Shown here: positions 1 to 64,000 of the stretch, piece by piece
Layout of the letters: every line of letters begins with the position of its first letter
Position numbering within the stretch: position 1 is the stretch's first letter
IMG/VR virus record: IMGVR_UViG_3300033066_000598
Direction: 5' to 3' (one strand)
DNA: 64,000 nt
From: an uncultured virus (IMG/VR IMGVR_UViG_3300033066_000598)
Lineage: Duplodnaviria > Heunggongvirae > Uroviricota > Caudoviricetes
Made by a program: the position numbers and the translations under genes
Notes under the pieces: generated by a model
The model's input: only the letters and a program-made list of their open reading frames with translations
What the model was told of the DNA's origin: nothing
Database searches by the model: none

Positions 1-150
1 GGTGGCGGTTCGTTCGGCGCCTTCACGGTCTATCAAAGCGTTTCGTCGAACACGACGGGCATCACTCTCACCAATGCGTCTTCTGGCTCCGGTACCGCTC
101 ACAACACGGTACAGCGCAGCCTCGGGGTCAACTGGGGGCAAAAGCTATGA
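1..150 (+). CDS. C-terminal end of tail fibre/tail-collar-type protein (partial)
   Basis: Frame 1 reads GGGSFGAF...SGSGTAHNTVQRSLGVNWGQKL*, resembling the AHNNxQP...N..K end of tail-collar fibre proteins; its TGA overlaps the next ATG (ATGA). Confidence 0.65.
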   Translation, partial: GGGSFGAFTVYQSVSSNTTGITLTNASSGSGTAHNTVQRSLGVNWGQKL

Positions 151-794
151 CTGCGAAGATCTACAAGTCGGCGATCGACGCCTTCCCAAATTTCGATCTG
201 GCTGCTGCCGAGCACGCCGACAAGCTGCGGCACTGGCGCGCGCACATGGCGAAGGTCGAAGCCGAGAAGGGCAACGATCGGATTGCGCCGATCGACCGGC
301 ACCAACCCTACGAAAGGCCGCGCGCGCACAATCTTATTGAGGCTGCGATCGACGACAAGTTCAACGTCGCCTATGAAGTCATCGACGACAGCTCGGCGAC
401 ACTGGCTGCCAAAAAGCAGCAGCTGATTGAGCGCGTGACGGGAGCCGAGCGGGAGGCGATCGCGGCAGTGCTACCTCCGGGCAAGTCCCGCCTCTACATG
501 ATGCGAGAGGCGAGCATTCAGGAGGAGGACGGCGCGCGCGCCTCTCTGCTCGCCGGGCAGCAGAAGCCGGGGCTCATCCAGCGCCTCACGGGCGGCGGCG
601 GCGATTTCGATCTGGCTGCCGCTGTTGCCGAACAGCGGCCGGCTGCTGATACGAAGTTTCTGCAGGAAATGCAGGAGCTGCGCCGGCGCGTGAAGGCGAT
701 CGACCTGATTGCCGCGCAGGCCATGCACGACGTCGAGGATCTCACGCTCGACACCATCGGGCAGTGGAAGATGCCGGACTTCAGCGGAGTTTAA
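147..794 (+). CDS. hypothetical protein, possible tail fibre assembly chaperone
   Basis: 215 aa, translationally coupled to the fibre gene; helical C-terminus ending in a W-containing motif. Confidence 0.55.
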   Translation: MTAKIYKSAIDAFPNFDLAAAEHADKLRHWRAHMAKVEAEKGNDRIAPIDRHQPYERPRAHNLIEAAIDDKFNVAYEVIDDSSATLAAKKQQLIERVTGAEREAIAAVLPPGKSRLYMMREASIQEEDGARASLLAGQQKPGLIQRLTGGGGDFDLAAAVAEQRPAADTKFLQEMQELRRRVKAIDLIAAQAMHDVEDLTLDTIGQWKMPDFSGV

Positions 795-800
795 TCGAAC

Positions 801-2348
801 ATGTGGAAGAAACTTGTAGCAGCCGCAGCGCTCGCAGCGCTGCTGGCAACGCCTTCGCTTGCGCAGACAAACCCCGGTCTGACGCAAGGTCAGAAGCTGA
901 CGCCGGCGCAGTGGAATAATCTGTTCGCCAGCAAGCAGGACACGCTCGGCTATACGCCGCTGAACACGGCCGGCGGCGTGATGAGCGGCCGCCTCGTGAC
1001 AGCGGCACCGGGCGCTTCGACCGCGGGTCTCAATCTCACGCCGGGCACGGCGCCGGCGTCGCCATCCGACGGTGATATGTGGGCGACGTCGAGCGGTTTT
1101 TACGCGCGCGTCAATGGCGTGACGATTGGGCCGATCAGCGGCGGGTCGGCGAGCAGCTTCGCGGCAACCTCGCCTATCACCGTTTCCTTCCCCTCTGGTG
1201 TAGCGACGTTTGCGTGCCCGACCTGCGGCGTCACCGGCAGCCCGCTTTCGCAATTCGCCGCGACGACGTCGGCGCAGCTGCGCGGCATCCTGTCGGATGA
1301 GACCGGCTCCGGTGTTGCGGTCTTCAACAACACGCCGACGCTGATCACGCCGATCCTGGGTGTTGCCACCGCAACCTCGATCAACAAGGTCGCTATCACC
1401 GCGCCGGCGACGTCGGCGACGCTGACGATCGCCAACGGCAAGACGTTGACGGCGTCGAATTCGCTCACCTTCACCGGTACCGACGGCACGTTCTTTGGCT
1501 TCCCGGGCACCAGCGACACCGTTGTTACGCTTGCGGCCACGCAATCGCCGACCAACAAAACCATCACCGGCTCGACCAACGTTCTCGGCAACGTCACCAT
1601 GACGTTGGGGTCGGACGCGACCGGCGATCTCTACTACCGCAACAGCGGCGGCCAGCTGACGCGCCTTGCGATCGGCTCGGGCTCGCAGGTGCTCACCGTC
1701 AGCGGCGGCCTGCCGACGTGGCAGGCGGGCAGCTCGGCCGGCTCCGTCACCGCCGGCACCACGACGATCGCCGGCACCTGTTCGACGCAGCAGCAGGTCT
1801 ACAACAACGCCGGCACGCTATCGTGCGCCAACCTGTCTTCGTTCCTGTCGGCCGGTACCGGCATCTCGCTTTCGGGCACGACGACGGTCACGATCAACAA
1901 TACCGGCGTTACCAGCGTTTCGAGCGGCTACGGCTTGACAGGCACCGTCACCACGACGGGGTCTCTTGCGGTTTCCCTGTCGACCGCCACCAACTCGCTT
2001 TCAATCGACGTCGCCATTGCCAACGGCTCCTTCACCGACGGGCCGAGCGTTGCGCAGGGCACCACGGGAACGTGGTTTGCGAGCGGCACCGTCACCTTCA
2101 ACGACTCGGCGGCTCCAAGCGGCGTTAGCTGCAAGCTGTGGGACGGCACCACCGTTATTGCCAGCGCCAACACAAGACTGGTTCAATCGGGCCAGGCGCA
2201 AAACTCGCTGTCGCTCTCCGGCTACCTTGCGAGCCCGGCGGCCAACATCAAAATCAGCTGCAACGCCAATTCGAGCACGATGGTTTTCAAGGCCAACGCC
2301 ACCGGCGCCGGCAAGGACAGCACCCTCTCCGCCGTCAGGATCCAGTGA
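801..2348 (+). CDS. Thr/Ser/Gly-rich fibre-like protein with Sec signal peptide
   Basis: 515 aa; MWKKLVAAAALAALLATPSLA|Q signal; beta-rich fibre motifs (GDLYYRNSGGQLTRLAIGSGSQVL, GVTSVSSGYGLTG). Confidence 0.7.
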   Translation: MWKKLVAAAALAALLATPSLAQTNPGLTQGQKLTPAQWNNLFASKQDTLGYTPLNTAGGVMSGRLVTAAPGASTAGLNLTPGTAPASPSDGDMWATSSGFYARVNGVTIGPISGGSASSFAATSPITVSFPSGVATFACPTCGVTGSPLSQFAATTSAQLRGILSDETGSGVAVFNNTPTLITPILGVATATSINKVAITAPATSATLTIANGKTLTASNSLTFTGTDGTFFGFPGTSDTVVTLAATQSPTNKTITGSTNVLGNVTMTLGSDATGDLYYRNSGGQLTRLAIGSGSQVLTVSGGLPTWQAGSSAGSVTAGTTTIAGTCSTQQQVYNNAGTLSCANLSSFLSAGTGISLSGTTTVTINNTGVTSVSSGYGLTGTVTTTGSLAVSLSTATNSLSIDVAIANGSFTDGPSVAQGTTGTWFASGTVTFNDSAAPSGVSCKLWDGTTVIASANTRLVQSGQAQNSLSLSGYLASPAANIKISCNANSSTMVFKANATGAGKDSTLSAVRIQ

Positions 2349-2355
2349 GGCACCA

Positions 2356-2910
2356 ATGGCAATCAATCGCAAAACCTTCTTCGAGGGAATTCGCCAGCAG
2401 CCCTTCAGCGGCCGGCTCGATGCCGGCCAGGTTGCCGGCACCGGCGCCATCCTCGACGAGTGGGAGCGCCGGAAGCTGACCGACCTGCGCTCGCTGGCGT
2501 ACATGCTGGCGACGACGAAGTGGGAGACAGCGCACACCATGCAGCCGATCACTGAAGGGGGCTCGCAGAGCTACCTGCGCGGCAAGAAGTACTGGCCCTG
2601 GATCGGCCGCGGCTACGTGCAGCTGACGTGGGAGCGAAACTACATCGCGATGACGAAGCTGCTCAACCAGGCCGGCTTCGACGTTAGCCTGACAGAAAAG
2701 CCAGAGCTCGCGCTCGACAAGAAGATTGCGGCCTTCGTCATGTTCGAAGGCATGATCCGCGGCACGTTCACCGGCAAGAAGCTGTCGGACTATTTCAACG
2801 ACACGAAGACCGACTGGCTGAACGCGCGCCGGATAATTAATGGCGTAGATAAAGCCTCGGAAATCGCAGCAATTGGAAAAATGTTTTATGCGGATCTCGT
2901 CGCCAGCTAA
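2356..2910 (+). CDS. endolysin, glycoside hydrolase 19/lysozyme-like
   Basis: LAYMLATTKWET, GRGYVQLTWERNY and NARRIING motifs; RBS GAGG before the ATG at 2356. Confidence 0.85.
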   Translation: MAINRKTFFEGIRQQPFSGRLDAGQVAGTGAILDEWERRKLTDLRSLAYMLATTKWETAHTMQPITEGGSQSYLRGKKYWPWIGRGYVQLTWERNYIAMTKLLNQAGFDVSLTEKPELALDKKIAAFVMFEGMIRGTFTGKKLSDYFNDTKTDWLNARRIINGVDKASEIAAIGKMFYADLVAS

Positions 2911-3383
2911 GGAACGTGTTTCCAGCTGTTCCCGCGCTTGATCTCTCCGATGGTGTTTGACGAGACTCCATAGGCTTCAGCAATGGCGCGTTCCGATCTC
3001 GAGTCCGATCGAATAGCCGGTATCTGTTCAGCTTTTAACTTCGCGCCGCTGACGCGCTCGCCGTGCGCATGGCGCTTCTCTTTTTGGCGGTCTTCAATAT
3101 TCGACTGGTGCGTACCTTCACTCAGATGATCTTCAAAAACGCAAAGCTTGCGGTGGCAGCTGTGACAACTTTCCATGCCGTCGGCGATCGGACGGCCAAG
3201 CTTTTTTTCTAGAACTATTCGGCAAACCAACTTGGTTTTGTTGTTCACTGAAAGATGTGGATATCCGCCTCCGCCCGGCTTGGCCGTCCAAAGAATACAT
3301 CCGGTCCCGTCGTTAGCGGGTTTCGAATGAAATGCTATTTTGCGCTCGATAGACCAGCCGCGAGTAGTCTGACGGTTTTTCAT
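2907..3383 (-). CDS. HNH homing endonuclease
   Basis: GCILWT...GYP...CHSCHRKLCVFEDHLSEGTHQSN plus C-terminal HTH; lower GC; antisense within the lysis cassette. Confidence 0.85.
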   Translation of the reverse strand: MKNRQTTRGWSIERKIAFHSKPANDGTGCILWTAKPGGGGYPHLSVNNKTKLVCRIVLEKKLGRPIADGMESCHSCHRKLCVFEDHLSEGTHQSNIEDRQKEKRHAHGERVSGAKLKAEQIPAIRSDSRSERAIAEAYGVSSNTIGEIKRGNSWKHVP

Positions 3384-3490
3384 GGAACCGATTGTAGGAT
3401 GCGCTAGGCGTCGGGTCAATTGAACGTAAAAATGATGCGCTCGCGAAAGCGGGCTGATATTGACCATCAACCCTCACGGGAGAATCGACC

Positions 3491-3961
3491 ATGACCGACA
3501 CCACCACGACGCCGGCCCCGACCGGCACCGCCAACAAGGTAAATGTCGCGTTGCGTTATCTCGGCTCGAATGCGACGGGCGGCCTGACCGTGTTCGTCGT
3601 GCTTGGCCTGCTCACGCCGGAGCAGCAGGTCGACATCCTGAAGAACGCGCACGCCATGTACGACGCGACCTACGCCTTCATCGGCGCCGCGGCGAATATC
3701 TGGTACATCGTCTTCCCGATCATTGCGGGCCTGCTCCTGAAAATGGGAGTCGACTCGAGCGGCATCGGCAACATGGTCGACCGCGTGTTCGCGCTCGCCA
3801 AGGCCGGCAACAAGGATGCGCAAATCGCGATCGTGAAGGCCGCGGCCGCGCCCGAGCTCGGCACGAAGGCGATCATCAATCCGGTGCTCGCGCCGGAGCC
3901 GGCGACTCCAGGCAATGTGGTCGCCACGCCGGCGGCCGCGGTGGAAGTGGCGAAGACGTAA
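3491..3961 (+). CDS. putative holin/membrane protein
   Basis: Two hydrophobic segments; follows the endolysin; GGGAG RBS. Confidence 0.55.
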   Translation: MTDTTTTPAPTGTANKVNVALRYLGSNATGGLTVFVVLGLLTPEQQVDILKNAHAMYDATYAFIGAAANIWYIVFPIIAGLLLKMGVDSSGIGNMVDRVFALAKAGNKDAQIAIVKAAAAPELGTKAIINPVLAPEPATPGNVVATPAAAVEVAKT

Positions 3962-3991
3962 ACCGCGCGACACGCGCAAAAGGGGGAAGTC

Positions 3992-4420
3992 ATGCGACGT
4001 TTGGGAATGGCGGCCGCGCTTGTCGCGCTCGCAATCACCCTGTCAGGCTGCGCAGGCCTGCAGGAGAAGCTGCAGGTCTTTCAGCAGACGTGGCAGACTG
4101 CGAAGTCGATCACGCTCAACAAGACCGCCGTCACCGTCGCGGTGTCGACCTTCCGCGCGGCCGAGCGCACGGCGACCGTCTACATCCGGCAGAAGCATTG
4201 CCCGGTCGGGATCCAGAAGCCGACGTGCATGTCTCCGCCCATCCGCGAGCAGCTCGTGGTGGCGATCAATCAGGGCAACGACGCGGCGAACGCTCTGCTC
4301 GACTTTTGGGAAAAGCACCCGAATGAGCTCGGCAGCGAGGGCGTCTACGACGCGCTGAACGCGGCGACCGCCGGGCTCAAATCCATCTTCGCCACTTACA
4401 AGATCGGGGGTGCCTCGTGA
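3992..4420 (+). CDS. lipoprotein, possible outer-membrane spanin
   Basis: Signal peptide with lipobox LSG|C; lies in the lysis cluster. Confidence 0.65.
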   Translation: MRRLGMAAALVALAITLSGCAGLQEKLQVFQQTWQTAKSITLNKTAVTVAVSTFRAAERTATVYIRQKHCPVGIQKPTCMSPPIREQLVVAINQGNDAANALLDFWEKHPNELGSEGVYDALNAATAGLKSIFATYKIGGAS

Positions 4421-4740
4421 GTCTTGCTTCCATCGCTGCCGTCGGCGTGCCGGCGGTTATGAACCTGGTGCAGCAGCTGCTGCCGTCCCTGCCGACAGCG
4501 ACCGCTGGCGTTGTCGGCGCCGTCGTGTCGGTGCTGACAGAATACGGGCCGCTGGTCATCAAGGAGTACAAGGCGCTGAAGCCAGTCGTCACCGATGCGA
4601 TCGAAGTGCTGTCGCAGAGCGAGCACACGACAGAAGAAACGATCGCCACGCTGCGCGCGATGCTGGCGGCTGACAAGAGCGACTTCGATCAGGCGGTGTC
4701 GGACTCTCGCGCCGGTGACAAGGAAGCCGGCTACACCTGA
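4417..4740 (+). CDS. hypothetical lysis-cluster protein with hydrophobic N-terminus
   Basis: GTGA overlap with the lipoprotein gene. Confidence 0.6.
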   Translation: MSLASIAAVGVPAVMNLVQQLLPSLPTATAGVVGAVVSVLTEYGPLVIKEYKALKPVVTDAIEVLSQSEHTTEETIATLRAMLAADKSDFDQAVSDSRAGDKEAGYT

Positions 4741-4770
4741 CCGGCTCGCAAAATGGGGTAGGGCGAGTCA

Positions 4771-5004
4771 ATGAACGTGGAATGGTGGCTCGCTCTTGTT
4801 AAGGAGGGCGGGGGATACTGCGCGGTGCTCGAGCTCGGCGCGCTCATCTGGTTGAACAAGGACCGGCTGCGGGTTATCTCCGAAAATGCCGATCTCCGAG
4901 CTCAGAATATCGCAAAGCATGCCGAAGTGAAGGAATTGGCCGAGCGCGTTATCACGATCGCGACGGAGCTGAAAATGTTCCTTTTCAACGAGCGCAAAAC
5001 ATGA
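4771..5004 (+). CDS. small membrane/coiled-coil protein
   Basis: Hydrophobic N-terminal segment then coiled coil; ATGA coupling downstream. Confidence 0.6.
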   Translation: MNVEWWLALVKEGGGYCAVLELGALIWLNKDRLRVISENADLRAQNIAKHAEVKELAERVITIATELKMFLFNERKT

Positions 5005-5261
5005 CGTCGATCCTCGGCCGCATCTTCGGTGCCAAGCCGCCGCGCGCGATCGAGGCGCCGGCGGCGGCGGATGCCGCCTATGTCGCGGCAATGCGCGAGA
5101 GCGACGACCTGCTCGCCAAGATGCGGGCAGCCTACGGGTCTACGGATCCGGTGCGCCAGGCCATGGCCGACATTTGGGCGCAGCACCACAACATCCCCTT
5201 CATGACGACAATTCACGAGACGGTGCAGGAAATGAACGCGCCCCTGAAGCAGAAGCCATGA
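5001..5261 (+). CDS. hypothetical protein
   Basis: ATGA overlaps at both ends. Confidence 0.6.
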   Translation: MTSILGRIFGAKPPRAIEAPAAADAAYVAAMRESDDLLAKMRAAYGSTDPVRQAMADIWAQHHNIPFMTTIHETVQEMNAPLKQKP

Positions 5262-5671
5262 ACGCGGCGCTTTTCCTCGAGCTGCTCAACGGTGGCGCGG
5301 TCACGCCGGAGGCCATCTGGCTTGTGCTGCTGACGGTCTATCTGGCGAAGGAAGCCAAGCGGCGCGGCCTCAACCGGTTCGATTGGCTGAACCTGCCGCC
5401 TTCCATGAACCTGATTTTGGCGATCTACGTTTGCGACGCCGGCGTGACACTGCGGTCAGTAACGGTGTGGTATTGGCGGCGGTTCGGCGGTGGCGGCGCC
5501 GACTTCGGGCCGATCGAGTCCGGCCTGCTGACGCTCGGCGGAGCGCTGATCGTTTGGGGCTTCCTGTGCAAGATCCGGGCGATCACGATGCCCGACCACG
5601 GTGCCGGGCCGTGGATAACCGCCATGTTGGCCTCGGCGATCGCCGTCGTGGCGCTTGTGCTGCTACGCTGA
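5258..5671 (+). CDS. multi-pass membrane protein
   Basis: Start MNAALF at an ATGA overlap; about four hydrophobic segments. Confidence 0.65.
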   Translation: MNAALFLELLNGGAVTPEAIWLVLLTVYLAKEAKRRGLNRFDWLNLPPSMNLILAIYVCDAGVTLRSVTVWYWRRFGGGGADFGPIESGLLTLGGALIVWGFLCKIRAITMPDHGAGPWITAMLASAIAVVALVLLR

Positions 5672-5724
5672 ATCGGCGATAGGTTCCCTGCGGTCTTCAG
5701 GGAACCGCAATGGATTGAACGAAG

Positions 5725-5768
5725 AAGCCCCGGGCGGTTCCTCTCAGGAGGGCCGCCCGGGGCTTTTT
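5725..5768. terminator. intrinsic terminator between convergent arms
   Basis: AAGCCCCGGGCGG...CCGCCCGGGGCTTTTT stem-loop with T tract. Confidence 0.85.
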
Positions 5769-5836
5769 GTCGTTTCGGGGGTGTCTGTACCGGCCGGAGC
5801 CGGGAAACGCACAGGCGAGGCCCTGAAGGCCGGCAA

Positions 5837-6139
5837 TCAGGGCTTCTCGGCCGGCTTTTCGGTCGGCTTCGGTTCCGCCGCTTCCCGGGCGGCTTTGTCG
5901 GCTGCTTCCAGCTGCGCCTGCAGGTCGTTCAGCACCGGGTTCGCCAGCTTGGCCGGGAGCTCCTGCAGGCCTTGGCCGATCACGTTCAGCTGCTGGCGGG
6001 TGACCTTCAGGGTCACGGGGTCGGCCTGCCACGGCGGCGTCAGGGTTTGAGCGCGCATGGGCTCCGGCGCCGTAGCGATCATGACGGTGACCGGAACCGC
6101 AAGGGACAGGGCATAGAAAATCGTGCGAAAAGGGTTCAT
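5837..6139 (-). CDS. hypothetical protein with signal peptide
   Basis: MNPFRTIFYALSLAVPVTVMIATAPEPMRA|Q; GAGG RBS. Confidence 0.6.
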   Translation of the reverse strand: MNPFRTIFYALSLAVPVTVMIATAPEPMRAQTLTPPWQADPVTLKVTRQQLNVIGQGLQELPAKLANPVLNDLQAQLEAADKAAREAAEPKPTEKPAEKP

Positions 6140-6534
6140 GGCTTCCTCATTGGACCGCCGCAGTAGGGGCACGGGCCGGCGTGGCGATCGACGCCGGGCA
6201 TGTAGAAGTCGTCGAGCAGGGCTTTGCCGGCCTCATCGGTCGGCATGTCGCAGTTGTGGCAGCGGTACAGCTGGCACGTCGACGCCGATCGGCACCAGCA
6301 GCTGCCGTAGAATTCGTAGCCGGCGCAGCGTTGCGCCATCACGTCACGCAGCGCCGTGCGCGCGACGTGCCGCGCCGACCAGATTTCCGGAAGATTGAGG
6401 CCGCTGTAGAAGGCGGCGACTACTGCAGCGAGCACGCCGGCGTAGTACAGGACGCCGAGCGCCATGTCGTAGACGACGGCCGGATCCGTGCGCAGACCTT
6501 CGATGCAGGCTTGCGAAAAGGTGAAGCACGACAT
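6136..6534 (-). CDS. membrane-anchored Cys-rich (Zn-binding) protein
   Basis: TM segment plus CxxC motifs (CHNC, CPYC). Confidence 0.55.
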   Translation of the reverse strand: MSCFTFSQACIEGLRTDPAVVYDMALGVLYYAGVLAAVVAAFYSGLNLPEIWSARHVARTALRDVMAQRCAGYEFYGSCWCRSASTCQLYRCHNCDMPTDEAGKALLDDFYMPGVDRHAGPCPYCGGPMRKP

Positions 6535-6535
6535 A

Positions 6536-6730
6536 TCAGCGCTTCCTCTTTGCGAATTCAGAGACGCACACCGGGCACGCGTCGGCCCACTCGTGATCCG
6601 GCCCTTTGAAGCGGCGCCATCCAGCCTTCTTCGCCGTCTCGAGTCCTTCGCTGAAGTCCGACGTCTCGACGTCGATCGACTCCGGGCACTCGTCGCAGGC
6701 GAAAGCTTTGTCGCGCGAATGAAACGTCAT
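6536..6730 (-). CDS. small zinc-ribbon protein
   Basis: CDEC...CPVC. Confidence 0.7.
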   Translation of the reverse strand: MTFHSRDKAFACDECPESIDVETSDFSEGLETAKKAGWRRFKGPDHEWADACPVCVSEFAKRKR

Positions 6731-7149
6731 GTGGTCGACTCCAGCTTTTGACGGATGGCAGCCGACAGCAGCGGGTCTTCGGCGCCGCGCTCGTGCATGG
6801 CGTCGTCAGCCAGGCGCGCGCGGATGTAGTCGAGCTCGGCGGCGGTGAGGGATGGCAGCGGCTTGACCGGCGTCGGCACGACTTCCAGCTTCGGCGGTGC
6901 CTTCGGGATTTTGCGGAAGACGAGCACCATCGTGTCGCCGGCCTCGATCTCCGGCTTCAGCCGGCCGAAATGAAAAGCGATGCCGAAACGGTCGAGCACG
7001 ACGTACCAGCCGATCGAGACTTCCTCGGAGGCCTCCGCCATCTTCGCTTCGGTTTGCGCCGCGCCGGCTTTATCCGGGTCGTAGCGCTTCTGGAATCGTT
7101 CCTCGACGCGAACGACGGTGGCGTGGAATTCGTACTCGATATCGGGCAT
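6727..7149 (-). CDS. hypothetical protein
   Basis: GGAGAGG RBS before MPDIEY; ATGA coupling. Confidence 0.6.
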   Translation of the reverse strand: MPDIEYEFHATVVRVEERFQKRYDPDKAGAAQTEAKMAEASEEVSIGWYVVLDRFGIAFHFGRLKPEIEAGDTMVLVFRKIPKAPPKLEVVPTPVKPLPSLTAAELDYIRARLADDAMHERGAEDPLLSAAIRQKLESTT

Positions 7150-7264
7150 GTGCCTCTCCGGATTTTTCAAATGGGGTCGGCGACCGGAGCGGGAATGACG
7201 CTCCGGCCGCCTTCAGCGCGCCGACGGAGATTTTGGGAAGCCACGCCGGCGGCCGATTCAGAGG

Positions 7265-7450
7265 CTACGGGTTCGTAGCATCATTTGGCGTGAACAGCCA
7301 CTTGTCTTCGTCGAAGGTGTAGTAGCCGGCGAGCGCGCCGAGAACGAAAATCTCTTTGCGCTCGCTGTCGTGCTCGATGTTGCTACCGGCGAGCGGGCCG
7401 CCATACGCGGGCCCGCGAAACACCGGCGCCTTCCATGGGTTCGGTTTCAT
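7265..7450 (-). CDS. hypothetical protein
   Basis: MKPNPW... start overlaps the upstream stop; GGPLAG motif. Confidence 0.45.
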   Translation of the reverse strand: MKPNPWKAPVFRGPAYGGPLAGSNIEHDSERKEIFVLGALAGYYTFDEDKWLFTPNDATNP

Positions 7451-7797
7451 GGCACCCATCCTTTCCCTTCGACGTGAAGCTGAATGCCGGGCTGTGCCGG
7501 CCAATTTGAGCGAATCCATCCTTCGCGCAACGGATAAGGCGCAGCGTAAGCCGGTGGCTGGAACGGCGGCTGCCAGTTCTCGCAAAAGCCGGGCTGCAGC
7601 GTCATGCCGTTCGATAAGGGATATCGCAGCTGACACACGCGTGCGCCGGAGCTCGTCGTGACCCAATCGCCGGCGAGCGCAAAGACGACGATCATCTTGC
7701 GGTGTTTGCGCGGGGCGCAGATCGACGCCAGGATCACAAGGAAAGCGAGAACGATCGCGCCGTAGCCGACGATCAACTCCAATGCCTGTCTAGCCAT
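7447..7797 (-). CDS. hypothetical membrane protein
   Basis: MARQALELIVGYGAIVLAFLVILASIC TM segment; overlaps the upstream gene end. Confidence 0.5.
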   Translation of the reverse strand: MARQALELIVGYGAIVLAFLVILASICAPRKHRKMIVVFALAGDWVTTSSGARVCQLRYPLSNGMTLQPGFCENWQPPFQPPAYAAPYPLREGWIRSNWPAQPGIQLHVEGKGWVP

Positions 7798-8368
7798 CCT
7801 GCACTCCGAGCTCCTGCAGCGCCTGGTCGCGCGCCTCGACCAGCGCGGCCATGTCGTTGCCCTTGCCGTGGCCTTCCTTGGCGCGCTCGCGAAAGGCCTC
7901 CATGACGTACTCGCGGCGCAACCGCGGCGACAGCGGCAGCGCGGCTTGCTTGTTGATTCCGAGAATCGACCACACGTCCTTCGGTGGCGGCAGCGCGGTA
8001 AAGCCGGTGAACGATTTCTGCGACAGGTGCTGGCCGCCGTAGCGCTCGATCGTGCGCATGGCCTCAATGACCATGTAGATGGCGCGCACGTTGTCGTCCT
8101 GGTTTTTGTAAAGGTCGCAGCAGATCGAGATTTTGCGGCCGCCCGGCAAGTCGAAGTAGAGCGCAACGGCGGAGTCCTTCGGTGCGCCGCCACCGCGGCC
8201 GCGATCGTAGGACAGCATGATATCGGTCGCCTTGAAGCGCTTCAGTTCGTCTTCCAGCTGGCGCTCTGTGCGGCCGCGCGTGACCTGGAACGGCGAGGCC
8301 GTGCGCTTCGTCGGCGTGCGCGGCTCGCCATCGGGCCAGTTAAGCGGAATCTTGTGTTCAATCGTCAT
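7790..8368 (-). CDS. phage J-domain-like protein (HPD degenerate)
   Basis: PLNWPDGEPRT...SPF, VALYF, CD.Y...DNVRAI, FTGFTALP, then WSILG...AFRERAK..H J-like C-terminus. Confidence 0.7.
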   Translation of the reverse strand: MTIEHKIPLNWPDGEPRTPTKRTASPFQVTRGRTERQLEDELKRFKATDIMLSYDRGRGGGAPKDSAVALYFDLPGGRKISICCDLYKNQDDNVRAIYMVIEAMRTIERYGGQHLSQKSFTGFTALPPPKDVWSILGINKQAALPLSPRLRREYVMEAFRERAKEGHGKGNDMAALVEARDQALQELGVQDG

Positions 8369-8424
8369 GACGGCTTCCCTTCGTCGGATTGGGCGGCGCG
8401 AATATCACGCCGCCCGCATGATGG

Positions 8425-10344
8425 CTACTTCTTCGCCTTGGCCTTCTTCGCGGGCGCCTTCTTCGCCGGCGCAGCCTTCTTCGGCTCCGCCTTCTCGATC
8501 GGCCCGTCATAGTGCGGCGTGCGCAGCGCCGGCGGCAGGTACTTGGTCTTCTTCAGGTGCTCGACCGCAAACTTCACGGCCGCGCCCTTCCTCATTTTCG
8601 CGACGTCGCGCGCGAAGTCCGGGCCCATCGAACAGCTGACGGCCGCGACGATCGTCGCCAGGTCGACGCCGGTGAAGTAGGCCTCGACATCGAAGTGCGC
8701 GCGGATCTTCGCGTTGACCACTTCCTTCGGCAGCGCCTTGGCGAGCGCCTGCACGCCGGGCCAGTTAATCGGCAGGTTCGTGGCGTTGTAGCTGCGCAGG
8801 CTCAGTGCCTGCGAGGCGATGCCGGCAAGCACGACTGCCTGCTGCTCCGGAGACGACTTCAGCGCGCCCTCGAATGCCTGCACGAAGGCCTTGTTGCCGT
8901 TGCCGCGGCTGTTGCTGCCATAGCGCACGCGATCGTCCACATTACCGACGTCGACGCTGACGACTTCGCCGTAGCTCGCAAAGCCCGCGATCATGCCGGC
9001 GATCGCGGTGTAGGGTGCAGCGACCATCGCCTCCGACAGGCCCTTCTCGAGCTGCTGCGACAAGCGCTCGGCGAGCGCGTTCGATAGTGTCACTTCGCCG
9101 GGCTTGTTCTTCTTCTTCGGCTTGGTCGTGCCCGACGCGCGCCGCTCGGCCGCGGCGACCTTCTGGCGTTCGGCCGGCTTCACCTTGCCATAGGTCACGA
9201 GCAGCTCGCCGTCGTGCCCGATGCGCACAATGCAGCCGGCGCGCTTCTTCTGTTCGTCGCTGAAGCCGCGGCTGGCGATGCGCTGCTCGATCGCAGTTTC
9301 CTCATCCTCCAACGCCTCGTAGTCGACTTCCTCGTCTTCGTCGTCGCTCCGCAGCAGCTTCTTGATGTCGGCTAGGCGCAGCGCTTCCGTCGCGGTGGCG
9401 GCCGCCTTCTTCTTGTCGGGGTGAACGTCGCCGTACTCGTACTCCTGCCCCGGCAGCTTGTCCTTCGGTATGGCCCAAGACCAGCCTTCCTTCACGAGCT
9501 CGGCGCAGGCGGTAGCCAGCTTGTCGCCGACCATCTTGTTGAGCACCTTGAAGTCGGAGACGATGTGGTCCTTGCCGAACAGATCCTCCTGCTTGATCGC
9601 GCCGGCCTTCTTCGCGGCCTCGACACCGACGAACGCAATCTTCGGCGCGGTGTCGTGCGACTGCGACTGCGGGACAATGCGCCGGCGCACCGCCCAATCG
9701 TCGACGCGGCTGCCGCGGCAGTCCTTCCTCGCCGCAGCCAGCACCTTCTCCTGCTCTTTGACGTCGGGCTGCAGCGTGAAAATCTGCGCGGTCTTCGCGC
9801 TGATTTCGCCGGTCTTCCAGGCCTGCCGCACTTCGGGCGACATCTTGCCGAGCGCCATCACGCGCCGGTACTGCATGTCGGACATGCCGTAGCGCGCGCA
9901 AACCTCGCGCTCCGTCAGCTTCTGCTCTTTCGCCAGCTGCACGATCATCTCGTAGCGCTCGACCAGGTGCGGCGGCAGTGACAGGTTGGTGTCCATCGCG
10001 ATTTCGCGCCAGTCGCCGCCGAAGTCGTCGACGTTCTGGCACTGCACGGTGGTCGCCATGGCGTCGGCGAAAATCTTGCGCAATTCCTTCAGGCGGCGAT
10101 TGCCGACGACGACGTACTTCTTGCCCTGGTGCTCTTTGAACATGAGCGGATAGATGATGCCCTTGGCATAGATCGACGCGCGCAATTCGTCGTCCGTCAT
10201 GGGCGAGCCGGCGCCGCTGTCGCGCACTTCAAGGTTGGCGCCCTTCGGCGCTTCCTTCGCGAGGAACAGCTCGGAGATCGCGATCTGGTGCGTCGGCACT
10301 TTCGCGGCGGTGACTTCGGTCTTCAATGCAACGACTTTCGACAT
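8425..10344 (-). CDS. large ParB/Spo0J-family protein
   Basis: ELRASIYAKGIIYPL, VVVGNRRLKEL ParB-N motif, HTH, LVKEGWSWA; K/A-rich tail. Confidence 0.8.
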   Translation of the reverse strand: MSKVVALKTEVTAAKVPTHQIAISELFLAKEAPKGANLEVRDSGAGSPMTDDELRASIYAKGIIYPLMFKEHQGKKYVVVGNRRLKELRKIFADAMATTVQCQNVDDFGGDWREIAMDTNLSLPPHLVERYEMIVQLAKEQKLTEREVCARYGMSDMQYRRVMALGKMSPEVRQAWKTGEISAKTAQIFTLQPDVKEQEKVLAAARKDCRGSRVDDWAVRRRIVPQSQSHDTAPKIAFVGVEAAKKAGAIKQEDLFGKDHIVSDFKVLNKMVGDKLATACAELVKEGWSWAIPKDKLPGQEYEYGDVHPDKKKAAATATEALRLADIKKLLRSDDEDEEVDYEALEDEETAIEQRIASRGFSDEQKKRAGCIVRIGHDGELLVTYGKVKPAERQKVAAAERRASGTTKPKKKNKPGEVTLSNALAERLSQQLEKGLSEAMVAAPYTAIAGMIAGFASYGEVVSVDVGNVDDRVRYGSNSRGNGNKAFVQAFEGALKSSPEQQAVVLAGIASQALSLRSYNATNLPINWPGVQALAKALPKEVVNAKIRAHFDVEAYFTGVDLATIVAAVSCSMGPDFARDVAKMRKGAAVKFAVEHLKKTKYLPPALRTPHYDGPIEKAEPKKAAPAKKAPAKKAKAKK

Positions 10345-10355
10345 GGTGTTTCCCT

Positions 10356-11084
10356 TCAGTAAGCTTGTTTGAGCCAATATTTTGCGGTCGCGCGAACATC
10401 GCGGTCGGTGATGTCAGATTTGTTTACAATCCAATCGAGATAGTCCTTCGGCACGTCCTTCCATGGAACGCCCTTGTGTTTTTTGAGGTAGCACATGTAG
10501 AGAAGCGCCGGTCCGGCGCTCCACTTGACGAGACGGTCGATGTCAAGCTGCTGTTCGGCGGCCTCGATTAGGATGCGGCGAAGCAAGTGACACCCGACAT
10601 AGGCATCAGCGGCGGCGCGGTGCGCCGGCATGGCCAGTTTCGGATCAAAATCATCGGAGGAGTCGAGATCGAGGAAATACCGCAACTCCATCAGCTTGTG
10701 ACCCGGGGCCTCGGGCCAGAGGCGCAGCGCAATTTTATACGAGCAAATCCAAGGTCGAACATCTTCGGTACCGGGAATAAATCCGGTGCCTATAAGCTGT
10801 TTTTCAAAGTCGACGTTGTGGGCTGCTGTGTAGGCATGCTCGCCCTGCGATAGCAATTTGCATGCCTCCTCTGGCTTGATCTCGCCTACGGTCATCTCGT
10901 CGCTAATGTGATGGACCGCGCGAGCCGGGATGCTTATCGGGATCCCGCAATCGACCAAGTGGGAGACCGGCGGACTAATGATGTCGTTCTTCATATCGCA
11001 ATAGCCGATTTCAACTATTCCGACGCGCTCGCCTCCTGCGACCGGAATTCCAGTCGTCTCGCAATCGACAAATCTGTAGATCAT
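10356..11084 (-). CDS. DEDDh 3'-5' exonuclease (ExoX-like)
   Basis: VDCETTG, AHNVDFE, HRAAADA and a C-terminal KHKG.PW.DVP.DYL.W motif. Confidence 0.85.
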   Translation of the reverse strand: MIYRFVDCETTGIPVAGGERVGIVEIGYCDMKNDIISPPVSHLVDCGIPISIPARAVHHISDEMTVGEIKPEEACKLLSQGEHAYTAAHNVDFEKQLIGTGFIPGTEDVRPWICSYKIALRLWPEAPGHKLMELRYFLDLDSSDDFDPKLAMPAHRAAADAYVGCHLLRRILIEAAEQQLDIDRLVKWSAGPALLYMCYLKKHKGVPWKDVPKDYLDWIVNKSDITDRDVRATAKYWLKQAY

Positions 11085-11518
11085 GTGCCAGCCATCCTTT
11101 TTTCGCGAAGATCGCGACGACTTCCCGGTGTCCTCACGGGTTTTCCATTAGCGCCGATCACCCGTACGAACGGCGCTCGCTCATCATTGTTCTCTTTGTA
11201 GGTGCCCCACCGAAGATTGGTCAGCCTGTTGTTGGTGCCGTCAAAATCTGGACCGTGGCATGCGCACGTTCCTTCAGGCTTGGGGCCGACAAAAGCGGTT
11301 AAGACAAGGACGTGAACGTAGAACGTCCGGCCTCGAAGACGGACAGTCAGATAGGGACCTGAAGGGCTCGCCTTCAGGATTTTCTCGCGCTTGAACCTCA
11401 CATTGCCAGCGCCATGGCGTAGATACGGCTCGGTTCGAGCCAAACTTTTAACGCGACCAAGATTGCTGACCTGGTAGCGTCCCTCGAATCCGATGACGTC
11501 GCGCCATTCCTCCATCAC
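11081..11518 (-). CDS. NUMOD4-HNH homing endonuclease
   Basis: EEWRDVIGFEGRYQVSNLGRVKS; VHVLVL.AF.G...H.....NN...NL.W. Confidence 0.9.
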   Translation of the reverse strand: MMEEWRDVIGFEGRYQVSNLGRVKSLARTEPYLRHGAGNVRFKREKILKASPSGPYLTVRLRGRTFYVHVLVLTAFVGPKPEGTCACHGPDFDGTNNRLTNLRWGTYKENNDERAPFVRVIGANGKPVRTPGSRRDLREKRMAGT

Positions 11519-12489
11519 GGTCGCTCCTCATGCACGACGCCGTCGAGCAGATTGCCGGCGGCCTTGGTGCCGACCAGGTACGAAGCGGAACCATCGGGCC
11601 ATACTCGCACGTCGACTCCGGCCGCCTGTGCTCCGGAAGTCGAGCCTTGCGTCTCATGCAGCCACGAGCCGTTCTGCTTGTGGAAGAAGGCGGTCGGGTA
11701 CCGCTCGCACTGATCGCGGATCGAGCGGAAGGCGTCGACGTGCACCGGGCGAGGCCTGCGCTTGCCGCGGCCGCTCTCGCCGCCGGTGATGATCTGGTCG
11801 ATATAGGTCGGGTGCGGCGGCTGCTTCACCAGTTCCGGCCGCAACCAGCCCGGTGTTGCGAAGTCGATCGGCCCAAGCAGCGGCTCGGCCGAGACGAAGC
11901 GCTTCGCCGCCGGCGTCGCCAGCATATCCGGCACGCGGATGTCCGCCTCGCGCTGTCGCTCGGCAGATACGCCAACGTGCACGTTCGGCAGCGGCTCCGC
12001 CAGCAAGCGCCATGTCACTGCAATTTGCTCGCTCGTGAAGCCCGCCTTGCGGCCGATCTCCCCGATGTTCGACCACCAGCGCCCGGCGGTCGTCGGGCTG
12101 CTCAGATACTCGCGCATCCGCGCCGATCGCTTCGTCAGAATCTGGAACGTGTGCCAGTGCGCGAGCGCCATCGTTGCGAAAATTTCGTCGAGCCATTCCT
12201 CCTTGACGCCGGGGTGAAACAGGTCGCCGTGTGCAGCGACGAAAATCAGCCGCGGTTTCCTCCACTGCAACGGCTGGAAAAGCCAGCCGCGATTGAAGCG
12301 CACTTCGCCGGTCCAAACATGCTTGCCGTTGACGACTTTCGTCAAGCCGACGCGCGAAGGGTGGTTCTTCAACCTAGTGCCGGCGAGATCCATGGCGTAG
12401 CAAAGCTTGCACCCCGGCGTGTCGACGCTGCAGCCGGTGATGATCTGCCAGGTCGCGTCGGTCCAGCCGATGTCGGATTTGTCAGCCAT
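11515..12489 (-). CDS. DUF5131 (phage Gp37/Gp68) family protein
   Basis: IGWTDATW...GCSVDTPGCKLCYA, HTFQILTKR, FVSAEPLLG, TGGESG, FFHKQ. Confidence 0.9.
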   Translation of the reverse strand: MADKSDIGWTDATWQIITGCSVDTPGCKLCYAMDLAGTRLKNHPSRVGLTKVVNGKHVWTGEVRFNRGWLFQPLQWRKPRLIFVAAHGDLFHPGVKEEWLDEIFATMALAHWHTFQILTKRSARMREYLSSPTTAGRWWSNIGEIGRKAGFTSEQIAVTWRLLAEPLPNVHVGVSAERQREADIRVPDMLATPAAKRFVSAEPLLGPIDFATPGWLRPELVKQPPHPTYIDQIITGGESGRGKRRPRPVHVDAFRSIRDQCERYPTAFFHKQNGSWLHETQGSTSGAQAAGVDVRVWPDGSASYLVGTKAAGNLLDGVVHEERP

Positions 12490-12490
12490 T

Positions 12491-12796
12491 TCAGGAAACC
12501 TTGCCGCCGGCTGCTGCTCGCATGCGCTGCGCCGCTGACGGTGCGCCGGGGTTACAGTCCGGACACGGTTCGTCCGGTTCATTGGCGTGGCGGTTGATAT
12601 GGCCGTCGCCGCCGCATGTCTCACACTTCGGCGGCGGCGGCGCGGCCGCGATCGCCGCGGCGTAGCTGGCGCGGTCGCAGGCGAAGCGCGTGTCGTCCAT
12701 AAGCACTTCGAAGCTTTGGGCGCGCTCGCACGCGGCCTTCAGCATTTCCTCCGTCGGCTCGATCGGCACCAGTTTCCATCCGTGGGGAATTTTCAT
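12491..12796 (-). CDS. hypothetical protein with CxxC pairs
   Basis: GWKLVPIEPTEEM phage motif; CETC/CPDC. Confidence 0.65.
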   Translation of the reverse strand: MKIPHGWKLVPIEPTEEMLKAACERAQSFEVLMDDTRFACDRASYAAAIAAAPPPPKCETCGGDGHINRHANEPDEPCPDCNPGAPSAAQRMRAAAGGKVS

Positions 12797-12966
12797 TGTT
12801 TGGTCGCTCCAAAATAGGCCGGGTCTTCGGCGATATATTCGAAGACGTCGCCGTAAGGCAGGCCAAGGATCTCGTGCACGCGCATCCAGTGCGCGCCGTC
12901 CGGAAGGTCGAGGTCGTCAACCTGCTTCATGACCTTTCGCACTTCAGCCTTGTCGGGCTTTGGCAT
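12793..12966 (-). CDS. hypothetical protein
   Basis: GGAGG RBS before MPKPDK; ATGA coupling. Confidence 0.55.
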   Translation of the reverse strand: MPKPDKAEVRKVMKQVDDLDLPDGAHWMRVHEILGLPYGDVFEYIAEDPAYFGATKQ

Positions 12967-13192
12967 CGCGTCGCCTCCTGATCCATTCCCGGCTCGCATC
13001 GAGTCGGTGTTCTTCGAACGTCTTCGGCGGCGCCGGCGGCGCGAGCTCGTGCAGCTTGTGGCGAATGTCTTCGCCGCGCAGGCGCATGCCGAACAGGTAC
13101 GCGCGGAATTGCGCCTCCGTCATCTGGCCGGCCTTGTACTCGGCACCGCGCGCCTCTACGAGCTCCTCGCGATCGCGCCAGTTCCTGTTCAC
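12944..13192 (-). CDS. hypothetical protein
   Basis: GTGA-coupled start VNRNWR; GGAG RBS. Confidence 0.5.
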   Translation of the reverse strand: MNRNWRDREELVEARGAEYKAGQMTEAQFRAYLFGMRLRGEDIRHKLHELAPPAPPKTFEEHRLDASREWIRRRRDAKARQG

Positions 13193-13359
13193 GGCACCCG
13201 CGCTCCGGTTTGGACTATACCGGTGACGACGATCGCCGACGCGAGCAGCGCCAGCCACTCCGGAGCAAGAGCCCACAGCGCCACGACGACGATGCCGGCG
13301 GCAACGATCGCCGCGTCGCGCGGGTCGACATTTCCCTCGAAGTCGTCAGCCGAGCGCAT
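13189..13359 (-). CDS. small membrane protein
   Basis: Two hydrophobic stretches; coupled at both ends. Confidence 0.55.
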   Translation of the reverse strand: MRSADDFEGNVDPRDAAIVAAGIVVVALWALAPEWLALLASAIVVTGIVQTGARVP

Positions 13360-13505
13360 CACGTCTGCTCCCCGGCCTGTACCGTGTGGCACCAATCCTC
13401 GATCGCCTGGGCGATGTCGCGCGACTGTCGCAGCGAACGCTCGTAAGGTTCGGCCTTGGCGGGTTGCGAGTGCGACTCGTTGGCAGTGTCTTTGTCGGCT
13501 GGCAT
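13359..13505 (-). CDS. small hypothetical protein
   Basis: MPADKDTANE...AGEQT*, read by hand; GGAG RBS, TGATG coupling. Confidence 0.45.
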   Translation of the reverse strand: MPADKDTANESHSQPAKAEPYERSLRQSRDIAQAIEDWCHTVQAGEQT

Positions 13506-13509
13506 GATT

Positions 13510-14742
13510 TCAGTCTCCCACCACGATGATCAAAGCTTCGGCCGCGCGCGTCGCGGCGGTGTAAAGCCAGCGGTCCGGAATATCTTCTTCGCCGGCTCGG
13601 CCGAATATCTGGCTTTCGTCGTAGACCAGCACCTTGTCCCACTGCGAGCCCTGCGACTTGTGGCAGGTGATGGCGTAGCCATAGTCGAATTCGTGATAGT
13701 GCGAGCGCTGCATCTTCTCCGGCAAGTGCAGGTCGTTTGCTTTTCCGTTCCAGAACCAGAACGGATTCGGCACCATCGCGTAGTTGGTGCCCATGCCGTC
13801 GATCGAGTCGACAGCCAAGTAGCTGACGTCGTCGCGTCCCTTCTTCTTTGCGATAATGTCGCGGTCTCGAATTTCCTTCACCGTCCACATGCCGCCGTTG
13901 AGGAAGCCTCGATCGCGCTTGTTCTTCAGGCAAATGATGCGATCGCCGACGACGGGCAACGGGTCGGAGATCGAGCGGCCGTGCGGCAGCTTGCCGAGCT
14001 CCTGCAGCTGGCCGCGAATGCGGCGGTTGAGCGTGACGCGGGTGTCGTTCTTACCGCACAGGATTTGCTCGGCGGCGAGCTCCGTCTTCAGCGCCAACTG
14101 CGAGCGAGTGATGATAGCAACTCCGGTGCCTTCGCGCGCTCCCTTGTGGTTGCCAAGTTTGATTCCGACACCGGTGCGAATGTCGGTGGCAATGCGCACG
14201 ATCGGATTGTCGGCCGCCTGCCGGTGGATCTCCGTCAGCATGACGTCGGGAACGTGGCCCTCGGTGAAGAAGCCGGCACCGCCGACGGGCGGCAGCTGCG
14301 CGGGGTCGCCGAGCACCAGGACGGGAACGCCGAACGACATGACGTCGCGGCCAAGGTCTTCACCGACCATCGAGCATTCGTCGACGATCAGCAGGCCGGC
14401 GCCGGCGAGAACGGATTCCGGATTGAGCTCCCACATCGGAATGTCGCGGTCAGCGTCTTCGTCGTCCCGGTTCTTGCGGCGCGGCTTGTAGATCATGGAG
14501 TGCAGCGTCATGGCGCCGTTGCAGCCCTTCTTGCGCATCACGAGCGCGGCCTTGCCGGTGAAGCTTCCGAACAGCGTGTAGCCGCCGCGCAGATTGCGGG
14601 CCAGCTTCGCGATCTCGATCGCCAGCGTGGTCTTGCCCGAACCCGCATATCCAAAAAGTCTGAAAACCTGCTTGCGATTTTCGCTGTGAAACCACCTTCG
14701 GACAGCTTCCAGTGCTTCGTTTTGCTGCGGAGACCAGTCCAT
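13510..14742 (-). CDS. RecD/Dda-like SF1B helicase
   Basis: GYAGSGKT, VDECSM, GDPAQLPPV, LTEIHRQ, YAITCHKSQGSQW, YTAATRA. Confidence 0.92.
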   Translation of the reverse strand: MDWSPQQNEALEAVRRWFHSENRKQVFRLFGYAGSGKTTLAIEIAKLARNLRGGYTLFGSFTGKAALVMRKKGCNGAMTLHSMIYKPRRKNRDDEDADRDIPMWELNPESVLAGAGLLIVDECSMVGEDLGRDVMSFGVPVLVLGDPAQLPPVGGAGFFTEGHVPDVMLTEIHRQAADNPIVRIATDIRTGVGIKLGNHKGAREGTGVAIITRSQLALKTELAAEQILCGKNDTRVTLNRRIRGQLQELGKLPHGRSISDPLPVVGDRIICLKNKRDRGFLNGGMWTVKEIRDRDIIAKKKGRDDVSYLAVDSIDGMGTNYAMVPNPFWFWNGKANDLHLPEKMQRSHYHEFDYGYAITCHKSQGSQWDKVLVYDESQIFGRAGEEDIPDRWLYTAATRAAEALIIVVGD

Positions 14743-14743
14743 T

Positions 14744-15277
14744 TCATGCCACCTTCAGTTCGGGCCAGTTGCGCCGGCTTATGACGAATTTGATGCAGCT
14801 GACCGACACGTCGTATTGCTCCGCAAGCTTTAGGACGAAGCCGTGCTCGACTTGCTCGAATCCCCTCGCCTGTCGAGCCGAGAGGTTTTCCGCGTAGCGA
14901 CGGCGGATGTCGGCGACGCCTTCTTCAGTCAACCTTGCGAAGGGATTGCCCTCACGCTCCTGATAGGTGCCATGAAGGCGTTTGTCCTGTTCATTCTCGG
15001 ACCGTGTTCCCCACTTCAAATTCTCGGGCACGTTTCGATCCGTTTTCCCGTCGAGATGTCGCGCTTGGTGCTCCTCCGTCGGTGGTGCGCCGTTGAAGGC
15101 TTCGCACACCAACCGATTAACGAAAAAGCGACGGCTGACGCCGCCAATAGAAAGCGTCACGCGCTGGTAGCCGCCCTTGACCGTATCAGGGCGCAGGACA
15201 CGGCCTGTTCTCGAATTTCGAATGGCCCCGGCGCTGCTCGCCTCATAGGGAAAGTTTGGAATGGGCTTCCAGATCAT
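14744..15277 (-). CDS. NUMOD4-HNH homing endonuclease
   Basis: IWKPIPNFPYEASSAG.IR; RLVCEAF.G...HLDG...N...NL.W; C-terminal HTH. Confidence 0.88.
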   Translation of the reverse strand: MIWKPIPNFPYEASSAGAIRNSRTGRVLRPDTVKGGYQRVTLSIGGVSRRFFVNRLVCEAFNGAPPTEEHQARHLDGKTDRNVPENLKWGTRSENEQDKRLHGTYQEREGNPFARLTEEGVADIRRRYAENLSARQARGFEQVEHGFVLKLAEQYDVSVSCIKFVISRRNWPELKVA

Positions 15278-15402
15278 CGGCGCCTCCGATAGATGCGGCG
15301 CAGCTCGTGCACTGCGCCGGCGACAAAGCCGGCGAGGAAGAGCGGCGAAAACAAAATGAACAGGATGCGCGCGCGTCGGCGCTTGGTTTCGATCTCACCC
15401 AT
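15274..15402 (-). CDS. small membrane peptide
   Basis: MGEIETKRRRARILFILFSPLFLAGFVAGAV...; GAGGAG RBS. Confidence 0.5.
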   Translation of the reverse strand: MGEIETKRRRARILFILFSPLFLAGFVAGAVHELRRIYRRRR

Positions 15403-15745
15403 TGCGAGTCTCCTCGTCGACCATCGGGAGCGGGGGCTCACCCACAATCGCGCGGCGGATATCCTCTGCTTCGTCAGTGCAGATTTTTTTGAGCAGATCG
15501 CCCATTATGCCGCCGGGCTTATCAAACGTCCCCGGCCCTTCTTGGTATCGGTAGATTGCGCGCGCGATCATGTCGCGCACGGCATCCGCGTCAGACAGGT
15601 CGAACAGGGGCTTCATTTCCAACCCGTTGCCGGCCATCTGTTTGGCGCGCTCGGGATCGCCGGTCCAAGCCCGGATAACCGCCCCCGGAATGTCGCTGAC
15701 GGGCTCGGTGCCTGCAAAGCAAATCCATAGGTAAGGCTTCGACAT
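15395..15745 (-). CDS. hypothetical protein
   Basis: TGATG-coupled start MSKPYL. Confidence 0.5.
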   Translation of the reverse strand: MSKPYLWICFAGTEPVSDIPGAVIRAWTGDPERAKQMAGNGLEMKPLFDLSDADAVRDMIARAIYRYQEGPGTFDKPGGIMGDLLKKICTDEAEDIRRAIVGEPPLPMVDEETRNG

Positions 15746-16023
15746 CAACTTGCTGTAAACATGCAGCGGGCGCGGTGGCCCTCGTTGTATTTGTCCATCC
15801 AGTGCAGCACCTTGCCGCGCAGCAGGATGACGATGCTGTCGAAGACGTAGCTCGGAAACTTCGCTGCCGGCTGATCCCAATGCTCGTACACGTAGGCAAG
15901 CTTCGGGTCGGCCTCGAGCAGCTTCTGCACGGCGAGCGCCTCGTCGATCGTCAGCCGGCGTTCCATCATGTAGAGCACCGTCCACTGCTTCAGGCTGCCC
16001 TCGATCAGCGGCGCGTCGGTCAC
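15745..16023 (-). CDS. hypothetical protein
   Basis: Directly follows RecT; high-GC codon usage. Confidence 0.55.
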   Translation of the reverse strand: MTDAPLIEGSLKQWTVLYMMERRLTIDEALAVQKLLEADPKLAYVYEHWDQPAAKFPSYVFDSIVILLRGKVLHWMDKYNEGHRARCMFTAS

Positions 16024-16024
16024 G

Positions 16025-17425
16025 TCACTTGCCCTTGTTGATGCGATCGTTGGCGCCGTTCTTCAGGTCGGCCGCTTCCTCCATCTGGTCGGAGGAACAG
16101 AGCTCGACGCGGTCGGCCTTGGTGCTCGACCAAAGTTCCGTCAGGGCGGTCTTCGTCTTGACCGCCGCCAGCTGCTCTTTGAGCCACGCCAAATACGAGG
16201 TTCCGTCGGTGTAGGGCTTGGCCGGCGGGGCTTTCCCCGCCTTCCCCTCGGAACCGCCCTTTCCCGGGCCTTGGGAGGCCGCCTGATCGGGTTCGGAAGC
16301 GGCCGGGGCTGATTTGCCCGCCTCCTCGCCCGCCGCACTGGCGGCCTCCCTCGCCGCTCCGCCGCGTTCCTGTTCCTTGGGTGCCGCCTTGGTCAGGTTC
16401 CCTTCGGCGTCGAAGGTGCAAGGGAACCCGTTATCGGTGCAGGCCTCCCGCCACTGGTCGGCGTGCTGGAAATAGGCGTCCTTGCCCTCAAAGCGGCGAT
16501 CGACGATCGAGCAGCCACCCTCGATCTTGCCGCGCTTCAGGGTGACCTTGCCATCGAGCTCGATAACCAGGTCGTTCTCCTCGAGCTCGGCGTTGCCGTC
16601 GGTTTCGCTGGTGCCGGTCTCGTCGGCGTTGTGCTCGATCGTCTTCGGCGCTTCGTCCTTCAGCGGGTTCTTGACCGGCTGGAAGCTAACGGCTTCCGGA
16701 TCCTTGCCGCCAAAGTCGTAAAGGTCGTCATCCCGGCGCACCAGGTCGTCTAGGTCGCTCGACATCGGCAGGCGCTTTGACAGCCGGCGGAATGAACACT
16801 TCATGCCCATCTGGTCAAACCAGTTTTTCCACGCAGGGCCATCTTTGGCCTTGCTGATCGCGCGGATTTTCTCGATCTCGCTGACGTCGAGCCGGTTGGC
16901 GTAAACGGTGCCGTCCTTCAGCTTCGCCATGGAGAACGCGCACACCATGATGTTGCGGTCGGGCTTGTCGGCGGGCTCGTAGAAAATGTGCTCGCCGTCG
17001 TCGTCTATCCAATAGCGGAATTTGTCGCCACCGTAGACGAAGCCCGCGGTGATAAGCGCGATCTCGCCGCTGTTACGGGCCTTCTTCATGATGCCGCCGA
17101 TCATCGGCATCCACTGCACTTTCTTCACCCACTTGTCGGGCTCTTTTCTTGCCTTGTTGGCGACGTTGGTGTTGTAGACCACGAGCGCACCTTCGCGGCT
17201 GTCAGGCAGCAGGCCGTCCTGCGCGGCCTTCATGCTCGCCTCAAACAGCGATTGCCGGTCGGCCTGCAGCAGTTCGGGATTGCTGTTGACGGCCGTCATC
17301 ACCACGCGCATGAAGCGCTCGACCGGCATGTGCTTGGGCAGCGCCAGCTGAAACTGCGATTCCATCTTGACGAAGGACTCGTGGAATTGCGCCGCTGGCG
17401 TCAGCTGTTTCGTGGTCTCGGCCAT
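16025..17425 (-). CDS. recT: RecT-family single-strand annealing protein with long C-terminal extension
   Basis: ALPKHMPVERFMRV, AAQDGLLPD.REGALV, W...FDQM..K...RRL.K.LP.S. Confidence 0.9.
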   Translation of the reverse strand: MAETTKQLTPAAQFHESFVKMESQFQLALPKHMPVERFMRVVMTAVNSNPELLQADRQSLFEASMKAAQDGLLPDSREGALVVYNTNVANKARKEPDKWVKKVQWMPMIGGIMKKARNSGEIALITAGFVYGGDKFRYWIDDDGEHIFYEPADKPDRNIMVCAFSMAKLKDGTVYANRLDVSEIEKIRAISKAKDGPAWKNWFDQMGMKCSFRRLSKRLPMSSDLDDLVRRDDDLYDFGGKDPEAVSFQPVKNPLKDEAPKTIEHNADETGTSETDGNAELEENDLVIELDGKVTLKRGKIEGGCSIVDRRFEGKDAYFQHADQWREACTDNGFPCTFDAEGNLTKAAPKEQERGGAAREAASAAGEEAGKSAPAASEPDQAASQGPGKGGSEGKAGKAPPAKPYTDGTSYLAWLKEQLAAVKTKTALTELWSSTKADRVELCSSDQMEEAADLKNGANDRINKGK

Positions 17426-17470
17426 GGTCTTCCTTTCGAGGGATAGCGAGCGCGACTATCGCGCCCGCAA

Positions 17471-17974
17471 TTACTTCTTCGACTTCTTGCCCTTGGCCCT
17501 GGCGTCGATCGCCGCGGCCGCCTTCTTTGCATCAGGCGAGAACATCGGTTCGTCGTCGAACCAGAAGCCGTCGGCACCGGTCAGCTTCGCTGCGGGTTTT
17601 TTGCCGCCGCGCGGGATGCCGTGGCTGTAGGGCGGCAGCTCCTGCATGTCGGCGTGCGCATTCCACATCCGATTGTAGCAAGCGTGCAGCTTCGGGTCGC
17701 GGGTCGAGGCCTTGAAGTTGGAATAGACGATGCGGTCGACTTCCGCGGCGAGCGCCGCCTTCAGGTGGTCGCGCGGCACCGCGGCGCGGAACAGGTAATC
17801 GGACTTGGTGTAGCGGGTGACGACCACCGGCCTGAAGCCGTGAGTCGACAGCAGGACTTCGTCGTTAAAGACCTTTTCCAGGTCGCCTTCGCGGCGGGCC
17901 CGGATCATGACTTCGGACGGTTTGCAGTCCTTCGACACCGCTGAAAAAAAGGCGTCATTCAAACATACCCACAC
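17471..17974 (-). CDS. conserved phage hypothetical protein
   Basis: GTG start (M)WVCLNDAFFSAV...IRAR..GDL...DY.FRA...IVYSNFK; GGAGGG RBS. Confidence 0.65.
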   Translation of the reverse strand: MWVCLNDAFFSAVSKDCKPSEVMIRARREGDLEKVFNDEVLLSTHGFRPVVVTRYTKSDYLFRAAVPRDHLKAALAAEVDRIVYSNFKASTRDPKLHACYNRMWNAHADMQELPPYSHGIPRGGKKPAAKLTGADGFWFDDEPMFSPDAKKAAAAIDARAKGKKSKK

Positions 17975-17976
17975 GG

Positions 17977-18606
17977 TCAAGCCCTCCTGCGTTGAGGGAC
18001 GCGCTGAACCAGCGCAATTGCCGTTTCCGGCGTGGTGCCGCGCGAGATGCGCATCCAAACAGCGTTGTAGTTGAGATCAAGGCGGCGACAGGCTTCGGCG
18101 AGCGGAATGCTTTCGCCGTCGACGACTGCTCGTGCAGTATTCCGGCGGTTCGCTACCTGCTGTTCTTTCGTCGCCCACCGCACATTGCCGGGCTCGTAGT
18201 GACCGTCGTTGTTCGGGTAGCGGTCGATCGAATGAAGTGGAGAAGGCCGAGCGCCGACGCAGCGATAGAACGCGGAAAAGTCCTTGCGCCATTCTTCGCA
18301 GATTGTGACGCCTCGCGCACCGTAATCCTTATACGATTCCACCTTTGGGTTCAGACAGCGGCTTTTGATCGACACCCATGCCCGATATTCCGGGTCATAG
18401 GATTGGCCGTGCTTGATGTTCAGCTGCCGCTCCTGGATCTTGCGGCCCTTGGCCGCATCGATCAGCGAACGAACAGCCCATCTGTAGTGCTCGCGCTCAG
18501 ACTCGCGAAGCTGAGACCATGCAACAAACGACCGCCTCGAATGGCGAGGCAGCCGTAATAGGTGTAGGCGCTTTGCGGCAGTCTCAATTTGGTGCCGTTT
18601 CCACAT
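17977..18606 (-). CDS. HNH-type homing endonuclease
   Basis: HG.S..PEYRAW..IK.RC.NP....Y..YG.RGV.IC..W, SIDR..NNDG.Y.PGN.RWAT..Q..N. Confidence 0.88.
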   Translation of the reverse strand: MWKRHQIETAAKRLHLLRLPRHSRRSFVAWSQLRESEREHYRWAVRSLIDAAKGRKIQERQLNIKHGQSYDPEYRAWVSIKSRCLNPKVESYKDYGARGVTICEEWRKDFSAFYRCVGARPSPLHSIDRYPNNDGHYEPGNVRWATKEQQVANRRNTARAVVDGESIPLAEACRRLDLNYNAVWMRISRGTTPETAIALVQRVPQRRRA

Positions 18607-18630
18607 GGGCTTCCCTTCCTGTGTGGCTTG

Positions 18631-18668
18631 ACTAAACCTACAGTATAGTAATCAGCGGCCGGATGCAA
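18631..18668 (-). promoter_or_regulatory. sigma70-like promoter overlapped by palindromic operator
   Basis: Minus strand TTGCAT-N17-TACTGT; operator CTAAAC-CTACA-GTATAG at 18632-18648. Confidence 0.75.
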
Positions 18669-18864
18669 GGGCCCTTTTTATGGGGGCGGCGCAAGCAGAG
18701 CACAGGGGGCGAGCGTCGGCACTGGCGAGCTCGACCCAATGGCAGCCTATGCCTACGGTGCGCCCACCAATCTTGGTGACGTCAGGGCAGGCGTTGTGCT
18801 CGGTGCAGCCGCATACGCGGCAGGCCGGGCCATCGTTCTTCAGCGGGGGATTAACCGGGGGCAT
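18652..18864 (-). CDS. small zinc-finger protein
   Basis: CRVCGCT..NAC...C.WV...LCSAC. Confidence 0.7.
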   Translation of the reverse strand: MPPVNPPLKNDGPACRVCGCTEHNACPDVTKIGGRTVGIGCHWVELASADARPLCSACAAPIKRALASGR

Positions 18865-19058
18865 CAGTGCCGCTCCAAATAAACCGAAATGCCCAACTCG
18901 CTGACGACGAATCGGTTGACGCTCTCGCCCGGCCGCACAGCGCCAGAACGGCGTAGCGCGTTTTCCAGCTGCTCCCATGAACAGAAGCTGACGACGCCAC
19001 CGCCGCCGGGCTCCTGCTCCGTCAGCGGGTCGGTGCTGCTCTGATAGCCCTTAACCAT
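18864..19058 (-). CDS. hypothetical protein
   Basis: TGATG coupling at both ends. Confidence 0.55.
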   Translation of the reverse strand: MVKGYQSSTDPLTEQEPGGGGVVSFCSWEQLENALRRSGAVRPGESVNRFVVSELGISVYLERH

Positions 19059-20140
19059 CAGCCCCTCCGCCGAACCGTGCGACCGAACGTGGTCGGCATG
19101 GTCTCAATGTCGAGCTCCTCGACTTCGCGGTTCGGCACCCACCGCTTGTCGATTCCGTAGCGCTCGATCGCCATCTTGAAGTAGTCGATCGCCACGCTGA
19201 CGTCGGTCGCCGCGCTATTGAGAATCGGATTGCCTGGGGACAGCGTGCACGACCACGCGTCGGGTGCGCCCTTCTTCGGGATGAACACCAGCTGGAAGCC
19301 GAACACCTTCTCGGCCGCGCACTTACCAAGAAACTGCAGGAGGGCGTCGGCTTCGGTGCCTGGGGCAACTTTCGCCAGATCATCGCCGGCGAAGACGTTG
19401 CCGCCATCGGCAAGTAGCCGCGCCATCTGCCGGCGCCCTTCGCTGTAATGCGCGGCCGGAATGTCGTAGCGGTACGTCGTGATGTCCAGCTTGCAGGCGA
19501 GATCCATTTCCCGCTCGCGCTCGTTGGCGATCGTCTTGATGTCGCCGATGCCGCGCAGCTTCAGCGCGTCGAGCCGCACCTTGCAGCGAACGCCATCCTC
19601 GCGCGTCCAGAAGATCGACACTTCGGTCAGCGCGTTGTCGAGGCAGCCCTTTAGCTCCGGGTCGCTGTCGAGCACTTCCTTGCAGCCCATCGTGAAGTCG
19701 TAGTCGGCGCGGGTGAGCAGCTCCTGGCCTTCCTTCAGCTTGGCCTTCGCCGCCTTCGTCAAGGCGGACTTCTCTGCCGACGTCAGACTGTCGTCGTCTT
19801 CGTCGTAGGGGCCGCGGACATAGATCGCGTCGAACGCCTCGCGGCCTTCAAGCAACAGCGTGTGGGTCGCGTTGCCGAGTATCTTCGACGGCGTCAGCTT
19901 GTCCTTCTTCTTCTTCGGGTTCATCGGCGACTTGTGCCAGAACAGATTTGCGCCCTTCAGCAGGTCGCGGATGTTCGACGATCCGAGCGCGGTGTCGGCG
20001 TGGTACCGCTCGGCCGACAAGCCAATGTAGATGCCGTCGGGCAGCGACGGGTGCGTGTCGTAGTAGGCCTTCAGGGCCGTGGCGAGTGGAGTTAGTGCAG
20101 TACTGCCGGCGGCAGCGCGCCGGCGCGGGGTTTCTGACAT
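19058..20140 (-). CDS. RecE/exonuclease VIII-like PD-(D/E)XK nuclease
   Basis: YHAD.ALGSS.I..L, G.A.H.LLLE, EVSIFW....G..CK.RLD....IGDIKT, Y.Y...AA.Y. Confidence 0.88.
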   Translation of the reverse strand: MSETPRRRAAAGSTALTPLATALKAYYDTHPSLPDGIYIGLSAERYHADTALGSSNIRDLLKGANLFWHKSPMNPKKKKDKLTPSKILGNATHTLLLEGREAFDAIYVRGPYDEDDDSLTSAEKSALTKAAKAKLKEGQELLTRADYDFTMGCKEVLDSDPELKGCLDNALTEVSIFWTREDGVRCKVRLDALKLRGIGDIKTIANEREREMDLACKLDITTYRYDIPAAHYSEGRRQMARLLADGGNVFAGDDLAKVAPGTEADALLQFLGKCAAEKVFGFQLVFIPKKGAPDAWSCTLSPGNPILNSAATDVSVAIDYFKMAIERYGIDKRWVPNREVEELDIETMPTTFGRTVRRRG

Positions 20141-20174
20141 GGGCTTCCCTCCTGGTCAGTATGGTGGCGGCTGG

Positions 20175-20191
20175 CTATACTCTCGGTTTAG
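20175..20191. promoter_or_regulatory. palindromic operator in the spacer of a leftward promoter
   Basis: CTATAC-TCTCG-GTTTAG; minus strand TGGACA-N17-TATAGC upstream of the RecE-like gene. Confidence 0.7.
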
Positions 20192-20612
20192 TCCTTTGTC
20201 CATCCGCATCCTGCGGCTCCCAACGGATAAGCACACCTTCGAATTTGCCCGGGCCGTGCTCTTTAAGCCAGAAGGCGTGCATGTCGGCCGCGCAATCAAA
20301 CCCGTCGGCGCGCGCAAAGGCGTCGGCGTCGATCACGAAGTCGGGAAACTTCAACTTGGTCTTCAAGACGACGATCGAGATCGGTATCACATAGAAGCAT
20401 TCGGCCTCCCCGATCTTCTGGCACCGCTTGGTACGCATCGCGGTGTAGAGCTGCAGCGTCTCGCCGGCGCGCGCATGACGGCGCTTGCCGATCGCGCGGA
20501 TGGTTTGGCGCTTTGGTGCACACGGCGGGTCGCCCGGCTCGGCAAAAACTTTCATGCCAAGCCCGGCCTTGATCGGCTTCACAAAGCGCTGCTTGAAGCT
20601 GTAGGCGACCAT
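20175..20612 (-). CDS. ASCH/PUA-like domain protein
   Basis: MVAYSF..RF...I..G...K.QTIR...G..LQLY..MRT, FAR.DGF. Confidence 0.75.
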   Translation of the reverse strand: MVAYSFKQRFVKPIKAGLGMKVFAEPGDPPCAPKRQTIRAIGKRRHARAGETLQLYTAMRTKRCQKIGEAECFYVIPISIVVLKTKLKFPDFVIDADAFARADGFDCAADMHAFWLKEHGPGKFEGVLIRWEPQDADGQRTKPRV

Positions 20613-20794
20613 CAGAACAGGCTCCCCTGCGATTCTGGCGGCAGCAGCGCGCGCAAGCCGTCAATGATGCGCTGTCCTTTCGCCATGTGGTCGGCGTCGA
20701 TCCATGACACCGCCCCGACCGCCTCGATCGCATCTCGGATGGTCTCCGGCGATTCGCCGCGGAAGATCGAAATGTAGTGCTCGACGTCGTTCAC
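20612..20794 (-). CDS. hypothetical protein
   Basis: GTGA-coupled start. Confidence 0.45.
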   Translation of the reverse strand: MNDVEHYISIFRGESPETIRDAIEAVGAVSWIDADHMAKGQRIIDGLRALLPPESQGSLF

Positions 20795-21039
20795 GGCGCG
20801 ACAATCTCCGTGCCGATTTTGAGCACTTCGACGAAGTGGTGACCGACGTCGCTGTTGAAGCCGATAAAATCCCACGTCGCTCCGATGCTGTCGCCGGCAA
20901 TGCCGGTGAACCTGGCCGGCTGCCACTCCGGAGCCTTGCGGCTCGACGTCACCAGCACCCAGTAGTATTTTCCAACGTCCATGCTCTGCTCCCTTGCCGT
21001 CCCGTCGCCGTTGTCGATCACAAGCCAGAACCCGGTCAC
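20791..21039 (-). CDS. hypothetical protein
   Basis: GTGA overlap with the HTH stop; alternative ATG at 20982. Confidence 0.5.
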   Translation of the reverse strand: MTGFWLVIDNGDGTAREQSMDVGKYYWVLVTSSRKAPEWQPARFTGIAGDSIGATWDFIGFNSDVGHHFVEVLKIGTEIVAP

Positions 21040-21254
21040 GGAATCAAATCCGTGACCTTGCACTTCAGCAGCGCGGCGATCGCGCACAGGCGAACGACGG
21101 TGAGTGGGCTGGTGCCGGTCTCGTACTTCTGCACCATCTGTTCACTCACTCCGATTGCCTCGCCGAGCTCGGGCTGGCCGACTTCCTTTTTTTTTCGCAT
21201 CTCGCGCACCAGCGCGCCGATCTCCGCGTCGCTTATCGTCTTCCTTGGCGGCAT
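21036..21254 (-). CDS. XRE/Cro-family HTH transcriptional regulator
   Basis: IG..VRE.R......Q.ELG..IGVS.Q.VQKYE.G......RL..IA..L. Confidence 0.9.
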   Translation of the reverse strand: MPPRKTISDAEIGALVREMRKKKEVGQPELGEAIGVSEQMVQKYETGTSPLTVVRLCAIAALLKCKVTDLIP

Positions 21255-21474
21255 CGAACACTCCCTTTTTCCGCAAGTCGTTTTCGATTTCGGTGCGGGC
21301 CAGCACCACGTATTGGTCGAACAGGTCGAGCCGCTTTGCCGGCACGACCACTTCCATGAACAGGGCTTTGACTACCATCATGGCAGCCTCGATCTTCGCG
21401 GGCCCTGGCACCAGCAGCAGCTGCTGCAGCGCCAGCCGAGCAACGCCGCGCACGAGCTCGTTGGCGTCAGCCAT
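21142..21474 (-). CDS. hypothetical protein overlapping the HTH gene
   Basis: Coupled start; tail runs 113 nt into the HTH gene. Confidence 0.5.
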   Translation of the reverse strand: MADANELVRGVARLALQQLLLVPGPAKIEAAMMVVKALFMEVVVPAKRLDLFDQYVVLARTEIENDLRKKGVFDAAKEDDKRRGDRRAGARDAKKKGSRPARARRGNRSE

Positions 21475-21613
21475 GCCAGATCATGAAGCCGCAAAACGCC
21501 GCCACTAGCAGCAGGGCGGCAACGAACATGTTGAAGCCAAAGCCCGACAAGCCGGCGTTGCGCTCCGCGCTCTGCCGCTCGATCTCCGACAAGTCCCATC
21601 TTTCAAAGCGCAT
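21467..21613 (-). CDS. small membrane protein
   Basis: MRFERW...FNMFVAALLLVAAFCGFMIW. Confidence 0.5.
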   Translation of the reverse strand: MRFERWDLSEIERQSAERNAGLSGFGFNMFVAALLLVAAFCGFMIWHG

Positions 21614-21804
21614 CAGTTCAGCTCCGTTGCTACGGCTTTGCGCAAGGTCGCGCAAAAGCGCTCGACCAGATCAGCGCGCCCTTCCGGCGCGGTGGCGTTG
21701 ATGATGGCACCGGCAAGACTGCCGACGGCCACGAGCTCGTCGCGCGCGTCGGCCTCCTCCGGTAGCGCCTGCATAAGCGAGCGCATGATCTCGCCCGAAT
21801 CCAT
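21613..21804 (-). CDS. hypothetical protein
   Basis: GAGGGAG RBS before MDSGEI. Confidence 0.55.
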   Translation of the reverse strand: MDSGEIMRSLMQALPEEADARDELVAVGSLAGAIINATAPEGRADLVERFCATLRKAVATELN

Positions 21805-21869
21805 GGCGGTCTCCCTCGAATAGGGGACGCCATAGACGTGAGTCGGTTCCAACGCGCCAGCCGCATCTT

Positions 21870-22124
21870 TTACCCGTTCACCGGTTGTCCACCGCTCAAT
21901 GCGGCAACCTCGCGCAGCCGGCGCACTTGTGCACACGCGCGGTTCAGCCCGCTTTTGACGGAGCCCTCCGGAATGTTGAGCGCGTGCGCGATCGCCTTGT
22001 AGGTCTTCAGGTCGACGTAGCGCAGCTGCAGCAGCTCGCGGAAGCGCGGGTTCAGCTTCTCGACGTGCGCGGCGTCGCTCGTCATCAAGTCGAAGTTTTT
22101 GGCCGGCGTGTTGTGTGGCGTCAT
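21870..22124 (-). CDS. sigma70 region-4-like HTH protein
   Basis: L.PRFRELLQLRY...TY..IA..L.IP.GSVKS.L.RA. Confidence 0.8.
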   Translation of the reverse strand: MTPHNTPAKNFDLMTSDAAHVEKLNPRFRELLQLRYVDLKTYKAIAHALNIPEGSVKSGLNRACAQVRRLREVAALSGGQPVNG

Positions 22125-22318
22125 GGTGCCCCCCGTGTGTTCGTCATGATGTCTTCGATCAGCCAATAGAGGCCAGCCCTTCCCTTAACCTGCTCGCCGC
22201 TGATGGTGTCGATCGGCGTCAGCGCGTCGGCAATGCGCTTCATGCTGATGGCGATCGACATAAGCGCCTGTGTCTGTAAATCCGCCCCGCCTTCTTTCCG
22301 CGCTCCCGGTTCAAGCAT
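22121..22318 (-). CDS. hypothetical protein
   Basis: AISMKRIADAL motif; coupled. Confidence 0.55.
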   Translation of the reverse strand: MLEPGARKEGGADLQTQALMSIAISMKRIADALTPIDTISGEQVKGRAGLYWLIEDIMTNTRGAP

Positions 22319-23597
22319 TGTCGATTACCTCCCCGTTCTCGATCACGACACCACCGCCGGCGACGTCTTCGCCGACGCACTCCATCAGCACCACGAAGCC
22401 ATGCTCTTTGGCGTCGGCCTCGAGCGCGGCGCGCGCGTCCTCGTCGAGCAACGAGCCCTCCCGCACCAGCAGCACGCGCAGCTCCGGCTTCAGCGCCATC
22501 AGCAGCGCTGTTGATACGCGGATCTTGCGCGCGGTCGAGGCCTGGTCGAACGGCAGGCCGTCGAGCATCACGTCGCCGTCGGCCAGCGTGAGCTCGGGGA
22601 TGGGCAGCTTGGCCTCCTCGATCGCCTCTCGCTTCTCCTGATCGAGCGCGGCAATGGCGGTCGTCAGATCGTCGTAGCGCTCCTGCAGGCTCTCGTATTC
22701 GGCGTAGCGCTGGATGCTCTCCTGTCTGCGCCTGGCGCCGGCGTTGATGGTCTCGGCGTTGCGGATGCGCGTTTCGATCGCCGCGGTGTCGATCGGCTCG
22801 GGCAGCGGCTTATACTCGCGGATGGTTTTCTCGCGCTCGGCGATCTCGCCGCGCAGCTCCTGCAGCTGCTTGACCAGCACCGCCTCGCGGTCCTGCAAAG
22901 ACTCGAGCTGTTCCGCATAAGTGCTCCGCTCCTCTGCGGACTCGGCGATTTGGCGGTTCTTCAGATACGTTGCCTGCAGCTCCTGCACCGCCTTCGTGAC
23001 GTCGATCAGCTCGAGCGGCGCGTCCGGAGGCACGACGATGGCGGCCGCCGCGGCCTTGGCGCGATCGCGCTGCCGGCCGACGTCAGTGCGGTCTTCAAAC
23101 TTCGCGCGCCGGGCCTCGTCATTGGCTTCGAAGTCGAAGTCCGGAATGAGGCCGCGCACGAGATCGTAGCGCTCGCGTGGCTTCAAGCTGGCGAATTCGA
23201 GCGGGTCATCGGCGATCGGCGAGCCGCGCAGCGCGTCGAGCTCTGTCTGCTTCTGCTTCGGCCGCTTGCCGTTGCGGAATTCCAGCTTCAGCGCGCTGGT
23301 GAAGCCGCGCGGCGAGTCTTCGCTCGCCACGATCGTTCGCGTCAGCTGCAGGTCGGTGAAGTCGAGATAGATCGAAGCTTCGTCCTGGCCGGCGCGGATG
23401 GGCTTGTCCGGAAACCCCTCGGGCCCGGCAAGCGCCATCGCCACGGCGTCGAGCAGCGAGCTCTTGCCCTGACCGTTGCGGCCGCTGACCTTGAACAATG
23501 GCTTGCCGTCGGGCTTGATGGCCACGGCCTTCAGCGCCTTGACGTTGGTGGCCCGCACTTCGACAAGCCGGTACTGCATTGGAACGTCCGCTTTCAT
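22311..23597 (-). CDS. SMC/Rad50-like AAA ATPase
   Basis: NVKALK, SGRNGQGKSS Walker A, long coiled coil, S..../VLLVREGSLLD ABC-type C-terminus. Confidence 0.88.
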   Translation of the reverse strand: MKADVPMQYRLVEVRATNVKALKAVAIKPDGKPLFKVSGRNGQGKSSLLDAVAMALAGPEGFPDKPIRAGQDEASIYLDFTDLQLTRTIVASEDSPRGFTSALKLEFRNGKRPKQKQTELDALRGSPIADDPLEFASLKPRERYDLVRGLIPDFDFEANDEARRAKFEDRTDVGRQRDRAKAAAAAIVVPPDAPLELIDVTKAVQELQATYLKNRQIAESAEERSTYAEQLESLQDREAVLVKQLQELRGEIAEREKTIREYKPLPEPIDTAAIETRIRNAETINAGARRRQESIQRYAEYESLQERYDDLTTAIAALDQEKREAIEEAKLPIPELTLADGDVMLDGLPFDQASTARKIRVSTALLMALKPELRVLLVREGSLLDEDARAALEADAKEHGFVVLMECVGEDVAGGGVVIENGEVIDNA

Positions 23598-23625
23598 TGG
23601 AGGCTTCCCTTCTCCGGTTCAAAAC

Positions 23626-23892
23626 TTACTTGTCGATCGGAAACGGGCCGGCGAGGCCCCTCTCGATCAGGTACTTCAGCTGCGCGCTCGGCTCGATCAG
23701 GCCGATGGCCTGCAGTGTGGCGATCACGGCACCGCGATACGTCTTCGACCGGTTGCGCAGCTTCTGGCCGTTGTCGTCCGGGTCGGCCTCCCGGTCCTTT
23801 TGAAGCATGCCCTCGACGTTGTTCTTGCACTCGTCTTCGAGCCGGATGCGATAAACGACTTCGACAATGTCGGCAATCTTTTCAGCGTCCAC
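23626..23892 (-). CDS. hypothetical protein
   Basis: AAGGGAA RBS; high-GC codon usage. Confidence 0.55.
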   Translation of the reverse strand: MDAEKIADIVEVVYRIRLEDECKNNVEGMLQKDREADPDDNGQKLRNRSKTYRGAVIATLQAIGLIEPSAQLKYLIERGLAGPFPIDK

Positions 23893-24100
23893 GGCGGATT
23901 CCCTTCTTTTTCGCGGCCTTCTTCTGCGCGCGGCTCTTGGTGGGTGGTACGGCGTCGACCAGCTGCTGCAGCATGGCGACGCGTTTGGCTGTGTCGGACG
24001 GCGTCTTCAGCTTGGCACCGGGCCCGCGCGTCATGTAGCGCTTTTCGCGCAGCGCGCGGATGCTGTCGACGACCCCGCGGTCAGTCGGTTTTTTATCCAT
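23882..24100 (-). CDS. small basic protein
   Basis: K/R-rich; overlaps both neighbours. Confidence 0.5.
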   Translation of the reverse strand: MDKKPTDRGVVDSIRALREKRYMTRGPGAKLKTPSDTAKRVAMLQQLVDAVPPTKSRAQKKAAKKKGIRRGR

Positions 24101-24320
24101 CGGCTTCCACCACTTCCGTCCATGTCACGATAACCGGCACGTCGACGTCGACGTCGAGGCGCGTGCTCGAATAGTCGCCGCCACCCGGGATGTTGATATA
24201 GACACGCGCCGTCGCGGGGATGGCGCGCGCCTGGCCGCGCAAAAGGTCGCAAATCTCGGCGCCGGTAAGGCGCATAGTGACGGTCTGTTTGGTCTCGGTC
24301 TTGATCTCGACTGTCGGCAT
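24093..24320 (-). CDS. hypothetical protein
   Basis: GGGAG RBS. Confidence 0.6.
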   Translation of the reverse strand: MPTVEIKTETKQTVTMRLTGAEICDLLRGQARAIPATARVYINIPGGGDYSSTRLDVDVDVPVIVTWTEVVEADG

Positions 24321-24350
24321 GGGTTTTTCACTCCCTGGGTTTGTGCAGCG

Positions 24351-24491
24351 TCAACATGGTGGTGTTGATATTGGTCCCGCTCTCACCGCGTCGCCGATGC
24401 CGGCAAGCTTCAGGTCGTACTCGGCAACGACGTCGACCAGGCTGCGCTGCAGCGCCGGCGTGTTGGTGTTGAATGTCGCGTGTGCGTTCAC
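24351..24491 (-). CDS. small hypothetical protein
   Basis: AAGGGAAGCC leader then GTG; first gene after the operator/promoter. Confidence 0.45.
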   Translation of the reverse strand: MNAHATFNTNTPALQRSLVDVVAEYDLKLAGIGDAVRAGPISTPPC

Positions 24492-24523
24492 CGTGGCTTC
24501 CCTTCCCCTGTGTCGCCGGACAG

Positions 24524-24540
24524 CTATACTCACAGTTTAG
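24524..24540. promoter_or_regulatory. palindromic operator in the spacer of a leftward promoter
   Basis: CTATAC-TCACA-GTTTAG; minus strand TGGACA-N18-TATAGC. Confidence 0.7.
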
Positions 24541-25082
24541 TAGCTTTGTCCATCCCCTTCTGCAAAAAGGTGAGGCCACCTACGGCCGTTTTTAATGTGG
24601 GTGACTGTTGACCGGCTCACGCCATACGCTTTGGCAACGGCCGCATGTCGGCCGGGAGCCTTCCTAATTGCTAGAACGCGAGCCGGGTTAAGTCTGTAGT
24701 TGGGCTTTGTTTTCAAAGCACCACGCAGTAATTCCGGTCTCCCGCGGCGCTTCCTGTTGTTGGCTGCGCGGTCTTCGGCGTTGTCCCACAAATCTCCCCA
24801 CTTCAGATTGGTATCGATGCAGTTTAAGGGGTCGTCATCGCGGTGAAGAACCCAAGATTTTCCCGGAGGAGACGGCGGCAAAAAAGCTCGGGCTACAAGC
24901 ACATGAGCGTCGATCGTTAGGCTCCCACCAATGTACGGCAGGTGATAGCGAGGCCTGCCCTGATTGAAGCCGGGCTTCATTAGCCGGCCGTCGGCGGCGC
25001 GCTTTACTCGGCCGTCATTGCTAACGAGATACGCTTCACACCCTTCAACCGGTCTCCACTGGCGAACCTTCGCGACCTTCAT
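24537..25082 (-). CDS. NUMOD4-HNH homing endonuclease
   Basis: QWRPVEG...YLVSNDGRVK; AHVLVARAF...VLHRDDD..N....NL.W; C-terminal HTH. Confidence 0.85.
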   Translation of the reverse strand: MKVAKVRQWRPVEGCEAYLVSNDGRVKRAADGRLMKPGFNQGRPRYHLPYIGGSLTIDAHVLVARAFLPPSPPGKSWVLHRDDDPLNCIDTNLKWGDLWDNAEDRAANNRKRRGRPELLRGALKTKPNYRLNPARVLAIRKAPGRHAAVAKAYGVSRSTVTHIKNGRRWPHLFAEGDGQSY

Positions 25083-25211
25083 GACAAGCCCTCCCAAAGG
25101 GCGACGACCATCGCGATTATCGGGGACAAGTCAAAATTTTTTTCTCCGACGGTGGGGATGCCCTGGTACGCAAGTCACCACACTGAAGCGACAGGGTTTT
25201 TTCGACGCGAC

Positions 25212-25369
25212 CGTAACCGCAACCCCCTCCGTACCCCGATGCGTAACCGTCGGCCGTATCCTTGACAGCCTGCCCGCGGAATCGGTTACGTCGCCTCGCG
25301 CGCGGCGGCAGAGCAAGGTGGTAGAGGGCAGGGACTTCGTCCCCTGCCCCTCTTTCCGTAACCGTAACC
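25212..25369. repeat. CGTA(A/C)CC iteron-like repeat cluster in divergent intergenic region
   Basis: Copies at 25212, 25230, 25242, 25357, 25363, inverted at 25284; variants at 25218 and 25255. Confidence 0.65.
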
Positions 25370-25574
25370 ACCACCCTGCCAGCAACATCCAAGGATGACG
25401 GTTGACGGAATCCGGACTCGTCGCCAATCTGCCGGCCACTGATTCCACGTCGAAGGCTCGTCACCTTCCAAACAATTCGAATGCTGCGCGCCGCTGTGAC
25501 GAGCCCGGTGTGACAGCTACGGCACCCTCCCTCCTGACGGGCGGGAGGGTGCCAACTCATTCCGGGGGTTCTCC

Positions 25575-26150
25575 ATGGCAAAGCGCACGTCGATCGAATC
25601 CGAGCAGCAACCGACCGGCAAGGAAATTCGCCTGCCGGCGGACAGCACAATCAAGACATTCAACGCGGCCTTCTGCGAAGCGCAGGAGACGGTCGACGAA
25701 ACCAACGAGCGGTTGAAGGATGCTGCCGACATTGCGAAGAAGCGGCACCTGAACGTGTGGGCTTTTAAGATTTGCCAGAAGCTCTACGCCGACGTGAAGA
25801 ACGCCAAGAACGAAGCGCGGGCATCCGAAAAGCTGGCAGTGAAGCTGGCGCAGCTCGACAAGATCCGGAAGTATTTCAAGCTTGACGAGCTCGCCAACCT
25901 GCAGGGTCGCATGTTTGCCGAAGGTGAGATCGGCGCCAAGGGCGAGCCGGCACGCGAGATCCAAGAGGACGGCGAGCCCGACGACAGACCGCGGCACCTG
26001 CGCCAGCCGGGCGCGAGCGCGGCCAGTGCCGAACCTGGGGCCGCTGCGAAGGCGGTGCAGGATTTGGCGGCGAAGTCCGGTGCCACACTGCCCGACGCGA
26101 ACCTCGACAAAATTGGGCGCGGCAAGCCCGACGAAACCACCAAGCACTAA
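25575..26150 (+). CDS. hypothetical protein
   Basis: First gene of the rightward arm; GGGGG RBS; 191 aa. Confidence 0.7.
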   Translation: MAKRTSIESEQQPTGKEIRLPADSTIKTFNAAFCEAQETVDETNERLKDAADIAKKRHLNVWAFKICQKLYADVKNAKNEARASEKLAVKLAQLDKIRKYFKLDELANLQGRMFAEGEIGAKGEPAREIQEDGEPDDRPRHLRQPGASAASAEPGAAAKAVQDLAAKSGATLPDANLDKIGRGKPDETTKH

Positions 26151-26160
26151 GCGAGGCACC

Positions 26161-26817
26161 ATGGACAAGCCACGGCGCATCCTGGGCATTGACCCGGGCA
26201 TCAACGGGGCGTGCGCGCTCTACTGCCCTGACGAGATTGTGCCGACACCGTCGGGTGGCCTGTTCGATATTCCGACGGTCGGCGAAGGCAAGCAGCGCGA
26301 GATCGACTACGCCGAGTTGCGCAATCTGATCTATGCGCTGCATCCGACCGTCGCCGTGATCGAGATCGTCAACGCGTTCATGCCGAGCCGGAGCGGTAAC
26401 CGCAAGAAAAGCGAGCAGGGCGACGAAGCGGATTGGGGCGCCACGTCGCTGTTTCGATTCGGTGGCTCGTACTTCGCTATCCATGCTGTCGTCGCGTGCC
26501 TCGACATCCCGCGCCACCGCGTATCGTCGCCGACGTGGAAGGGGCATTTCGGGCTGAAGGGTAAGGCGAAGCAGGAAGGCAGCGGCATTGACGATAGTGC
26601 GCGTCAGCTAGTGCTGCAGCGTTGGCCGGCACTGCACCCATTTCTGAAGCGAAAGGTCGACCAGCACCGCGCGGAAGCTTTTCTGACGGCAGCCTGGTAC
26701 GTGCAGACCGACGGCGGCCTGATAAAGCCGCCGCGATCGCCGCGGCGCCCGAAGGCGGCCGAGAGTATTCGAGCAATGAGATTTTCAGGCGATGGCGGAC
26801 TCGACATCCCCGAGTGA
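26161..26817 (+). CDS. RuvC-like Holliday junction resolvase
   Basis: ILGIDPG..GA, AVIE.V, F.FG, V.S.TWK..FGL, RAEA. Confidence 0.85.
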   Translation: MDKPRRILGIDPGINGACALYCPDEIVPTPSGGLFDIPTVGEGKQREIDYAELRNLIYALHPTVAVIEIVNAFMPSRSGNRKKSEQGDEADWGATSLFRFGGSYFAIHAVVACLDIPRHRVSSPTWKGHFGLKGKAKQEGSGIDDSARQLVLQRWPALHPFLKRKVDQHRAEAFLTAAWYVQTDGGLIKPPRSPRRPKAAESIRAMRFSGDGGLDIPE

Positions 26818-27097
26818 GGAGCGGCCGCGGGACCGCATCTATTCGTGGGCGCTGTACCGCATTTCGATTCTGCAGGAGTTTGCGCGCCGGCACTGCAGCA
26901 ATCCGCAGTGTGGCGCGCGTGACGAGGAAGGCGAACCTATCCCCTGTGCCGGCAAGGAATGCGGGGAAAACAAAATTCACGAGGAGCACCGCCGGGAGCT
27001 CCGGGCTATGCGAGACATCTGCGCGTTGGTTGAGTTTTTGGAACGCAAAGAGATTGAACAGGCAGCTGAAGATGACAAACCGAAGCGGAAGCGGTGA
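26792..27097 (+). CDS. hypothetical Cys-containing protein
   Basis: Overlaps the RuvC gene end; C..PQC...C....C. Confidence 0.5.
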   Translation: MADSTSPSEERPRDRIYSWALYRISILQEFARRHCSNPQCGARDEEGEPIPCAGKECGENKIHEEHRRELRAMRDICALVEFLERKEIEQAAEDDKPKRKR

Positions 27098-28133
27098 CGT
27101 TGCGATCGACGCAATTTTCAAACTACCCGACGATACGATCGTCAGCCTGTTTCGCCGCCTTCCGGAGAAGGGCGCGCATTGGCCGCTCGACCAGCGCATG
27201 CTGTGGCTGCAGGCGATGGAGTCGGTGCTGCACATGGTCTACGGGCCGGTGGAGACGATCGACGTATCGGGCTTGTTGCCGGTCCAGCGCAAAGCCGCCG
27301 GCGAGCTGGTCGACGGCCTTGCCGAAGAAAACGCGCGGCGCACGAAAAGTTCTGTCGAGCCGACGGACGAGGCTATGGCGCGTGACGCTGTCGCAGCGGG
27401 TGGGAGCGGCAATGGCGCCGCGGAAACCACGGAAGCGCCAGCGAAGCCGGCGGTGGGAAGCGAGCGGTCGAGCTCGACAGAAACCACCCCGCGCAAGAAT
27501 GTTGGGGGGGCGCCGTCAAAAGCAGGTCGGCCTCCGGATATTCCCGCCAATCTGGCGATGGCTGTTGAATGTATTGCGAAGAAGGGGCCGAGCTCGGCGC
27601 CGCAGATCCGCGAGTGGGCCCGCAAGAAGTACTGGCCGGGAATGCCTGAAAGCTGGACCGCTGTTTTGTACGACTTCGTCAAGACCGGAAAGCTTGCGCG
27701 CAGCGGATTGAATTTTGTTTTGCCGCGCGAGAAGGCGCCGATGCCTCCGGTGGCAACGCCGATCGACCCAAGCAAGCAGGGCTTTCCTCCCAAGCGCGAG
27801 GTAACGGTGCCGGCTGTGCGCAAGCCGAGATTGCCGGCGGAAAATCCTGTACTTGCTGCGCGGCTGCAGGCCTTCACGTTCAAGCATGGCGACAAGTCAG
27901 CGATGCTGTCGACGACGCAGCAGCTGCTGGTCGCAAACCGGTTGCTTCAGGTGAAGGGGCAGCACGTCGGCGAAGCTTTCCTTGCCGAGAAGGCGTATGG
28001 ATCGAACACAGAACGATACCGCGAGCAGGTAAAGGCGCTGGCGCTTGGTCTCAACGGGCCGCTGTTCGATTTGGGCCTGAAGGTGACGTACTACCCGGGC
28101 CATGGTCTCATGATGCGGGAGATCGAGGGGTGA
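27072..28133 (+). CDS. hypothetical protein with wHTH-like segments
   Basis: LF..LP..G..W....R..WL.A....L..VY N-terminal motif; start position uncertain. Confidence 0.6.
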   Translation: MTNRSGSGDVAIDAIFKLPDDTIVSLFRRLPEKGAHWPLDQRMLWLQAMESVLHMVYGPVETIDVSGLLPVQRKAAGELVDGLAEENARRTKSSVEPTDEAMARDAVAAGGSGNGAAETTEAPAKPAVGSERSSSTETTPRKNVGGAPSKAGRPPDIPANLAMAVECIAKKGPSSAPQIREWARKKYWPGMPESWTAVLYDFVKTGKLARSGLNFVLPREKAPMPPVATPIDPSKQGFPPKREVTVPAVRKPRLPAENPVLAARLQAFTFKHGDKSAMLSTTQQLLVANRLLQVKGQHVGEAFLAEKAYGSNTERYREQVKALALGLNGPLFDLGLKVTYYPGHGLMMREIEG

Positions 28134-28720
28134 CGACGCACACGTTCTTCGCGCCGCTACAGCTGCGATCGGTCGATCTTCTCGTGATCGACTATCCGTG
28201 GCCGTGGCGAACGTACAGCGAGGAAGGCCGGAAGAAGACGCCGCAGTACGACACTATGGAGCTGCGCGAGATCGAGAGCACGCGACCAGAAGACCTGCTG
28301 ACACCGAAGGGTGTTGCGTTCTTTTGGGTGACATGGCCGCTGATCGCCAAGCAGTCGCGCATCATCGAAGACGTGTTCGGGCTGGAAGTGAGAACCGGCG
28401 GTGCCTGGTCGAAGCGATCGCGCACCGGCAAGCTGCGATGGGGGCCGGGACATATCGTGCGCACCGTTTGCGAGCCGTACCTGATCGCCGCGCGCAAGGG
28501 GCACGGCTTTCGGGGGCGCGACATGAAGAACCTGCTGGAAACCTTTGGCGAGCGCGAGCTGCCGGGACTGGCGCGCGAGAACAGCCGCAAGCCGGATGAG
28601 TTTTACAGCGAGCTCGAGCGGCTGACGCCGAGCTATCGCCGTGCGGACATCTTCGCGCGTCAGTCGCGCGACGGGTGGACGACCTGGGGCCGCGAGAAGA
28701 CCAAGTTCGACAGGAAGTGA
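28130..28720 (+). CDS. MT-A70-family adenine methyltransferase
   Basis: D(Y)PW, Y.TM...EI, F.WVT, W.K.....G.G...R..CE..L, R.NSRKP, .IFAR..R.GW..WG.E. Confidence 0.85.
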   Translation: MTTHTFFAPLQLRSVDLLVIDYPWPWRTYSEEGRKKTPQYDTMELREIESTRPEDLLTPKGVAFFWVTWPLIAKQSRIIEDVFGLEVRTGGAWSKRSRTGKLRWGPGHIVRTVCEPYLIAARKGHGFRGRDMKNLLETFGERELPGLARENSRKPDEFYSELERLTPSYRRADIFARQSRDGWTTWGREKTKFDRK

Positions 28721-28728
28721 CGCCGCAA

Positions 28729-31230
28729 ATGGCATTCGACCCGCGCGACATCGAGGAGATCAAGTCACGGCTGACGATCAGCAGCGTGATCGCTTCGCAT
28801 ATGCAGCTGGTGAAAAAGGGCGCGGGCGAGTGGGTGCAGAAGGGCAATGAGTCTTTCACGGTCAACGACAAAAAAGGCCTGTGGTGCGAATTCGGGAGCG
28901 GTGGCGATGGCAAAGGGCACGACGTCTTCGAATTTCTCACGACATACGCGGGCCTTGACTTCCCGACGGCGGTCGAAGAATGCGCCAAGCTTGCCGGCGT
29001 CGATGTTTCCAAAGCCAAGCAAAACGGAGCTCGACGCGCTGCGCCTTCGTCTGATCGAGCTGACGCTTCACGAGCACCCCGCACTCGATCTCGTGCAGGC
29101 GCAGAAGAAGATTCGGGAGGAGCTGGAAACGATCGGCTTAATGGAAGTTCACACGATGCTGCAGAGGATGCCGAGCGCGTTTCCCGCAGCCCTGCTGCGG
29201 CCGGTACAAAAGAAATAGTCCGCGAGTGGGATTACCGCGATCTCGAAAACAATCTGCTCTATCAGGTGGTGCGCGTGCAGGAGCGCATGGCCGACGGCGA
29301 GTGGCGCAAGAACGCTGCCGGCAAGCCATGGAAGACATTCTGGCAGCGCAGGCCTGCTGGTGATGGTGCTTGGATTTTGGGGCTCGACGTTCTCGATCGA
29401 GAGACCGGCGAGCCGATCGAATTCGTCAAGCCTGCAAGACGCGATGTGTGGCTCAAAGCCACCGAAGACCGGCTGAAGTGGAAGAACGTCACCGTCGGCA
29501 CATTCGCCGATCTCGGCAACGTCGAGCACTGGCTCTACAACGCCAACGCTGTCATCGACGAGCTGCAGGAGCCGAAGGACGACCAGCGGCCGATCTTCCT
29601 GCCTGAAGGCGAAGGCAAGGTCGATGTGCTGATCGAGTGGGGCCTGCTCGCCGTCACTAATTCGGGCGGAGCAAAGCACTTCACCGAAGCTTGCGCCGAA
29701 TTCTTCCGCGGCGCGCGCCACGTCATCCTGCTGCAGGACAATGATCGTGCGGGCGCCGAGCGTGTGGCGAAGATCGCGCCGATGCTGAAGGCGGTCGGCG
29801 TCGACCTGGTGCAGGCCCTCAACTTCAAAGATGTTTGGCCGAAGTGTCCGATCAAGGGCGACGTCAAGGACTGGCGCGACAACGGCGGCACGAAACAGGA
29901 GTTGCTCGACATCGTCGACGGCTTGAAGCCGTGGGAGCCGGAGCCGTACCGATCGAAGTTCGGCGCGAAGACCGCGGCCGATCTGTCGGCGCCGGCGCGC
30001 GCCTATCCATGGCGCATCAAGGGCATTCTGCCCATGCACGACAACGTGCTGCTGATGGGGCCGAGCCGTTCGGGCAAGACGTTTGAAGCGCTCGACATGC
30101 TGATGCACATTCACGACGGCAAGGACTTTGCCGGGCACAAGACGATCGCCGGCGGCATCATCTATCTGACGTTCGAAGGTGCCACTGGTTTCGAGAACCG
30201 CGTGCGCGCCTATCTGGCGCATCACGGCAAGACGGCCGCCGACCTGCATTCGTTTGCGTGGGTGACGCGGCCTCCGAATCTGTACGCCACCGAAGACAAC
30301 GCGAAGGCGCTGGCAAAAGAGATTGCGGAGATTGCGCAAAGTTTCCGGCTGCCGCTGGCGGCAATCGTGATCGACACTCACAACGCGGCGACGCGGGGGT
30401 CGAGCGAGATCAAGTCGGAAGACATCAATCGTATTCTCGAAAACTACCAGATCCTCACCGACACCTGTCACGCGCCGCTTATCATCATCGGCCACACGAA
30501 TGCCGAAGGAAAGCACCGTGGCAGTGAGCTCCTGTTCAACAACATTGAAGCGGCGATCCTGGTTGAGCGCGTGGTGCTCGATGCAAAGAGGGGGACGGAG
30601 AAGCGCGACGACAACGGCCGCGTCATTCGCCGCGGCGTCATTCGAAAGCAGCGCGAGGGCGACGATCATCTGCAGTGGGAATTCGTGCTCGAGCCCGTGG
30701 TGATAGGCAAGGACGAAGACGGCGACGATATTATTTCGATGGTCTCGACGGAGCCCGCGCAGAATGTGCCTTCCGACGTCGTGACAAACCGGCGCGACAA
30801 GCCGGAGGGCTATTATCTCAACGACACCGAAGTGCAGCAGTTCAAGGCGCTGCTGAAGTCGATCGAGGATAGCGGAATCACGGCACCGCCGGACCTGCAG
30901 CTGCCGGCGATGACTCGAGTCGTGCGCACCACCGATCTCGGCTCGGAGTATCGCAAGGTCAACTCGCGCGGCGATCGCGAAGACCCGGGCAAGTATGCAA
31001 ACCGAATCAAGGCAACGCTCACTCGCTTTAAGGTGAAGCTGTCGAACGTCAACGTCATCGTCGTGCGCGAAGCGCCCGACCCCAACGGAGGAACCGCGCA
31101 TTTTATTTGGCCGACCGGCCGGCGCGTGTATGGTCGCGGTCTGCAATGGCCGCCGTTGCCGAAGCCGAAGCCTGAAGCGAAGCCGTTACTCGCCGCCGGC
31201 GAGAAGGCCGGCGACGAAATGCCGTTCTAG
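28729..31230 (+). CDS. primase-helicase (DnaG-like N-terminus, Toprim, AAA_25/RepA-type helicase)
   Basis: IEEIKSR..I..VI; EGEGK.D, QDND..G Toprim; GPSRSGKT Walker A, VIDT, IIGHT. Confidence 0.9.
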   Translation: MAFDPRDIEEIKSRLTISSVIASHMQLVKKGAGEWVQKGNESFTVNDKKGLWCEFGSGGDGKGHDVFEFLTTYAGLDFPTAVEECAKLAGVDVSKAKQNGARRAAPSSDRADASRAPRTRSRAGAEEDSGGAGNDRLNGSSHDAAEDAERVSRSPAAAGTKEIVREWDYRDLENNLLYQVVRVQERMADGEWRKNAAGKPWKTFWQRRPAGDGAWILGLDVLDRETGEPIEFVKPARRDVWLKATEDRLKWKNVTVGTFADLGNVEHWLYNANAVIDELQEPKDDQRPIFLPEGEGKVDVLIEWGLLAVTNSGGAKHFTEACAEFFRGARHVILLQDNDRAGAERVAKIAPMLKAVGVDLVQALNFKDVWPKCPIKGDVKDWRDNGGTKQELLDIVDGLKPWEPEPYRSKFGAKTAADLSAPARAYPWRIKGILPMHDNVLLMGPSRSGKTFEALDMLMHIHDGKDFAGHKTIAGGIIYLTFEGATGFENRVRAYLAHHGKTAADLHSFAWVTRPPNLYATEDNAKALAKEIAEIAQSFRLPLAAIVIDTHNAATRGSSEIKSEDINRILENYQILTDTCHAPLIIIGHTNAEGKHRGSELLFNNIEAAILVERVVLDAKRGTEKRDDNGRVIRRGVIRKQREGDDHLQWEFVLEPVVIGKDEDGDDIISMVSTEPAQNVPSDVVTNRRDKPEGYYLNDTEVQQFKALLKSIEDSGITAPPDLQLPAMTRVVRTTDLGSEYRKVNSRGDREDPGKYANRIKATLTRFKVKLSNVNVIVVREAPDPNGGTAHFIWPTGRRVYGRGLQWPPLPKPKPEAKPLLAAGEKAGDEMPF

Positions 31231-31249
31231 GAGCAGGGAAGTGCATTTG

Positions 31250-32083
31250 ATGGTCGACAAGAAGAAACCAGCGGACCCCGACGTTCTCCGGGCACGCAAG
31301 GAACGTCGACTCGAAAACGAGGCCGAGTACAAGAAGCTTGGCCGATACCGGCGCCGGCACAAAGAACGGCTGAAGGATGGCCGCGACTGGCCGCTGCAGG
31401 TGGACTCGAGCGGCCATATCGACAAGGCCGACGTCGATCCTGACGACGTGCGCGCGCCGTTGCCCGAAGACATGAAGGCGCCGGTCGGCAACGTTGACGA
31501 CGCCATGCAGAAACTGCGGAAGGAAGCCGACCAGCTGCAGGCGTTCGAAGGCGACACTGTGCCGGTCGATCCTGGCGTGCTGGCTCGCCGGCGGGCGGAG
31601 CGCGCGGCCGAGCTCGACCATCGTCAGCGGGTGCGCGGGCCGACATGGACCGAAGACCTGGTGGAGGAGCGGTTGACCGAAGCCTATCGCGTGCTGTTCC
31701 GCGCGAGTGTCGCCGGTACCGGGCCGCGCGCGTTCGGCAACGCCATGCCGAAGATCGTGCGCGAAGTGTCCGACCTGGTGCACCAAGCCGGCAACAAATC
31801 GCTGCGCAACGCGATTGCGCACCGCTTCAAGGATCTGCCGTCGATCGAGGAAGTACGCCGCGCTGACGAAGCGCTCGGATGGGCGCTAACGTATCTGCGC
31901 GACCAAGATCCTGACCTTGCCGGCTTCGTGTCGCTCGGCGCCATGTGGAAGGCGTGGGGAGCGAAGATAAACCAGAAGTGCCGCGACATCGGCGTGCACC
32001 GGCAGGTGTTCTATCGAGACCGCAAAGAGGCAATCAAGCTGGTCGTGCAGGGCCTGCTGCGCGACGGAAAGGCACCGACATGA
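31250..32083 (+). CDS. DUF6362-like putative late regulator/antiterminator
   Basis: WT.DLVEERL.EA..VL motif, P...EV....EAL.W, C-terminal HTH; follows the replication gene. Confidence 0.55.
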   Translation: MVDKKKPADPDVLRARKERRLENEAEYKKLGRYRRRHKERLKDGRDWPLQVDSSGHIDKADVDPDDVRAPLPEDMKAPVGNVDDAMQKLRKEADQLQAFEGDTVPVDPGVLARRRAERAAELDHRQRVRGPTWTEDLVEERLTEAYRVLFRASVAGTGPRAFGNAMPKIVREVSDLVHQAGNKSLRNAIAHRFKDLPSIEEVRRADEALGWALTYLRDQDPDLAGFVSLGAMWKAWGAKINQKCRDIGVHRQVFYRDRKEAIKLVVQGLLRDGKAPT

Positions 32084-32466
32084 CACTCAATAGCCAGCGA
32101 GTAATGATCGACTATACCAATCACGCCGGCGTCCGCGCCGTCCGCGAGATTATCCCTTTGCTCAACGGTTTTCGCTTTGGCTTCACCGACTGGCACCACG
32201 AGCCGCAATGGCTGCTCGATGCGCACGACGTCGCCAAGGACGACATGCGAACCTTCGCCGTGAAGGACATTCACGATTGGGCACCGTCGGAGTCCGCAAG
32301 CGGCCGCGCCATGGCGTCGGTCGCCAAGCAGCTGCAGGCCTCGATCGAGCGCAACGCGCGGATGGTCACGCGGCTGAAGAAGCTGCAGGCGACGTTCGCC
32401 GACGGCGAGAGCGAGACCGTGCAGCAGATCGCCGCCATTCTCAAAGATGAGGAGCCAACATGGTGA
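32080..32466 (+). CDS. standalone WYL-domain protein
   Basis: IDYTN..G....REI.P...FG.T.WH.EPQWLL.A.D..K...RTFA..DI. Confidence 0.8.
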   Translation: MTLNSQRVMIDYTNHAGVRAVREIIPLLNGFRFGFTDWHHEPQWLLDAHDVAKDDMRTFAVKDIHDWAPSESASGRAMASVAKQLQASIERNARMVTRLKKLQATFADGESETVQQIAAILKDEEPTW

Positions 32467-32609
32467 AGTGGCTGTGGTGCGTCTTGTTCCACCGATGGAC
32501 GCAATACGACGCCGTGCGCTACGGCGCCGGCGAGCTCGACGTCGAAGTTGAGAAGGTGTGCTACTGTCTGACCTGTGGCAGGGACCGCCCGTCATGGCTG
32601 CGCGCCTAG
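32460..32609 (+). CDS. small Zn-binding protein
   Basis: MVKWLWCVLFHRW...C..CG, read by hand. Confidence 0.55.
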   Translation: MVKWLWCVLFHRWTQYDAVRYGAGELDVEVEKVCYCLTCGRDRPSWLRA

Positions 32610-33073
32610 TTCCGGAGGGCGGCTGGCAGCCCCGCCTGAAGCCAATGAGGACGCCGCGGGTGAAGAACGACCGGCACCGCCAGTTCATCAAGTCGCTGCC
32701 TTGCGTGTGCTGCCTGGTGCAGGGCATCGAACAGCAGGCTGACGACCCCATGCATCTGCGCGACGGTTCGGACCTGCACGGCAAGGAAGCGGCCGGGGGC
32801 GGACAGACCAGCGACGACCGGTGGACGCTACCGGGCTGCCGGCCGCACCACAACGAGGAGATCCATGCCGGCAACGAGCTGGTGTTCTGGCGCCGGTACG
32901 GGATCGACCCGTTCCTGCTGGCGCTGACCCTGTGGGGCCTGACCGGGAACCATTGGGGGGCCGTGCAGGTGCTCCGCCTTCATGCGGCGCGCGCCGGGGC
33001 CTACCGGGAGGGCCTGAAGCTGCTAGGTCTCCCTGTGGCTGATTCCGCAACGGACGCACAGGCGGCTTCCTAA
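32594..33073 (+). CDS. DUF968-like HNH-related protein
   Basis: H..FIKSLPCVCC...H.R.G.......D.WTLP.C..HH....H..NE..FW..YGIDP. Confidence 0.75.
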   Translation: MAARLVPEGGWQPRLKPMRTPRVKNDRHRQFIKSLPCVCCLVQGIEQQADDPMHLRDGSDLHGKEAAGGGQTSDDRWTLPGCRPHHNEEIHAGNELVFWRRYGIDPFLLALTLWGLTGNHWGAVQVLRLHAARAGAYREGLKLLGLPVADSATDAQAAS

Positions 33074-33188
33074 TGGCCGGCAAACGGCCTTCCAGTGTCG
33101 CCGGAACAGGACAAAGTTGCCGCTGAAGACAAAAAAATCTCGACAAAATGTTAACCCCATTGAATTTGCATCATTTTCCGGGTGACTT

Positions 33189-33240
33189 CGTACCCGCGTA
33201 CCCGGCTCCGTACCCCTGTCCGTAACCGGTTTTCGTAACC
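33189..33240. repeat. five tandem CGTA(A/C)CC iteron-like repeats
   Basis: Copies at 33189, 33197, 33209, 33221, 33234, flanked by AT-rich sequence and TTGACA at 33258. Confidence 0.7.
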
Positions 33241-33326
33241 GGTGGTCGGTTGCATTTTTGACATTTTCTGACACCCAATGCGCACGCGAGCCCCGAAGGG
33301 GGTATTGCGTCGGCTTGGACCGCCGA

Positions 33327-33357
33327 AGGCCTCCCGGGCGACCGTGGGGGCCTTTTT
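33327..33357 (+). terminator. intrinsic terminator
   Basis: AAGGCCTCC...GGGGGCCTTTTT. Confidence 0.7.
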
Positions 33358-33377
33358 CGTGGCAGGGGAACCGTGGA

Positions 33378-33806
33378 ATGGGGGAGCAAAAGACGCCGTC
33401 CGACACCGATCGGATTGCGAAGCTGGAACATCTGGTCGCCGAGCAGGCCCGCACGATCGCGTGGATGCAGCGGCTCGGCGGATTCACCGACGCCAAGACG
33501 ATCGGCGTCCGGTGCGCACGCATCGAGAAACGCGTGGAGCTGCTCGAGCTCGACGGCGAGATGCTGAAGGACGTGGTCGGGCTGCAGCAGGGCCTGGTCG
33601 AGCACCATCTGAAGGACCGCCACGACCTGGCGGCCGGCTTCGATCGCGACGACTCGCCCGACGTGATCCCCTGGCGCCGCATTCGCAAACGCCTGCGCGA
33701 GTGGGCGGAGAAGCGCGGTTTGATGGCTGCGCGCCGCGACGTGTCCGACGTGCGTAAGGATGAGAACCGCGCGCGGCCTCGCCAAGGCTCGGCGGTGCCG
33801 GCATGA
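33378..33806 (+). CDS. hypothetical coiled-coil protein
   Basis: MGEQKT start; ATGA coupling downstream. Confidence 0.6.
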   Translation: MGEQKTPSDTDRIAKLEHLVAEQARTIAWMQRLGGFTDAKTIGVRCARIEKRVELLELDGEMLKDVVGLQQGLVEHHLKDRHDLAAGFDRDDSPDVIPWRRIRKRLREWAEKRGLMAARRDVSDVRKDENRARPRQGSAVPA

Positions 33807-33970
33807 ATGTGGTACCGTTCCCAACCGATCGCGGGGTGTGGCACATGTTGCCAGCGCCCGGAGAGGAGCCGCGTTCAGCGGTGATTTTGATTTTGCCGGT
33901 GGTGCGCGTCGATCGAGACGACGGCACACCGGCGCCGCATCGCAAGCGCAGGCGCGGCGATGGCAAGTAA
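33803..33970 (+). CDS. small hypothetical protein
   Basis: MNVVPFP...AVILILPVVRVDR, read by hand. Confidence 0.5.
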   Translation: MNVVPFPTDRGVWHMLPAPGEEPRSAVILILPVVRVDRDDGTPAPHRKRRRGDGK

Positions 33971-35288
33971 GATTTCAGAGGGCCGGCGCGGGAGCCGCGG
34001 TGCAAAGCGCCGGGCAGGTGTAAAACCCGACGCCGGCCAACCTTTTAAGCTGAAGTTCGCGGCAACCGACGTCGTCATGCGCGACCCGCAAGAGCTGAAG
34101 CCGTTCCCGAACAATCCGAAGATCCACACGACGAAACAAGTCGACGCGATCGCGGCGAACATCACCGAATTCGGTTTCGACCAGCCCGTGCTGATCGACG
34201 AGGCCGACCTGGTGCTGAAAGGGCACGGCCGGCGCCTGGCTGCCATCAAAGTCGGGTGCCTGGTGCCGACGGTGACGCGCAGGGGCCTCACCGAAGACCA
34301 GAAGCTTGCGATCGTCATCAGCGACAACGCGCTGCCGGCAATGACGGGTTTCGACCAGCGGCTGCTGAAGCCGCAGCTGACGCATCTTGCGAAGGTCGAC
34401 TTCCCGCTGCACCTGACCGGCTTCGACAACATCCGCCTTGCTACGTTCGGCGTGAACGTCGGCAACGCCGGCGCCGGCGGAGACCCTGACGACGAGGGCG
34501 AGCTACAGGAGCGCGTCGTATCGGCGCGCGGCGACATCTGGCTGCTCGGCGAGCACCGCTTGATGTGCGGTGACTCCAGCAACGGCAAGACGGTCGAGAA
34601 GCTGCTCGGCGACGACGACCCGCAGCTGATGGCCACCGACCCGCCGTACAAGTACGAGCACGACCGCAACGGCGGCGGCATCTATCGCAAGCCGTCGACG
34701 TCGCAGGCCAAGAAGATTATCGCCGCCGGCGTCGACAAGTTCGAAGTGTCGAAGCTGTGCGAGCTCCGCGAGACGAATGTCATCTTCACGTCGAAGGAGC
34801 TCGTGCCCGACTATCTCAACCTGGCGATCGAGCGCCGGTTGAAATGGGACTTGGCGGTGCTGCACCGACAGGCTGCGCTGCCGGCGCACAACGGCCACCT
34901 GATTCCGGATCTCGACTACGTGCTGATCATTGGCGCGCAAGCGCCGAAGCCCGGACTCGAGACGGCCGACTACAGCAAGCTTTTCTCGACGGGGCATTGG
35001 GAGCGGCCGGTGCCGTGGGCGAAGCCCGTTGCGCTAATGCAGCGCATCCTTCGCCTCTACAGCGCCGCCGGCGACGCGGTGTTCGAACCGTACTGCGGCA
35101 GCGGCACGACGATGCTTGCGGCGGAGACGCTCGGCCGGCGGTGCCTGGCAATCGAGCTCGCGCCCGAATACGTCGACCTGGCTGTGCGGCGATGGCAGAC
35201 GTTCACGAAAATGCCGGCCACCTTGCAGGCGACCGGCAAATCGTTCGATCAGGTTGCGCGGGAGCGCTCTAAGAAACGCGCCGCGTAA
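33960..35288 (+). CDS. ParB-N domain / N6-N4 DNA methyltransferase fusion
   Basis: L.P.P.NP..H...Q...I...I..FGF..P, GHGR..AA; GD.W.LG.HRL.CGDS; TDPPY; EPYCGSGTT. Confidence 0.92.
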   Translation: MASKISEGRRGSRGAKRRAGVKPDAGQPFKLKFAATDVVMRDPQELKPFPNNPKIHTTKQVDAIAANITEFGFDQPVLIDEADLVLKGHGRRLAAIKVGCLVPTVTRRGLTEDQKLAIVISDNALPAMTGFDQRLLKPQLTHLAKVDFPLHLTGFDNIRLATFGVNVGNAGAGGDPDDEGELQERVVSARGDIWLLGEHRLMCGDSSNGKTVEKLLGDDDPQLMATDPPYKYEHDRNGGGIYRKPSTSQAKKIIAAGVDKFEVSKLCELRETNVIFTSKELVPDYLNLAIERRLKWDLAVLHRQAALPAHNGHLIPDLDYVLIIGAQAPKPGLETADYSKLFSTGHWERPVPWAKPVALMQRILRLYSAAGDAVFEPYCGSGTTMLAAETLGRRCLAIELAPEYVDLAVRRWQTFTKMPATLQATGKSFDQVARERSKKRAA

Positions 35289-35505
35289 GCTGCGCCAGAT
35301 CGAGGAAGGCTTCGAACCGCTTCTCGACTTCTAGCTTCGCGAGGCTAACGCTGTTGGCTCGGCTTTCGACGGGGTTCATGTTCTTGGTGACCCACACGCG
35401 AAAGCGAACCATCCTTTTTGTGGTCGACAGAAAGATCGCGCCGACGGCGGCTTCGCCGCAATAGGCGACGACGCGATCTCCATCTTGGCGCCAGTCCAAA
35501 GTCAC
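35269..35505 (-). CDS. hypothetical protein
   Basis: GAGGAGG RBS, GTGA overlap. Confidence 0.55.
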   Translation of the reverse strand: MTLDWRQDGDRVVAYCGEAAVGAIFLSTTKRMVRFRVWVTKNMNPVESRANSVSLAKLEVEKRFEAFLDLAQLTRRVS

Positions 35506-35702
35506 GCCGCCTCCTCGATCTTGTAGACCGTCGGCTTGTCGCCGACCTTCGACTTGGTGATGGTCATCGGCATGCGCGACAGGAAGGCGCGCGCGCTGTG
35601 CGCGAGCATTCCGGTCTTCTCGCAAATCTGCTCGACGGTCGCGCCGGTCTTGCGCTTCAAAAGCTTGGCGACTTCCAGCTTGCGGCCTTTCAGTTCAGTC
35701 AT
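35502..35702 (-). CDS. DUF3489-like winged-helix protein
   Basis: LLKR..GAT..QI...TG...HS.RA.LS. Confidence 0.75.
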   Translation of the reverse strand: MTELKGRKLEVAKLLKRKTGATVEQICEKTGMLAHSARAFLSRMPMTITKSKVGDKPTVYKIEEAA

Positions 35703-35737
35703 GGTGGCTTCCCTTCGTGTTGTGGGCCGGAGCCCGG

Positions 35738-36289
35738 TTAAGAACGCTTCAGATAGTCGATCGCCTTGCGAAGCAGCTCGGGTGAATCCTTGAAGTGGCC
35801 GAGACCGATGTTACAGTTGTCGCAAAGCAGGCCGCGATACTTGCCGGTCTTATGGTTGTGGTCGATCTGCAGCCGCGCGCGGGGCGGCTTGCCGCAGATT
35901 GCGCATGACTTCTGCTTTTCCAGCGCAGCCATTATTAAATCTTTTTCGGTGTCGAGGCCGAGAAGCCTGATCGACTTGCGGATCAGTTGCAGGCGATAAA
36001 CAGGCTTATTGGCCTTTTCCTTTGCTCGGGCGATTGCCTTACGCGCACGCTTTTCTTCCGGTGATAAGGCAGCCCATCGAGCGCTTGTGTAAGCAGCTTC
36101 GCACTTCATGCAAACCGGCCGCGGTCGCGGTACTTTACGAGTGCGAATGCGGAACTGGTCGACCGGCTTTGTCTTGCGGCACTGCGTACAGCGTTTCGTC
36201 GCTGTCGGCGCATCACGGCATGTCCGGCATTGAAGCGAGCGATAGTCCTTCAGGCCGGTGCAGGTCGGGCATTTGGTTTTGGGTCTCAT
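35738..36289 (-). CDS. endonuclease VII-type HNH nuclease
   Basis: K.CT.C...KP..QF; Q...CAICG...L.IDH.H.TG..RGLLC..CN.GLG.FKD. Confidence 0.88.
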   Translation of the reverse strand: MRPKTKCPTCTGLKDYRSLQCRTCRDAPTATKRCTQCRKTKPVDQFRIRTRKVPRPRPVCMKCEAAYTSARWAALSPEEKRARKAIARAKEKANKPVYRLQLIRKSIRLLGLDTEKDLIMAALEKQKSCAICGKPPRARLQIDHNHKTGKYRGLLCDNCNIGLGHFKDSPELLRKAIDYLKRS

Positions 36290-36717
36290 AGTCCCATCTT
36301 CTCCCGGCAGTCGGGCCCCAGGCCGATCTGAATCGATGTTGGATCCGTAAGCGGGCGACCGCAGCGGCCGCATTGTCCTTCGTGCCAAACTTCGCATTTC
36401 GGCGGGAGCTGCTTGGCGTCGCACAGGTGGGTGAAGGCGTAGCGGAAAGCCTTCACGCGCACGTCGTCGAAGTCGACGTCGGCCTTCTTGCCGCGGCTGA
36501 AGCTGCTGCCGTCGCGGATGACGCCGACGTTGGCGAAGTCGTTGCCGGTGCGAACGCTGACGAAGTGCAGCGAGCCGTGCTGCGCCTTCTTCCACTTGCG
36601 CACCTGAAACGTCAGGTGGTCGCCGGTGACTTCGCTTTTCAGCGTCACCGTGGCTTTGCCGGCGAGCAGGAAGGCGAGGGCACCTTCCGCGCTGTCGAGT
36701 TTGTGTCCGTCGGTCAT
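36286..36717 (-). CDS. DUF6011-like Zn-finger protein
   Basis: F..AGKAT.TL.S..TG.H.TF; HEG.CGRCGR.LTDP.SI..G.GP.C. Confidence 0.8.
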   Translation of the reverse strand: MTDGHKLDSAEGALAFLLAGKATVTLKSEVTGDHLTFQVRKWKKAQHGSLHFVSVRTGNDFANVGVIRDGSSFSRGKKADVDFDDVRVKAFRYAFTHLCDAKQLPPKCEVWHEGQCGRCGRPLTDPTSIQIGLGPDCREKMGL

Positions 36718-36953
36718 TGCTTGACGATCCTTTTCAGCACGTCGGATGAGCGCTCGCCCTTCTGGCGGGCAGTGTCGATCGCGTCCATGAGCGACCCGCT
36801 GATGATGATATTCCAGCGGCCGTCGGCGCGGGGCGCGGTTTGGGCAACCTTGATCTTGCCGGTAGCGACGATCGACTGATAGACGTCGGCTGCCACAGAG
36901 ATGCGGGTGAACGGCACCACGGGGCGCTCGGCAGGTTTGCGTTGGGCTTTCAT
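36714..36953 (-). CDS. hypothetical protein (possible RHH-like)
   Basis: C-terminal GE..SDVL.RI; ATGA coupling. Confidence 0.55.
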   Translation of the reverse strand: MKAQRKPAERPVVPFTRISVAADVYQSIVATGKIKVAQTAPRADGRWNIIISGSLMDAIDTARQKGERSSDVLKRIVKQ

Positions 36954-37120
36954 GCGAAGCGGCCTTTCGGTGCGGTGGGGATGAGCGCGAACACGCGCTC
37001 CAATTCGTTGCGGTTGGCCTCGATCTCCTCGCCGCGATCAATGTCGCGGGCGAAGGACATGGCGAGCGCCTTCAGCACAGATAGCGGGGTGGTGCGGTCA
37101 ATCTTGATCGTGGCTGTCAT
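36950..37120 (-). CDS. small hypothetical protein
   Basis: AAGGGAAGCCC leader; first gene after the promoter. Confidence 0.6.
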   Translation of the reverse strand: MTATIKIDRTTPLSVLKALAMSFARDIDRGEEIEANRNELERVFALIPTAPKGRFA

Positions 37121-37139
37121 CGGGCTTCCCTTCCGTTTG

Positions 37140-37177
37140 ACTAAACCCACAGTATAGTAACCCGCCGGACGATGCAA
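37140..37177 (-). promoter_or_regulatory. sigma70-like promoter overlapped by palindromic operator
   Basis: Minus strand TTGCAT-N17-TACTGT; operator CTAAAC-CCACA-GTATAG at 37141-37157; near copy of the 18631 element. Confidence 0.75.
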
Positions 37178-37208
37178 GAGGGAAATGCAGCAAATGCTGC
37201 AAAAAGTT

Positions 37209-37430
37209 CTAACCCCATGGATTGCGGCGGAAAACCTCGAAGAATTCCGCGCCGGCTTCCACGCAATCGAGGGCGCCGCGCAGCGTGTTAGCGGCGCCAC
37301 TGACGTTGCGAAACTGCCAAAGGTACCGACCGCTCGGCAGCGCGATCGTGCGCACCAGCGCGTTCCTAGAGCCCTGCAGCACCAGATAGGATTTGTTGTT
37401 CGGGTGAGCTCGCCATACGTGGTCGACCAT
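37209..37430 (-). CDS. hypothetical protein
   Basis: MVDHVW start immediately after the upstream stop. Confidence 0.5.
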   Translation of the reverse strand: MVDHVWRAHPNNKSYLVLQGSRNALVRTIALPSGRYLWQFRNVSGAANTLRGALDCVEAGAEFFEVFRRNPWG

Positions 37431-37431
37431 G

Positions 37432-37623
37432 TCAGTCGACCCCGTGCAGGAGGAACGTCGCCGGCGCCGTCGTGATGGCGAGCCTGGCTTGCTCGAGCAC
37501 AGCCTGGTTGATGGCGATGCCGGCAGCCTGGTCGGACTCGAGTCGCTCGACGAGCGCTTCAAGGTAATCGCGGCTGCACTCCGAAAGGTCGGGCTGCTTC
37601 GTGAAACGGTGGTGGCTAATCAT
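37432..37623 (-). CDS. hypothetical protein
   Basis: GAGG RBS; ATGA overlap. Confidence 0.5.
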   Translation of the reverse strand: MISHHRFTKQPDLSECSRDYLEALVERLESDQAAGIAINQAVLEQARLAITTAPATFLLHGVD

Positions 37624-38330
37624 GCTGCCTCTCTACAATCTGGTGTCCATTGCTCCGCCATCGCGGTTGCGACGCCGGGGAAGAATTCGCTGCGCACCTT
37701 CCAGCGATCGGCACTGCGCGCTGCGCGGTGCACCTTCGACCATTCCTTGTGAAGCTTCGTGCCCGGCTTTGGCGGCACGAGAATGTTCGACGGCAGCAGC
37801 TTCTTCAGGCCGCGGATGTGCAGGCCTGTCGCCTTGAATTGCGGCTCGCCATGGTGCCACGGCTGAATGAATTGCGGGGCTTCGTAGTTCGCAATCAGCT
37901 TGCGGGCGTGCTCGTGCATGATCGGGTTTTCAGCGCACACGCGCGGCACCGGAGCATTCCAGCATTTCGAGAACAGGTCGGCACCGACTTCCAGCTCGTG
38001 CCACATGAAGTCGAGGCGCTGCTTGCGGGACCATCCGCGGTAGGCAATGCGGATGTGCTCCGGGTACTGGCTGCCGAGCTGGCCGGGCGGTTCATGCAGC
38101 CAGCGCACGCCGCTGTTGCAAAGTCGGGTGCAAGGCGGGTGAAACACGGCGAGGAAGTCCCAACCTTCGTCGAGATAGTCGCGCACGTCGCCGATGATAT
38201 GGCGGTTGCTTCCGTCGAGCGAGGGCAGGAGATCCACAGACCAAACGTCGTGACCGCGCGCCGCAAGCGCACGGCGCACGATGCCGGAGTATTCGCAGCC
38301 GACGAGGATTTTCCAGGGTTTCACAATCAC
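37620..38330 (-). CDS. short C5-cytosine methyltransferase-like protein
   Basis: ILVGCEYSG.V (motif I), FHPPCT (catalytic PC), ENP, IQP...G....KAT.L. Confidence 0.8.
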   Translation of the reverse strand: MIVKPWKILVGCEYSGIVRRALAARGHDVWSVDLLPSLDGSNRHIIGDVRDYLDEGWDFLAVFHPPCTRLCNSGVRWLHEPPGQLGSQYPEHIRIAYRGWSRKQRLDFMWHELEVGADLFSKCWNAPVPRVCAENPIMHEHARKLIANYEAPQFIQPWHHGEPQFKATGLHIRGLKKLLPSNILVPPKPGTKLHKEWSKVHRAARSADRWKVRSEFFPGVATAMAEQWTPDCREAA

Positions 38331-38581
38331 AGCTGCACTCCTGCGCGCTTCAGGGTCTCGCGGACCTTGATGGCCTTGACGATCGGGTGATTGGGGTCTT
38401 TCAAATCCCATCCGCCGGTGTACTGCAGCAGTTCTTCCAAGGCGTGCACCACGCCGCTGTCGGCAATGACGAGCGCTTCAATCAGCGTATCGACGCGCTT
38501 GTTGGTAAGGTCGATCGCCGCGCGGCCGTCGCGGCGGGGGATGTTGCCGAGCACGGTGGCGAGCTGTTTGTAGTTGCTCAC
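38327..38581 (-). CDS. hypothetical protein
   Basis: AAGGA RBS; GTGA overlap. Confidence 0.6.
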   Translation of the reverse strand: MSNYKQLATVLGNIPRRDGRAAIDLTNKRVDTLIEALVIADSGVVHALEELLQYTGGWDLKDPNHPIVKAIKVRETLKRAGVQL

Positions 38582-38592
38582 TGCGATTCCTT

Positions 38593-38673
38593 TCAGAGTA
38601 CGATGACAGCCGCTAGAGCGACGAGGCCAAGCAGGCCGCCGACTAGGATCATGAGGTTGTCGATTGTGTCCAT
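38593..38673 (-). CDS. single-TM peptide
   Basis: GGAGG RBS; MDTIDNLMILVGGLLGLVALAAVIVL. Confidence 0.55.
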   Translation of the reverse strand: MDTIDNLMILVGGLLGLVALAAVIVL

Positions 38674-38725
38674 GGACCCCTCCGGGGTTTCGAAGCGTTG
38701 AACCGTCCGGCTCAACTGCAAATCA

Positions 38726-38754
38726 CTATACCCACAGTTTAGTAGAAAACGCAA
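38726..38754 (-). promoter_or_regulatory. leftward promoter with palindromic operator in the spacer
   Basis: CTATAC-CCACA-GTTTAG at 38726-38742; minus strand TTGCGT-N18-TATAGT. Confidence 0.7.
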
Positions 38755-38766
38755 GGGCCTTTTTTC

Positions 38767-39030
38767 ATGGCGCAGTGGCAGGTCACCCACGGCCGGGCCC
38801 GCGGCGGCTATCTATCCGTCGCCGGCGTCGAGCTCTACGTGCGGCAGGTGCTCGGCGAGGGCAACATGCCGACCGGCCAATGGCAGCTGTTCGTCGACGG
38901 CAAGCTTGAAGGGACTGCTACAGGTGAGGACGTGGCGCGCAGCGCCGCGGAGCTCGCCATCCGGGCGGTGGTCGAGGCAGACCCCACCGGCGTGGCAGCA
39001 GCCGCAGGGCAGGGCAGGCGCACCGCATAG
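38767..39030 (+). CDS. hypothetical protein
   Basis: 87 aa ORF with weak RBS. Confidence 0.45.
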   Translation: MAQWQVTHGRARGGYLSVAGVELYVRQVLGEGNMPTGQWQLFVDGKLEGTATGEDVARSAAELAIRAVVEADPTGVAAAAGQGRRTA

Positions 39031-39208
39031 GCAGCGCTTTCTAGTCCACTCGTAGGGCATTGGGGTTTCATCCTTTTTTGGGCCAGTGGACGACTTTCGC
39101 GACCGACCGCAAAAAGTCGTCCACCGACACAAACCTACGGTGAGAAGGTAAACACCCCGTTAACGGGGCTAGGGGCGGGCTCCGGGGGCGGAGCCCCGGA
39201 GGACCACC

Positions 39209-39427
39209 ATGACGCAACCAACCGCCGAAGACCGCATGGGCAGGCTCGCCAAGGCCTGCGCAATCGCCTTCCTGACGGGCCTCGCCTTCCTGTTCCTCGC
39301 CGCATGCGTCGGCCTCTATGGCTTCCTGTCGAAGCCGGTCAAGCGCGTGCCGTTCGAGCAGCGCGGCTCCGCTGTCGAGCGCCATGCCATGCGGCCGGCC
39401 GCGCCGGTCGAGCGATTGAAATTGTGA
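39209..39427 (+). CDS. small membrane protein
   Basis: GGAGG RBS; one TM segment. Confidence 0.6.
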   Translation: MTQPTAEDRMGRLAKACAIAFLTGLAFLFLAACVGLYGFLSKPVKRVPFEQRGSAVERHAMRPAAPVERLKL

Positions 39428-39449
39428 AAAGTTCAGAGGCGAGGTTTCG

Positions 39450-39953
39450 ATGGGACGCGGGGGAGCTCGACCAGGTGCAGGCAAGAAGCCTGGGACCAGG
39501 GACCGCGCGACGATCGAGGCGGAGCTGACGGCGGCAAAGCAGCAGCTGGAACAAGCGCGCCAGCGCGACTCGAAGGGGCACAAGCTGGCTGTCGAAGTGC
39601 TGAACGACGTCATGCACGTTGCCTACGGCATGATGGCGAAGCACCAGCCGCTTGCGCCGAACGAAGTGCAGGTGGCCGGCCGGGATCCGAACGTCGGCGA
39701 GTTCAAGGAGTGGCTGAAGATCACGCGCGAGGCCGCGGGCGACCTGGCTCCGTACCAATCATCGAAGTTCAAGTCGGTGACGTTCCACCAGGAAGCGCCG
39801 ATCGGCAACACGGTGCCGGAGAACCCGACGGCCGAGCGCGTGTCGCCGGCGGAGGCATATCGCATGCTGCGGGATAGCTCGACGCTGATCGAGTTGACGC
39901 CGACGGCATCGGTGACGAAGCTGCCGGCGCCGAAGAAGCGAGCGAAGGGGTGA
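39450..39953 (+). CDS. probable terminase small subunit
   Basis: RGGARPGAG.KPG N-terminus and AA..LAPY...K motif; upstream of TerL. Confidence 0.7.
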   Translation: MGRGGARPGAGKKPGTRDRATIEAELTAAKQQLEQARQRDSKGHKLAVEVLNDVMHVAYGMMAKHQPLAPNEVQVAGRDPNVGEFKEWLKITREAAGDLAPYQSSKFKSVTFHQEAPIGNTVPENPTAERVSPAEAYRMLRDSSTLIELTPTASVTKLPAPKKRAKG

Positions 39954-40255
39954 GCGCGATGGGCGAGCGGTTGGAAGTCGCGGTGGCGAAGGTCGAGCTC
40001 GCAGGCCTGCGCCGGCCGGAGCACGGCGAAGTGCTGACGACGTCGCCGCCCGGCGTCTACTATCTCGTTGCGACCGACCGCGACGCAATTCAGGTTATGT
40101 GGGTGAACACGCCGGAGCATGGTCTCGGCAACATCTCGGCAGCGAAGCTGGCCGACATGCTCGGCTGGCGCGTTGCGCAGGTGCCGACCCCACTGCCGAT
40201 CAATCCGCCGAACGCGCCGGTGACGGTGCTGTCGGCAATCCTCGAACCAGCGTAG
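39950..40255 (+). CDS. hypothetical protein
   Basis: GTGA overlap. Confidence 0.55.
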   Translation: MSAMGERLEVAVAKVELAGLRRPEHGEVLTTSPPGVYYLVATDRDAIQVMWVNTPEHGLGNISAAKLADMLGWRVAQVPTPLPINPPNAPVTVLSAILEPA

Positions 40256-40266
40256 GAGCTGCTCGC

Positions 40267-40554
40267 ATGTCGTATTCGTTCACCTTCACCGCGAAGTCGG
40301 CCGCCGACGCGCTCGGACAGATCGGCGGCAAGTTCGACGAGCTGCAGCAGTCGCAGCCGAACCACAAGGACGACCGCGGCCCGGCATTGGCTGTCGTTGC
40401 GGTCTATCTCGCGCTGGTGCGCCGCCTGCAGGAGGGCGAGCATTTCCACATCAGCATGCACGGTTCGCTCGGCTGGTCGCATGGCGCCTTTGAGGGCGAA
40501 TGCGAATACACCGGCGCCGGCGTGGGAGTTTCGATCTCCATCCTCCGAGACTGA
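40267..40554 (+). CDS. hypothetical protein
   Basis: AGGAG RBS; MSYSF.F.A..., G(S)LGW motif. Confidence 0.65.
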   Translation: MSYSFTFTAKSAADALGQIGGKFDELQQSQPNHKDDRGPALAVVAVYLALVRRLQEGEHFHISMHGSLGWSHGAFEGECEYTGAGVGVSISILRD

Positions 40555-40559
40555 AGTCT

Positions 40560-40664
40560 ATGGCGCGCGTCGTTCGCCCGATATCCTGGCCCGTGCGGTT
40601 GACCGCCAGCGCCATCGTGCTGGCGATCGCGCTGGCCGTGAGCTGGCAGCTGATCCATGTCTAA
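40560..40664 (+). CDS. small TM peptide
   Basis: MARVVRPISWPVRLTASAIVLAIALAVSWQLIHV*, read by hand. Confidence 0.4.
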   Translation: MARVVRPISWPVRLTASAIVLAIALAVSWQLIHV

Positions 40665-40893
40665 GCACCTGACCGTCTATCGCGCCGAAATCGACGCGCT
40701 GACGGAGAAGCTGCTGTCTGTCGTCGGCAACGAGACGGACCTGGTGCACCCTGTCGATCGCGCCATCATCGTGGCTGTCGCACTCGGCAACGTCGCGTGC
40801 TGTCTCGATCATGTTCAAGATCCGACGCGCGGCATGCCGCCGACGGAGCATTGCTGCACTCGCCGGCTAAAGAACATCGTGAATTGCTGGTGA
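40657..40893 (+). CDS. hypothetical protein
   Basis: In operon; Cys-rich C-terminus. Confidence 0.5.
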   Translation: MSKHLTVYRAEIDALTEKLLSVVGNETDLVHPVDRAIIVAVALGNVACCLDHVQDPTRGMPPTEHCCTRRLKNIVNCW

Positions 40894-40896
40894 GCC

Positions 40897-41097
40897 ATGG
40901 CTGACATTCCGCATCTCACGCTCATCATGGAAGTGATCGACGGCGTGCCGCATGGTTGGGCCTGTCGCGGTGAAGGCCGCGGCTGCAAGCGCAACATCAC
41001 TCGACGCAAGGCAAAGCACTGCGAAGACTGCCTTGAAACGCGCAACGACGAGACGATTGGCGACGTGCTCGATCGACTGAAGCGCGGAGATGGCTAG
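40897..41097 (+). CDS. small Cys-containing protein
   Basis: C......C...HCEDC; overlaps the TerL start. Confidence 0.55.
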   Translation: MADIPHLTLIMEVIDGVPHGWACRGEGRGCKRNITRRKAKHCEDCLETRNDETIGDVLDRLKRGDG

Positions 41098-42748
41098 GTC
41101 GAGCGCACTGCCGGCCTTCGATTGGAAGGATCCGGAGCCGCACTACGCGCTGATCTGGCGCCAGCGCGCCGAGCGCCTGCACGCTATCCGCTCGATGCCC
41201 GAGGCAGAGCGCACCGCGTATCTGGAAGCGCTCGCCGGCTGGTACCGCGAGAACCCGTGGGACTTCATTCAGGATTGGGGCGTCACCGTCGACCCGCGCA
41301 ATCTGGAAGTCGGGCGCGAGGCAATGATGCCTTTCGTCATGTTCCCGAAGCAAATCGAGTTCTGCAAGTACATCTTCCGCAAGTGGCGCAATCGCGAGCC
41401 GGGCCTGGCTGAGAAGTCGCGCGACGGCGGGCTGTCGTGGCTGGCGGTGGCGATGGGCGCCACGCTCTGCATTTTCTATCCGGGCATGAACGTCGGCTAC
41501 GGCTCGGTGACGGAAGACTACGTCGACAAGATCGGCGAGCCGAAGTCGCTGTTCTGGAAAGCGCGCATCTTCATTGAGGAGCTGCCGCGCGAGTTCAAGG
41601 GCGGCTGGCACCGCGATCGCCACGCGCCGCACATGCGCATCCTGTTCCCGAATGGCTCGACCATGACGGGGCAGAGCGGCGACAACATCGGCCGCGGCGA
41701 CCGCAAGGGCATCTACTTCGTCGACGAGAGCTCGCATTTGCCGAAGCCGAAGCTGGTCGACTTCGCGCTGTCGCAAACGACCAACTGCCGCATCGACATC
41801 TCGACGCCGAACGGCACCACCGGTTCGTTCTACGATCGCCGCATGGCCGGCAAGATCGAGGTTTACACGCTGCACTGGCGCGATGACCCGCGCAAAGACG
41901 AGGCGTGGTACCAAAAGCAGGTGGACGATCTCGACGACCCCGTGGTTGTCGCGCAGGAAATCGACATCAACTACTCGGCGTCCGTCGAGGGCGTTATCAT
42001 TCCGGCCGAATGGGTGCGGGCTGCTGTCGACGCGCACAAGAAGCTTGGCATCGACCCGAGCGGCGATCGCCTTGCAGCGTTCGACGTCGCCGACGAAGGC
42101 AAGGACAAGAACGCATTCGCCATCGCGCGCGGTGTCGTGCTCGAGCACATCGAGGAGTGGAGCGGCGCCGGCGCCGATATCTTCGACAGTGTCGAGCGCG
42201 TGTTCGGCGTGTGCGATCGCTACGAGCTCGAAAAGTTCAAGTACGACGCCGATGGCTTGGGCGCCGGCGTGCGAGGCGACGCGCGCGTGCTGAACAATGC
42301 GCGCAAGGACGAAGGGCTGCCGCAGTTCGGCACCATCGCCTTCCGCGGCAGTGGAGCGGTGTACGACCCCGAGCGCGAAGACGTGAAGGGGCGCAAGAAC
42401 AAGGATTTCTTCCAGAACGGCAAGGCGCAGGCATGGTGGGCGCTGCGCCGTCGCTTCAAGAAGACGTTCGATTGGGTGACGAAGGGCAAGGCCTGCGACG
42501 CCGACGAGATTATCTCGATCCCGGCCACGCTGCCTTACTGTACGCGCCTTATCACTGAGCTGTCGCAGCCGACGTTCGAACAGAGCTCGATCGGCAAGCT
42601 GCTGGTCAACAAGAAGCCCGATGGCACGAAATCGCCGAACCTGGCCGACGCCGTCATGATGCTGTACGCCAAAGCGGAGCGCGGACCCATGAAGATTTCC
42701 GACGACGTGCTGCTTGCAGCGCGCCGGCTGAAGAAGCCGCGCCGATGA
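41090..42748 (+). CDS. terL: terminase large subunit
   Basis: EKSRDGGLSW Walker A variant, YFVDE, ISTPNG, AFDVADEGKD nuclease motif, SPNLADA. Confidence 0.93.
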   Translation: MARSSALPAFDWKDPEPHYALIWRQRAERLHAIRSMPEAERTAYLEALAGWYRENPWDFIQDWGVTVDPRNLEVGREAMMPFVMFPKQIEFCKYIFRKWRNREPGLAEKSRDGGLSWLAVAMGATLCIFYPGMNVGYGSVTEDYVDKIGEPKSLFWKARIFIEELPREFKGGWHRDRHAPHMRILFPNGSTMTGQSGDNIGRGDRKGIYFVDESSHLPKPKLVDFALSQTTNCRIDISTPNGTTGSFYDRRMAGKIEVYTLHWRDDPRKDEAWYQKQVDDLDDPVVVAQEIDINYSASVEGVIIPAEWVRAAVDAHKKLGIDPSGDRLAAFDVADEGKDKNAFAIARGVVLEHIEEWSGAGADIFDSVERVFGVCDRYELEKFKYDADGLGAGVRGDARVLNNARKDEGLPQFGTIAFRGSGAVYDPEREDVKGRKNKDFFQNGKAQAWWALRRRFKKTFDWVTKGKACDADEIISIPATLPYCTRLITELSQPTFEQSSIGKLLVNKKPDGTKSPNLADAVMMLYAKAERGPMKISDDVLLAARRLKKPRR

Positions 42749-45700
42749 CGGTCAACCGTTACGGTTCCCGGTCCCGCGACGACCGGCGCAGCGCGATCGC
42801 CGAGGGCGTCATGCGGCACTTCGTCGGCGGCAAGCGCGTGACCAGCATTCGGGAGGCCAAGGAAGCCGCTCGCGTGCCGGTGGCGCCGAAGGTGCCGGTG
42901 CCGGCGAAACCCGCACCAGCGGCCGCCGCAGCCGCTCCTGCAGCCGTTGCAGCGCCGGCCGACGGCAAGCGCGCGCTGAAGATCGACAACGCCATGCTGG
43001 CGGCTGCCCGGAACCTGAAGCCGGCGGGGAACCGCAAGCGCACGTCCGGAGCTGTCGACCTGCAGAGCTCGACCATGTTCACGCCTTGGGAACCGCCGAA
43101 GGGCGTGCTGCCCCCCGGCATGACCGCGGCGAAGGTGCTTGAAGCCGGCGGCGGCAACGCGAAGATGGCGATGGACTACGCCGAGGGCCTGGTGCCTGGT
43201 CAGGTGGGCGCCGTCGGAGCCTGGGCCGGCGACGCGCTGAACGTGTCGTTTGCCGAGGGCATCGGCTTCCTTGGCTATTCGTACCTCGCCGCACTCACGC
43301 AGCGCGCCGAGTATCGCCGTATCTCCGAGCGCCTCGCCTCCGAGATGACGCGCAAGTGGATCAAATTCCACACCGTCACCGTGGCCGACGAATTCGAGGC
43401 GCCCGGTCCCGAGAAAGAGCCCGGCACTCCCGCCGGCGCGATGGGTGTGCCTGCAGATCCGGCGGAAGCTGCCGAGACGACCGAAGTCGACCAAGCCGAG
43501 GCCGACAAGGCGCGCGTCGCCGATTCCGTGAAGCGCAAAAAGGCGCTCGACAAGAGCAAGCGCATCAAGGAGCTGGAAGACGAGATGCGCCGGCTGCGCG
43601 TCAAGGATTGCTTCTACACGATCGCCGAGGGCGACGGCTGGTTTGGCCGTTATCACCTGTACGTCGACATGGGTGTAGACAGCGCGACCCGTGAAGGCCG
43701 CGACGAGCTCGTGACGCCGATCGGCAACGGCCGCACAGCGACGTCGAAGGGCAAGGTCAACAAGCGCCGGCGCGTGAAAGCGTTCCGGCCGATCGAGCCG
43801 ATGTGGTGCTACCCGGCGCAGTACAACTCGCTCGATCCGCTGAAGCCGGATTGGTACAACCCGGAAATGTGGTACGTGAACGGCGTCACCGTTCACCGCT
43901 CGCGACTGCTGCGCTTCGTTGGTCGCGAAGTGCCCGACATTCTCAAGCCGGCTTACGCGTTCGGCGGCCTGTCAATGTCGCAGATGGCCAAGCCGTACGT
44001 CGACAACTGGCTGCGCACGCGTCAAGCGGTATGCGACCTGATCGAAAGCTTCAGCGTCAGCGGCGTCTACACGAACCTCTCCGGCGTGCTCGAAGAAGGC
44101 AACGCCGAGGCCATGAAGCGCATCGATATGTTCAATATCATGCGCTCCAACGCCGGCGCCTTCGTGCTCGACAAAGAGACCGAAGAATTCTTCAACGTCT
44201 CGACGCCGCTCGGCACGCTCGATGCGCTGCAGGCGCAGAGCCAAGAGCAGATGTCGAGCGTCTCCGGCATTCCGCTGATCGTGCTGCTCGGCATCACGCC
44301 GAAGGGGCTGAATGCGTCGAGCGAAGGCGAGCTGCGCGCGTTCTACGACACCATTCAGGCCGAGCAGGAGCGCTTCTTCCGCGACAACCTGCAGACGGTT
44401 ATCAACTTCATCATGCTGTCGCTGTGGGGCGAAATCGACGAGGAAATCACGTTCTCGTTTGAGCCGCTCTGGTCGATGACCGACAAGGAGCTCGCCGAGA
44501 CGCAGAAGGTCGAGGCCGAGACCGACGGCATGCTGATCGACAAGGGCATCATCACGCCGGCGGAAGCGCGCGTGCGTGTCGCCAACGACCCGCAGTCCGC
44601 GTACCAGGAAATCGACCCGGCCGACGTACCCGAACCGCCGCAGCAGGACATGGGCGACGAGGGCGGCGACGATCCGTTCGGCGGTGGCGGTGATGACGGC
44701 GGCGACGGTGGCGGCAGCTCCGGCTCCGAAGCTGACAAGCCGATCGCCAACGACGAGTGGAACGAAGCGGACCATCCGCGCGGCCAGCCCGGCAACGCCG
44801 GCCAGTTCGGGCCCGGTGGCGGCAGCAGCAAGAGCAAGCCGCAGGATGCGAAGCCGAAGAAGACCAGCGCGCAGACCGACGACCTGAAGAAGGTCGGCGG
44901 CAAGCTGGGCAGCAACGAGGGCGGCCAGTACGAGGATGCCGAGGGCAACAAGTACTACGTCAAGAAGCCCAAAACGAAAGACCATGTCGCCAACGAGAAG
45001 GCTGCCGCAAGATTGTATCAGCTGGCCGGTGTGCAGACGCTCGACTACGTCGACGTCGGGCCCGACCATGTCGCGACCAAATGGGACAAGCTCGACAAGA
45101 GCAACATTTCGAAGATGTCGACCGAAGAAAAGGCCGAAGCCGCGAAAGACTTCATGGTGCACGCGTGGCTGTCGAATTGGGATGCTGCCGGCACCGGCGG
45201 CGACAACCAGGGTGTGAAGAACGGCAAGCCCGTGACGCTCGATGTCGGCGGCTCGCTCCGGTACCGCGCGCAGGGCGGCGAGAAGGGCAAGGCGTTCGGC
45301 CACAAGGTCTCCGAGATCGAGACCATGCGCGACCCGAAAATGTCTCCCGACGCGGCTCGCCTGTACGGCAAGATGAGCGACGCGGACATGCGCGCCAGTG
45401 CCGAGCGCGTCACGTCAATTCCGGACAGCGCCATCCGCGAAGCTGCCGGCGACGAAAAGCTTGCTGACACGCTGATCGCGCGCAAGAAGGACATTGCGCA
45501 GCGCTACGACCTGAAGCTTGCGCAGGATGCCGTGCACGACGACGAAGCGCTCATGAAGGCCGCGCTCGACGCTGTCGGCGCCAACCTCGACGATGGAGAC
45601 GACGGCAGCGACGTCGACGACCAGGAGCGCATCGACAACGAAGAAGACCCGGGCGATACGCTCGATCTCGCGACCGACGGCACCGCTGACGGTGAGCACG

Positions 45701-47592
45701 AAGTAATCATCCGGGCCGACGGCGATTTCCCGTGGGTCAAACTACTCGCGCACCTGCGCCGGCTTGGTGCAATCGGCGCGTCGCGCACGATCGAGGCCTA
45801 CGACGAAGAAGACCGGCCTGTGAAGTTCGGTTGGGATGGTGACGGCGCCGACAAGATTCGCTCTGTCGTGATTGACGGTCAGAAAATGGCGCTCGACGCC
45901 GCACTTGCCTATCTCGATCCCGACCCGACAGAAGTCGCGCCCGACGTGTTCGCCTTTGACGAAGGCAAGTTCGACGAAAGCAAGCACAAGCGCGATGCCG
46001 GCGGCAAATTCGCAACGACGGGGGCGAGCGGTGGCAAGGAAGGCGAAGAAGCCGAAGCCGATAAGGACGCCGGCGATGTGCCGGTGTTCAAGTCGAAGAA
46101 GGAGCAAATCGGCTACATGCTCGAAAAGGGCACTACGCCGAAGGAGCTGATGGCGGCAATGGGCTGGCCGTCGGTCTCGATGCCGGCGCAGGCTGCCAAT
46201 CTCGGCATGAAGCTTGAGAAAAAGGACGGCAAGTATTTCGGCATCAAGATGACCGACGCCGAGCTCGCCGAATTCAAGGCGGCGCAGGCCGCGAAGAAGG
46301 CGGCGAAGAAGGCCGCCCCTTCTGAGCCTCCGTCGGCCATCGAAGGCACGCCGCTCGGCGAGACGCTGAAGAAAGCCGAAGCGATCAACAAAGAACAGGA
46401 CAAGCAGCAGTCCGCCGAAAAGCCGCCGGCGGAGGGTGCGCCGAAGAAGCCCGACCAGGCTGTGCTCAACAATCTTGAAAAGCCCGCTGCCGGCGAAGCG
46501 CCTGCGACATATCCGCAATGGCTCGGCGCCGTCGCGGAAGCAGCCAAGGGCGACAACCCGAAAGACGTCATTACGGCACTGTTCAAGGCATATCCGGAAT
46601 TCGTCGACGAGTACCTGAAGCACGCCAAGCCGTCGCAGGTGACGAAGCTGGAAGCCGCTGCACCGGGCCTGTTCAACAAGTCGAAGCCGAAGCCGCCGGC
46701 GCCCGAGGCCTCGCAGGCCGACAAGGAGAAGGCCAAGAAGGGCGTCGCGCTGAAGATGGAGTACGTCAAGGCCAATGCGAAGCCGGAGACGGAGACGTAC
46801 AAGAAAAAAGCAAACGACCTGCTGAAGGAATTCAACGACCAGTGGGCCGGCAAGGAGAACCTGCCGAACGACCAGCTCAACCAGAAGGTCGCCGACTACA
46901 AGAAGCTGTCGGAGGACATCGGCAAGCTGGCTGTCGAGGAAAACAAGCAGAAGGCGGAGATCCTGAAAGCCGAGCAGGAAAAGGCCGCGTGGGAGCAAAA
47001 GCAAAAGAAGGAGGCCGAGGAAAAGGAGCTCGCCGAGGCCTTCGCCAAAGACCCCGAGCTGAAGCTGCACCACGAGGCGATGGAGGCGCTGTTCGGCGGC
47101 GGCAAGGCTTCCGATAACTACCTGGCGCACGCGCAGAAGAAAGTGAATGCGGCCGGCCTCAAAGGCAAGATGAGCGCGCACGAAGCCGTGCCGATCGTCG
47201 CCTACAGCGGTTCGCACTACGCGCAGCTGAACAGCGAAATCCGAAGCGGCTCGATGTCGGTCGCGCAGTACAAATTCCTGAAGTCGCTGAACGCGGGACT
47301 CGACAAGCTGCCGGCATACGAAGGCACGACTTATCGCAAGGCGCCGAGCGGCGCGGTCGACCTGAAGATGTACCAGCCCGGAAAAGTCGTGGAGGAACGC
47401 GGCTTTACGAGCAGCAGCAAAAACAAGGGGACATGGCACGGCGACGTGCAGTATACGATCCACGGCAAAACGGGGCGGGACATTCAGAAACTATCGTCGC
47501 ACCCCGGCGAAGCCGAAGTGCTGTTCAAGTCCGGAACGCGCTTCTACGTCGAGAGCGTGCAGGGCACGCACATCACGCTGCGGGAGCTGTGA
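42745..47592 (+). CDS. DUF1073-type portal fused to a HipA/PI4K-like kinase and an ADP-ribosyltransferase
   Basis: Portal motifs (EMTRKWI, VHRSRLLRF, SGIPL..LLG.TP.GLNA.SEG..R.FYD, F.PLW); kinase GSN.GG/YVK/NE/WLSNWD/LDVGG; ART YR/FTSSS/EAEVLF. Confidence 0.9.
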   Translation: MTVNRYGSRSRDDRRSAIAEGVMRHFVGGKRVTSIREAKEAARVPVAPKVPVPAKPAPAAAAAAPAAVAAPADGKRALKIDNAMLAAARNLKPAGNRKRTSGAVDLQSSTMFTPWEPPKGVLPPGMTAAKVLEAGGGNAKMAMDYAEGLVPGQVGAVGAWAGDALNVSFAEGIGFLGYSYLAALTQRAEYRRISERLASEMTRKWIKFHTVTVADEFEAPGPEKEPGTPAGAMGVPADPAEAAETTEVDQAEADKARVADSVKRKKALDKSKRIKELEDEMRRLRVKDCFYTIAEGDGWFGRYHLYVDMGVDSATREGRDELVTPIGNGRTATSKGKVNKRRRVKAFRPIEPMWCYPAQYNSLDPLKPDWYNPEMWYVNGVTVHRSRLLRFVGREVPDILKPAYAFGGLSMSQMAKPYVDNWLRTRQAVCDLIESFSVSGVYTNLSGVLEEGNAEAMKRIDMFNIMRSNAGAFVLDKETEEFFNVSTPLGTLDALQAQSQEQMSSVSGIPLIVLLGITPKGLNASSEGELRAFYDTIQAEQERFFRDNLQTVINFIMLSLWGEIDEEITFSFEPLWSMTDKELAETQKVEAETDGMLIDKGIITPAEARVRVANDPQSAYQEIDPADVPEPPQQDMGDEGGDDPFGGGGDDGGDGGGSSGSEADKPIANDEWNEADHPRGQPGNAGQFGPGGGSSKSKPQDAKPKKTSAQTDDLKKVGGKLGSNEGGQYEDAEGNKYYVKKPKTKDHVANEKAAARLYQLAGVQTLDYVDVGPDHVATKWDKLDKSNISKMSTEEKAEAAKDFMVHAWLSNWDAAGTGGDNQGVKNGKPVTLDVGGSLRYRAQGGEKGKAFGHKVSEIETMRDPKMSPDAARLYGKMSDADMRASAERVTSIPDSAIREAAGDEKLADTLIARKKDIAQRYDLKLAQDAVHDDEALMKAALDAVGANLDDGDDGSDVDDQERIDNEEDPGDTLDLATDGTADGEHEVIIRADGDFPWVKLLAHLRRLGAIGASRTIEAYDEEDRPVKFGWDGDGADKIRSVVIDGQKMALDAALAYLDPDPTEVAPDVFAFDEGKFDESKHKRDAGGKFATTGASGGKEGEEAEADKDAGDVPVFKSKKEQIGYMLEKGTTPKELMAAMGWPSVSMPAQAANLGMKLEKKDGKYFGIKMTDAELAEFKAAQAAKKAAKKAAPSEPPSAIEGTPLGETLKKAEAINKEQDKQQSAEKPPAEGAPKKPDQAVLNNLEKPAAGEAPATYPQWLGAVAEAAKGDNPKDVITALFKAYPEFVDEYLKHAKPSQVTKLEAAAPGLFNKSKPKPPAPEASQADKEKAKKGVALKMEYVKANAKPETETYKKKANDLLKEFNDQWAGKENLPNDQLNQKVADYKKLSEDIGKLAVEENKQKAEILKAEQEKAAWEQKQKKEAEEKELAEAFAKDPELKLHHEAMEALFGGGKASDNYLAHAQKKVNAAGLKGKMSAHEAVPIVAYSGSHYAQLNSEIRSGSMSVAQYKFLKSLNAGLDKLPAYEGTTYRKAPSGAVDLKMYQPGKVVEERGFTSSSKNKGTWHGDVQYTIHGKTGRDIQKLSSHPGEAEVLFKSGTRFYVESVQGTHITLREL

Positions 47593-47595
47593 CGG

Positions 47596-47805
47596 ATGGC
47601 GAAAGAGCCGAAGAAGACCGACGACGTCGCCGATCGCATTGGCGGCATGGTCAAGAGTTGGGACACGCCGATCGGCGCCGGGCCTGACGGCGGGCTGAAC
47701 TACGTCGAGGAAGACGCACCGCCCTTCAAGCCGAAGGTGTTCGACGCCGACGGCAACGAAGTCGACCCCGACACGATCGAACCGGACGCGCCGGCGGATG
47801 AGTAA
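47596..47805 (+). CDS. small acidic protein downstream of the ART domain
   Basis: 69 aa, D/E-rich; starts 3 nt after the portal stop. Confidence 0.65.
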   Translation: MAKEPKKTDDVADRIGGMVKSWDTPIGAGPDGGLNYVEEDAPPFKPKVFDADGNEVDPDTIEPDAPADE

Positions 47806-48115
47806 GGGTTACAGCTCGACGCGCGATCGCCACAGCAGCGCAGCCTGGCGCGGCCGCACATCATCTGACGATTGGCGCGCGCGGCCGCGGAAGCGCGTGC
47901 TGCTGCCCGGCTCGCCGTCGCAGCAGGAGCTCGACGCGCGCAAGGCGAAGAAGCTGGAAGGCGAACGCAAGCGCGCGCGCCGGCGCCGGTTCGCAAAGCA
48001 GGCGATCAAGCTGTTCGAAACCGCGTTCGCAGTGGCGGTGCTTCATGAGCTCGATGCCGCTGCAACTGTCGAAGCTGCTCGACCTGCACCTGTCGCGGTC
48101 GATCGAGAAACATAA
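47798..48115 (+). CDS. basic hypothetical protein
   Basis: Coupled start; R/K-rich. Confidence 0.45.
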   Translation: MSKGYSSTRDRHSSAAWRGRTSSDDWRARPRKRVLLPGSPSQQELDARKAKKLEGERKRARRRRFAKQAIKLFETAFAVAVLHELDAAATVEAARPAPVAVDRET

Positions 48116-48146
48116 GCGGCCGCTGCCGCCGACGAGGGAAGCTGTC

Positions 48147-48446
48147 ATGCGAAAATTCATGCAACTGGCCGAAGATGTCGAGGCCGACCTGAAGGAGCTC
48201 GACGCCGATGCCGACGCGCTGCAGGCCCGTCGCAAGGCCGGCAAAGAGCGCGCGCGGCAGGCGATCAACGCGCAGCACAAGATCCAAGACAACATCGAAG
48301 CCGGTGTTGCGGCCATGGAGAAGATTGCCGACGCGATCGGCGTCAAGAGCAACTCGCGCAGCGACGAGGAGCTCAAAGAGGGAAACGACAAATCGGGGGA
48401 GGGTGGCGGCGACTCTGCCGCGACCTTTCCGCCGAAGACCGGTTAG
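48147..48446 (+). CDS. coiled-coil protein
   Basis: GAGGGAAGC leader before MRKFMQ. Confidence 0.6.
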   Translation: MRKFMQLAEDVEADLKELDADADALQARRKAGKERARQAINAQHKIQDNIEAGVAAMEKIADAIGVKSNSRSDEELKEGNDKSGEGGGDSAATFPPKTG

Positions 48447-48520
48447 AATTCGCCGCATTGTCTTGGGCCACGGCGGCCGCACGCAACGCGCAGCGCCTCC
48501 CTCGATCGACAGGCTGACAC

Positions 48521-49363
48521 ATGCTAGCGACAAGCTTCCGGGCGATTGAGACGACGGGGTTTCGGCGCACGAAGCTTGTGGAGCTCAAACCCAACTGGCC
48601 ATCCGCCGGCGTGCAGGCTGCCTACCAGAAGAAGCTGCAAAAGCTGCTCGACGAAATGGCCGACAGCGTCGAGTACTGGATTGATCGCAAGTACAAGGCC
48701 AACGAGCCGGCCACGATGGCGATGGACGACGTGCTGCCGGCGAACGCGCTGAAGCAGACGATCGCCGAGCTCGTGAAGCGCTGGCAGAAGAAGTGGAACG
48801 AGGCCGCGCCGATTCTCGCGAAGTACTTCGCCGAGGAAGCGCTGAAGCGCAACGACGCCAACCTGAAGGCCATCCTGCGCGAAGCCAACTGGACGGTGCG
48901 CTTTCGCATGACGCCGGGCATGCGCGACGTGCTCAAAGCCACGATCGAGCAGAACGTCGGGCTCATCAAATCGATTCCGGAGCAGTACCTGAAGGGCGTG
49001 CAGGGGCACGTCATGCGCTCGATCCAGGCCGGCCGCGACATGGGCCCGCTGGCGAAGCAGCTGCAGGCGCAGTACGGCGTGACGAAGAAGCGCGCGGCGC
49101 TGATCGCTCGCACGCAGAACAACCTCGCCACCGGTGCGATGGACCGCGCGCGCAAGTTGGAGCTCGGGCTGACGAAGTCGAAGTGGCGCCACTCGCACGC
49201 CGGCAAGGAGCCGCGGCCGACGCACCTTGCGAACGACGGCAAACTGTACGACCACGCGAAAGGCTGGTACGACCCCGACCCGAAGGTGCGGCGTTACATT
49301 TTTCCGGGAGAGTTGATAAACTGCAAATGTAGCAGCATCACCGTGGTCCCTGGATTCTCATGA
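48521..49363 (+). CDS. MuF/SPP1 gp7-like minor head protein
   Basis: NV.LIKSIP.QY, RA.LIAR.Q, W.HS....PRPTH...DG..Y, PG..INC.C. Confidence 0.9.
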   Translation: MLATSFRAIETTGFRRTKLVELKPNWPSAGVQAAYQKKLQKLLDEMADSVEYWIDRKYKANEPATMAMDDVLPANALKQTIAELVKRWQKKWNEAAPILAKYFAEEALKRNDANLKAILREANWTVRFRMTPGMRDVLKATIEQNVGLIKSIPEQYLKGVQGHVMRSIQAGRDMGPLAKQLQAQYGVTKKRAALIARTQNNLATGAMDRARKLELGLTKSKWRHSHAGKEPRPTHLANDGKLYDHAKGWYDPDPKVRRYIFPGELINCKCSSITVVPGFS

Positions 49364-49956
49364 CCTACGTTGTTTACGAGCACTGGCGCCCTGACACGAA
49401 TGCTTGCTTCTACGTAGGCAAGGGAAAGATGCGCCGTGCGCGCAGCTTCGAAGCGCGCAACGATCGTTACGGCAAAATTGTTGCCAAGCTGAAGCGGGCC
49501 GGCCTGCAGCCCGAAGTCCGGATTGTCTTAATCGACTTGGATTCCGAGGGCGCACTGAAGGCCGAAGTCGAACGCATTCGACAGCGTCGAGCAGAGGGCG
49601 TCGACCTTGCAAACTACACTGACGGCGGCGACGGCGCGGCAGGACGCCGTCATTCGGCAGCTACGCGCGCGAAGATCGCGGCGAAGGCAACAGGTCGGAA
49701 GATGTCGCCGGAAACGATCGCGAAGATGGCTGCAGCGCGTACAGGTCAGAAGCGGACTGACGACACCCGAGCCAAGCAAAGTGCTTCAGCTAAGATCGCG
49801 CAAAAACTTCGGTTTGAGAAACTGAAGCAAACACGGGCAGGTCGAAGGGCTCTGCAGCTGCGCATGACCGCCATCGCGCACAAAGGGCGCGGGACACCGG
49901 AATACAGCGAGCAGAAAAGGCAGGCTGGTCTTGCTAGCTGGAGAAACCGCTCGTGA
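49360..49956 (+). CDS. GIY-YIG-like endonuclease with NUMOD3 repeats
   Basis: YVVYEH.RPD....FYVGKG...R, E...I, L.N.TDGG.G; HS..TR.KI repeats. Confidence 0.85.
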   Translation: MTYVVYEHWRPDTNACFYVGKGKMRRARSFEARNDRYGKIVAKLKRAGLQPEVRIVLIDLDSEGALKAEVERIRQRRAEGVDLANYTDGGDGAAGRRHSAATRAKIAAKATGRKMSPETIAKMAAARTGQKRTDDTRAKQSASAKIAQKLRFEKLKQTRAGRRALQLRMTAIAHKGRGTPEYSEQKRQAGLASWRNRS

Positions 49957-50150
49957 TGCGCAAAGGAGCTTTCGGCGGGCCGAAGTGGCAGGCTGGCGCG
50001 GGCGCCAACCGGAACAGGAACGTCTCGCTGATCCGCCGGGGCATGACAGAGGCCACCAACAAATACGGCATAGGCGGGGCCCTGAAGGCCCGGAAACGGC
50101 CTTCCCCGAGCCTTCCACCGACGCCGTGGGACAAGGACAAGGCAACATGA
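49953..50150 (+). CDS. small basic protein
   Basis: GTGA/ATGA coupling. Confidence 0.45.
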   Translation: MMRKGAFGGPKWQAGAGANRNRNVSLIRRGMTEATNKYGIGGALKARKRPSPSLPPTPWDKDKAT

Positions 50151-50461
50151 TCGGTCGACGGGAGTTTTTGGGGCTTTTCGGGCTTGCGGCTTTGGGTGTC
50201 TCCCTCCCTCCTGCAGCCGCGGGCGTTGTGGCGGCCACGCCGACGGATTCGATTCCGGCCTTTCGTATTCCGCGCGGGGTGGTCGTCACGGTGCCTGCCG
50301 GGCCGATCGAGCGGGTGCCGCACGTTCCCTCGATCATGGACGTGATGATGATCTCCACCGGCGATCGCCTGGTGCCGCTCGAGTCCGACGAAGGGCAAAG
50401 GATCCACGCCGAAGGCAAGCCGTCGATGGTGAAGCGGCACTTCATTCGGTCGACGGAGTGA
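50147..50461 (+). CDS. protein with twin-arginine (Tat) signal
   Basis: MIGRREFLGLFGLAALG; AAGG RBS. Confidence 0.6.
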   Translation: MIGRREFLGLFGLAALGVSLPPAAAGVVAATPTDSIPAFRIPRGVVVTVPAGPIERVPHVPSIMDVMMISTGDRLVPLESDEGQRIHAEGKPSMVKRHFIRSTE

Positions 50462-50709
50462 GTTGGCCGCTCGACATGAGCGCTGCCGAGCGGCGTTGGT
50501 TTGAAGATCGCAGCGCGGCTCGCGATGAGCATGCCTACCGACTGCGGCAAGAAAAACTGAAACTTCACCAAATCGGGGAGCGCCTTGGTGTCACCAAGCA
50601 GCGCGCCGCGCAGATGGTGGCAAAGCATACCCGAGCGCGGTTGCCGACTGGCGCGTGCAAAAAAGACCCGGCTGCAGCGGCAACGCGGCCGGGTCGCTCC
50701 TTCAGTTAA
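50458..50709 (+). CDS. sigma70 region-4-like HTH protein
   Basis: RD..AY.LR....L.QIGERLGVTKQRA.Q. Confidence 0.7.
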   Translation: MSWPLDMSAAERRWFEDRSAARDEHAYRLRQEKLKLHQIGERLGVTKQRAAQMVAKHTRARLPTGACKKDPAAAATRPGRSFS

Positions 50710-50722
50710 GCGGATTAACGAG

Positions 50723-51091
50723 ATGGCATTGCTCGCGCGCCGGCGCGTGAACGCGAACGGCGTCACGTATTCGGCCATCTATCATTGGTGCCAAGCCTGC
50801 GACGAGCTGCACGGCGTTTGGGTGAATGAGCAGCCGCAGGACACGAAGCCCTCGCCGCGGTGGACGTTCAACGGCAGCATGGAGCGGCCTACCTTTGAGC
50901 CGAGCGTGCGCGTGTTCTCCAACTACGACGAAAACGACGTCAAGCTGCCGAACAACGGCGAGCGGACGTTGTGCCACTACTTCGTGCGAGACGGCATGAT
51001 CGACTATTGCGGTGACAGCCCGCACGCCTACAAGGGGCAGAAGGTGCCGCTGAAGGACATTCCGCCGGGCTGGTTTCGCGATGACGAATAA
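50723..51091 (+). CDS. DUF6527-like protein
   Basis: WC.AC...H, WTFNG..E.PTF.PSV, CH.FV.DG.I.YC.DS.H...GQ.V.L. Confidence 0.8.
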   Translation: MALLARRRVNANGVTYSAIYHWCQACDELHGVWVNEQPQDTKPSPRWTFNGSMERPTFEPSVRVFSNYDENDVKLPNNGERTLCHYFVRDGMIDYCGDSPHAYKGQKVPLKDIPPGWFRDDE

Positions 51092-51128
51092 GCTATAGCT
51101 TCCCGCCTTCAATCAGGGAGGGAAGCCC

Positions 51129-51566
51129 ATGCTATCGAGACGAGGATTTTTCGGAGTTGCAGCTGGCGCCGCGGCTGTTGCCGCCGGCGGTGCTGCTGCG
51201 ATGCCGGCGCCGGCGGCCATTTCGACGGGAGTTGACCTGGCGGCCGGCGCCGATACCGCCATCGTCTATTTGAGCGACCCGACGCACTTTCATGGCTACG
51301 CGGTCGCACAGAACAGCGCGCGGCCGGGCGAGATGGTGAAGCTGCAGCTGCGCTTCGAACCCAACGACCTGACGCGCGAGCAGCTCGCGGCCAACCTTCC
51401 GGTGCCGGCGCAGGAGATCGGCGCACCGTTGCCGAAGAACACGCCGGCGCAGCGCGCGCGCCAACAGCGGCTGCTGAAGGAATGCAACAAGCCGGTGCCT
51501 GAGAAGGAAACCGAAAAGCAATTCCTGAAGCGACTGTCGCTGCCTTGCCCGGGGAGACTCGAGTGA
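51129..51566 (+). CDS. protein with twin-arginine (Tat) signal
   Basis: MLSRRGFFGVAAGAAAVAA; AGGGAAGCCC leader. Confidence 0.65.
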   Translation: MLSRRGFFGVAAGAAAVAAGGAAAMPAPAAISTGVDLAAGADTAIVYLSDPTHFHGYAVAQNSARPGEMVKLQLRFEPNDLTREQLAANLPVPAQEIGAPLPKNTPAQRARQQRLLKECNKPVPEKETEKQFLKRLSLPCPGRLE

Positions 51567-52012
51567 AGGCGCGCATAGTCACCGGCCCGGTATCGCTGTT
51601 TCCGGAAGCCGTCGTACTGATCGTCTCCGGGCAGGCGGATTTGCTGGCGCGAGGCCTCGCCGACTCGCGATTGGAAATCTCGCAGGCCTGGCAGTGCGTG
51701 ATGGTGAAGGTCGATCGGGACCGCGACCTGGTGCCGGCCGGCATTATCGCTTTCACCGTCGACGAGGCGCGCTCGCTGGTGTGGGTGCAGATGTCGTTCG
51801 TGGTGCCGGAGTTTCGCGGGCAGGGCGTCTATCGCTTCATGTACGAGGCGCTGCGCGCGATCGCCAAGCAGCACCGCTGCCGCACGATCGAGGGCGCGAC
51901 GCACATCAAGAACACCGTGATGCGGTCGGTGGCGAAGAAGCTGGGCCGCACCGAATGCGCGATCATCCTCACTGAGGAAATCGATATCGAGCCCGAAGTT
52001 CGCGCGGGGTAG
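51563..52012 (+). CDS. GNAT-family acetyltransferase
   Basis: FV.PEFRGQGV...MY acetyl-CoA motif A; N..M.....KLG. Confidence 0.85.
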   Translation: MKARIVTGPVSLFPEAVVLIVSGQADLLARGLADSRLEISQAWQCVMVKVDRDRDLVPAGIIAFTVDEARSLVWVQMSFVVPEFRGQGVYRFMYEALRAIAKQHRCRTIEGATHIKNTVMRSVAKKLGRTECAIILTEEIDIEPEVRAG

Positions 52013-52018
52013 GGTGAC

Positions 52019-52411
52019 ATGCACCATACCGCCACCAAGGGAAATATCGGGGTCGCGAAAGCGATCGCCGATCTCATGTTGAAAGGATGGGACGTCTCAA
52101 TCCCGTTCTGCGCGACGTCACCGTTTGATTTGGTGGCCTATCGAAACGGGAAATTTGTCAGAGTCCAAGTAAAGTATCGGACCCCATCCAAAGGCGTTAT
52201 CGACGTTCGGTGCATGCGTCACTCGAATGCCAATGGTAAAGCGAAGCAGTCGAGCAACGACGAAGCCGATGTTGTGTGCGTCTACGACGCTGCGGGCGAC
52301 AAATGCTACTACGTTCTCGCCTCAATGTGTCCGATCGCATTGAGGTTGAGGCCGACAAGGAATGGTCAAAAGAAAAACGTTTGGTCGGCGGATGCCTTCC
52401 TAGATTTCTGA
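52019..52411 (+). CDS. PD-(D/E)XK endonuclease (group I intron-associated family-like)
   Basis: KG..G......L...G..V..P......FDLV.......RVQVK; lower GC. Confidence 0.85.
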   Translation: MHHTATKGNIGVAKAIADLMLKGWDVSIPFCATSPFDLVAYRNGKFVRVQVKYRTPSKGVIDVRCMRHSNANGKAKQSSNDEADVVCVYDAAGDKCYYVLASMCPIALRLRPTRNGQKKNVWSADAFLDF

Positions 52412-52432
52412 GATCACCCGCAACCACCTCTC

Positions 52433-52463
52433 AGCCCCGGCGCTTCGTGCTCCGGGGCTTTTT
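52433..52463 (+). terminator. intrinsic terminator
   Basis: AGCCCCGG...CCGGGGCTTTTT. Confidence 0.8.
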
Positions 52464-52476
52464 CTTGGAGCGCTCA

Positions 52477-54090
52477 ATGGCTGTTGAAGACGACGTCGCC
52501 GATTTGCTGCTCGTGTGCCTTGGCGGCGCGCAGCTCGCGTTCGATCGCGCGCCTGAAGGCGTGGATCTGCAGCGCCGCGGCGAAATCATCACGATCGCGT
52601 TCGACAAGGCCGGCGAGTCCGTGCGTCGCACCGACGACTTCGCGCGGCTGCACGTCAAGAGCTCGCCGATCACGAAGGCCTGCATCAATCCGTACTACGG
52701 CCGCGAGATCCCGCGCGCGAAGGAATTGGGCCTCGACCCGAACAAGGTCTATCGGCTGCTGCGCCATCCCGACGAAATCAAGAAGGCGGCTAAGACCTTT
52801 CACAACATCCCGCTGCTGTCGAAGCATGTGCCGCACACGGCCGACGACCACGACGGCGATATCACGGTGGGCACGACCGGCTCGGAAGCCGAGTACGTCC
52901 ATCCGTATCTCATGAACAGCCTGGCTGTTTGGTCGCGCGACGGCATCGACCACGTCGAGTCGGGCGACCAGAAAGAACTATCCAGCGCCTACAGCTACGA
53001 CGCTGACATGACGCCGGGTGTGTACGAGGGGGAACCCTACGACGGAGTGATGCGCAACATGGTCGGAAACCATGTCGCGCTCGTGAAGAAAGGCCGCGCC
53101 GGCTCTGACGTCGTCGTGGGTGACGAAGCACTGCAACCAGACAAGGAGACTACGATGTCGACGAAGACCACCAAGATTGCCAGCCTGCGCGCTGGCATGG
53201 CGCTTGGCGCGCTGCGCGGCCACTTCCTCGCCAGCAAATTGAAGCTGGCGCAGGACGCCGCGCTGCCCGACTTCTCGCCGCTGTTCACTGCGGTGAAGCC
53301 CGGCAAGTTCAAGGCCGCAATCCCGACGATCGTCGCCGGCGTGCAGAAGGGCCTGAAGGGCAAGCTCGCGCAGGACGCCGACCTTGGCGGAATCGTGAAG
53401 GGCGTCGAGCAGCTCATGACGGCCGTCGAAGGCGACAAGACCGTTGCCGACGCCGACGTTGCGGATCCGGCGGCCATGGAAGACCCGGGCACTGGCGAGC
53501 TCGACCCCGACGAGCCGGTGATGGACGGCAGCTGCGAGGCGATCGCGGCCTACCTGAAGTCGAAGGGCGTGCCCGACGACGTCATTGCCGGCATGCCCGG
53601 CATGGCGAAGGAAGGCGGCGAGGGCGGCGCGACCGACGGCCCGACCGACGAGATGGCTGCGCGCCTGGCTCGTGGCGGCGCCAAGGACAAGGACGAAGTC
53701 GTGGAGGAAGAAGGCGACGACGGCAAGGGCGGCAAGAAGAAGCCGTTTGCGATGGACGAAGCCACCTTCGCCAAGCGACTCGAGCAGACGCGCAAGACCG
53801 CGATCGCCGACATGAACGCGGTGTCTGACGCGCGCAAGCACGTTCGCCCGATCGTCGGCGAAATCGAGATGGCCTTCGACAGCGCCGCCGGCGTCTATCA
53901 GCAGGCCTTCAAGATGGTCGGCAACACCGACGCCGCGAAGCAGACCGACGCCGCTGTGCTGAAGTCCATGTGGAACATGGTGCCGGTCAAGCGTCACCAG
54001 CCCGAGCTCGCGCAGGACAGCGCCACCGACGGCGAGAAGCCGTTCCACGAGCGTTTCCCGAACGCTGCCAAAGTTCGCAAGCACGCCTGA
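52477..54090 (+). CDS. DUF2213 prohead protease/scaffold
   Basis: ITKA..NPY.G.EIP, F..IP.L..H, ELSS.Y, G.Y.G..YDG.MR...GNHVALV..GRAG. Confidence 0.88.
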   Translation: MAVEDDVADLLLVCLGGAQLAFDRAPEGVDLQRRGEIITIAFDKAGESVRRTDDFARLHVKSSPITKACINPYYGREIPRAKELGLDPNKVYRLLRHPDEIKKAAKTFHNIPLLSKHVPHTADDHDGDITVGTTGSEAEYVHPYLMNSLAVWSRDGIDHVESGDQKELSSAYSYDADMTPGVYEGEPYDGVMRNMVGNHVALVKKGRAGSDVVVGDEALQPDKETTMSTKTTKIASLRAGMALGALRGHFLASKLKLAQDAALPDFSPLFTAVKPGKFKAAIPTIVAGVQKGLKGKLAQDADLGGIVKGVEQLMTAVEGDKTVADADVADPAAMEDPGTGELDPDEPVMDGSCEAIAAYLKSKGVPDDVIAGMPGMAKEGGEGGATDGPTDEMAARLARGGAKDKDEVVEEEGDDGKGGKKKPFAMDEATFAKRLEQTRKTAIADMNAVSDARKHVRPIVGEIEMAFDSAAGVYQQAFKMVGNTDAAKQTDAAVLKSMWNMVPVKRHQPELAQDSATDGEKPFHERFPNAAKVRKHA

Positions 54091-54176
54091 TCGGCGCGCT
54101 GACGAAGCAATCCCTTCCCCGACAATCGGGGGAGGGGAAACCCACCCCTCCCCAACAACCCAAGAGGATTTGAACC

Positions 54177-55145
54177 ATGGGTGACTTTCCGTCTCAGGTG
54201 CAGGCCATTCAATCGCCTGCAGTCGCGGGCGACTTCTGCGATGCCAATCCGCGTTCCACGGTCGATGCCGGCCCTGGCGCGCTCGTTGCCGGTCAGGGCG
54301 TTATCAACGGCGTGCTCGTGCAGGGCGCAGTCGTCGGTCGCTTCGGCTGGCTCTCGTACCAGCAGACCGACGGCGACGGCGCTCCTGCCGTTGTCGACAC
54401 CTTCGGCTCCGGTTTGCCGGCGGGCCTCGTGCACCGCACGCAGCAGGGCCTCATCACCGCCTATCTCGGCGCGGCGGTCGAGTACCTGCTCTCCGGCTTC
54501 CAGATCGAGTTGTTCTCGATCGTCGGCATGTGGGTGGAGAACGCCAACGCTTCGGCGCAGGCTCTCCCCGGCATGAAGGCGTTCGCGCGCTATTCGGATG
54601 GCGCCGTGCTGTTCGCGGCCGCGGGTGCGACGCCTTCGGGCGGCAGCTCGACGGCCTCGATCGCGGCGGCGACCAACAGTGTCGAAGCCTCGATCGTCGA
54701 CAACGTCATGTATGTGACGACCGTCAACTCCGGCGTCGTGCGTCCGGGCACCACGTTGTCGGGCAGCCACGGCAAGGTGGTCGAGCAGCTCCTGCCGCTC
54801 GAGTCCGGTGAATCGCTCGGCGGCATTGGCCGTTACGCGCTGAACATCCCCGGCCAGAATGTCGCCACCGGCACGATCACCGGTACCTACGGCATCATGA
54901 CCGCGGGCACCGTCACCGGCGCCTACAACGTCGGCGAGACGGTGACCGGTTCGGGCATCAGCGTCACGACCACGATCACTCAGCAGATTACCGGTTCGCC
55001 CGGTGCTGCCGGCACGTATGCCGTCGACGTCAACACCGTTGTCGGCTCGACCACCATCACGTCGGCCGACTCGATCGAGACGGAGTGGTACTGCAAGAGC
55101 GCCGGCGCCGCTGGCGACCTGGTCAAGATTGCGCGCGTGAAGTGA
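54177..55145 (+). CDS. head decoration/cement protein
   Basis: F...V....PAV.GDF...NPR, GRF.W, G.V.R.QQ..IT, G.LVKI; lies between protease and MCP; Thr-rich insertion. Confidence 0.75.
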   Translation: MGDFPSQVQAIQSPAVAGDFCDANPRSTVDAGPGALVAGQGVINGVLVQGAVVGRFGWLSYQQTDGDGAPAVVDTFGSGLPAGLVHRTQQGLITAYLGAAVEYLLSGFQIELFSIVGMWVENANASAQALPGMKAFARYSDGAVLFAAAGATPSGGSSTASIAAATNSVEASIVDNVMYVTTVNSGVVRPGTTLSGSHGKVVEQLLPLESGESLGGIGRYALNIPGQNVATGTITGTYGIMTAGTVTGAYNVGETVTGSGISVTTTITQQITGSPGAAGTYAVDVNTVVGSTTITSADSIETEWYCKSAGAAGDLVKIARVK

Positions 55146-55209
55146 TGCGGTGAGGCCTTCGGGCCTCGCTGACGGTCCAATTCCGAACGGTAGCAGTTTC
55201 GTCTTCACC

Positions 55210-55238
55210 AAGGCGCCTTCCCGCGGGGAGCGCCTTTT
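55210..55238 (+). terminator. intrinsic terminator/attenuator upstream of the MCP gene
   Basis: AAGGCGCCTTCC...GGGGAGCGCCTTTTT. Confidence 0.65.
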
Positions 55239-55265
55239 TCGTTTTAACAGAGAGAGGCTCTCCTC

Positions 55266-56387
55266 ATGAACTTTCAAGCTGCCCGCTCTCGATTCGTCGC
55301 CGACAAGCGCCGCTTCGAGACCCTCGGCGTCGTCTTCCCGAACGTCAAATCGTACATTCCCGACGGTTGGGGCGACAACGTCACCCTGGCGATGGACGGC
55401 GACCCCGACTTCGCTCGCATGGCGATGGACGCGCAGCCTGGTCTGACGACCGTCGCGAACACCGGTATCCCGGCGTGGCTCACCACCATGATCGACCCGG
55501 AAGTGTACGAAGTGCTGTTCTCGCCGCTCGAGGCGACCAGCATCTTCGACGAAGTGCAGAAGGGTGACTGGACGCTGAACAGCGTCATGTTCCCGACCGT
55601 CGAGCACACTGGCGAGACGTCGGCATATGGCGATTACAGCAACAACGGTTCGGTGAACGCGAACACCAACTTCCCGAGCCGGCAGCCGTTCCTGTTCCAG
55701 ACCATCTTGCAGTACGGCGATCGCGAGCTCGACGTTGCGGGCGAAGCGAAGATCAACTGGCTGAATGAGCTCAACGCTGCTGCAGCGTGGGTCATCAATC
55801 AGTACCAGAACACGTCGTACTTCTTCGGCATCCAGGGCCTGCAGAACTACGGCATCCTGAACGACCCGAACCTGACCGCGGCGCTCACGCCGGCGCCGAA
55901 GGCCTACGGCAACAACAAGTGGGTGACGAACAACGTCATCACCGCTACCCCGAACGAAATCTTCCTCGACATTCAGTCGTTGATCATCCAGCTCATCAAT
56001 CAGTCGGGTGCCAACATTAACCTGAAGTCGAATTTCGTTCTGGCGCTGTCGCCGTCGTCGGAGTTCGCAATCACCGCGACCAATAGCTTCGACGTCAACG
56101 TGTCGGACCTGCTGAAGAAGAACATTCCGAACCTGAAGATCGTTTCGGCTGTTCAGTACGGCGAGCAGTCGGCGACCAACCCGCAAGGCGTGGTCGGCGG
56201 CAACTTCGCGCAGATGATCTGCACGGACGTTCGCAAGCAGAAGACGGGCTACGTCGCGTACAATCTGAAAATGCGCGCCGGCCGCCTGGTCCCCGATATG
56301 TCGAGCTACAAGCAGAAGATGGTAGGCGGCACGCTCGGCGCCGTTATCCGCCAGCCCTTTGCCATCGCCAGCATGATCGGCATCTGA
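55266..56387 (+). CDS. major capsid protein (DUF2184 type)
   Basis: AMDAQP.L.T..N.GIP..LT..IDP, KGDW, YGD, YFFG..GL.NYG.LNDPNL, GGT.GA.I..P. Confidence 0.92.
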   Translation: MNFQAARSRFVADKRRFETLGVVFPNVKSYIPDGWGDNVTLAMDGDPDFARMAMDAQPGLTTVANTGIPAWLTTMIDPEVYEVLFSPLEATSIFDEVQKGDWTLNSVMFPTVEHTGETSAYGDYSNNGSVNANTNFPSRQPFLFQTILQYGDRELDVAGEAKINWLNELNAAAAWVINQYQNTSYFFGIQGLQNYGILNDPNLTAALTPAPKAYGNNKWVTNNVITATPNEIFLDIQSLIIQLINQSGANINLKSNFVLALSPSSEFAITATNSFDVNVSDLLKKNIPNLKIVSAVQYGEQSATNPQGVVGGNFAQMICTDVRKQKTGYVAYNLKMRAGRLVPDMSSYKQKMVGGTLGAVIRQPFAIASMIGI

Positions 56388-56431
56388 TATAGCGACTCGC
56401 CGGTTGGACGCCGGCAACGCCACAGTGACTA

Positions 56432-56468
56432 CCCGGAGCATCGCGCCCGCGTTTGCTCCGGGTTTTTT
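56432..56468 (+). terminator. intrinsic terminator
   Basis: CCCGGAGCA...TGCTCCGGGTTTTTT. Confidence 0.85.
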
Positions 56469-56492
56469 CTCACCCCACAAGGACAACTGAAC

Positions 56493-57119
56493 ATGGCTTT
56501 GACAGAAGCGCAGAAAGCAGCGAAGGCGAAGGCCTCTGCTGCCGCCCGAAAGGCAGCGAAGAAGACTACTCCCACCGCCACCGACACCGCTGCCCCTGCA
56601 GCAGCTGTCGCAGCACCCACCATCGACCAGTCGAAGAAGATTGCCGGCGCCGCGCAATCCACCGTCTTCGTCGTCTCCAGGATCGAACGCGGAATCTACC
56701 TGCAGCTCTTTGCGCCCGTCACGCAGCAGCGTCGACTGCTCGGCGGCGGCATGGACAAGGAAGTCGTGCAGATGCGCCAGCCGCAGCAGTATCGCATCAA
56801 GCCGACGCTGCTCGGGCCCGGCCTCATTCCGAACTATCCGATTATCGACGGCTTCTCGATCACGAAGGACATTCCCTCGCAGTTCTGGCGCGAGTGGGTC
56901 GAGCAGAACAAGAATTTCGAGCCCTACACCATGGGCCTCATTCGCGCGTTCGACACCGAAGCCGACGCGATGGCTTATGCCCGCGAGTACGTGGGCCTGC
57001 GCACCGGCCGCGAGGCGCTCGCGCAGGACAAGGATCCTCGCATTCAGACGTCGAACAACGCGAACGTCTCGGATGTGGAGATCGACAGCGAAACGCCGCG
57101 GCCGAAAACCGCAGCCTGA
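56493..57119 (+). CDS. probable virion/head-associated protein
   Basis: TV.V.S....G..L, G..IT..IP..FW..W...NK......GLI.A motifs; directly after the MCP gene. Confidence 0.65.
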   Translation: MALTEAQKAAKAKASAAARKAAKKTTPTATDTAAPAAAVAAPTIDQSKKIAGAAQSTVFVVSRIERGIYLQLFAPVTQQRRLLGGGMDKEVVQMRQPQQYRIKPTLLGPGLIPNYPIIDGFSITKDIPSQFWREWVEQNKNFEPYTMGLIRAFDTEADAMAYAREYVGLRTGREALAQDKDPRIQTSNNANVSDVEIDSETPRPKTAA

Positions 57120-57134
57120 TAGCGAGGGCCTGCA

Positions 57135-57656
57135 ATGGCAATCAATCCGATCATCTGTGCGGGTGCACCGGGCGGCGCGATCGCCGCTTGGTCGCAGAGT
57201 GCGTTTCTCGAAACGTACCCGAATTTCCGCGCGGTGCCGGAGCCGACATTGCAGTCCCAATTCAACATCGCCACGATCTACCTGCGCAACGACGGCACGA
57301 GTCCCATTCGTGCCGTCGCTGTGCAAACGACGCTGCTCTACATGCTGACGGCACACCTGCTGCAGCTCACGTTCGGCCCGAACGGCGAAGGCGCGATCGC
57401 CGGCGGTTCGGCGCCCGGCCTGGTCGGCCGCATCTCATCTGCCAGCGAAGGTTCGGTGTCGGTGTCGACCGACTATCCGGAGAACCCGAACGCGGCATGG
57501 TTCACACAGACACCTTACGGCGCTGCCTTCTGGCAAGCGACCGCCAACTTCCGCCGCGCGTATTACCGTCCGGGCCCGACGCGGTTCGGAACAGGAATCG
57601 GCAACGGGACGTTGGGCGGGGGTTACGGACTTTTCCCAGGAAGGAGATCGCGATGA
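57135..57656 (+). CDS. DUF4054 head-tail adaptor
   Basis: F...YP.F, L.MLTAH...L, VGRISSASEGSVSVS, WF.QT.YG..FWQAT. Confidence 0.9.
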   Translation: MAINPIICAGAPGGAIAAWSQSAFLETYPNFRAVPEPTLQSQFNIATIYLRNDGTSPIRAVAVQTTLLYMLTAHLLQLTFGPNGEGAIAGGSAPGLVGRISSASEGSVSVSTDYPENPNAAWFTQTPYGAAFWQATANFRRAYYRPGPTRFGTGIGNGTLGGGYGLFPGRRSR

Positions 57657-58021
57657 GCGATGAGCGCAAGAACGTCACGGTTATCTGCAACCACGCCAGC
57701 GGCCTGCAGCTGCGGCTCTACAAGAACCACCACACCGGCGACGCCATGGGCAAGATGCCCGACCCGAAGCAGGACACGGTGCAGCTGAAGGGCGGCTCCA
57801 ACCAGGTCGACGCGGGCTTTCTCAGCGCGTGGCTCGACGAGAACGAAGGCAACGACCTGCTGCTGAACGGCACCATCACGATTGTGGAGCCGAAGGAGAA
57901 GGGCGAGCACGACGGCGAGCCGGGCAAAGACAACGTCGTCGAGCGACCGGACAACGAGTCGAGCGTCGACGCGCCGGCGCCCGACACTGAGGCGAAGGAA
58001 GAAAAGCCGGCTGACGCGTAA
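57653..58021 (+). CDS. probable virion protein related to the 56493 gene
   Basis: VTV.C....GL.L, V.L.G, VD..F..AW...N......NG.I. Confidence 0.65.
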   Translation: MSDERKNVTVICNHASGLQLRLYKNHHTGDAMGKMPDPKQDTVQLKGGSNQVDAGFLSAWLDENEGNDLLLNGTITIVEPKEKGEHDGEPGKDNVVERPDNESSVDAPAPDTEAKEEKPADA

Positions 58022-58056
58022 GCCGCACACGCAACACCAAACGAGAGGGGAGAACC

Positions 58057-58494
58057 ATGGATCTCGACGCACGCATGCGGGAGCTCAAAACGCTGAAGGA
58101 CAGACTCGAGGGCCTGTTCGACGGCGGAGCTCTCCGCAAACTGGAAGCGCTCGCCGCGAAGTTCGACGGCGGGCTGCTTGAACGACTCGAGGCCGCGCTC
58201 GCGCGCTTCGATGGCGACGACGCCGGCGCCGGCGCGGCCCTGGTCGACGACGTCAAGAAGCACGTCGACGAAATCGCCGAGACGGTCACCGGCATTCAGC
58301 AGCAGCTCGACGCGATCGGGCCGAAGTTGAACGCGGTCGAAAAGCTGGCTGACCCGGCCGTGCTCGAAATGCTCGATTGGCTGGCCCGGAACCGGGAGGC
58401 GATCGACGTGCTCCTGACGCTCGGGGAGACGGTCGACGACGAGGCCACTACCGACGCCGCCGAGAAGCCCGCGGACGAACAGGCGGGCTCCTAA
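58057..58494 (+). CDS. acidic coiled-coil protein
   Basis: GGGGAG RBS; internal FDGG repeats. Confidence 0.65.
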   Translation: MDLDARMRELKTLKDRLEGLFDGGALRKLEALAAKFDGGLLERLEAALARFDGDDAGAGAALVDDVKKHVDEIAETVTGIQQQLDAIGPKLNAVEKLADPAVLEMLDWLARNREAIDVLLTLGETVDDEATTDAAEKPADEQAGS

Positions 58495-58805
58495 AGCCCG
58501 GGAAACGACCATTTGGCGCCGGCCGGGGCTCTCCCCGGCCTGTGCCAAGTGGGGTTAACCCCGGTTTGGGGTGAACGGGAACCGAACGGCACCGGAACAA
58601 ACGGAGAGTTCCGGGTTGGTTCGTTCGTGGGGCGGGGGTCAGGCAATGCGCGGTTCCCATGCCCCGGGCCTGCAGCAACTCCTGCACCGGCTTGGCCTGA
58701 TCCCTGCCGACACCGAATTCAATCGCCGCGCCAAGGCCTATGCCGAAGGCGCGCGCAATCTCGCGAACGCGCACGCCTCCAACGCGCGCAAGAAGGCGAG
58801 GCGCA

Positions 58806-59330
58806 ATGGCAACGATCAAGGGCGGCCACAAGCTGCAGCAGTATCTGGCGAAGCTGGCGGCGAAGCTTGACCAGCCCGGCACGTTGCGAGTCGGCTGGCT
58901 GGAAAACGCCACGGCGCCGAACGGCGACAATCTAGGCCTGCGCGCCTTCCGTCTCGAATTCGGCACGAGCAAAATGCCGCCGCGGCCGTTCTTCCGCAAC
59001 ATGATCGCGGCGAAGGCGAAGGAATGGCCGGCCGCGCTCGCGCTGAACCTGAAGCAGACCGACTACAACGTGAAGCTCACGCTGGAACGCGCCGGCGAGG
59101 GCATCAAGGGCCAGCTGAAGGAAAGCATTATCGACCTTTGGGCGCCGCCGCTGGCGGAGTCCACGATCAAGCGCAAGGGATTCGAGAAGCCGCTGATCGA
59201 ACACGGCGACATGCTGAACGCGGTCGCGTGGGAAGTGAACATGGGCGGCAAGGTCACCTTGTCGGCCGCAGGTCCGGGCGCCGCAAGCCTTGCGAGCGCT
59301 GCGAAAGTAGCCGTCAAACCGAAACCTTAA
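58806..59330 (+). CDS. neck/tail-completion protein (HK97 gp10-like)
   Basis: LRVG.LE.AT, EFGT..MP.RPFFR, PPLA.STI.RKG..KPLI..G.M..AV. Confidence 0.85.
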   Translation: MATIKGGHKLQQYLAKLAAKLDQPGTLRVGWLENATAPNGDNLGLRAFRLEFGTSKMPPRPFFRNMIAAKAKEWPAALALNLKQTDYNVKLTLERAGEGIKGQLKESIIDLWAPPLAESTIKRKGFEKPLIEHGDMLNAVAWEVNMGGKVTLSAAGPGAASLASAAKVAVKPKP

Positions 59331-59345
59331 CCAGGAGCGACACCG

Positions 59346-60038
59346 ATGTTTAAGACCTTCTTCGACAACTTCCGCCGGCTCGAGGCGCCGCAGCTGCACC
59401 CCGCGATGGTGCTGCGCTTCCGCTTGCTGGATCTGCTGTGCGCATTGCTCCTGCTGTGCACGGTGCTCGCGCTGCTCGCCACGCCGGCGCGCGCGCAGAG
59501 CGCCAGCACCATCTTCCTCACCGATCGCAACGGCCAGATTGCCTTCCCGTTCACGCCGCCGAACCGCGCCACCGGCGGGCCGGCGAATATCAACAACACC
59601 GCGATCGGTCAGACCACGCCGAAGAACGGCAAGTTCCTCGTGCTGGAAGCGACAACGTCGTTCAAATCGCCCGACGGCGTGACGTGCGCGACCTATGCGC
59701 CGAGCGGCACGCCGGCGGCGACCGACGCCGTCTTCTTCATTGCGACGCGCGCCTACAACATCGTCAGCATCTCCGCGGTGTTCTCTGTCACCGCCGGCGG
59801 CGCTTCCAAGCTGCAGGTGACGAAAGACACCGCCACCGACGCGCCCGGTGCCGGAACCGACATCCTGACCAACAACACCAACACCGGCTTCGACCTGGCG
59901 CTGACCGCGAACACGGTGCAGGTCGGCACGTTCGCTGCCACGTCGCTTGCGGCCGGCGATCGCCTTGCCGTCGACTACGCGCAGGCCATCCAAAACACCG
60001 CCGGCCTCGTCGTCACGGCCTGCCTGTCGCCGCAGTAG
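59346..60038 (+). CDS. Thr/Ala-rich beta protein with signal peptide
   Basis: LLCALLLLCTVLALLATPARA|Q; INNT.IG.TTP..G.F fibre motif; LAAGD.L.VD. Confidence 0.7.
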   Translation: MFKTFFDNFRRLEAPQLHPAMVLRFRLLDLLCALLLLCTVLALLATPARAQSASTIFLTDRNGQIAFPFTPPNRATGGPANINNTAIGQTTPKNGKFLVLEATTSFKSPDGVTCATYAPSGTPAATDAVFFIATRAYNIVSISAVFSVTAGGASKLQVTKDTATDAPGAGTDILTNNTNTGFDLALTANTVQVGTFAATSLAAGDRLAVDYAQAIQNTAGLVVTACLSPQ

Positions 60039-60096
60039 CCCATCGCCTTCCCGCGGGCGCTGGTGTAAAAGCTGGCGCTCGCATGGAGGGAAGTCG

Positions 60097-60567
60097 ATGC
60101 AACAGGTCAAGAAGTACCGGGTTCGGCGAGGCAACAACGCAAGGGCGGTGCCGGCGCAGGCGCAGACGCCGGTGCCAATTCCGATGGAGCTCGAAATCGC
60201 CGCGCTCGACGACTGCGGGCCGCTGACCAGGCGCGCGATTTGTGAAAGCCCGCTGCCGACGCTGGCCTGTTCGATCATCTCGCAAATTGTCGAGCTCAAC
60301 GACAAGATCGAGGCCGAAAACAAAAAACGCGAGCCGCTTGGTCTTCCGCTGCGGCTGTACGTCGACCCGAAGCATCCGGATCTCGATCGGCTCCTTGCGC
60401 TCGGTGTCATCGAGAACAACGCGAAGATTATCGCCGGCGACGTCGAGCTCGGCGACCGCGCACTCGAATGGGCGAAGATGGGTATCAAGCCGCTGATCGC
60501 GCGACCGTCGGCGAAGACCGCGCGCGAACGCCGCAAGACCGAAGGCAGGAGATTCCGCGGATGGTGA
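60097..60567 (+). CDS. hypothetical protein
   Basis: GGAGGGAAG RBS. Confidence 0.6.
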   Translation: MQQVKKYRVRRGNNARAVPAQAQTPVPIPMELEIAALDDCGPLTRRAICESPLPTLACSIISQIVELNDKIEAENKKREPLGLPLRLYVDPKHPDLDRLLALGVIENNAKIIAGDVELGDRALEWAKMGIKPLIARPSAKTARERRKTEGRRFRGW

Positions 60568-60968
60568 ACCTTCGGCGCGTCGCCAACTCAGTCACGACGG
60601 CGATCAACCCGAACGTCGTGTGCGAGCACTGGCGCTCTACAGGATCCGCCACGACGGACAGCTTCAAGCGCGAGCCTACCTACGCGAAGGCGCCGATCGC
60701 CGTGCAGGTGCAGGCGATGGACGACGAAGACCTGAAGCAGATGGACAGCCTCAACATCCAGGGCGTCCACCGCAAGATTTTTGCCAACCGGCAGGTTGCG
60801 GCCGCCATCCGCGTCGCGGAGAAGGGCGGCGACCTTCTGGTGTTCGAAGCCGGCGTGCTGCCCGAAGGCACGACATGGCTGGTGACGCACATGCTTGAAC
60901 GATGGCCGAATTGGGATACGTTCGCGATCACTCTGCAGAACGATAACTTCGAGGCCTTCAAATGCTGA
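60561..60968 (+). CDS. head-closure/stopper-like protein
   Basis: NL..........INP, S.G, P.Y, QVQA....DL....LNIQG, R....GGDL..F, WLV...LE.W..W. Confidence 0.8.
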   Translation: MVNLRRVANSVTTAINPNVVCEHWRSTGSATTDSFKREPTYAKAPIAVQVQAMDDEDLKQMDSLNIQGVHRKIFANRQVAAAIRVAEKGGDLLVFEAGVLPEGTTWLVTHMLERWPNWDTFAITLQNDNFEAFKC

Positions 60969-61222
60969 AACTCTTCAACAACCGCGCGCGCGCGTCGCTG
61001 CTCAACCAGAACGCCGACGCTGGCGTCAACGCCAAGAAAGCGCACTCGACATCGATCCGCGCGAAAGTCATTCGCTCCGACGGCACGGTCGAACCGGAGC
61101 GGCTTGTCTCCTACGGCCACCGCAACGTCTTCATCCACATGACGCTCGCGCCGCTGGCCTATCTCAACGGCGCGTTCTGGAATTGGTACTACACCCGAAA
61201 AAACCGGAGAACGACGACATGA
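60962..61222 (+). CDS. hypothetical protein
   Basis: AKVIRSDGTVE motif; coupled. Confidence 0.6.
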   Translation: MLKLFNNRARASLLNQNADAGVNAKKAHSTSIRAKVIRSDGTVEPERLVSYGHRNVFIHMTLAPLAYLNGAFWNWYYTRKNRRTTT

Positions 61223-61602
61223 CGAACTTCCGCTTTAAGGCCGACCTTGTTCTTGCCGCCGCAAATGCGGAAGACCTTCTGTCGATGATTGCCGGCCACC
61301 TGGGCGACACTGCGCGCCATCTCGGCAACGGCATCGCCATTTCCGACGCGTGCAAGCATTTCTCGATCGAGGAGACCAAGGCCGACGCCGTCGAGCTCGA
61401 CGACCACATTCTTGCGGCCAACGGGCCGGCAGCGCTGGATCTCGACCCGAAGTCGCCGGCCGGCGTCGCCTACGCCGAGCAGCTGCAGCGCGAGAAAACC
61501 GAACGCGAAACGATGGCGGCCGCGCGTGCCAACGAGGGCAAGAGCGACGCCGAGATCATGGCGGAGTTTTCCGCCAAAGAGCAGGCTGCGCTGAACGGCT
61601 GA
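61219..61602 (+). CDS. hypothetical protein
   Basis: GGAG RBS; ATGA overlap. Confidence 0.6.
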   Translation: MTNFRFKADLVLAAANAEDLLSMIAGHLGDTARHLGNGIAISDACKHFSIEETKADAVELDDHILAANGPAALDLDPKSPAGVAYAEQLQREKTERETMAAARANEGKSDAEIMAEFSAKEQAALNG

Positions 61603-61626
61603 AGCCAAAGCGAATCCGCAAACCCG

Positions 61627-61657
61627 GCCGGGGCTCTTTCGAGCTCCGGCTTTTTTT
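61627..61657 (+). terminator. intrinsic terminator
   Basis: GCCGGGGCTC-TTTC-GAGCTCCGGC-TTTTTTT. Confidence 0.85.
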
Positions 61658-61678
61658 GTTTCTCAACAGGAGACCAAG

Positions 61679-62062
61679 ATGACCGCTCGCGTCCAAAACA
61701 ACGGGCTCGCCCGCATCACCACCGCGCTTATCGCGCTGAACTGGTATCTGCAGTGGGGCACCGGCACCGGCGCCGCGGCGTCCGCAAACGTCGTCACCAC
61801 GACCAGCACGACGGAGGCTCGCACGCTCGCGACCACGACTCAGCAGACGACCACCGTCACCAACGACACCATGCGCAACGTCGGCACCATCACCGAATTG
61901 TCGGCCGGGCCCGTTGCCATTACGGAGGTCGGCGTGTTTGATGCGGCCGGCTCCGGCTCGCCGCCGACCGGTGGCAACATGGATCTGTACGGCGACTTCT
62001 CGGCGATCAACGTGTCGAGCGGAGACTCCATCCAGTTCACGATCAACACCAAGTTCACCTAA
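61679..62062 (+). CDS. small Thr-rich virion structural protein (fibre/collar-type)
   Basis: AGGAG RBS; WGTGT, ITE.G.FDA, F..IN..SGDSIQFT. Confidence 0.75.
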   Translation: MTARVQNNGLARITTALIALNWYLQWGTGTGAAASANVVTTTSTTEARTLATTTQQTTTVTNDTMRNVGTITELSAGPVAITEVGVFDAAGSGSPPTGGNMDLYGDFSAINVSSGDSIQFTINTKFT

Positions 62063-62069
62063 GCAGCCG

Positions 62070-64000
62070 ATGTTGTGGCGTGACGCGGGCGACCGATTCC
62101 GCACTCCGGAGTGGCGCGGACGTAAGGCGTTCCGCGTCACTGCCGCTGTGCTGTTCATCGGCGCCTCGTCTTACTCCCTAGTCCACACCTTCAAAAAGAC
62201 CGACTACGGCTTCTCGCGCGAGGCCACCGTCAAGGTCAAAAAGCAGGACGGCACGCGCGAAGTATTCGTGCTGGCGACCGTCGCTACGATTGCTGCCGGC
62301 GCTTCGTCGCCGTGGTCGGTGCCGTCCGACTGCGGCCTGATTACCAAAGTCGAGTGCGTCGGCGCCGGTGGTCCGGGCGGCACCGTGGCTGCGATCGCGC
62401 AGGCTGGCGGTCGAGGTGGCGGCGGCGGCGCCTATTGCTTCGCAACGAATGTCGTTGCCAGACCGTCTGTCACCAGCTTCGCGATCAGCGTGCCGACTGC
62501 GCCGACCCCCGGCAACAATCCGGGGGATACGTGCTTTGGGGCCACGACGATCGGCGGCGGGGGCATCAAGTGTGGTGCCAAGTCCGGCACCAAGGGCGCG
62601 CAAGGCAACGGCGGCAATGGCACGGGCGGCGCCGCATCGGGATGCGTCGGCGGCGCCGGCGGCGGGACCACCAATCCGGGCGCTACCTACGCCAAGAGCG
62701 GCGGCAACGGCGGCGGCAACGGCGGTGCTTATGCGGGCTCGGGTGGCGGTGGGGCCGGTGGACCGAACGGCACGGGCGCGAACGGCGGCAACCAAACGGT
62801 CGGCAACTACGGCGGCGGCGGCGGCGGCGGCAATGGTGGCGGCGCGAATGGTGCCAATGCCACGACCGACACGGGCGCGGTTGGTGGCAACAATTCGGGC
62901 GGCTCTGGCGGTGGCTCGGGCGGCGGTGGTACGGGCTCGAACGGCGGCGGCGGTGGTGGCGGCTCTGTTGGTCCCAACGTAGGCGGCGCTGGCGGCGCGG
63001 GCGTCGATTACTCTGGCGGTTCGAACGGCGGCGGCGGCGGTGGTGGTGGCGCAGGAGCATCGAGCGCGAGCGGCGGTTCAACGGGCGGCGTGGGTGGTGC
63101 CTACGGCGGCGGCGGCGGCGGCGGGTCTTCGGCCAACTCCGGCTCTCCCGGCGCTGGCGGCAACGGTGGTGCAGGCCGTATCGTCGTAACCTACACGCCG
63201 ACGGCGTCGACAAATCAGACGGTTACGATCACGTCGACGTCAAGCGTGTCGATGACCAGGAGAACGTCAAAGACCGTGTCGATCACATCGACGTCGTCGG
63301 TGTCGATGCTGCGCCAAACCCTGAAGAACGTTGCTGTCACCTGCGCCTCGACAGTGTCGGGGGCGCGGAGTGCGGGAAAGACGGTTTCCGTCACCTGCGC
63401 TTCGGCGCTGACCATGTTGAGGCAGACGCTGAAGAACGTGGCGATCACGGCGTCTTCCGCCGTGACGCCGAACAAGACGACAGTTCAGACGATCAACATC
63501 ACGGCGGCGAGCGCGGTCACGCTTTCGAAGCAAATCGAAAAGCTGATCGAGATCACTTGCGCCAGCCTGGTCGACGTGCACGAGCAGTCCGGCGTCGTGC
63601 CGATAACGATCGACATCACCTGCGACAGCGCTACGACGCTGACGACGCAGACGCAGAAGAACGTGCAGATCCTCGCGGCGACGGCCGTCACGCTGCAGCA
63701 GCTGGCCGGCAAGCTTGTGTCGATCACTGCCGCGACGTCGGTCACGACGAAGCAGGACATTGCGAAGCAGCTGGCCATCACCTGCAGCAGCCTTGTTGCC
63801 GTCCTGAAGCAGGTGCAGCACTCGATCGCCGTCGACTGTGCCTCGCTGGTTTCGATCTCGACGCGCTCCAATAAGGACATCGAGATTGCGTGCCTGACGG
63901 CCGTAACCATGCTGCGCAGCGCCTCCAAGCTGGTGAACGTCACCTGCGCCAGCGTCGTGACCACGCTGCAAGGTATCGGCAAAACGGTCGACATCCTGTC
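62070..64000 (+). CDS. large glycine-rich fibre protein with 18-aa repeats (partial, open at the window end)
   Basis: Read by hand: MLWRDAG...WSVPSDC...VECVGAGG, Gly-rich domain ending GGAGRIVVTY, then K[TN]V.IT..S.V...... repeats; absent from the ORF track because it has no stop. Confidence 0.8.
   Translation, partial: MLWRDAGDRFRTPEWRGRKAFRVTAAVLFIGASSYSLVHTFKKTDYGFSREATVKVKKQDGTREVFVLATVATIAAGASSPWSVPSDCGLITKVECVGAGGPGGTVAAIAQAGGRGGGGGAYCFATNVVARPSVTSFAISVPTAPTPGNNPGDTCFGATTIGGGGIKCGAKSGTKGAQGNGGNGTGGAASGCVGGAGGGTTNPGATYAKSGGNGGGNGGAYAGSGGGGAGGPNGTGANGGNQTVGNYGGGGGGGNGGGANGANATTDTGAVGGNNSGGSGGGSGGGGTGSNGGGGGGGSVGPNVGGAGGAGVDYSGGSNGGGGGGGGAGASSASGGSTGGVGGAYGGGGGGGSSANSGSPGAGGNGGAGRIVVTYTPTASTNQTVTITSTSSVSMTRRTSKTVSITSTSSVSMLRQTLKNVAVTCASTVSGARSAGKTVSVTCASALTMLRQTLKNVAITASSAVTPNKTTVQTINITAASAVTLSKQIEKLIEITCASLVDVHEQSGVVPITIDITCDSATTLTTQTQKNVQILAATAVTLQQLAGKLVSITAATSVTTKQDIAKQLAITCSSLVAVLKQVQHSIAVDCASLVSISTRSNKDIEIACLTAVTMLRSASKLVNVTCASVVTTLQGIGKTVDIL

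Follow-up and report, generated by a model that had tools for sequence, protein, structure and literature searches.

In phage T4, the head-packaged ADP-ribosyltransferase (ART) Alt is cut by the prohead protease at a short acidic-ended motif and injected together with the DNA. One protease motif (L/I-x-E for T4 gp21) is common to the capsid protein, scaffold, and internal proteins of this phage. The MuF polymorphic toxins of temperate phages, reportedly described by Jamet et al. in 2017, are said to carry toxin-like C-terminal domains on a head-internal protein encoded beside the portal gene. The relevant passages of Iyer et al. 2017 and 2022 (PMC5512222, PMC9503650), in which T4 Alt is cited, describe ART, NUDIX, and 2H effectors fused to portal and MuF proteins, as well as a polyvalent-protein kinase. 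According to these passages, ART is the commonest enzyme of polyvalent proteins; the polyvalent-specific kinase clade, in which an insert separates the catalytic His from the Asp, is found chiefly in (pro)phages of Verrucomicrobia-Chlamydia and Bacteroidetes; and processing is proposed to occur via zincin-like metallopeptidase domains. Since polyvalent proteins and ARTs fused to portal or MuF proteins have already been published, the concept considered here is not new in kind; our literature search did not find the proposed Φ-A-x-D cleavage code, cargo swapping between carriers, or the HPR junction element.

The window analyzed here is a stretch of 64,000 nucleotides from an uncultured virus of the Caudoviricetes (IMG/VR IMGVR_UViG_3300033066_000598), a high-G+C phage of >64 kb found in wastewater and freshwater samples; all of the features described below lie on the + strand. 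An ORF at 42745..47592, whose first 4 bases overlap the end of the large terminase gene (TerL; 41090..42748; phrog_5989) directly upstream, encodes 1615 aa with no internal stop, confirming the gene that the first-pass annotation had placed after TerL. In the single chain of this portal-anchored polyvalent protein, a PF06381 portal is followed by an atypical protein kinase and a 70-aa module, and then by a DUF3489-like module and an R-S-E ART. Its homologues carry PF18760, PF18823, and PF18857, which we take to be polyvalent-protein Pfam families. The portal+kinase+ART layout was found in 48 of 117 homologues, supporting the earlier view of the portal as an anchor for C-terminal enzyme cargo, and the homologue survey proposed with that view also showed that the cargo modules shuffle among relatives. 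Nothing was found to favour an assembly or frameshift artefact in which an ordinary portal gene had been joined to a distinct effector gene; in a tblastn search against 1021 phage records, the portals of cultured phages matched only aa ~94–634. Contigs of 4 runs from 4 independent studies cover the gene and bridge both the portal–kinase and kinase–ART boundaries with 0 indels and 0 joints, at least half of its sampled words are present in 15 runs, the 20 runs holding it come from 10 studies, and portal and kinase form a single chain in 55 of the 117 homologues. The artefact is therefore extremely improbable, and the fusion gene is confirmed as real. It resembles polyvalent proteins, as characterized in the relevant passages of the two papers (PMC5512222, PMC9503650), in its several effector domains per chain and its portal–terminase head module.

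The putative basic N-terminal propeptide (aa 1–144, 42745..43176; 14.9 kDa, pI 11), delimited by motif conservation and enrichment, ends in MAMD141-144, and Φ-A-[ML]-D is kept at this position in 20/20 close homologues. The predicted mature portal (aa 145–670, 43177..44754; 58 kDa) matches the phrog_146 portal (E 3.6e-97), and its Phage_portal_3 core (PF06381) at aa 179–594 (43279-44526; Pfam E 2.9e-70) bears out the DUF1073-type portal domain recognized earlier. The Pbunavirus phages PB1, E217, and Pa193 have homologous portal, MuF, DUF2213-scaffold, and capsid proteins, and their portals of ~765-769 aa are without kinase or ART but have one extra C-terminal domain, which is unseen in the maps and can tentatively be read as pyrophosphatase-like. 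The PB1 portal has VAMD at residues 73-76, and the first 93 residues of the Pa193 portal are missing both in the map and in LC-MS (PMC11456595).

The proposed kinase-like module corresponds to aa 712–921 (44878..45507), a stretch with zero matches to Pfam. Its AlphaFold model (pLDDT 95.2) confirmed an atypical protein-kinase-like domain, with CtkA as the top match (190 aa, rmsd 3.4 Å) in the comparison with known folds (VIA; CtkA Z 13.7, CotH 12.2, MavQ 11.3, PI4KIIα 11.0, HipA 10.7), and all 50 among the matches listed were protein-kinase-like folds. The residues K35/E46/D108/N116/D128 were invariant in 36 sequences, and the family comprises 2794 clusters at E ≤ 1e-10. Like CtkA, CotH, PI4KIIα, and HipA, the phage domain combines the protein-kinase-like fold with the Lys, Glu, Asp...Asn, Asp catalytic set, whereas it is only 10-17% identical to them, compact (210 aa), and without a Pfam model. 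In contrast to the host range given for the polyvalent-protein kinase in the relevant passages of PMC5512222 and PMC9503650, this kinase occurs in a high-G+C wastewater and freshwater phage.

The C-terminal ART claimed earlier was recovered at aa 1437–1615 (47053..47589), with Pfam ART (PF01129; aa 1437–1606, E 5.6e-7) and ADPrib_exo_Tox (PF03496; aa 1468–1606, E 4e-6) both above their curated cut-offs and with the R-S-E motifs YRKAP, FTSSS, and GEAEV. Among solved chains, 6drh_B and 6dre_B are nearest (E 2e-15), followed by XopAI and ExoS, so that the closest solved relative is 6drh_B and not Alt; moreover, T4 Alt is an independent protein directed to the scaffold core, whereas the ART here is a portal fusion. 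Both kinase and ART look catalytically intact. The K/A/E-rich helical region preceding the ART (aa 1176–1436, 46270..47052) had zero matches in a family search and travels with it, the "coil" and ART modules co-occurring in the homologue module map. Farther upstream, a small DUF3489-like domain (aa 1105–1175, 46057..46269; Pfam DUF3489 E 0.0039, below cut-off) is present in 38 of 117 homologues, one of which (P0043) has PF11994 in its precomputed annotation.

Downstream, the prohead protease-scaffold protein (52477..54090; Pfam DUF2213, phrog_2229; E 3.3e-11 against Pa193 gp24) contains a DUF2213 domain at 52642-53127 (Pfam E 5.9e-45); its start was guessed to be the ATG at 52477, the ORF being open from 52276. 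The DUF2213 model matched T4 gp21 (Z 10.3, 129 aa, 3.0 Å), the VZV protease (Z 8.7), and the EBV protease (Foldseek E 5.4e-4), and H84/S136/H166 were invariant in 20 sequences; judged from this model, the protein is a real prohead serine protease with the T4 gp21/herpesvirus assemblin fold. It carries seven Φ-A-x-D motifs, none of them within the protease domain, and the motif directly precedes that domain. The short adjacent MuF (48521..49363; Pfam Phage_Mu_F E 7.8e-13, phrog_324) has 280 aa, as claimed, with MAMD66-69, and in contrast to the MuF polymorphic toxins it is bare, the carrier here being the portal. In the major capsid protein (55266..56387; phrog_264, with the match starting at aa 51; E 5e-16 against a Pbunavirus capsid protein), LAMD41-44 (55386-55397) and MAMD52-55 (55419-55430) lie ahead of the N-arm. 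A 16-sequence alignment placed [LM]-A-M-D ahead of the capsid N-arm in 13/16 proteins (exceptions LGMD, MAAD, and APMG) and aligned it with Pbunavirus SAMD61-64. The Pa193 and E217 capsid cryo-EM models begin at residue 66, and according to both papers (PMC11456595, PMC10329688) the missing N-terminal residues may be cleaved or disordered. In Pbunavirus, the first ordered residue of the capsid protein thus comes after A-M-D.

The six Φ-A-x-D motifs listed in the first-pass annotation were all present in the 1615-aa protein, starting at residues 141, 667, 925, 975, 1048, and 1069, and three more were detected (VAND612, VAPD1064, and FAKD1433). Whole-protein shuffles predict 2.38 occurrences of [MILF]A.D, compared with the seven observed (P = 0.012), and TerL, the negative control, has 0. 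All nine [LMIFV]A.D motifs fall outside the five folded domains (945/1615 residues), and linker-only shuffles gave a mean of 1.53, with 0/5000 reaching nine. Four joints are kept in 18–20 of 20 close homologues, whereas VAND612 and FAKD1433 are not conserved. Junction 1 (44743..44835) consists of IAND667-670 followed by EWNEADHPRGQPGNAGQFGPGGG, the HPR element, with [AG]-x-D directly before [ED]-W/F-x-E-x-x-HPR in 20/20 close homologues. LAQD925-928 (45517..45528), just past the last kinase helix, lies in coil after the model helix ending at model residue 215, and A-x-D is kept there in 19/20. An acidic 50-aa linker (aa 929–978, 45529..45678) then ends in LATD975-978, which is conserved solely in homologues carrying the following module. 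That ~70-aa module (aa 979–1051, 45679..45897), also claimed earlier, has zero Pfam or PHROG matches, ends in MALD1048-1051, and behaves like a cassette with sites on both sides: it was found in 5/117 homologues, and the flanking motifs are kept in its three close carriers. Junction 2 (45928..46035), EVAPDVFAFD (FAFD1069-1072) followed by EGKFDESKHKRDAGGKFATTGASGG, is a second HPR-type element, with F-A-[FML]-D-E in 18–19 of 20.

When observed and expected motif counts were compared in 35 related loci, enrichment was found in the scaffold (80 vs 18.9), MuF (38 vs 8.1), capsid protein (28 vs 6.6), portal N-terminus (37 vs 6.2; 6-fold), and cargo carrier (169 vs 81.9), with 22 vs 16.6 in the portal core, depletion in TerL (8 vs 14.9), and just 1.7-2.1-fold enrichment in the cargo extension (77 vs 44.3). 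After the kinase, [AG]xD was present in 24/32 loci of the same head family vs 2/45 other loci (Fisher 4.6e-11, for non-independent loci), and both this contrast and the enrichment overstate the independent support, because the linkers are Ala/Asp-rich and evolutionarily related. The strict Φ-A-x-D followed the kinase in 8/32 family loci and in 53/232 kinase copies overall. The motif tracks the head-module family and not the kinase. These patterns support the suggestion that Φ-A-x-D behaves like the site of the DUF2213 prohead protease, in place of the L/I-x-E of T4. Because the motif lies at the capsid N-arm and before the protease domain and is 4-6-fold enriched in the scaffold, MuF, and portal N-terminus, release of the cargo by the prohead protease inside the capsid is well supported in silico and predicted as probable. 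No zincin-like metallopeptidase domain was detected in the 1615-aa protein, and its joints carry a predicted prohead serine protease motif, unlike the polyvalent proteins covered by the relevant passages of PMC5512222 and PMC9503650.

We consider it fairly likely that the protein is a portal-anchored polyvalent effector, freed by the protease in the head and ejected with the genome into the host; the cuts, head retention, ejection, and targets we infer as follows. The portal subunit C-terminal end faces the capsid interior, so that a prohead could hold up to 12 cargo chains, and the DUF2213 serine protease would co-assemble with its scaffold tail. Cutting after Asp (Φ-A-x-D↓), it would shorten the capsid protein by cleavage after D55, break down the scaffold, strip the portal of its basic N-terminal 144 residues, and split the cargo chain at D670, D928, D978, D1051, and D1072. 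Besides the 58-kDa portal and small acidic peptides, this would yield the 28-kDa atypical protein kinase, a module of 8 kDa, and a 59-kDa fragment comprising the DUF3489-like domain and the arginine-type ART. The freed enzymes would remain inside the DNA-filled head, exit via the portal and tail together with the genome, and phosphorylate and ADP-ribosylate host proteins ahead of any phage gene expression. The earlier proposal of protease-released effectors was thus partly supported, namely in the cargo on the portal, two enzymes that look catalytically intact, a real prohead protease, and a motif that behaves like its site. Against release of the ART as a small domain, a conserved site directly before it is absent. 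Because FAKD1433 is not conserved (FAKN in 5/20 close homologues, and the next residue is Pro), the ART probably leaves as the ~59-kDa fragment (aa 1073–1615).

Junctions 1 and 2 share a longer conserved element, Φ-[AG]-x-D-[ED]-x-x-[WF]-x-E-x-[DK]-HPR-x3-G-[KQ]-F-x-x-GGG, with 121 instances in 76/118 proteins, and [AG]xD lies 5–14 aa upstream of HPR in 110/121 instances. The motif could alternatively be a scaffold or capsid contact, and the junctions may be conserved linkers for module recombination or for scaffold, capsid, or DNA binding, with processing elsewhere, e.g., by a host protease after entry. Consistent with this, the modules clearly shuffle among relatives, and the HPR element occurs between modules on carriers that include portal, MuF, and DUF2213 proteins, as well as in the PHROG portal profile phrog_113 (E 0.004). 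Nevertheless, a shuffling or contact role instead of cleavage appears quite unlikely to us, since the motif also occurs at the boundary of the capsid propeptide and all along the scaffold, which are places without cassette exchange. It also lies directly before the protease domain itself, and phages with other head modules lack it behind the kinase. The HPR element is also found in proteins with no Φ-A-x-D nearby, indicating that it has another role, which the cleavage model does not cover.

The location of the kinase varies among relatives, always within the same head module: besides the portal, it occurs at the N-terminus of the protease, directly before the protease's own Φ-A-F-D (L007, L008, L017, and L038), or in a separate ORF (L030, L032, and L033). 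This bears on whether the cargo is released at all. If only the propeptide or nothing were removed, the enzymes would stay covalently attached to the 12 portal subunits, acting either while virions are assembled in the producing cell or as a DNA-organizing internal core, and would never be free in the next host. The modest motif enrichment in the cargo extension is compatible with such tethering, as is the modeling of the Pa193 and E217 portals only to residue 528 of ~765-769 (PMC11456595, PMC10329688). We regard it as unlikely, however, given that the conserved joints sit exactly where modules meet, that the 70-aa cassette brings its own two flanking sites, and that relatives place the same cargo on the protease or in its own ORF, an arrangement suggesting that the cargo need not be joined to the portal in order to function.

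The ORF at positions 42745–47592 of the plus strand encodes 1,615 amino acids without an internal stop codon, and the large terminase gene (TerL) lies immediately upstream. The window is a segment of a phage genome; its left part encodes a primase-helicase, a Dda-like helicase, RecT, an exonuclease, and methyltransferases, and its right part holds a head–neck module. The genes following the ORF encode, in order, a bare 280-aa MuF protein, a NUMOD3 homing endonuclease, DUF6527, a GNAT protein, a PD-(D/E)XK nuclease, the DUF2213 protein (at most 604 aa), an XM1-gp53-type decoration protein, and the major capsid protein. Public data contradict an assembly or frameshift artefact as the source of the fusion: contigs from four runs, each of a different study, together covered the gene over its full length, and none showed an insertion, deletion, or joint. 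Individual contigs bridged 42745–46014, 43025–44882, 44387–45584, 44815–46565, and 44940–47248, and together crossed both the portal–kinase and the kinase–ADP-ribosyltransferase (ART) boundaries. In 15 public runs, at least half of the words sampled from the gene were found; the 20 runs containing it, from 10 studies, were labeled as wastewater, freshwater, riverine, aquatic, and pond metagenomes. Near-identical copies occurred in runs dated 2017–2025, some of whose libraries were labeled metatranscriptomic. When aa 640–1615 were used as the query, the homologue survey returned 118 proteins of 888–2827 aa; with the protein's own cluster left out, a portal was found in 63 of the remaining 117, the kinase module in 107, the ART in 65, and all three in 48. 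One homologue was a Verrucomicrobia "phage minor head protein" (P0111). A scan of genome contigs with the whole protein found no relative.

The Phage_portal_3 profile (PF06381, DUF1073) matched aa 179–594 far above its curated cut-off (E = 2.9e-70; 237 bits vs 33.8), and this match, together with the gene position after the large terminase, identifies the portal. The chain combines several effector or enzymatic domains (a kinase and an ART, plus two small modules), and is linked to the portal–terminase head module both by carrying the portal itself and by lying directly after TerL; both are features of phage polyvalent proteins. The Pfam and PHROG scans found no peptidase family in the protein, including the zincin-like metallopeptidase domain that is a frequent, not obligatory, theme of this class. 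In the passages considered here, Iyer et al. (2017) defined polyvalent proteins, described 2H and PBECR domains fused to MuF and to the portal as well as a kinase clade specific to these proteins, and proposed zincin-like peptidase domains for their processing (PMC5512222); Iyer et al. (2022) reported fusions of ARTs to head or portal proteins, and of NUDIX domains to MuF, the portal, and the capsid-processing serine peptidase (PMC9503650). The kind of fusion is therefore already known, and the protein is a polyvalent member. In MuF polymorphic toxins, the toxin lies C-terminal to MuF, whereas the window MuF consists of the MuF domain alone; it was described at first pass as short, and only the MuF domain was matched across its 280 aa.

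The module after the portal had been called kinase-like from the sequence, and an AlphaFold model of aa 712–921 (44878–45507; mean pLDDT 95.2) bore this out, as its predicted fold matches kinases. All the top Foldseek matches were kinases or phosphotransferases. In the structural search (VIA), all 50 listed matches were kinases (Z = 13.7 to 7.8), led by CtkA (Z = 13.7; 190 aa, 3.4 Å), CotH (12.2), MavQ (11.3), PI4KIIα (11.0), HipA (10.7), and Rio1 (10.5), and the model thus predicts a bilobal protein-kinase-like fold. In an alignment with 35 homologues, K35, E46, D108, N116, and D128 were invariant in all 36 sequences, and were assigned, from the pattern of the sequence, as the putative ATP-binding Lys, helix-C Glu, catalytic Asp and Asn, and metal-binding Asp, respectively. 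There was no match to the kinase in Pfam, PHROG, or NCBIfam, nor any Pfam match across aa 640–1430, and a PDB sequence search returned chance matches (E > 1). The nearest named clusters in the ESM Atlas, which are leads only, were HipA_2, PI3_PI4_kinase, and LepB_N (0.92). This family without a Pfam model had 4,198 cluster representatives at E ≤ 1e-3 and 2,794 at ≤1e-10, mostly within proteins of 800–7000 aa, and was present in at least 600 IMG/VR stretches vs 20 of 50,697 cultured-phage records. Some proteins contained two to five copies, and one of 3,416 aa (P0121) had five matched stretches. In the few cultured phages with the kinase, it lay inside a large protein annotated only as an "ADP-ribosyltransferase"; in Pseudomonas phage Dolphis (L082, 5069–8737), this was a 1,222-aa protein apart from the head genes shown. 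The kinase probably belongs to the polyvalent-protein clade of Iyer et al. (2017), which, in the part of that paper used here, is described as having its catalytic His and Asp separated by an insert (PMC5512222); the corresponding stretch of the window kinase reads H-AWLSNW-D.

At aa 1437–1606, two Pfam ADP-ribosyltransferase families scored above their curated cut-offs (PF01129, 29.5 bits vs 22.3; PF03496, 26.7 vs 23.4), rising to 33.6 and 32.2 bits when the domain was scanned alone. The translation contains the R, S-T-S, and E-x-E motifs as YRKAP, FTSSS, and GEAEV; the family consensus likewise runs R...STS...ExE, and the alignment with 6drh_B covers all three. This segment is therefore predicted, from sequence, to be an R-S-E ADP-ribosyltransferase of the Alt/VIP2/C3-like group. 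The closest solved chains were 6drh_B and 6dre_B (E = 2e-15), which we take to be the type VI effector Tre1 that modifies FtsZ, followed by XopAI and ExoS. Of the smaller modules, the 70-aa module (aa 979–1051) occurred in five of the 117 homologues, and the DUF3489-like module (aa 1105–1175; Pfam E = 0.0039, below the cut-off) in 38. The 70-aa module, the N-terminal 144 aa, and the helical region had no match in Pfam, PHROG, or NCBIfam.

All six Φ-A-x-D motifs listed by the first-pass annotation are present, and three more were found. All nine copies of [LMIFV]-A-x-D lie outside the five folded domains, which occupy 945 of the 1,615 residues; composition alone would place 1.56 copies inside the domains and 1.67 outside, and when only the linkers were shuffled, the mean was 1.53 and none of 5,000 shuffles reached nine. 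Of the seven motifs in the DUF2213 protein, two precede the protease domain and the other five are in the scaffold tail, leaving the domain itself free of them. In the capsid protein, LAMD41 and MAMD52 come shortly before the start of its PHROG match, and MuF has MAMD66. No copy was found in the window's TerL, homing endonuclease, DUF6527, GNAT, or nuclease. The last four of these genes, which occupy the MuF-to-protease interval (49360–52411) of the head module, look like mobile or accessory genes that were inserted there. A greedy longest-ORF caller selected antisense ORFs in this high-G+C window and so gave an unreliable enrichment background; composition-based expectations on identified proteins of 35 related loci were used instead. 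Although the sequences are related and the linkers rich in Ala and Asp, observed counts vs expectation were 80 vs 18.9 in the scaffold-protease, 38 vs 8.1 in MuF, 28 vs 6.6 in the capsid protein, 37 vs 6.2 in portal N-termini, 169 vs 81.9 in cargo carriers, 77 vs 44.3 in portal C-terminal extensions, 22 vs 16.6 in portal cores, and 8 vs 14.9 in TerL.

Among 20 close homologues, the N-terminal site was retained in 20, the joint that precedes the first HPR element (a longer conserved junction sequence) in 20 as [AG]-x-D, the post-kinase site in 19, and the FAFD joint in 18–19. LATD975 and MALD1048 occurred only where the 70-aa module was present, and the module is thus a cassette that brings both flanking sites with it. 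Two other copies were rejected as sites: VAND612, in the portal C-terminal helix region, has a nonconserved Asp and is followed by Pro, and FAKD1433 is also followed by Pro and reads FAKN in five of the 20 homologues. An [AG]-x-D within 18 residues after the last kinase helix was present in 24 of 32 loci of the same head family vs two of 45 other loci (Fisher 4.6e-11, with the loci related and some near-duplicates). The strict Φ-A-x-D was less widespread than this loose form, with eight of 32 vs none of 45.

The DUF2213 protein (52477–54090) is predicted from its model (pLDDT 83, >90 in the core) to have the T4 gp21/herpesvirus assemblin fold. The model resembled the T4 prohead protease gp21 (5jbl_A; Z = 10.3, 129 aa, 3.0 Å) and the varicella-zoster protease (1vzv_A; Z = 8.7), and the next, unrelated folds scored Z ≤ 5.5; Foldseek ranked herpesvirus proteases first (EBV, E = 5.4e-4), and the ESM Atlas gave YonD_N (0.93) and Mu-like_Pro (0.88) as leads only. 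In an alignment with 19 relatives from related loci, H84, S136, and H166 were invariant in all 20 sequences and form a predicted conserved catalytic His/Ser set. The protein also matches Pa193 gp24 by sequence (E = 3.3e-11), and a fragment of gp24, termed a putative scaffolding protein, was located inside the Pa193 capsid in the portion of that study cited here (PMC11456595); the window phage therefore has a protease–scaffold fusion of the common type. The ORF is open from a GTG at 52276, where it overlaps the PD-(D/E)XK gene; the ATG at 52477 is the likelier start. Two Φ-A-F-D motifs, at aa 87 and 107 when numbered from the GTG, lie ahead of the protease domain whichever start is used.

Pbunavirus phages offer an external comparison for the motif. 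The window capsid protein is a true homologue of the Pbunavirus capsid protein (E = 5e-16). In 13 of 16 aligned capsid proteins (one from the window, 14 from related IMG/VR loci, and one from PB1), [LM]-A-M-D and a following Ala stood directly before the conserved N-arm; the other three read LGMD, MAAD, and APMG. The motif aligned with "SAMD" at residues 61–64 of PB1. The Pa193 capsid is identical there (GSAMD64-S65-N66), and the deposited E217 chain begins at N66. In the cryo-EM studies of Pa193 and E217, as far as the sections used here describe it, the capsid was modeled from residue 66, and the authors stated that the first 65 residues may be cleaved or disordered (PMC11456595, PMC10329688); residue 66 is thus the first ordered residue, not a determined N-terminus. 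According to the XM1 paper, 30 N-terminal residues are missing from the XM1 capsid. For the Pa193 portal, the same portion of that study gives residues 1–93 as missing from both the map and LC-MS (PMC11456595); the PB1 portal has VAMD at 73–76.

The carrier of the cargo varied while the head module stayed constant. Many loci had the kinase on the portal, whereas L007, L008, L017, and L038 had it at the N-terminus of the DUF2213 protease, and L030, L032, and L033 in an ORF of its own. In two of the protease-borne cases (L007 and L017), the C-terminal flank of the kinase runs straight into the protease Φ-A-F-D, the motif with which the DUF2213 alignment begins in those rows that extend so far. 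The related phages with the kinase on the protease or alone had the same TerL–portal–MuF–protease–capsid order, and in L017, the ART stays on the portal while the kinase is on the protease. The joints at 667 and 1069 fall within the longer sequence Φ-[AG]-x-D-[ED]-x-x-[WF]-x-E-x-[DK]-H-P-R-x3-G-[KQ]-F-x-x-G-G-G, the HPR element, whose copies of about 25 aa lie between modules at 44755–44835 and 45961–46035 of the window and also in homologues P0003–P0119. We found 121 instances in 76 of the 118 proteins, one to three per protein; 110 had [AG]-x-D 5–14 residues upstream, and 108 were followed by a Gly/Ser-rich stretch. A few instances had no nearby A-x-D, and in the capsid protein and scaffold, the Φ-A-x-D motif stands without the element. 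The HPR element had no Pfam match and weakly matched the tail of the PHROG portal profile phrog_113 (E = 0.004).

In the proposed mechanism, the DUF2213 protease would cut the chain after the Asp of Φ-A-x-D, in parallel with T4 Alt, a head-packaged and protease-trimmed ART; the evidence for this parallel is at the level of the motif. The predicted products are an N-terminal propeptide (1–144; 14.9 kDa, pI 11), the mature portal (145–670; 58.0 kDa), the kinase (671–928; 27.9 kDa), an acidic linker peptide (929–978; 5.3 kDa), the 70-aa module (979–1051; 8.0 kDa), a short peptide (1052–1072; 2.2 kDa), and the DUF3489-like domain with the helical region and ART (1073–1615; 58.9 kDa). A broader reading, which we offer tentatively and consider rather doubtful, is that Φ-A-x-D, cut after the Asp, is the specificity code of DUF2213 proteases in general, that the cargo consists of cassettes flanked by their own sites, and that the HPR peptide is a common N-terminal tag. 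Cutting after Asp would leave every released module starting with the HPR peptide, [ED]-x-x-[WF]-x-E-x-[DK]-HPR-x3-G-[KQ]-F-GxGGG, whose role would lie in retention or ordered ejection, or in activity within the new host. Since cassettes would bring their own flanking cut sites, they could hang on any prohead-internal carrier: the C-terminus of the portal, the N-terminus of the protease, MuF, or a separate ORF. The code would apply to a widespread group of DUF2213 prohead proteases, including those of Pbunavirus phages of experimental Pseudomonas phage therapy. In our literature searches and the consulted passages of Iyer et al., no Φ-A-x-D (A-x-D) specificity was assigned to DUF2213 proteases, no such motif was described as taking the role of a peptidase domain in delimiting cargo cassettes, and the HPR element was not described. 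Should the cuts prove real, a single short motif would predict the whole pre-expression protein cargo of a large phage group, and would provide a testable rule for cargo loading and release without a dedicated peptidase domain. That a kinase and an arginine ADP-ribosyltransferase occur together suggests an early attack on host proteins by two routes, and the cassette logic could be put to use for loading phage heads with proteins of choice. Virion mass-spectrometry data already available for Pbunavirus phages allow the motif to be checked.

The PB1 portal gp18 (L003, 2112–4421; 769 aa) has an extra C-terminal domain of approximately 240 aa, which looks pyrophosphatase-like from its sequence. 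The Pa193 and E217 portal maps end at residue 528, and thus the well-studied Pbunavirus phages may also have portal-borne cargo.
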